DNA of 24,215 bases from a virus (lineage: Duplodnaviria; Caudoviricetes): the IMG/VR virus record IMGVR_UViG_3300009773_000011, positions 1 to 24,215 of that record; one strand, written 5' to 3'. The notes under the pieces are model-generated. The model worked only from the letters and a program-made list of their open reading frames with translations, did no database searches and was not told where the DNA came from. This document shows positions 1 through 24,215 of the stretch, in pieces. Numbering within the stretch: the first letter of the stretch is position 1; the number at the start of each line of letters is the position of its first letter. A program made the translations under genes and the position numbers.

Positions 1-106
1 CCGCGGCGGACCCTGCGGCGGACCATGCGGCGGACTCTGCGGCGGACCCTGCGGCGTTCCTTGCGGCGGACCCTGCGGCGGACCATGCGGCGGGCCATGC
101 GGCGGA
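1..106 (-). repeat. 12-bp coding tandem repeat (TCC GCC GCA NRG), about 9 copies
   Basis: Plus strand repeats gcggcgga(ccct/ccat/ctct); encodes SAAW/PAAW/SAAG/SAAR/NAAG/SAAE units. Confidence 0.9.
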
Positions 107-442
107 TAATTCTGCATCTGTTGCCTCACCGCGTGCGTACCTGCGAGAGACAGCGATAGCCTCTCGGGGTCTGTAATCATCGGGGTATTCGGCCTCAAAA
201 ATGTGTAGCACATGCTCGGCGTAGTCACATACTAGTAGGCGGCTAAATGTCTCCGCGTCATCACATGCCCTGAGTGCCCACAGTGCATCGTCGAAACCGT
301 TAATGTCCAGTATCTGTAACAGGGTTATCGGGGTATTTACCCCGTAGGCTTTAATCCCACCCAGCGCCTTGGCCAAGAATCTATACCGCTCCTTGCAAGC
401 CCTAGCATCGTGCAGTAACCTAAAGCTCGTCGTTGGCATCAT
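1..442 (-). CDS. Partial (3' end outside window) Imm5-like phage protein with C-terminal (S-A-A-x)n repeat
   Basis: Not in the ORF track because it has no stop in the window. ATG at 442 overlaps the upstream TGA and follows GGGGCAGGAG. Hand translation MMPTTSFRLLHDARACKERY...DDALWALRA...CDYAEHVLHIFEAEYPDDYRPREAIAVSRRYARGEATDAELSAAWPAAWSAAGSAA; the AEHVL..FE...P.D.RPR.AI pattern followed by Ala-rich repeats is the Imm5-like signature. Confidence 0.75.
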   Translation of the reverse strand, partial: MMPTTSFRLLHDARACKERYRFLAKALGGIKAYGVNTPITLLQILDINGFDDALWALRACDDAETFSRLLVCDYAEHVLHIFEAEYPDDYRPREAIAVSRRYARGEATDAELSAAWPAAWSAAGSAARNAAGSAAESAAWSAAGSAA

Positions 443-783
443 CACTCCTGCCCCTCCTCGCTATTTACTGGCACCACGCAAAAATCCCAATCATAAGCCC
501 TACCCATCTCGTAATCTACGCACGCATTTTTTATGGCAAAGGTATATAGTTCCCCATCTTCTACAGATTCCATACCCACTATTGACTCAACGCCATCCAT
601 AAAAATGCTATCCTCTATCCATCCACAAAATGGACATCCTGGGCAGGATAATTTTTTTAGTGGGTACAGTTCGGTCTTAAAAACTATTATTCCGTCTCTT
701 GTTTGATATTGGCTGACCCTGCCTTTATATATTTTCCCTTTGCATGTATTGTTGGATTCTGTGACATTTATTATTGCATCCAT
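442..783 (-). CDS. Hypothetical protein, 113 aa, AT-rich, with CPGCPFC motif
   Basis: Start reassigned to ATG at 783 (TGATG overlap with upstream gene, GGAG RBS); MDAIINVTES...SEEGQE. Confidence 0.75.
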   Translation of the reverse strand: MDAIINVTESNNTCKGKIYKGRVSQYQTRDGIIVFKTELYPLKKLSCPGCPFCGWIEDSIFMDGVESIVGMESVEDGELYTFAIKNACVDYEMGRAYDWDFCVVPVNSEEGQE

Positions 784-1016
784 CACTCCTGCCCCCTCTC
801 GTCCACTAATGAGACAAACTCTAAAACCTTTCTGCATAGCGAAAGCCGTGGATGTCCATCAATAAACCGTGGATGTCCATCAATAAACTCCGGCTCCCCG
901 AACAGGGGGCACCACTGACCGCACCAGTCATCGCCAACAAATGGGCAGAATTGCTTTGTCCATTCCCCCTTGCGCTCTATCCACAGGAACCCGTCCTTAT
1001 CAATCTTCCCCTTCAT
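783..1016 (-). CDS. Hypothetical Cys-rich protein, 77 aa
   Basis: ATG at 1016 forms an ATGA overlap with the SLT stop; MKGKIDKDGFLWIERKG...CPF...C...CPLFGEP. Confidence 0.7.
   Translation of the reverse strand: MKGKIDKDGFLWIERKGEWTKQFCPFVGDDWCGQWCPLFGEPEFIDGHPRFIDGHPRLSLCRKVLEFVSLVDERGQE
846..887. repeat. Perfect 21-bp tandem duplication (FIDGHPR x2)
   Basis: ccgtggatgtccatcaataaa at 846-866 and 867-887. Confidence 0.95.
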
Positions 1017-1585
1017 CCCCAAACCCTCCCTATCACCTTGTCGGTGTAATTTCTGGCGTTCCCGGAGTAGTGCCGGAGTGCCCCGTCGATGCCGCCATAC
1101 CTGTCTAGCAACGTCCTCACAATGTACGCTCCCGCCTCAATGGATGTCTCCGGGTCAAGCAGGTCTGATTCCGTTACACATATTCCTGCATCAATGAGTA
1201 CTTGCCCCCAAAATCGCCACCTAATTTGTGTCAAACCAATAGCCCCACAACTGGATCGTGCGTTCGGCTTCCCGGATGACTCCTGCATGACCATTCCGGC
1301 TAGTACTATCTGTGGCACACGGTACTTTGCGGAGTAATAGACTACCCATTTGGCGAAAGATGGTGCGTCAGCGTGTCTGTATCGTGCAAATAGGGTGGCA
1401 AGTGCCTCCACATCGGGTGAAGAGTCAACCGCTTGTTCGATGCCGTGACGGACTCCTGCGTTGTAGGCGAGTTGAGTGTCACGGGCGTACATGTCACGCT
1501 GGGTTTCAATGACACGTTCAAGGTGGATGTTGGCGGCGACCATGACCAGCAGGACGGTCAGCAGGAGCAGGGTGAGTTTACGCAT
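1013..1585 (-). CDS. Lytic transglycosylase (SLT domain) with N-terminal hydrophobic anchor
   Basis: Catalytic motifs QESSG, GAIGLTQI, LLDPETSIEAGA and ALRHYSG; N-terminus MRKLTLLLLTVLLVMVAA. Confidence 0.9.
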   Translation of the reverse strand: MRKLTLLLLTVLLVMVAANIHLERVIETQRDMYARDTQLAYNAGVRHGIEQAVDSSPDVEALATLFARYRHADAPSFAKWVVYYSAKYRVPQIVLAGMVMQESSGKPNARSSCGAIGLTQIRWRFWGQVLIDAGICVTESDLLDPETSIEAGAYIVRTLLDRYGGIDGALRHYSGNARNYTDKVIGRVWG

Positions 1586-1854
1586 CCTGTGTCCTCCGTG
1601 ATGACCTCAATGAGATTCCGTATCCGGTTAAACATGTCCTTGTAGGCCTCGTTCTCTTTCTTCAACCGCTCGTTCTCGTTATAAAGCCGCGAACACTCCA
1701 CACCCCACCCCATGTCGGCCACCCTGTAGCCCTTCTGGGCTTCCTTTAGGTCACTCACGAGTTCGGCGTTCAACGTTTGCAATCTGCGGTTAGCCTCCTT
1801 TAACTCAGCGATACGTTCAACGAGTGTTTCAATTCTCATCAGTTCGCCGTACAT
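1558..1854 (-). CDS. Hypothetical coiled-coil protein, 98 aa
   Basis: ATG at 1854 overlaps the upstream TAA (TAATG); heptad-rich IAELKEANRRLQTLNAEL and LYNENERLKKENE. Confidence 0.7.
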   Translation of the reverse strand: MYGELMRIETLVERIAELKEANRRLQTLNAELVSDLKEAQKGYRVADMGWGVECSRLYNENERLKKENEAYKDMFNRIRNLIEVITEDTGCVNSPCSC

Positions 1855-2144
1855 TAGGTTTCCCCCCTTGCTTTGGCGATGGTTTGTTTCGCATACTCCA
1901 ACACCTGTGCAACTTCGCAATGGTCGCCGGGCAGTTCGCAGGCCATAATTAAGTCATCCAGTGCATTCAATAGATCCTTGTTACTCTCTTCCTTCTCCCG
2001 ATATGCGCCCCACAAAGTGTCAAGTGACTCTAACCCAAAAGCGCCCATGCTCCCGCCACACTCGACCATGAGATAGGTATAAGCGTCCTTTGCGTTGTGG
2101 ATGTCATAATTGTTAAGCCTGTCCGTGATGATGTAGTGTGCCAT
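1854..2144 (-). CDS. Hypothetical phage protein, 96 aa
   Basis: MAHYIITD...; ends in the DLLNAL...TIAKARG pattern common in small phage early proteins. Start is uncertain (track gives 2180). Confidence 0.65.
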   Translation of the reverse strand: MAHYIITDRLNNYDIHNAKDAYTYLMVECGGSMGAFGLESLDTLWGAYREKEESNKDLLNALDDLIMACELPGDHCEVAQVLEYAKQTIAKARGET

Positions 2145-2145
2145 C

Positions 2146-2253
2146 TCACTCTTGACCCCTTCCAGCGTACGGACAAGCAAAATCCAATTGATAATTTCCT
2201 CTCTCGATTTCCCCCTTGCGGTATGGAAATATCTGCGAACCGTGGTCTTTCAA
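2146..2253 (-). CDS. Possible 35-aa ORF
   Basis: TTG overlaps the upstream TGA; MKDHGSQIFPYRKGEIERGNYQLDFACPYAGRGQE ends in the same GQE-stop as two neighbouring genes. Confidence 0.3.
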   Translation of the reverse strand: MKDHGSQIFPYRKGEIERGNYQLDFACPYAGRGQE

Positions 2254-2411
2254 TGTACCAACACCCTTTCGTTGTTCGCCCGTCTTATCCTGGCTATTAA
2301 GGCCCTCTGTTTTTGGTTGACGAGCCTGACGTATTCCAACATCTCCCGCAATTCGGTGTTCTCCGCTCTTAACCGCTCAAGTTCTTTTGTCCATCCGTTT
2401 TCGATCATCAT
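2250..2411 (-). CDS. Small coiled-coil protein, 53 aa (below ORF-track cutoff)
   Basis: TGATG overlap with the helicase stop; MMIENGWTKELERLRAENTELREMLEYVRLVNQKQRALIARIRRANNERVLVH. Confidence 0.6.
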   Translation of the reverse strand: MMIENGWTKELERLRAENTELREMLEYVRLVNQKQRALIARIRRANNERVLVH

Positions 2412-3760
2412 CAGAACCCCCCAAATTGGGCATCTGAAAAGACTGCCTCAGAGTTTTTCTTCCCCCTGATGCTGACTGGCGACGCAGACCCTGAAAATGT
2501 CATCGTCTTACCCTCGTAGTGGAGCGAGTAATGCCTGCCGTTCTGACCCCGCCTCGTTTTGGCAACCGAACAAATGATCCTGGGAGTCGTGTCAAAGTTC
2601 GGCGTGCCGTCCTCACTCGTCGGGGCCTTGTCTTTGAAGAGTTCAAGCACCACGTCGGCAAGTCTCCTGATGGAGCCTCCACCGAGGCCCCTGCCAGTTC
2701 CCACGTCGCCATGTCGCTGATTAGCAAGGGCAATTTCGGACATTTGGTTCAAGACAAGGAAGGCGCAACCGAGTTCGTTTTTCCATCTGCGAAGGGCAGC
2801 CGTCACCTGTCGGGCAGCGTCCAGTTCGTCTTTGAATCCTGCAACTGCCGTCAGGTAATCAAGCACCACCACGGCGGGAGATTCCGTCCTGATGGCTCTT
2901 TCGAGGTCGGCAACGGTGTAATCCCCGTCAATCACCCGGAATAGTCCCGCGTCGCGTTCCGTCAGCACATCAACGGCGCGCTTGTATTCCGGGGAATCGG
3001 ACTTGATAGCCTCCAATATCTCCATCTCGTTCAGGCCGATGATGGGCATGAGCCTCCGAAGATTGACCTGGTAGGCCGGCATGTCCAAACTCACAAACAG
3101 GACTTTCCTTCCGACCTCTTGCAAATACGTATCAACCGCCTTGAGCGCGAGGCTCGTTTTCATGCTCCCCTCTCCGCCGACAAGGGAAAGGATCTCGCCG
3201 GGGAGAATACCGCCCCCCATGTCCCAATCGACGGCATCAATACCCGTGCGGAAAACTGGCAGTCCGTCCCATGCCTTGACTTGCGCCTCGTAAGCCTCCT
3301 GATGTATCGACGGGTCAGACAGAGCAATCCGCTCCGATGCGGAGCATTCCCGAATGAGCCGTTGTGCTTCCTGTGTTACGTCGGTAATGGCTTTTTTCTC
3401 GCTCATGGCGAGGGCATATATCTCCCTTGCCCGCTCTGCCATGAGTCGCCTGACGGCCTTCTCCCTGACAATGGCAAGGTGCCTCTGGAAGGTCTGCAAT
3501 GTCGGGATAGCCTCGATGTAGGATGCAAGTTCTGACTGTCCAATCTTTATTTTCTGCGCCAAAATGACCTCATCAACGGCGTTGCCCCTCAAGGCTTCGA
3601 CCTGGACGGCGCGGAATACCTGACGGTGCCGAGTGTCGAAAAAGTCACTCTCTTCCAGCGTCCGGGAAGCCAAAGACAGACATGATGCATCAAGGAGGCA
3701 TCCCCCCAGGACTGCCCTTTCAGAGTCAAGGGACATTGGGATAGGACGTTCTTTGGTCAC
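2411..3760 (-). CDS. dnaB: DnaB-like replicative helicase
   Basis: N-domain SERAVLGGCLLD...DFFDTRHRQVF; C-domain TGIDAVD, Walker A GGEGSMKT, FVSLDM, Walker B VVLDYL, LNQM, AKTRRG; lies downstream of the initiator. Confidence 0.9.
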   Translation of the reverse strand: MTKERPIPMSLDSERAVLGGCLLDASCLSLASRTLEESDFFDTRHRQVFRAVQVEALRGNAVDEVILAQKIKIGQSELASYIEAIPTLQTFQRHLAIVREKAVRRLMAERAREIYALAMSEKKAITDVTQEAQRLIRECSASERIALSDPSIHQEAYEAQVKAWDGLPVFRTGIDAVDWDMGGGILPGEILSLVGGEGSMKTSLALKAVDTYLQEVGRKVLFVSLDMPAYQVNLRRLMPIIGLNEMEILEAIKSDSPEYKRAVDVLTERDAGLFRVIDGDYTVADLERAIRTESPAVVVLDYLTAVAGFKDELDAARQVTAALRRWKNELGCAFLVLNQMSEIALANQRHGDVGTGRGLGGGSIRRLADVVLELFKDKAPTSEDGTPNFDTTPRIICSVAKTRRGQNGRHYSLHYEGKTMTFSGSASPVSIRGKKNSEAVFSDAQFGGF

Positions 3761-4827
3761 GCTTCCACCTCCATGATGGCCTTGAATATCGGGTACGCCT
3801 GTTGCGGAACTACGGCGTTTCCGAGTGCCTTCAAACGCTTCGCCCTATTCGGTATGCCTGTGCCTACACGAGGCGGTTCGTAGGGGTATTGGGATTCCCC
3901 CATCAACGCCGGCCATCCGGGCCACGGCTCCGGTTCGTCGCAGTCGAGGTCAGTCCAGCCGAGGGGGAAGCCCATGAGGATTTCTACCCAAGCGGGATTT
4001 AAGGTTCCGTTGGCCGCCGTTTGCAAATCCAGTCCACCGTCTCCATGCCGACACGGGCCACCATTTGCATTCTGTCGTTTCGGCGTCGGCCACATCTTCG
4101 CGACCGCCGTCGCCAGTCCATCGCCGCTGTTCTCGCTCAGTCCGCGGCGGTTGTAGTTTCCGTGGACGCAGGGTGTAGGCCACAAGCCACCTTCACAGCG
4201 TTCGGAAGCTGGCTCAAGTGCGGGCGCTCCCTGCTCAAGAAATGCGTATCCCCGTTCGCCCCTTTGTAATCTCTCTGCGAAGGCGTGGGCCACATCGCTC
4301 CTGACGCCGATGACGAAGAGTCTTTCCCTTTTGTGGGGCGCACCAAATGCAGCAGCTGGAAGGACGAAAGCCCAGACTTTGTATCCTTCGTCCTCCATTC
4401 CGGCTTGCACGGTATCGAGGGCGAGATTGACCGCTCCACGCACGTTTTCAGCAAGGACGAAAGCGGGTCTGCACTCTGCGATGACTCGCAGCATTTCAAA
4501 CCAGAGTCCGGAGCGCTCCCCCGACAATCCCTTTTGCTTGCCTGCAACTGACAAATCTTGACAGGGGAAGCCTCCGTGAACAACGTCAATTGTTCCGTTG
4601 TAGTCGGCGGGGCATTTGAATCGATGGAAAGGGCTTCCTCCAAGCTCTCGCAGCGTTCGGTTGGTGAATCGCGTAATGTCTCCGTGATTCTCAATGCCCT
4701 GGAACCTCCTTTCAAGCACTTTAACGGCATACGGCTCTATCTCGCAGAATGCCACCGTCTCCATCCCTGCCCATTCAGCGGCGAGGTCTAAACCTCCTAT
4801 GCCGCTGAAGAGGGATAGCACCCTCAC
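3757..4827 (-). CDS. DNA (cytosine-5)-methyltransferase
   Basis: Motifs I SLFSGIGG, IV GFPCQ, VI ENV, VIII PHKRERLF, IX-like LNPAWVEILMGFP, X LKALGNAVVP. Confidence 0.95.
   Translation of the reverse strand: MRVLSLFSGIGGLDLAAEWAGMETVAFCEIEPYAVKVLERRFQGIENHGDITRFTNRTLRELGGSPFHRFKCPADYNGTIDVVHGGFPCQDLSVAGKQKGLSGERSGLWFEMLRVIAECRPAFVLAENVRGAVNLALDTVQAGMEDEGYKVWAFVLPAAAFGAPHKRERLFVIGVRSDVAHAFAERLQRGERGYAFLEQGAPALEPASERCEGGLWPTPCVHGNYNRRGLSENSGDGLATAVAKMWPTPKRQNANGGPCRHGDGGLDLQTAANGTLNPAWVEILMGFPLGWTDLDCDEPEPWPGWPALMGESQYPYEPPRVGTGIPNRAKRLKALGNAVVPQQAYPIFKAIMEVEA
4137..4730 (-). CDS. Overlapping +1-frame ORF inside the C5-MTase (beta-subunit-like, possibly vestigial)
   Basis: 197 open codons containing MWPTPSQRDYKG...QLPNAVK, a homologue of the two WPTP modules read in the main frame. 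Confidence 0.45.
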   Translation of the reverse strand: MPLKCLKGGSRALRITETLRDSPTERCESLEEALSIDSNAPPTTTEQLTLFTEASPVKICQLQASKRDCRGSAPDSGLKCCESSQSADPLSSLLKTCVERSISPSIPCKPEWRTKDTKSGLSSFQLLHLVRPTKGKDSSSSASGAMWPTPSQRDYKGANGDTHFLSRERPHLSQLPNAVKVACGLHPASTETTTAAD

Positions 4828-5639
4828 GCCTCCACCTCGACGAACTCATACTCGCCCGTGTCTATCGGCTCCGGTTCGACCGAGAAGTCCTCACGGTTTA
4901 GGAAGGTCGCGGGGTAAGGAATCTTGTCGGCTGGTCTCTTCTCCGCTAGGAGATTCGCAAGGTATCTCCCCATGTTCTGAAATATAACGTTGCACTCGTC
5001 GCACGATAGTGACGTTGGGAAGTGCTTTTTAAAGGCGTTGAATGCCTCCTTCTTGGCAACCTTCCTAGGATACATGGGCCAGAACTTGGAATCGAAAAGG
5101 CGCTGGATCTCCTTCGACATGATCTTGGCTTTCTCTGCTTGGGCAGGTTTGTTTTTTTTAACAGGTTCGACATGGGCATGATCTTGAAGGGAATCAGAGA
5201 ATCCGGAATCAGGAATCAGAGAATCCGGAATCAGAGAATCAGCCGGGAAAGAACTGTGCAAGTCTGGTGCTTGTATGGTGCAAGTATGGTGCTTTTCTGG
5301 TGCTTGTTCATAATCAGGACATGGAGGCAGGGTGCTTTCCGCTTCTTTTACGTGGGGATTCTGATGCTTGTTGAAGTTCACCACCTGGATATACTCGTGT
5401 TCATCCACGGAATATCTGATGATAAAATCGTTCTCCTGCAACTGTTCCAGAAGAGGTTCAACGTCTATATCGTCATAAGGGAAAACCTCTGCCTTGATTC
5501 GCTTAGGCCTGTCTTTGAGTCGCCCCTCACGGTCAGCGATACACCAAAGCCCAATAAATAGGAGCCTTGTCGATATATCACACTCGGCTAATTTGTCGTT
5601 CAAGAAGAACCCCGGCTTAATATTCCTAGCCCTCGCCAT
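4824..5639 (-). CDS. Phage replication initiator (replisome-organizer type)
   Basis: N-terminus MARARNIKPGFF...RLLFIGLWCIADREGR; C-domain FWPMYPRKVAKKEAFNAF...IPYPATFLN; low-complexity repeat linker; GGAGGGG RBS. Confidence 0.85.
   Translation of the reverse strand: MARARNIKPGFFLNDKLAECDISTRLLFIGLWCIADREGRLKDRPKRIKAEVFPYDDIDVEPLLEQLQENDFIIRYSVDEHEYIQVVNFNKHQNPHVKEAESTLPPCPDYEQAPEKHHTCTIQAPDLHSSFPADSLIPDSLIPDSGFSDSLQDHAHVEPVKKNKPAQAEKAKIMSKEIQRLFDSKFWPMYPRKVAKKEAFNAFKKHFPTSLSCDECNVIFQNMGRYLANLLAEKRPADKIPYPATFLNREDFSVEPEPIDTGEYEFVEVEA
5191..5242. repeat. Iteron-like repeats, candidate replication origin
   Basis: gaatcagagaatccggaatcag twice (5191-5212, 5213-5234); seven GAATC at 7-8 bp spacing; T-tract at 5152-5159. 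Confidence 0.65.
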
Positions 5640-5650
5640 TACAACCCCTC

Positions 5651-5684
5651 CACGGTAGGGGCGAGGTTAAGCCCCGCCCCCGTG
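5651..5684 (-). promoter_or_regulatory. GC-rich hairpin abutting the initiator RBS
   Basis: Minus strand CACGGGGGCGGGGC-TTAA-CCTCGCCCCTACCGTG immediately before GAGGGG...ATG; no U-tail. Confidence 0.45.
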
Positions 5685-5693
5685 TTAAACTGG

Positions 5694-6602
5694 TTAAGCA
5701 TTGTTCTCTTTGAGTTTCCCGACAGCATCCTTAATAGCGTTCTGCGATTCCTCAAGATTGATAGCCCTCTGCTCCGCTTTCTGTTCCTTCTCTGCCTGAT
5801 ACATGTAATCTGCCCACTTCGATTCACCGGACTTGATCGTGTTATAGACGCTCCGAAGGTTGACGATATCGTCGTCGGTAGCCCTTTCGATGGATCGCCC
5901 CAGGTAAGATTCGATCTCGTCAACGGGCACCCCCAGGGTAAGGAAGGCATCGGCGACCTTTTTCCGTTCCGTTTTGAGGTCTTTAGATGTTGCCGACTTG
6001 AGCGTCCTGTGGACCTCGTCCATCGCCTCTTCGACAATATCGGCAGGGATCAGGCGCAAGCCTTCGTTGCGGACAACCTTCGAAATCTGTGCGCTTTCCT
6101 TGTTGGCTATCGCGTCATCCGTAGCCTTGACGATATAGACGGCCTTGCCGGAAGTGTTGGTTCTCTGTCCTACAACCTCCCTCCCGGAAGCGTTTGCCCT
6201 CTCGACGGTCTTGCTGATGGTTATGTCGCGTCCGAAGGATGCGTTTGTCTCCAGGTCAAGAACGGATACCTTCACCCTCCGGGTCGCCATATCCTCGTAA
6301 AGCATCTGTGTTTCGACAATGACGTTGCCCCACTCCCGAAGCGCGAGTTCCGCAAACCTGATGGAAGGCCCCTTGATAGCAGACCCACCGACGGGCTTGC
6401 TGTACTCTGCCGCTTCTGCGAAGGTCTTGTTCTTGCATGCGTCAAGGATCTTCTGCCGCGCCCCTGCCTCTGAGCGGGGCCTGAATATAGCCATCTGGTA
6501 GGCTGACTGAATCCGCGCCTTTACCGCTTCTGCCGCCGCTACAGCCGCCGGGTCACTCGCCTGTAGGCTTTTCTGCTGTTCCATAATCGCGAGGTTGCTC
6601 AT
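5694..6602 (-). CDS. Putative ssDNA-annealing (recombinase-like) protein
   Basis: 302 aa with AEAAEYSKPVGG..IKGPSIRFAE..REWGN, a motif I associate with phage RecT-like annotated proteins; adjacent to the exonuclease; strong RBS GGGGGAGG. Confidence 0.6.
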   Translation of the reverse strand: MSNLAIMEQQKSLQASDPAAVAAAEAVKARIQSAYQMAIFRPRSEAGARQKILDACKNKTFAEAAEYSKPVGGSAIKGPSIRFAELALREWGNVIVETQMLYEDMATRRVKVSVLDLETNASFGRDITISKTVERANASGREVVGQRTNTSGKAVYIVKATDDAIANKESAQISKVVRNEGLRLIPADIVEEAMDEVHRTLKSATSKDLKTERKKVADAFLTLGVPVDEIESYLGRSIERATDDDIVNLRSVYNTIKSGESKWADYMYQAEKEQKAEQRAINLEESQNAIKDAVGKLKENNA

Positions 6603-6620
6603 GTCTGTTTTCCCTCCCCC

Positions 6621-7397
6621 TTAAAATTCCTTGTGGCACAGTTCCCAATAGCCGCACTTTTCCGGGGAGCAAAGGAAGTTATGCTCTGACGGGTAAAAAC
6701 ACCCCTCGGAGATAGCGCGTCCTACCCTGGCCGCCGTGTTGACAAACCTGTTTACCTGCTGTTCCGTGCGTGTCCCTTCCAGAACAACCACCTTTGGAAC
6801 CTTCGTTGCGACAACGTAGTCAAGTGCAACGCCTTTCGGCATTTCTCCCGTGATCTTCTGTAGCGAGTAGGCGTATGCGGATAACTGAAGGGACTTGTTT
6901 ATCTCGTCTGCATTCGGGGATCTCATAGATGTCTTCGTATCGCGAACCCAGAGTTTGTCATCAACGAGGTCAACGTATCCCTTGAGCAGGATTCCGTAAG
7001 GTTCTATCGGCAGCAATATTTCCTGCTCAACAAGGATTGGCTGTATCTTCGGGGCAAGTTCGACATGGTAGGCTTTCGCCAGGGTCACGGTCACATCCTT
7101 GACCTGTCCGGGCACCTCGTCAGGCTCAAATTGTGTCTCGTCCTGCAATGCCTCAAACTCGGCGGCAACGTATTCCGTCACCTCGTTGACAGATACATCC
7201 TGGCGGCTTTCAATCTTCTGCCTGTAGTTATGCTCGACCCCGGCATGGACACACTTTCCCCGCGTCAACGCTGACGATGGCGGGATCTTGATTCCCCGGA
7301 CGTATCGGAAAAAATACTGCGCCGGGCAGCGGAGATATGTATTAATCTGGCTTGCGCTGATATGCTCGGAAGGAAGCGTTATATTCTTGTCCTGCAT
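6621..7397 (-). CDS. PD-(D/E)XK exonuclease, RecB/Cas4-like with probable Fe-S cysteines
   Basis: Start reassigned to ATG at 7397 (TGATG); HISASQINTYLRCP, KGYVDLVD..DTKT, QLSAY, C-terminal CSPEKCGYWELC. Confidence 0.9.
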   Translation of the reverse strand: MQDKNITLPSEHISASQINTYLRCPAQYFFRYVRGIKIPPSSALTRGKCVHAGVEHNYRQKIESRQDVSVNEVTEYVAAEFEALQDETQFEPDEVPGQVKDVTVTLAKAYHVELAPKIQPILVEQEILLPIEPYGILLKGYVDLVDDKLWVRDTKTSMRSPNADEINKSLQLSAYAYSLQKITGEMPKGVALDYVVATKVPKVVVLEGTRTEQQVNRFVNTAARVGRAISEGCFYPSEHNFLCSPEKCGYWELCHKEF

Positions 7398-7612
7398 CAG
7401 TCGCACACCCCCCACATCATGTCTATCTCCTTCAGCGCCGTGACGATCTCCCTGTACCTGTCGCGCCGTTCGCATCCACTGTCTGACGGGTCAAAATTAG
7501 CGGGGCAGTCAAATAGTCCGTTCTCCATCTCAACCGCCCCGCAACCACAACAGAAGCCTTTTTCGAACTCTTCATGTTCCAGGTATGCCCTTGTAGCCGG
7601 GGAATAACTCAT
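7397..7612 (-). CDS. Small Cys-rich hypothetical protein, 71 aa
   Basis: ATGA overlap at 7609-7612; CCGC...C...C pattern. Confidence 0.65.
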   Translation of the reverse strand: MSYSPATRAYLEHEEFEKGFCCGCGAVEMENGLFDCPANFDPSDSGCERRDRYREIVTALKEIDMMWGVCD

Positions 7613-7803
7613 GCTCTCCACCCCATCCGGTAAACAGCATGTCCGTTACGACGCTCTGTCTCGATGCAGTACCCCTTCTTACGCAAGTTGCATATCCGGG
7701 ACGCCAGCCGGAAGCATCCGAATGAGTTAAGTGCCTGCATCGGCGTAAGTTCCTGCCCCTCGTCAAGCCACCGGAGAATGGATTCCTCCTGTGTCTTAAG
7801 CAT
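7609..7803 (-). CDS. Small winged-HTH protein (HTH_39-like)
   Basis: TQEESILRWL..G..LTPMQALNSFGCFRLASRICNLRKKGYCIET. Confidence 0.8.
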   Translation of the reverse strand: MLKTQEESILRWLDEGQELTPMQALNSFGCFRLASRICNLRKKGYCIETERRNGHAVYRMGWRA

Positions 7804-7954
7804 TGCCCTGACCTCGCAAATCTGCTAGAATAAGAGACTGATAGAAATGATCTTTTCCTCCCCTGCCCTGCATGGCGGGGGTTCTTTTTATTTCCGACCA
7901 TCGACCTGACCTGTTTACATGCCTCCTTCGTGCGGTCTCAACTTGCTGTAGCAT
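7796..7954 (-). CDS. Possible 52-aa basic peptide
   Basis: TGATG overlap with upstream gene and stop overlapping the HTH gene start; MLQQVETARRRHVNRSGRWSEIKRTPAMQGRGGKDHFYQSLILADLRGQGNA. Confidence 0.4.
   Translation of the reverse strand: MLQQVETARRRHVNRSGRWSEIKRTPAMQGRGGKDHFYQSLILADLRGQGNA
7803..7831 (+). promoter_or_regulatory. Antisense sigma70-type promoter
   Basis: TTGCCC (7803-7808), 17 bp, TAGAAT (7826-7831) with extended -10 TG. Confidence 0.55.
7838..7892 (+). ncRNA. Putative ~55-nt antisense small RNA
   Basis: Lies between the antisense promoter and a plus-strand intrinsic terminator; no plus-strand ORF. Confidence 0.45.
7860..7893 (+). terminator. Intrinsic terminator on the plus (antisense) strand
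   Basis: CCCCTGCC-CTGCAT-GGCGGGGG followed by TTCTTTTTATTT. Confidence 0.65.
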
Positions 7955-8343
7955 CAAATACCCCTCCCTCTACCATTTGATTGATTTCCGAAACTCTCCA
8001 GAGTGACCTGCCCCCTTGCTTGGGCAATGGCATCAGTTAGCAATTCCTTGTATCTCCTCACATCGCTTTCAACGCAGTTCAGATTGTTCAAAAGCCGGAG
8101 TGATGTTTCACAAGCCTCAAGTAATTTCGGAGCCGATGCGACAAACCTTGCCAACTTCATATGCTCCGAATAAAGTTCCTCTTCCTCCTGTGGTTTGTCC
8201 CAACCGGGAAAGACTTCTTTCCTGATGCCTACATGGACATAAAACTTACCCATCCCTCCGATAGCGAGATACGGCCCCATGTTGGCCCAACCTGTACCTG
8301 ATTCGTCAACTACCCAGTCTTGGTTTCCGTAATCCTCTACCAT
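7954..8343 (-). CDS. Hypothetical early protein, about 129 aa
   Basis: ATG at 8343 after GGGAG (alternative GTG at 8355); contains ARFVASAPKLLEAC...AIAQARG, a common small phage protein motif. Confidence 0.75.
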   Translation of the reverse strand: MVEDYGNQDWVVDESGTGWANMGPYLAIGGMGKFYVHVGIRKEVFPGWDKPQEEEELYSEHMKLARFVASAPKLLEACETSLRLLNNLNCVESDVRRYKELLTDAIAQARGQVTLESFGNQSNGRGRGI

Positions 8344-8357
8344 GCCAACTCCCACCC

Positions 8358-8582
8358 CTAAGAACGCTTCGAGACTGCCCCCGTGGTTTCGGGAGGGTTT
8401 GTGTCTATCAGGTCAGATATACGGCATCCGTAGATAGACGCGTAACTACCCAGAGATTCCAGAACAACCCCCTGCCGTCCCGCCTCATGCCTCCAGACGG
8501 TGTTGAGGGAATATCCCATCTTTTCGGCTACTTCTGCGAGGGTCATCCGGTTCTTTTTGCGCCACTCCTTAAGCCTAAGCAT
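8358..8582 (-). CDS. cro: Cro-like XRE-family HTH regulator
   Basis: LKEWRKKNRMTLAEVAEKMGYSLNTVWRHEAG; RBS AAAGGAGG; first gene of the early operon. Confidence 0.85.
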   Translation of the reverse strand: MLRLKEWRKKNRMTLAEVAEKMGYSLNTVWRHEAGRQGVVLESLGSYASIYGCRISDLIDTNPPETTGAVSKRS

Positions 8583-8607
8583 CTACACCACCTCCTTTCC
8601 GATGTCT

Positions 8608-8636
8608 ATAGTAATGGACGTAATCGGTAGAAACAA
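8608..8636 (-). promoter_or_regulatory. Early (cro) promoter
   Basis: Minus strand TTGTTT (8636-8631), 17 bp, TACTAT (8613-8608); an operator-like 15-mer lies in the spacer. Confidence 0.6.
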
Positions 8637-8720
8637 TAGGTCTTAAGTCCTATCTTCTACGGAAATGGTGTAAGTTGTTATACCGAAGAGGATTATTGAT
8701 ATTTGCTACGTATAACGTAG
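8616..8720. promoter_or_regulatory. Three operator-like 15-mers of the divergent switch
   Basis: Palindrome CTACGTATAACGTAG (8706-8720) and degenerate GGACGTAATCGGTAG (8616-8630) and CTACGGAAATGGTGT (8657-8671). Confidence 0.5.
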
Positions 8721-8723
8721 ACT
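8696..8723 (+). promoter_or_regulatory. Repressor-direction promoter, probably giving a leaderless mRNA
   Basis: TTGATA (8696-8701), 16 bp, TAGACT (8718-8723), with ATG only 6 nt downstream and no RBS. Confidence 0.45.
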
Positions 8724-8729
8724 TTAAGC

Positions 8730-8819
8730 ATGGGGAAACTATTCGGGGATCGTCTAAAAGACGCAATTGCTGACATCGGCGGAATGGTATCATCTCGGCG
8801 GCATCAACGACATGATTGA
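8730..8819 (+). pseudogene. Truncated CI-like repressor stub
   Basis: MGKLFGDRLKDA resembles XRE helix 1, is divergent from cro, then runs into the palindrome array and stops at codon 30. Confidence 0.6.
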
Positions 8820-8926
8820 GTCCTTCGAAGATTCCGAATAACTCAGACGGTGACGAATTGTCACCGCTTGACCATTTTGCTGATGTCCACGAGATGGTCA
8901 GACGGTTACATTTTGTAACCGCTTGA
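8761..8926. repeat. Gap-free array of six 27-30 bp palindromic/degenerate elements of three types
   Basis: Units at 8761-8788, 8789-8816, 8818-8844, 8843-8871, 8870-8899 and 8898-8926; see findings. Confidence 0.8.
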
Positions 8927-8930
8927 GACG

Positions 8931-8960
8931 ATAAAAGCCCCCCACCTTTCGGCAGGGGGC
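8931..8960 (-). terminator. Intrinsic terminator ending the late/lysis transcript
   Basis: GCCCCCTGCC-GAAA-GGTGGGGGGC followed by TTTTAT on the minus strand. Confidence 0.85.
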
Positions 8961-8992
8961 AACCCAGGGGGGAGGGGAGGGTTAGCGGATTA

Positions 8993-9057
8993 AACATGAG
9001 GGGTATCTACCCCCCATGTTGACCACGGAAGTCACCACGGAAGTCACCACGGAAGTT
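8993..9057. repeat. 28-bp palindrome followed by 12-bp tandem repeat x3
   Basis: AACATGAGGGGTA-TC-TACCCCCCATGTT (8993-9020); ACCACGGAAGTC twice then ACCACGGAAGTT (9022-9057). Confidence 0.9.
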
Positions 9058-9139
9058 TTGATTTGATCCAAGCGACTATCGGGTCTTTGTACCACACCAC
9101 GACAGCACCGACAATGAAACCCACCACGAAACCTACCAT
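9044..9139 (-). CDS. 31-aa single-pass membrane peptide
   Basis: GGAG RBS then MVGFVVGFIVGAVVVWYKDPIVAWIKSKLPW. Confidence 0.6.
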   Translation of the reverse strand: MVGFVVGFIVGAVVVWYKDPIVAWIKSKLPW

Positions 9140-9153
9140 GTCATCATCTCCAA

Positions 9154-9401
9154 TATATCATATTTGATATAATCTTTACGTGTTTTGAATGCGGAATACG
9201 TACCGGTTATATCTGTTAACCAACAAATGCCCTAAAACAGGGTCAATGTTGGTTAGCATTCTGTCCAATAAAAATGTCCGCCGTAAAACGTTACTGCGAC
9301 TGGCTATTTCCGCACTTCTGGGTAACGTTTTGTCCAGTATGCAGTACATAATAAGGTGGCAAGTTGTAAGTCTAACTTACAGGTTTACGGGGAATACGTA
9401 A
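9154..9401. repeat. Cluster of inverted repeats in AT-rich non-coding DNA
   Basis: TATATCA-4-TGATATA (9154-9171); TAACCAACA-21-TGTTGGTTA (9217-9255); AAAACGTTAC-27-GTAACGTTTT (9285-9331); TGTAAGT-3-ACTTACA (9365-9381); TTACG-7-CGTAA (9385-9401). Confidence 0.8.
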
Positions 9402-9446
9402 GTTTCCTATGTATCCGGCGTGATTCTGTCAATGGTGGGGAAATAT

Positions 9447-9815
9447 TTACCGTCCCGCAATGAATCCGAGGGCGAAGGCTCCGACGGCGTAGAGGAAGAG
9501 GTTGCGCTTGTTTGCCCGTCTTTCCGCATTAATGGAGTCCTCCAACTCCTGTAGTTTCGTCTTGAATAGATCATTGGAGGTCGTAATCTCCCCTCTGAGT
9601 TCTTCGTACGCAGACTCCCACGCTTGAGCCTGTGCCTTGTACGTCCTGACCATCGCAAGGGTATCCCTGGCATCCTGCTCACTGCACCAGTAGCCGTCCT
9701 CAGAAGTTGATGACCCCGCCGGGAGAAATATCCAATCTGCGGAACTCGGACAACTCAGCGTTGAGAGCATCAGCAACATCGTCACGAGTAAGAGTGCTAA
9801 TCTCCTTCTTGACAT
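9447..9815 (-). CDS. Spanin-like second component (signal peptide, coiled coil, C-terminal hydrophobic tail)
   Basis: MSRRRLALLLVTMLLMLSTLSC..., starts inside the preceding gene in another frame; ends LFLYAVGAFALGFIAGR. Confidence 0.6.
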   Translation of the reverse strand: MSRRRLALLLVTMLLMLSTLSCPSSADWIFLPAGSSTSEDGYWCSEQDARDTLAMVRTYKAQAQAWESAYEELRGEITTSNDLFKTKLQELEDSINAERRANKRNLFLYAVGAFALGFIAGR

Positions 9816-10014
9816 CTTCACGGATTTTTCCGACCTCCTTTCGGACACGCTGGTCAAGTTGATTGACCCTCTGTTCCATCTGCTCTATCTCGTATTTGAT
9901 ATATTCCAACTGCTCATCGACAGGGTTTGTCGGCACAGGCTTATACAGCCACCATGCCAACAGGCCCCCGGCGAGTATGGCTAAAAATATAAGCAACCAC
10001 TTATATTTGGTCAT
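9700..10014 (-). CDS. Inner-membrane spanin-like (Rz-like) protein
   Basis: N-terminal TM WLLIFLAILAGGLLAWWLY then coiled coil; at the end of the lysis region and overlapped by the next gene. Confidence 0.65.
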   Translation of the reverse strand: MTKYKWLLIFLAILAGGLLAWWLYKPVPTNPVDEQLEYIKYEIEQMEQRVNQLDQRVRKEVGKIREDVKKEISTLTRDDVADALNAELSEFRRLDISPGGVINF

Positions 10015-11075
10015 GATGCCACCTCCTGTAATGCCATCTGTTTCGCTTCCTTGCCCATTTCCCGCAATGCGCCCTTTGTGCGGTGGTAGGCAATGTTCAC
10101 ATAATCGGGGTCTTTCTCAATGCCGAGATACCTGAACCCTTCCTGTAACGCCCCTACAAGGGTTGACCCACTTCCGCAGAAGGGATCTAAAACAACGCCG
10201 TCCGGTGGAGTCACAAGCCTGCAAAGGTAACGCATGAGGGCAAGGGGCTTCACGGTGGGATGGTTATTTTGTCTTGGTGTACCCTTCCATCTTTCCACAA
10301 GGGTTTTGCTTCCATCTTCCCTAACTAATGTCCTTCCACGGGTATCAAGACCTTGTAGGTTGTCGTCAGGTAGTGGCAACCCCTCACACCCCATGTTCCG
10401 CTCACTCTTGCTCGCCTTGGCACAGTAGAAGAAGCGGGAGGTATCGTTAGGGAACCCACTCACCACCTCGTCACTTCCATCGTGGATGAGGTTGGCGGGG
10501 AAACGACCCAAGGTTACTGGGTAAACTTTCCCGCCATTTCGTGGCCCACAAATAGGGACAGGCCCTAACGCACCATCTCGCCCCTGCTGCTGCTCTCTAC
10601 CCTCGCCTACAATGACCCTGCACCCGTCAATGTTTATCGCCCCTGTACCGTGCTTCAATACGTTCTCTGCAACGGTTCCCTTGAGGGGCTTACGTGCCAT
10701 GATGATGGGTTCCCATGCGGGCTTGAGGGCTGTACCATAACCTTGCCATTCACCCTTGAGGTTGTGTGACTTTGGGAACCCGCTCCCATATACCCACATC
10801 AGCGTGTCCCGGATATCCCATCCTGCGTCCTCTATAGCAACGGCAAGCCTGTGAAACGTCCTTGTGCCTCCAAAGGCTAAAAGGTGACACCCCGGCTTCG
10901 CTATCCGTAACGCTTCCTGCCAAAAGACAACGCCCGGAATACCGTGGTCCCAATCCTTACCCATGAAGGAAAGTCCGTATGGCGGGTCTGTAACGATGGA
11001 GTCAATACTGTTATCCTCTAACCCCTGCATTGCATGGAGGCAGTCATCGTTAATGATGGTGTTGTAGTCCATCAC
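10011..11075 (-). CDS. DNA amino-methyltransferase (N6-A/N4-C, beta class)
   Basis: N-terminal TDPPY, C-terminal HPTVKP and LDPFCGSGST. Confidence 0.93.
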   Translation of the reverse strand: MMDYNTIINDDCLHAMQGLEDNSIDSIVTDPPYGLSFMGKDWDHGIPGVVFWQEALRIAKPGCHLLAFGGTRTFHRLAVAIEDAGWDIRDTLMWVYGSGFPKSHNLKGEWQGYGTALKPAWEPIIMARKPLKGTVAENVLKHGTGAINIDGCRVIVGEGREQQQGRDGALGPVPICGPRNGGKVYPVTLGRFPANLIHDGSDEVVSGFPNDTSRFFYCAKASKSERNMGCEGLPLPDDNLQGLDTRGRTLVREDGSKTLVERWKGTPRQNNHPTVKPLALMRYLCRLVTPPDGVVLDPFCGSGSTLVGALQEGFRYLGIEKDPDYVNIAYHRTKGALREMGKEAKQMALQEVAS

Positions 11076-11995
11076 AGCACCATCCCCTCAACTATCTTCT
11101 TGTTCTCCACCATGAATGTGCCGTCTTCATTGAAATACACCACGGCGAATCCGTGATTCCATTGGTTCCCCGGCATGAACCGAGGATGAAGGTCACACAG
11201 ACAACCCACTCCCCAACAGCCGTAAACATCGCCGGAAATATTCTGCCAGTAGTATTCCTGCGTCCGGTGAAAGTGACCGAATATAACGTTGTCGCCTGTC
11301 CGGTCTTTCATGAGTTTTGCCATGTTAATTGCGCCGAATCCTATACGGTACTCGTGCCCGTGAATGTGATAGAGTTGTCCGTAATGAGGCCATGAGCCTG
11401 TCAATTGCTTCTCTTCTATTGCGGACACGTACCGAATATCCCATTGGTCAAGTCCCAGGATTTGATCGCAGTCCAAGCCATCGACACCCTTGATAGCCGT
11501 GCCTGCCATGTAATTCTCCCAACGCCCCGACACATGGTTGCCACCCTCGAAGACTATTTCCGTATTGGGGAAGTCACCCCTCAACTGCGAGAGGAAGTCT
11601 TTCGTTTTCTCAATCTCATCAGCAATGTCATCCTCTTCGGGATCTCGTGAGAAGTAACTGATTTTATGGAAGTCCAACACATCACCTAGCAGGTATATCC
11701 TGTCCGGCTGAACGTCTAGAGCGTATCTATAGGCGACGGATAAAGCCTCTTCGTCATGGTGGGGAATGTGCAGGTCGGCAAGAATAATTTCAACGGACGC
11801 TATTTTTTTACTGAACTTCGGAGCCGGCACAATGAACGGCTTTCGTGAAGCCTTGCCGTATACACCTGCCCTCTTGAGAACTCTGCGAATCTGTGAACGT
11901 GAAGTCCCGTAATCACGGGCTAACTGCGTAATCGGTATCGTTGTATCGGTCAAGAACCTTGCGACTATTGCGTCAGCCTTCGTCGCTACCGTCAT
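11072..11995 (-). CDS. Calcineurin-like metallophosphoesterase with N-terminal HTH
   Basis: Start at ATG 11995 after GGAGG; ADLH, GDVLD, GNH, HGH, GHFH motifs; N-terminal ITQLARDYGTSRSQIRRVL. Confidence 0.88.
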   Translation of the reverse strand: MTVATKADAIVARFLTDTTIPITQLARDYGTSRSQIRRVLKRAGVYGKASRKPFIVPAPKFSKKIASVEIILADLHIPHHDEEALSVAYRYALDVQPDRIYLLGDVLDFHKISYFSRDPEEDDIADEIEKTKDFLSQLRGDFPNTEIVFEGGNHVSGRWENYMAGTAIKGVDGLDCDQILGLDQWDIRYVSAIEEKQLTGSWPHYGQLYHIHGHEYRIGFGAINMAKLMKDRTGDNVIFGHFHRTQEYYWQNISGDVYGCWGVGCLCDLHPRFMPGNQWNHGFAVVYFNEDGTFMVENKKIVEGMVL

Positions 11996-12263
11996 TGGTT
12001 TCCTCCATTTGAGGGTATTGTGGTTCTTCGTAATTGAAGCCATACTGCCTGTCTACTCGGTGTTCGTAGCCGCTTTTGGCGTAGTATCCCCCGTAGATCA
12101 CGGGTGCGATTATCGACAGCAGGCTTGTCATATTTGCCGGAATGTCCTTCCCCTTGAAGAGGAGAACAATCATCATCAGCATCAAGAACAACGTGAATGC
12201 GTACACTACCGGCTTGCTCGTGGGTACTGCTGTTATGTCCTTCCACTTCTTCATCATCTGCAT
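11973..12263 (-). CDS. Putative holin (two TM segments, acidic tail)
   Basis: ATG at 12263 after GGGGAGG/GAGG; VVYAFTLFLMLMMIVLLF and LLSIIAPVIYGGYY; downstream of the lysins. Confidence 0.7.
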   Translation of the reverse strand: MQMMKKWKDITAVPTSKPVVYAFTLFLMLMMIVLLFKGKDIPANMTSLLSIIAPVIYGGYYAKSGYEHRVDRQYGFNYEEPQYPQMEETNDGSDEG

Positions 12264-12401
12264 AATCCTCTGCCTCCCCCTTGACACGAATAGCCGTGAA
12301 CCTACAATCCTCATCTATTACGAAGCTGAAATCATGCACACCCGCTGTCGGAATGACAGGAGCATCAAATGCGGTGAATGACAGGATGAAGGTGGTATCC
12401 T

Positions 12402-12617
12402 CTACTTGAGGCATCTGCCCAAGTACCACGCCACACCAACAATGGTTGCGAGTTCGGCAAAGTGGAGGTAGATCATCTTGTCTACCTTCTCTTCCACCCT
12501 GACGATTGTGCCGTTCTGCTTCTTCTGCCACCCTTCAAGGTTTTCCACTCTTGCCGTCACCTCACCTACATGCACCTCAAGGTCGCCCACCCTGTTGGTC
12601 AGTGTTGGTTTCGTCAC
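12402..12617 (-). CDS. XhlA-like lysis-associated protein (coiled coil plus C-terminal TM)
   Basis: GTG at 12617 (GTGA overlap, AGGAGG RBS); RVENLE...QNGTIVRVEEKVDK then LATIVGVAWYL. Confidence 0.6.
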   Translation of the reverse strand: MTKPTLTNRVGDLEVHVGEVTARVENLEGWQKKQNGTIVRVEEKVDKMIYLHFAELATIVGVAWYLGRCLK

Positions 12618-13003
12618 CCATGCCACCTCCTGAGTTTCCCTGTCGTGAATGTGTCCACGTGAACAAATGTCCGATATAACCCCAACCCGCCGAGGCAGGA
12701 TAAGCGATGCTCGTAATGGGCCTTCATAATTAAGCGGTGTAGTTCCCTTGCTGTGATTCCCCGTGGCACTAAATCCGCCGCCCTACCCTGAACGTGCTGG
12801 CTGTCCGGCACTCCCCCGACCCTGGCGTTGTGTTCGGGGCACCTGTAACCGGAACTTACGATCAGCGGGATTTCGAAGCCCTTCTCCCTTGATGCGAATG
12901 TCCGTATCTGCTGACAGAGGACAGGGAGCCGGGGATCTAATACGAGTTTCCCGCAGTGTTTACACCGGAACTCGTCATCCCGGAAGTTGGGCGTGACGCT
13001 CAT
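12614..13003 (-). CDS. Peptidase M15A-type endolysin
   Basis: Start at ATG 13003 (ATGA); NF...EFRCKHCG, SGYRCPEHNARVGG, SQHVQGRAAD, FVHVD. Confidence 0.92.
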   Translation of the reverse strand: MSVTPNFRDDEFRCKHCGKLVLDPRLPVLCQQIRTFASREKGFEIPLIVSSGYRCPEHNARVGGVPDSQHVQGRAADLVPRGITARELHRLIMKAHYEHRLSCLGGLGLYRTFVHVDTFTTGKLRRWHG

Positions 13004-13572
13004 GACAGCCTGCCCTCCACGTACTCCCGCATGACAAGGGGTATCGTTTTTCTCAGCACGGATTCGTGGAGCGAGGCAATCAAAGCAAGCCTCCAATTGA
13101 AGCCGAGCAGGTCAGGGGCAAGCCGGACAACCATCCTTGTCAGTCCTTGATAGTAATAGGGTGAGGTCGCCCATTTGCCTTGAAGCCCCGCAATGTAGCC
13201 CCATACGTTGTCGGCGTTGGCTTTGGAGACGGGATAGAATAAATGAATCAAACGGGCATGGTCTTTGAGGTATGTCTCAAGTGAGTCATAGAATCGGAAC
13301 GCAAGTTTGTAATCGGCAAACTGACCGCCCGAATATTCCTGCGTCTGCAAGTTGACGCACTTTCGGGTACTCCAAGGTATCCTTCCGTCAAGCCAATTGT
13401 TGCTACACTTGATCCCGCCGAGGTTGTAGTTCCCCTTCCCACAGGTATGGACATAATGGCCTGTCTCGTGCGAGGTTTGCGCCGTCACGCCGAGGGCGTT
13501 CAGGGGTGTCATGAGTTGCCCGCCCTTATTCATCATCTTGACGCACTCAAAGACTTCCTCTGCCGTTGTCAT
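13000..13572 (-). CDS. Glucosaminidase (GH73/FlgJ-like) cell-wall hydrolase
   Basis: AQTSHETG, NLGGIK, TQEY, FRFYDS, WATSPYY (YATDP-equivalent). Confidence 0.85.
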   Translation of the reverse strand: MTTAEEVFECVKMMNKGGQLMTPLNALGVTAQTSHETGHYVHTCGKGNYNLGGIKCSNNWLDGRIPWSTRKCVNLQTQEYSGGQFADYKLAFRFYDSLETYLKDHARLIHLFYPVSKANADNVWGYIAGLQGKWATSPYYYQGLTRMVVRLAPDLLGFNWRLALIASLHESVLRKTIPLVMREYVEGRLS

Positions 13573-13587
13573 CGTTCACCCCTCCCC

Positions 13588-13612
13588 ATAAAAAAACCCC
13601 CTTGCGGGGCTA
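13588..13612 (-). terminator. Intrinsic terminator after tail genes
   Basis: AGCCCC-GCAA-GGGGGTT followed by TTTTAT on the minus strand. Confidence 0.7.
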
Positions 13613-14059
13613 CTTTGTTATCTCCTTGATTATGGGTTCTACTACCACAGGCTCCAGTTTCACCCTCTCCGCTTCGACAAGGGTTGATATCTCTGTCGGT
13701 ATCTCCTTGCCTGTTTCAATCTTGTCCTTGAGGGCGATGATGGTCTTGATAAGGTTCTCGCTGTCAAGGATGGAGGATTCTCTCGCAACCACCGGAACAG
13801 GTATCCACGACTCCGTCGCCTCGTCCCAATCGTGGCTATAGTCAGGTCGCTCGTAGAATGCCTTCGCCTTAACCGTCCACGCCCCGTCAACCATGACGGG
13901 AATATGGAGGTCATCGACTTTCGGTAAGGGGTGCTGTTCCGCAAAGACACACCCCTTCGGAGGTTGAAGGTCTTCTAGTTTCACATCCACATCGGAGTGA
14001 GAGTAGAAAGACTCAATAAACCTCCCGTCCTTGCCGTACTTGTGCAGAAGAATATCCAT
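13610..14059 (-). CDS. Hypothetical protein, possibly tail-fibre assembly chaperone-like
   Basis: TAATG start at 14059; follows tail-fibre genes; PVMVDGAWTV and WDEATESWI motifs. Confidence 0.55.
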   Translation of the reverse strand: MDILLHKYGKDGRFIESFYSHSDVDVKLEDLQPPKGCVFAEQHPLPKVDDLHIPVMVDGAWTVKAKAFYERPDYSHDWDEATESWIPVPVVARESSILDSENLIKTIIALKDKIETGKEIPTEISTLVEAERVKLEPVVVEPIIKEITK

Positions 14060-14724
14060 TAGAATGCACACCCCATTCCTATGACATTATTGACAGTCTC
14101 CACATACGGTCTCAAGGCACAGGTGCATCCTACCCAATCATCAGAACCAGACCCGCCAAATGCTCCGGGGTCTACCTCTCCTGTATTCTCCCAAAGTTTA
14201 TATGCAACCATCGCAGTGCTATAATTTGAGCCGTTACTCTCGTAGTGTGATTTAATCATTGTGAATCCACTCGGAGCAGAAGGACTAGACACAATGTCAT
14301 CATCAAGGAACCCCATTGCCAGTATCATTGCTCCGTTTGTCTCTGGTGTAATAGCAGGGGCATTTGGCATTCCCGACGAACCTGTGGTTTTGGTCGGTAT
14401 TGAAACATCCAGAACATTGGATGGGTCAACTCCTCTAACGGCGAAGCAAATGCCACATGTATATTGAGCATACGTATATGTCAACTCAACTTCCGTAATG
14501 GGCGTTGCCCCCATTACTTTGTAAAACCATCCAAAATCTACGGCAGAAGAACCCCCCCTCCCAGTCTGTCCTACTTCAAATCCAGTGGGGGCCTGTGGTG
14601 TAGTGTTCCAATCGCTAAAAAGCATAACAAAAACCACATCATTTTCCTGTAACCCTGATGGTACGGACATTGTTGTTCCAGATGAACCCTTAGTCGTTGG
14701 TGTTCCGACAAGAGAGATAGCCAT
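14059..14724 (-). CDS. Beta-rich virion/tail-associated protein, 221 aa
   Basis: TAATG-coupled to the tail fibre; two similar halves (APTGF / APSGF); S/T/G-rich; lower GC. Confidence 0.6.
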   Translation of the reverse strand: MAISLVGTPTTKGSSGTTMSVPSGLQENDVVFVMLFSDWNTTPQAPTGFEVGQTGRGGSSAVDFGWFYKVMGATPITEVELTYTYAQYTCGICFAVRGVDPSNVLDVSIPTKTTGSSGMPNAPAITPETNGAMILAMGFLDDDIVSSPSAPSGFTMIKSHYESNGSNYSTAMVAYKLWENTGEVDPGAFGGSGSDDWVGCTCALRPYVETVNNVIGMGCAF

Positions 14725-16511
14725 TAGACTTCCTCCCCCACGCTACCCCAATAGGTAGTGCCATCGTAGAAGAAGGAAACAATGTAGTTTGCGGAATCCG
14801 TGGCGAAGTCCGGCGTTGCCCCCAACCATGTTACGGCGGCAGGCCATGTTATCGTTACCGCCGATGAGTGCTGTGTTATTTTGAGTATCAGCGAACAAGC
14901 ACCGCCGGGAGCCGTGAAGGTATAGGTCGGGTCAGTGGTCGGCGCAACCGTCTGCTTGTTCCCCTTGCGCCAGTCGATAGTTGTTCCGGTGGTGTTGTTG
15001 ACCAAGGTAAAGTGGGCATTGTTGGAGTTGAAGTCCACCTGTTTGTTATCCGTGCCGAACTCATACGTTGCTGATGCCGTCTGCGTGAACGTCTTCCCGT
15101 TGACATCAAGGTTCCCACCGAGTTGCGGAGTGGTGTCATCAATAACATCGAAGGACTCAAGGTAGGTTCCCTCATGGTCGTGGTCTATAGGCGAGTAGTC
15201 CTCATTGTGGTTATGGCTAATATCCGCATAGTCCTCATCGTGGTCATGCTCTATGTCGGCGTAATCTTCATCGTGGTCATGGGCTATCGCTGAATATTCC
15301 GAATCATGGTTGTGATCTCCCTGAGCAACCTGAGAAGAGCCCGTCCCGACATCACCATTACCGTTAAGGTTCTCATAAGTCACATCGCTCGAGGTTATGT
15401 AAGTGGCAGAGTGCTTGTCATTTCCATGACTCGTAGGTGTCCTCGCATCAGACAGTCTCGGATCATTACCCTGACAGACATCGCCGGCCGCTGTGCCAAA
15501 GTCCTTATTGAATGCTGTCCCTTTAGTGGAAATGACAGGCTCGAAGTCCGCAACCTTGCTCCCGGAATCCTGAATGATCTTGCCGGACGTCCCGGAGAAT
15601 GTGGCAAGGTTCCCGGCGGTCGCACCTTCGGGGCCTACTACGTCGCCGGAACCTTCGCCCGACGCCCCTTTGATGTTTCCCTGCAAACTCCATTCCCCGG
15701 AGATCTTCTTGAATACATCCCACGAGGTGGTGTTAAGGTAGAAGTCCCCGTCTTTGCCTTCTGTGGTCGGGTCAACTGCGTCGGACAGGATGGTAGCCCC
15801 GTCAGTTCCGTCCGCTCCGGCATCCCCATCGTCACCAATGAACTTCATGGCACCTGACCATGTGGATTCCCCATCGGTGGACACCCTGACATACAAGTCG
15901 CCTTCTGTGTAGGTCTCATGCCACAGGGTTGCGCCGTCGATGGAGTAGTTTAACACCACTTCAGGAGCGGAATCACCTGTGGCCCCCGTTTCTCCTGTTG
16001 CCCCCGTGTCACCCTTGAGTGTAGTCACCGCATCCGCAAGGGTTACAGTGTTTGCGTCATCCTTGGTGAATACTATGTCGGAGCCAGAGAAGGCGGCGGA
16101 TATTATGGAGGCTCCCGTAGCACCGTCAGTTCCGTCCGCTCCGGCATCCCCCTTGAGCGTAGTTACGGCTCCTGTCAGAGTGACGGTAGAAGCATCAGAC
16201 TTGGTAAAGACAATATCTGTTCCCACAATGGCAACGGAGGCAATGGTCGCTCCAGTAGCCCCTGTTTCTCCGGTTGCCCCCTGTTCACCCTGTTCACCAC
16301 GGATATACCACGCCGTCCCCCACGTGGTTCCTTCGTCTGTAGAGAAGCGGACATAGTAGTCATTAGAGGTAGGGGTAGTGTGCCAGGATTCCCCATCAAC
16401 GGAATATTCGACCTGTACCTCCCATCCACGAGGCCCCTGCAATCCGGGAGAATTGGACGGCCTTATGACAGGCGTAGGACTCATTATGGCTTTGATTACA
16501 ATGTCGCTCAC
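14724..16511 (-). CDS. Tail fibre protein with collagen-like and HxH repeats
   Basis: G-X-Y runs (GEQGEQGATGETGATG), two duplicated blocks, GKDGDFYLNT motif and five HxH 11-aa repeats. Confidence 0.85.
   Translation of the reverse strand: MSDIVIKAIMSPTPVIRPSNSPGLQGPRGWEVQVEYSVDGESWHTTPTSNDYYVRFSTDEGTTWGTAWYIRGEQGEQGATGETGATGATIASVAIVGTDIVFTKSDASTVTLTGAVTTLKGDAGADGTDGATGASIISAAFSGSDIVFTKDDANTVTLADAVTTLKGDTGATGETGATGDSAPEVVLNYSIDGATLWHETYTEGDLYVRVSTDGESTWSGAMKFIGDDGDAGADGTDGATILSDAVDPTTEGKDGDFYLNTTSWDVFKKISGEWSLQGNIKGASGEGSGDVVGPEGATAGNLATFSGTSGKIIQDSGSKVADFEPVISTKGTAFNKDFGTAAGDVCQGNDPRLSDARTPTSHGNDKHSATYITSSDVTYENLNGNGDVGTGSSQVAQGDHNHDSEYSAIAHDHDEDYADIEHDHDEDYADISHNHNEDYSPIDHDHEGTYLESFDVIDDTTPQLGGNLDVNGKTFTQTASATYEFGTDNKQVDFNSNNAHFTLVNNTTGTTIDWRKGNKQTVAPTTDPTYTFTAPGGACSLILKITQHSSAVTITWPAAVTWLGATPDFATDSANYIVSFFYDGTTYWGSVGEEV
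15161..15315 (-). repeat. 33-bp (11-aa) coding repeat x5, consensus HDHDEDYADIx
   Basis: HNHDSEYSAIA HDHDEDYADIE HDHDEDYADIS HNHNEDYSPID HDHEGTY. Confidence 0.85.
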
Positions 16512-16523
16512 CCCGTCACCCCC

Positions 16524-16871
16524 TTACGCTCCATTAATGTCAACCACGGGGAAGTCGCCCGTCATGATGAGGGACACATCGCTATCAGGGTCGGTCAGTT
16601 CGATGATGTACTTCTTTTTCCCCACGGACAGGTTGCCTTGGTCGTCACTTGCGATAACGATAGCCACCGTGCCGTCATCACCAAGGGTTATGTCGTCATC
16701 GCCGGAAGTCCACGTATCAAGGACAGCGGAGTCGTAGGAGTCCATGACCTTGAGCGACATAGAGTAGCCGGTGAAGTCCAATCCCGCCCCCGATACCTCG
16801 TAGGTGAAAGAAAAGTCCCAGTCGTAGCCGAGAATCAGCGGAGGCAAGGTGTAACGTGCAGGGTAGAGCAT
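16524..16871 (-). CDS. Small virion adaptor-like protein (BppU-N-like)
   Basis: GYDW.FSF...LDFTGY...GTVAIVI...KYIIEL...G.F.V pattern, directly upstream of the tail fibre. Confidence 0.55.
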   Translation of the reverse strand: MLYPARYTLPPLILGYDWDFSFTYEVSGAGLDFTGYSMSLKVMDSYDSAVLDTWTSGDDDITLGDDGTVAIVIASDDQGNLSVGKKKYIIELTDPDSDVSLIMTGDFPVVDINGA

Positions 16872-16890
16872 TTACACCACTCCCTTTCAA

Positions 16891-16913
16891 TTAAAAAGCC
16901 CCCTTTCGGGGGC
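16891..16913 (-). terminator. Intrinsic terminator
   Basis: GCCCCC-GAAA-GGGGGC followed by TTTTTAA. Confidence 0.85.
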
Positions 16914-16922
16914 AGTCTTGAA

Positions 16923-17237
16923 CTATTCCACGTCACTCTCCATCGCCTCCCAATCCTCCGGTAAACCCTCGCCCCATGCCAGCCTGCCGTCCTTGAAAAA
17001 CTCTGACCAATACGCTTCGAACTCTGCCATGTCCTCGTCACTCCAAGGGTGGCATTGGACGTATCGCCCGAGTTTGTCACAAGGTGCGGACACAACAGGG
17101 GCTTTCGTCAGTTCTGCCTTGATAGGAACGCCCTTCTCGTCACGGACGAAATCACCCCGAATGTGGCAAGTCCCGATGAACGGGGTTTCCTCCCTAACGC
17201 TGTCGAAGGTCGCCTTGTCCCTGTAAATCAGTATCAT
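16923..17237 (-). CDS. Hypothetical protein, 104 aa
   Basis: ATG at 17237 after GGGGTG; ends GLPEDW before a terminator. Confidence 0.7.
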   Translation of the reverse strand: MILIYRDKATFDSVREETPFIGTCHIRGDFVRDEKGVPIKAELTKAPVVSAPCDKLGRYVQCHPWSDEDMAEFEAYWSEFFKDGRLAWGEGLPEDWEAMESDVE

Positions 17238-17361
17238 CCTTGCCACCCCTTTCCGCATCAAAGGCGCGCTGAATCAGTGCTTGCCGTTTCGTCTCCCGGT
17301 CTTTGACGAGTCTAGGACGCTTCTCGAACTGCGCCATCAACTCTGCTTTCATTTCGCTCAT
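17194..17361 (-). CDS. Possible 55-aa ORF
   Basis: ATGA overlap with the LamG gene stop; MSEMKAELMAQFEKRPRLVKDRETKRQALIQRAFDAERGGKDD...; fills the gap between genes. Confidence 0.5.
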   Translation of the reverse strand: MSEMKAELMAQFEKRPRLVKDRETKRQALIQRAFDAERGGKDDTDLQGQGDLRQR

Positions 17362-18098
17362 GCGAGTGCCACCCCCCGTGAGGCGAGTAGGGACTTAACC
17401 GCCCAGTATGCCCTCATGTATTCCGCGTCGGTTAACATGCGGTTGAACATCTGGGAGTAGTAAAAATTCCCTTTGAACAACCGGAATTGAGCGCTTATAG
17501 GGTCTCTGAAACTGGCCCCGATCCGAAGCCCTGCTGTCCATCGAGTATTGGATGTAACTACGGGAATAGTCTGCACCATCGCCCCGCCCAGCATCCGATC
17601 TATTGCTGTACCGAATCTCATGCCCACTACTACAGGTGTATTTATCGGAAACACTGTGTCTGTCACAGGCTTATCAGGCGTCGATTCGTACGCGTTAGAA
17701 ACGAGGTATAGCGTTCCGCTTGTGACGTACGAGCCTAGAACGTACCCCTTCCCAGTTGAAAATCCGATATCCGATGCAACAATATGCGCTGCCCTTGTCT
17801 CTGCTAATTTACACGCCACCAGCCATGTGAAGTGGGCTGTTTTTGTCACTGGGCACTCAACGTAATCGTCTGTGCCATCAAACACCAGCGCATTGTCACT
17901 CCACGCAGGGTCGTTGCTGTCCTCGCCCGACGTGGAGCCGAGTTGACCGTGGTTGCCACGGCCTGAGAAATCCGTCAGCACCTGCCCCGTAGTGCCGGTG
18001 GCAATCTGCCTGCCGGGGTCGTATATGGCCACCGTGCCGGGGATGGAGAGGATTTGGCGGAAGGGGGAAGCACGTAATTTATGCCTTCTCACGAACAT
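17358..18098 (-). CDS. LamG/concanavalin A-like domain virion protein
   Basis: DFSGRGNHGQL, LVFDGTDDYV, LRIGA, FKGNF..MFNRMLTDAE. Confidence 0.8.
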   Translation of the reverse strand: MFVRRHKLRASPFRQILSIPGTVAIYDPGRQIATGTTGQVLTDFSGRGNHGQLGSTSGEDSNDPAWSDNALVFDGTDDYVECPVTKTAHFTWLVACKLAETRAAHIVASDIGFSTGKGYVLGSYVTSGTLYLVSNAYESTPDKPVTDTVFPINTPVVVGMRFGTAIDRMLGGAMVQTIPVVTSNTRWTAGLRIGASFRDPISAQFRLFKGNFYYSQMFNRMLTDAEYMRAYWAVKSLLASRGVALA

Positions 18099-18109
18099 GG
18101 CAATCCCCC

Positions 18110-18505
18110 CTAGAGTGCTACGAGTTCCGCTTCAATAGTCCTGTCGGCAGCCTCACTTGATCCCATTGCCAGTTTTACGTACTTCAGACCGGACAACGCT
18201 TCCGCATTGGCATCAATACTAATGAGCCTTGCCGCTGCTACGGTCTCCGATACTGCGGCGTTGTTGGCGTAAACGGCGTTGAATGTGCCGGTAGCCGTCT
18301 TGCATTCCCTGAACGTGATCGTCGTACTCGTCAAAGCGGCAGGCATACGCAAGGCCGCTATCCTGTACCCCGAACAATCCACCGCATCGGACAGGTCATC
18401 ATCGTCTGAAATGTCGATGGTGAAAGTGACCGTCTTGTAAGGCACCCAATCTTTCAGCGTGGAACCGTCCTCATCCCTGTATCTCACATGTTCCTTAGCC
18501 ATCAT
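18110..18505 (-). CDS. Hypothetical virion-associated protein, 131 aa
   Basis: AAGGGGG RBS; LSDAVDC.G..IAALRMPAA.T pattern; located among structural genes. Confidence 0.65.
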   Translation of the reverse strand: MMAKEHVRYRDEDGSTLKDWVPYKTVTFTIDISDDDDLSDAVDCSGYRIAALRMPAALTSTTITFRECKTATGTFNAVYANNAAVSETVAAARLISIDANAEALSGLKYVKLAMGSSEAADRTIEAELVAL

Positions 18506-18537
18506 AAAAACCCCCTTCTAGAGTCTTCTTGACCCAA

Positions 18538-18562
18538 TAAAAAAGCCCCTCCGAAGAGGGGC
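18538..18562 (-). terminator. Intrinsic terminator after the giant gene
   Basis: GCCCCTC-TTCG-GAGGGGC followed by TTTTTT. Confidence 0.9.
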
Positions 18563-18585
18563 CTCGCTTGTTTTGTTGTGGTTGC

Positions 18586-21500
18586 TTACTTCTTGCGCCA
18601 GTAAAGAACATCCGATACTCTGAAATCCTTGTCGTCCCGCCACCAATCGTATAACCCTTCCGCCGTGATCTGTGTCTGTCTTGACGGGAACGGGGTGATG
18701 TAACCCGCCGCTTCGTAACCTGACTTCAGAATGTCAAGCCACTCGTCAGAATCATCCCACTCTATGACGGCCTCCTTAACGTCCTTTATAAGGTTGCCCA
18801 GGCTTTTGGTGACTTCCGACACAGGAGTGAACCTGTAGTTGTAATTCAGCAAGGCATAGGATGAAATATCTCTAACGCCCACTACCGGGGAAGCGATGTA
18901 CCCCAACATTTCAAGAGCCGCCCAGGTAAGCGGGTCTTCGTCATCATCCGGCCCCCTCATGGTCATAAGTTCACCCAACAGGGCGGGAGCGATAACCAGA
19001 TAGAAAGCCGCCGCCGCAACCTTCATGGGCTGTACACCCTTCAATTGGGCATACTTGACCTCTGAATACATGAGGTTATAAAGGACGCTGAAGAAGGAGT
19101 AATACATGGTGAACAGTTTCTGAAACTCCCCGAACTGGTCGCCCCTCTGGACTGCCGCCAATGAATAGGTATGTCCTGATCCCTGTGACTTCCTGACCAT
19201 CCCGTCTGCGTATGCCACAGCCCTGTCGCCGGATATCCCCTCACTTAAGGCTTTGGTATAAGCGGCCTGCCATGTCGGGACCGATACCATCATGTCAGCC
19301 CAACCTATGGCATGGAGTGCCGCCACGTTGACCTTCCTGACCAGTCCGTCCCTGCCTATCATCCTTTCAAGAGCATCTTTGGCATCCCTGTCGAACCCTT
19401 CCTTACGGTGTCTCATGAAGTCCGATTTAGACAGGGTATCGTTCCACATATCTTGCGGGTTGCTCATGAAATCGACGAGGGATATAACCATCTGCCCCGT
19501 GCCCACAAGGTGAGCCGAAGTGAAGTAACCCAGGAACTGCGCCACGATAACGGATGCTTTGAACCCCATAGCAACTATCGTCGCTCCGTATCGTGCCTTC
19601 TTGATGGCGGCGGCAAAGGGGTCAAAGAGATCCCGTCTTGTTGACGCAACCGCCTTGTGCCATGAAACGAACTGTCTGTACCCGTCCAGACCGAAAGCGT
19701 CTATAACGGCATCCCTTACCCTGTCGTGCCTGAGTATCTTCCCTATGTCTATGACTGCCTTCCGGAACGCAAGGTCGTGAAGCATGTCTGCAAGGTGTCT
19801 GTTGAGAACGTTGAACCCCAACCTCAAGGGAAGTCCAGTTGTTTCAACCGCTTCCTTCGTGTGCCCCTGATTCGTGTGTCCGAAAGCGGAATACCCCTTG
19901 TTGAAACTCTCATGCAGTTTCTTGTCGGACAGTTGAGCCGCCTTGAATGACTGGTTGCTGTCATACGCTATGGGGTAATACCCACCCCTTAACACTCCGT
20001 ACTTCGTCTTTACGGGAAGTACTTCCTTCTTTCCCGGGCGGAATCCCGCCGTTTCGACGTGCAATTGTTCAATGGCAGGCCAGAATGTCTCAAGGTGGTC
20101 CCATATATCCTGAACGACCTGCCAGTCCCGTTCATCCAGAATATCAAGGACTTCCCATACCTGCCGTTCCGTCCATCCCCATGTACCTTTGGGATTCAAG
20201 ACCCTCTCCCTGTTCTCTTTCGCTCCCATGTTCAAAGCAAGGGTAAGAACATCCTCTTTGGTCAACTCCTGCCCTATCGCCGCAAAGTGCCGTCTCCGAT
20301 GCTGCAGGTCGTGCCACTCATCATCCGAATAGACGGACAATATCTCGCGGAGTTTCCCGTAAGCCTGTTCCTTCAGAAGGGTCTCCGTCTGGTCGGCATC
20401 GACGAACACCTGATGAATGTACTCCTGCCACGGGCCTGTATCCTTGAAATCATCAAGTACCCTGCAAAGGAACTCAATCTTCAGGTGCCATGCGTTGAAT
20501 GCGCCCAGCCAGTCTTTTAACTGTTGCCCTTTCGCAGGATGCAATGGACGCTTAGGTTTGCCCTTTTCCCCTATCGCCTTTTCTTTTGAGGCCACAAGCA
20601 TATCTACCGTAGCCTCAAGGTCTCTTGCCGTCTTGCTTGTGAGAAGTTTTCCCTTCAAACGTCCCAGGTGGATGATGTTCGCCACGGCATTCGCAAATTC
20701 ATGCAGTTCCTGAACGGTCATATCCTTTACATTGGTCTTGTATGACTCCTGCCTTAACCGTTCCGGAATAGCCGCTACCAGACTCTCGTCTTCCTGTCCG
20801 GAGATCCATGCGCTCAACTTCTTTATCTCACTCAGTTTTTTGTCGGACAAACGTTTCATTGACACCCTTGCGAACAAAGCGTCCAACTGGTCAAGGTATT
20901 CTATGGGCAATCCTTTGGGAGGTTTCTTCTCTAACCCCCTTAGTTTCTTGGAAATCTTGTCGATAGCCGCCTTTTCCTTCATAACCGTTATTGCCATCTG
21001 GTGATTGACCAACTGCTGTTCCTTGAATCCAGCCGCCGCTTCATAGTCGCCCTTCTCCATTGCCCTGAACGCATCCCTGATAGCCTTCTGCTCAAGGCGG
21101 AAGTACCTTCCCACATTCAGTTTATCGGGGTGCATGGAGGCAACCGCTGATTCTATGGCAAGTCTTACCGCTTCCTTGCGCCTTAGCGCATCTGCCCTTT
21201 CTATCTTTATATTGTCCTTTTCAACACCTTGCGCTATCTGGCGGAGAATGCTTATCTCCGCAATGATGGTATCAATACGTGTCCCGTTCCTTATCTCACG
21301 TTCCGCCTGACCAGCCATGTCTCCGCCCTCTATCATGGCATTCCAGTCAGATACCCTTGCTTCGGTCAGTTCCTTGATCTTCTGTCTTTTAGGCTGTGCT
21401 TCCAGAATATCCCTTATCATCTGTTCGCCGGAATTGTAGCCAAAGAACTCCGCCGCCATGTCAGCGTTGTACGCTCCCTTTTGGGACATTATCTTTTTCG

Positions 21501-24215
21501 GGAGCCTGTTCGCCACATCCTCCCCGTAAGCCATGACGATGACCGCACGGTTCAGTTTAATCCCGCCATCTGATACAGGTCTGGACATTTCTTCCAATGC
21601 CCTGTAAACAGGCATGTTCTCAACTTCCCGTGTCACCTCTTTACGGGCATCCTTCAACTGCTGTTTCTTGAGGTTCTTCCATGCCTTCTTTGTTGTCCTC
21701 ATGGCCTTATTGAACAGGGAACGCCATGCCTCTTCGTGAGCCTCGTCAGCGGTAGCCCGTTGACCCTCAATAACATCGTCAGGAAGCATGTCCGTTCCTA
21801 TCGCCTCAAGGAAGGAATCATACCTGTTGCGGGTCTCCGCCTCCGTGATCTCTTCTTCTGTCGCAAGCATCCGGTCAAATACCCCGCGTATATCGTCGTT
21901 CATATCCACATTAAGGTAACGAACATGAGCATAGATGCTTGTGAGCCACTTCTTGAACGATTCAAAGGCTTTACGGAGAGCGGATGACGGAGCGTTCCCT
22001 TCCATTAGATATGCCTCAAAGCCACGGGCAAACTTCTCGTGCTGTTCATTGGTCAGGGGTTTCCCTTTTTCCGCACCGAGCCAGTCAAGAATAGTCTCGT
22101 AATCCCTTACGACCCATGCAGGAGCGTTCTTCTGTCGGGCTATCTGTTCAATATCCTTCAGGAACAAATGCCCTGATTCATGGAGGAAGGTGGACATATC
22201 CGATGCCTGAATGAGGCGTATGATAGCCCTCGTATCAGACAGGTCGATGCTGCCACGGTTCTCCTGATAGTACGTGTTCAGTATCTGTATAGCCTCGTCA
22301 TCGAAAATAACGTAGTTGTAGGAGCCTTCACCCTTTGAGCGTGAAGTCCCGTCAAGGTACTTGATACCCTTGATGCCGAGGGAGTTGAGGTATTTGGATG
22401 CGGATTCTTCTATGTTGGGTGTTTGTAACCTATAGGGATTACGTTCATCTTTCCCCAGTTCCCTGTAAAGAGACTGCCCTGATAAGTTTTCTCCAGGCTT
22501 GCCTCCCCGAAGTCTTGCCACATCTTCCTTATTTAAACGGAATGAAAAACCATCAGCAGTATCAAGGAAATATTTAACAAATTCTCCGTCATCCTCTATT
22601 CGGAGCGTTGACCCGTTGTTTAATTTTTCCCCATTTACAGGTGGTTCCATCTCTTTTTCTGAATAATTAAGAGATGCCAACGCTTTCCTTACATTCTCAC
22701 TCTGCTCGCTCAACGGCTTATCCCAATCAAGCAGGACATCATCGTTGGGGATATCCACCTCGTAGAGTTGACCCGATTCTGTTAATTCAAATCCTGATTC
22801 TTGAAGATATTTCAATTCCTTTTTTATTGATTTTAAATTCTCTTCCTTGTCCATTAGGACACCTAATTCGTATGACTCAGGAGAGTGTGTATTAGGGTTC
22901 TTTATGGCATTATTAATATCTTGTAAAGCCTTGCGATAATTGAACTCATGGTCTTTGAGGATGTTTAAAGAAGATTCTTCATCGCCGTCTAAATTAAACC
23001 AAGAAGCACCATCAGTGTTTTCCTTGAACGCCCACCCATTATTTGTATGTTGGTATAAATCGCCGTTCTCATTCTTAAGCCAAAACGATTCTTCTTGTAA
23101 TCTTTCCCTATACCACTCCGCTACATCCTTCTCCCCTGCGAAGTACAGTCCCCATCCGTATGCCTGTGCACCCTCGCCCGTGCCGATGTGGTCAAGCGTG
23201 AACTTGTCGAACCTGTGTGGCGAACCGTGATAGGCAGGCTGATGATAAATATTCGCATCGTCCGGGTTCCACGTTCCCTCGTTGTTGATGGATTTGATCT
23301 GCGTGGGGGAGAAGACGATATATTCGGTTTCAACACCACCATCTGTGATGATTACTCCGTCGTATCCAAGGTTTTTCATGGTATCCTGATTTACCCCACT
23401 CATGGGAATATCCTTACGCTCAAAGATGTAGGGATTTTGCATTGTTAAATAGACTGAGTAAACCTGTCTGCCCCAGCCATCCCCACGTTTTTGCTGTAGG
23501 TTAATATACGTGTTTGCCCTATCTGGATTAGGAGTGAAGTAAAATCCTCTCCCTGCTTGTCCTTGTTTCTGTTTGTTGGTATCAAATATTTCTATACCTT
23601 CTGTAGCACTCCCGTGATACACCACCAACGGCTTGCCCTCTTCGTCAACGACCTTCGAGTCACCGAACCATTTGTAGAAGTTGTCGTTCAGTTCTATCGT
23701 GCCATCCTGCCCGTAGGTGATGCCGTCCTGTGAATACTGCTTTACCCGGTCGCCCACCAGGAAGCGGAACAGTTCATTATCGTCCTCCGCACCCGTGAAG
23801 TTCTCTAATAACTGTACTGCTTTGTCGAGGTGCAATCCGCCTTCCTTAGCAAACATCTTGGGACCTATCGCCTTACGTAACCTCCGCGCTTCTTCTATAC
23901 CGAAGGTGGCGACAATGGACTTGTAATCAAGTCTTCCGTTCTTCCGTATCACATCAAGTGCATCTTTACGCCTTGTTTTATCCTCTTCCATAAGAGAATT
24001 GATTTCCTCAAGGTAAGCCGCTTCCGCCTGTTTGGATGATTCCGTATCGGTTACTACAACACCCTGTGTACTCTCCTGTGCCACCTCAAAGTCGGCGGGA
24101 TCAAAGCGTACCCCTTCCGCATCCGCTATTTCAGGACGTATCTTCGTTCCCGTCTTCTCCGTCAGTTTCGGAGAATAACCAGTTATGCTCAAGCCCACTT
24201 TTGCAAGCCATCTCA
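18586..24215 (-). CDS. Giant polyvalent virion/ejection protein, 5' end outside window (>1870 aa)
   Basis: Frame is open to the window edge. ART-like domain 1 (WFGDSKVVDEEGKPLVVYHGS...GFYFT...GYDGV..EYIVF, ~23245-23680); ART-like domain 2 (AYHGSPH...GWGLYFA...GIKYLD...NYVIFD, ~22270-23240); zincin-like HESGH...HEKFARGFE (~21860-22260); long helical C-terminus. Confidence 0.88.
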   Translation of the reverse strand, partial: RWLAKVGLSITGYSPKLTEKTGTKIRPEIADAEGVRFDPADFEVAQESTQGVVVTDTESSKQAEAAYLEEINSLMEEDKTRRKDALDVIRKNGRLDYKSIVATFGIEEARRLRKAIGPKMFAKEGGLHLDKAVQLLENFTGAEDDNELFRFLVGDRVKQYSQDGITYGQDGTIELNDNFYKWFGDSKVVDEEGKPLVVYHGSATEGIEIFDTNKQKQGQAGRGFYFTPNPDRANTYINLQQKRGDGWGRQVYSVYLTMQNPYIFERKDIPMSGVNQDTMKNLGYDGVIITDGGVETEYIVFSPTQIKSINNEGTWNPDDANIYHQPAYHGSPHRFDKFTLDHIGTGEGAQAYGWGLYFAGEKDVAEWYRERLQEESFWLKNENGDLYQHTNNGWAFKENTDGASWFNLDGDEESSLNILKDHEFNYRKALQDINNAIKNPNTHSPESYELGVLMDKEENLKSIKKELKYLQESGFELTESGQLYEVDIPNDDVLLDWDKPLSEQSENVRKALASLNYSEKEMEPPVNGEKLNNGSTLRIEDDGEFVKYFLDTADGFSFRLNKEDVARLRGGKPGENLSGQSLYRELGKDERNPYRLQTPNIEESASKYLNSLGIKGIKYLDGTSRSKGEGSYNYVIFDDEAIQILNTYYQENRGSIDLSDTRAIIRLIQASDMSTFLHESGHLFLKDIEQIARQKNAPAWVVRDYETILDWLGAEKGKPLTNEQHEKFARGFEAYLMEGNAPSSALRKAFESFKKWLTSIYAHVRYLNVDMNDDIRGVFDRMLATEEEITEAETRNRYDSFLEAIGTDMLPDDVIEGQRATADEAHEEAWRSLFNKAMRTTKKAWKNLKKQQLKDARKEVTREVENMPVYRALEEMSRPVSDGGIKLNRAVIVMAYGEDVANRLPKKIMSQKGAYNADMAAEFFGYNSGEQMIRDILEAQPKRQKIKELTEARVSDWNAMIEGGDMAGQAEREIRNGTRIDTIIAEISILRQIAQGVEKDNIKIERADALRRKEAVRLAIESAVASMHPDKLNVGRYFRLEQKAIRDAFRAMEKGDYEAAAGFKEQQLVNHQMAITVMKEKAAIDKISKKLRGLEKKPPKGLPIEYLDQLDALFARVSMKRLSDKKLSEIKKLSAWISGQEDESLVAAIPERLRQESYKTNVKDMTVQELHEFANAVANIIHLGRLKGKLLTSKTARDLEATVDMLVASKEKAIGEKGKPKRPLHPAKGQQLKDWLGAFNAWHLKIEFLCRVLDDFKDTGPWQEYIHQVFVDADQTETLLKEQAYGKLREILSVYSDDEWHDLQHRRRHFAAIGQELTKEDVLTLALNMGAKENRERVLNPKGTWGWTERQVWEVLDILDERDWQVVQDIWDHLETFWPAIEQLHVETAGFRPGKKEVLPVKTKYGVLRGGYYPIAYDSNQSFKAAQLSDKKLHESFNKGYSAFGHTNQGHTKEAVETTGLPLRLGFNVLNRHLADMLHDLAFRKAVIDIGKILRHDRVRDAVIDAFGLDGYRQFVSWHKAVASTRRDLFDPFAAAIKKARYGATIVAMGFKASVIVAQFLGYFTSAHLVGTGQMVISLVDFMSNPQDMWNDTLSKSDFMRHRKEGFDRDAKDALERMIGRDGLVRKVNVAALHAIGWADMMVSVPTWQAAYTKALSEGISGDRAVAYADGMVRKSQGSGHTYSLAAVQRGDQFGEFQKLFTMYYSFFSVLYNLMYSEVKYAQLKGVQPMKVAAAAFYLVIAPALLGELMTMRGPDDDEDPLTWAALEMLGYIASPVVGVRDISSYALLNYNYRFTPVSEVTKSLGNLIKDVKEAVIEWDDSDEWLDILKSGYEAAGYITPFPSRQTQITAEGLYDWWRDDKDFRVSDVLYWRKK

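Follow-up and report, generated by a model that had tools for sequence, protein, structure and literature searches.

Why should a phage carry a gap-free run of operator-like palindromes beside its cro-cI switch, and does this run stand, as a preliminary description of the DNA held, in place of the lysogeny module? We examined both questions in what we call the window, the whole stretch of 24,215 nucleotides analysed here. It comes from a phage of bioreactor, landfill and groundwater communities that was found in many runs, and its record is about 55% complete, so that about 45% of the genome is missing.

Results

Six abutting units form the array

The array consists of six abutting units at 8767-8925, five of them dyads (centres 8802.5, 8831, 8857, 8884.5 and 8912, with 9-11 of 14 pairs each) and one a half unit, and neighbouring core units overlap by 0-1 base. 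From left to right these are A1 (8767-8789), a dinD-type site without its left arm; A2 (8788-8817), also of dinD type; B (8818-8844), a rhuM-type site whose right half belongs to the canonical CGGAA class and whose left half is divergent; C1 (8844-8870), a Bro-N clade site of the GTGAC class; A3 (8870-8899), a dinD-type site with halves that resemble different gene alleles (nearest L220 and L187); and C2 (8899-8925), a Bro-N clade site of the GTTAC class. On recheck the palindromic units were recovered at the places first described, and so were the 24/29 identity between C1 and C2 and the inconsistent frames of the unit peptides. The first unit stands in part: A1 is indeed an armless dinD-type unit, but it has only 6/15 pairs, and the first seven bases once assigned to it (8760-8766) are cI sequence.

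Shuffled controls, which had been suggested as a check, set the array apart. Its region holds five dyads of at least 9/14 pairs, against a mean of 0.75 in dinucleotide shuffles, of which only 1 in 2000 reaches five; compared with other 170-bp stretches of the window it is joint densest at 9/14 (the other lying near 4640-4820) and sole densest at 10/14. An assembly artefact is ruled out by contigs from other runs, of which X9 and X10 span the cI-A1 junction and X7 the whole array, with zero differing bases. The statement that no continuous ORF explains the array has to be reworded, since a 115-codon open frame on the minus strand (8650-8997) does span it; what holds is that this frame has no Pfam or PHROG match and that relatives with other left flanks have different sequence in place of its left part, and we reject a coding role for it. 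A single decayed gene, the explanation that the preliminary description had set against its own, is rejected as well: colinearity with a single coding sequence was not found, three families alternate in inconsistent frames, and the gene remnant is confined to 8730-8766.

A deletion scar separates the array from a cI remnant

On the left, a cro-like HTH gene (8358-8582, minus strand; Pfam HTH_26/HTH_3) encodes the same protein that lies beside an intact cI in the related locus L003. The cro-cI intergenic control region follows (8583-8729), and the 170 bases upstream of the cI start differ from L003 at one base. Next is the remnant of a cI-like repressor gene, codons 1-12 (8730-8766, plus strand), with the deletion junction after 8766. 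In L003 the same start opens an intact repressor, a 172-aa HTH_3 protein that is followed directly by a four-unit array, whereas the window retains the first 37 bases of the gene, fused at cI codon 12 to the armless A1. Judged against L003, the left end of the array is a deletion scar, at which cI lost most of its length and A1 its left arm. A search with the intact cI protein returned distant HTH proteins only. In a further locus, L292, read against the L003 protein, an in-frame internal cI deletion lies about 150 bases upstream of C1, joining the first ~17 codons to the C-terminal end and leaving the array intact. Because the same array stands behind an intact cI in L003 and beside an independent cI deletion in L292, it is no substitute for the lysogeny module, and on this point the preliminary description was mistaken. 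From the comparison of these loci, the array is a resident cassette beside a terminator, and the loss of the repressor is a separate and repeated event.

The terminator-like hairpin (8937-8960, minus strand) has a 10-pair stem and a T tail, is kept in all relatives shown, and would stop lysis-side transcription just short of the array. Farther right, positions 8993-9054 hold a 13-pair dyad (8993-9020) and then 12-base repeats, present in different numbers in different relatives; this stretch could be an origin, a packaging site or a regulatory site. Elsewhere the window encodes a 1870-aa polyvalent protein with two ART-PolyVal domains (18586-24198) and two DNA methyltransferases (3757-4827 and 10011-11075), and on this basis further counter-defence genes are present in the phage.

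Palindromes inside bacterial dinD, rhuM and Bro-N genes

The preliminary description had pointed to likenesses of the units to DinD, RhuM and Bro-N proteins. We picked gene sets by protein family alone (PF13310, NF008573, PF02498 and PF10543) from samples of two phyla. In 24/28 rhuM, 12/12 dinD and 26/30 Bro-N matches, the gene has its strongest 13-pair dyad at the same fixed codon position (the anchor motif is absent in 5 rhuM and 5 dinD loci). When the three gene families were compared with synonymous recodings, their DNA symmetry came to 234 vs 150±6, 201 vs 144±5 and 151 vs 91±5 pairs, values reached by 0/2000 recodings; the symmetry of the gene DNA exceeds what the encoded peptide requires. 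Across 54 rhuM sites ten arm positions are paired in 42-54 of the 54 genes, with 2-4 base-pair types each, and the centre is poorly paired. One locus (L245, genome G307) was omitted from the site and covariation analyses. The genes themselves are patchy, with rhuM in 30/81 and dinD in 13/101 genomes of one phylum. A codon-registered palindrome is also present in bacterial ORF6N genes (L251-L267), with repeated copies in L264 and L266.

Four array units score like the gene sites

Matrices built from these genes (the mis-anchored L180 was dropped from site scoring) place four units at the top of ~48,000 window positions and within the range of the genes: A3 (37.1, rank 1), A2 (26.2, where the leave-one-out range of gene sites is 13-44), C1 (26.2, rank 1) and C2 (25.9). 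A1, clipped by the deletion, scores 14.9 with the DinD matrix and ranks 6th of 48,372 positions. Unit B as a whole scores 10.2 against 10.3 for the best chance site (rank 2 of 48,378), and its right half is identical at 12/12 bases to the rhuM site of L154. The families first named were well chosen, A-type units matching the dinD site, B, mainly by its right half, the rhuM site and C-type units the Bro-N clade site. Moreover, C1 is 23/27 identical to the site of L222 and C2 22/27 identical to that of L230, so that what had been taken for a compensatory change between them corresponds to two separate gene alleles; the alleles compared come from sampled bacteria. Symmetry in the units is lower than in the gene sites (9-10/15 vs 13 pairs for DinD-type and 9/13 vs 11 for RhuM-type units), which could be drift. 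Short-word BLASTN, the search first proposed for the units, was less apt: nothing beyond chance matches came up when the array was compared with phages and plasmids or when three single units were compared with plasmids, the reason being that each unit is a variant rather than an exact copy. The array pattern was not found in species-representative genomes.

Site class tracks the predicted recognition helix

In the 54 rhuM genes the residue before an invariant His splits the site classes, which were drawn by hand, with zero exceptions (E/D 11/11, R/K 23/23, L/M/I/Q 17/17 and H/Y 3/3); from this set we had dropped 3 of 57 rows that have no more than 6 pairs and are probably misregistered, as well as 5 that lack the helix pattern. 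The five columns that best track site class reach z values of 11-18, against at most 8.6 for the others, by a permutation that ignores the tree. They are helix positions -8, -7, -5, -4 and -1, on the predicted recognition helix or where it begins; the columns between helix and site carry much less signal. Site class changes 17 times on a poorly resolved tree of the remaining columns, and the supported branches yield only 2-3 independent pairs, concordant and underpowered (p at least 0.25). The link between helix and site could come from ancestry, or from contact between the helix and the peptide that the palindrome encodes. The same trend is seen by eye in 22 genes of the Bro-N clade. Because palindrome type tracks the predicted DNA-reading helix residues across the 54 rhuM genes, we consider it likely that each protein binds the palindrome in its own gene.

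AlphaFold models of the Bro-N clade protein (pLDDT 86) and of the RhuM N-domain place the palindrome-encoded peptide in a short helix and the first wing strand, after a long helix which we infer to be the recognition helix; beyond the N-domain the RhuM model is weak (mean pLDDT 62). A fold search, made with the Bro-N model only (L211:1459-2301, PDC-S13-like), returned DdrC over the whole length (Foldseek E 2e-5; Z 10.6, rmsd 10.1, 210 aligned). Further resemblances are to the DNA-binding domain of Mbp1 (Z 7.4) and to Dachshund/Ski domains. DdrC of Deinococcus is described as a DNA-compacting protein, and the likeness is a lead to the biochemical activity of the Bro-N clade protein. For the three representative proteins we found no solved structures related by sequence.

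The cassette is modular and recurs

Pattern searches located the cassette at 7 loci in viral and 11 in metagenome sequences, not all of them distinct contigs. Ahead of the array lies an intact cI, a truncated cI, an attP-like tRNA end or, in L002, L284 and L290, a sigma/Q-like gene region rather than cI, and the left flank with its promoters varies among relatives. In L005/L286 and L285 we noted by eye tRNA-3'-end-like (attP-like) sequence between the repressor region and the array, ~150-200 bases upstream. In 11 of 12 comparisons the C1-A3-C2 core shares 95-100% identity with that of the window, L290 being the exception because its C2 has been swapped for a dinD-type unit, and over the next 500 bases identity is 66-90% in non-identical phages. 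Recent recombination could contribute to the conservation of the core. Comparing unit content among related phages, another check first proposed for this DNA, revealed that content does vary and that whole units are swapped: the upstream units differ as blocks, several rhuM classes among them. An extra palindromic unit of ~21 bases, abutting the array just upstream of a rhuM-type unit in L284, L005, L285 and L289, matches none of the three matrices and may point to a fourth protein family.

Sites of these types are also found in viruses at large. Half of the viral collection was scanned for the dinD pattern, giving 84 distinct sites, of which 8 fall within dinD, 13 within another long frame and 63 outside any long frame. 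The corresponding figures for sites within the cognate gene are 27 of 96 for the viral rhuM pattern and 3 of 13 for the Bro-N pattern, cognate calls being made by peptide patterns, with short flanks that may misplace some sites. A second unit lies within 160 bases of 13/69 non-cognate rhuM sites vs 0/27 cognate ones. In 401 bacterial genomes, a small sample, the dinD pattern occurs twice, both times in dinD-family genes, so that the bacterial side of this comparison consists of two sites in one phylum. Abutting mixed arrays are present in L128, L342, L431, L434 and L438, and from their unrelated flanks we conclude that such arrays recur in unrelated phages. At prophage rhuM genes we observed a dinD-type site at the gene start (L037), accompanied 54 bases upstream by a rhuM-type site in L009, L045 and L078; these operator-like positions suggest cross-regulation.

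Discussion

The protein families whose gene sites the units resemble appear in a defence context. All three families match PADLOC defence candidates (PDC-S05, S13 and S23), and one PDC-S05 RhuM protein lowered plating of T7 and T5 by ~1000-fold, a result for a single protein from a preprint (10.1101/2024.09.26.614923). Moreover, rhuM genes are reported to be enriched beside invertible genes, many of which are type I restriction loci (PMC9881135). In the BstA system, a defence protein with a KilA-N-like domain is suppressed by aba, which acts as high-copy DNA and is variant-specific (Owen et al. 2021, PMC8585504). It is from the PADLOC matches, the RhuM plating result and the behaviour of BstA and aba that our reading follows, and on balance we think it somewhat probable that the array is a multi-specificity decoy of double-stranded DNA that, by analogy with aba, holds host defence proteins inactive while the phage replicates. 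The predicted winged-helix (KilA-N/Bro-N-like) proteins would bind as dimers to the palindrome in their own genes, at a site that codes for the short helix together with the first wing strand and whose sequence tracks the preceding helix. The site-bound protein would be the inactive form, as with BstA and aba, and a replicating phage would multiply the sites and soak up the proteins, with families and specificity classes shared out among its units. On this view the deletion in cI happened separately and cut into the first unit. An operator serving autorepression alone is a poor fit, since its titration would raise expression of the defence genes and harm the phage.

The nature of the binding target could be questioned, since the units might instead act as hairpins, whether of RNA or of single-stranded DNA, which would make the array a structured mimic comparable to the pseudo-ToxI repeats that phage phiTE carries. 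The array strand does fold far better than shuffles (z -6.2), the rhuM sites with their poorly paired centre favour G-T over A-C mismatches (15 vs 5), and the stretch is present in an RNA library, with RNA-library contigs covering the array in X7 but not in X14, although contigs cannot show transcription. However, no wobble bias is seen in dinD (G-T 3, A-C 7) or Bro-N sites (6 and 5), and we read these mixed mismatch types as favouring double-stranded DNA over a hairpin. The tracking of site sequence with the predicted DNA-reading helix speaks for DNA as well, the terminator-like hairpin faces the array from the lysis side, the left flank and promoters differ among relatives, and an Rfam search of the array gave no credible family, its sole match being a microRNA far under the cut-off. 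We regard the hairpin explanation as unlikely.

An explanation that we hold to be unlikely to the same degree accepts that host proteins bind the sites, and has the phage recruit them for DNA packing, protection or gene control rather than neutralise a defence. The whole-length resemblance of the Bro-N clade model to DNA-compacting DdrC would suit such a role, as would the operator-like sites at prophage rhuM gene starts (L009, L037, L045 and L078). Yet the array keeps its place by the terminator whatever is upstream, and three families with several specificity classes suit broad cover of genes as patchy as rhuM and dinD.

A phage-encoded Bro-N/KilA-N antirepressor, lying in the missing part of the genome and using the units as operators or sinks, is slightly less probable again. 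Cognate genes do occur in viral contigs, about 45% of this genome is missing and the array adjoins the cro-cI switch; against this, the window gave no match to Bro-N or RhuM, and 4 related or array-bearing fragments gave none to Bro-N. It is also unlikely that a single protein reads site families of three kinds, and in L002, L284 and L290 the array is preceded by the sigma/Q-like region and not by cI. Least probable of all is neutral debris, whether decayed defence-gene fragments or palindromes self-repairing by template switching that pile up without function, for while the units are imperfect, A1 was clipped without loss of a phage found in many runs, and shared arrays could reflect recent recombination, each unit begins and ends with its palindrome and brings no gene sequence from either side, the three families take turns without a consistent frame, conservation is higher in the core than in its flank, and abutting mixed units recur in unrelated phages.

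If the array is a DNA decoy, it would represent a protein-free, DNA-only phage counter-defence that is invisible to gene-centred annotation, and the unexplained behaviour of BstA and aba would extend to far more proteins. Common as they are, RhuM, DinD and Bro-N genes lack a settled mechanism, and the array offers a predicted binding site per allele and a candidate natural inhibitor. More tentatively, we can imagine that RhuM, DinD and Bro-N proteins, probably with ORF6N, form a widespread defence class that carries its off-switch site in the codons of its own DNA-binding domain, site and helix co-evolving into many specificity classes, and that phages counter it with gene-free modular cassettes gained and swapped unit by unit, whose content records the defence alleles met; this broader proposal falls a little short of what we would call probable. 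Such arrays could also expose further protein families.

How does the array compare with known systems? REP/BIME elements and CRISPR are clustered short palindromes in non-coding DNA. We reject either identity for the array, as its six units differ, abut and have no constant repeat, spacer or linker, and each unit maps to a site in a coding gene. Operators can occupy coding DNA, lac O2 being an intragenic operator; to our knowledge none of the known intragenic operators lies in the codons of its reader's own DNA-binding domain and changes with its helix. The pseudo-ToxI repeats of phiTE and the RNA anti-CRISPRs are non-coding phage copies of the inhibitory or guide element of a host system, sometimes repeated. 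These mimics are RNA directed at one system, whereas for the array double-stranded DNA is favoured by the evidence, and three protein families are covered. In decoy transcription-factor sites, extra binding sites titrate a DNA-binding protein, but these are engineered (Gao et al. 2021, PMC8599769), unlike the phage array. In open full text we found no description of these intragenic palindromes or of arrays of them. The closest precedent for the inferred mechanism is aba, a short element that overlaps a KilA-N-like defence gene and, acting as DNA, suppresses the protein in trans at high copy (PMC8585504). However, aba is 63 bp long with terminal CCCGCC direct repeats, sits where its own bstA gene begins and gives protection to the cognate prophage (PMC8585504), whereas the array units are 27-30-bp palindromes from mid-gene of other families, stacked as six variants and with no cognate gene in the sequenced part. 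The array holds no terminal CCCGCC direct repeats, and it is flanked by a cI remnant and a terminator rather than overlapping the beginning of a cognate defence gene. Although its action is likely similar to that of aba, the array is no aba element.
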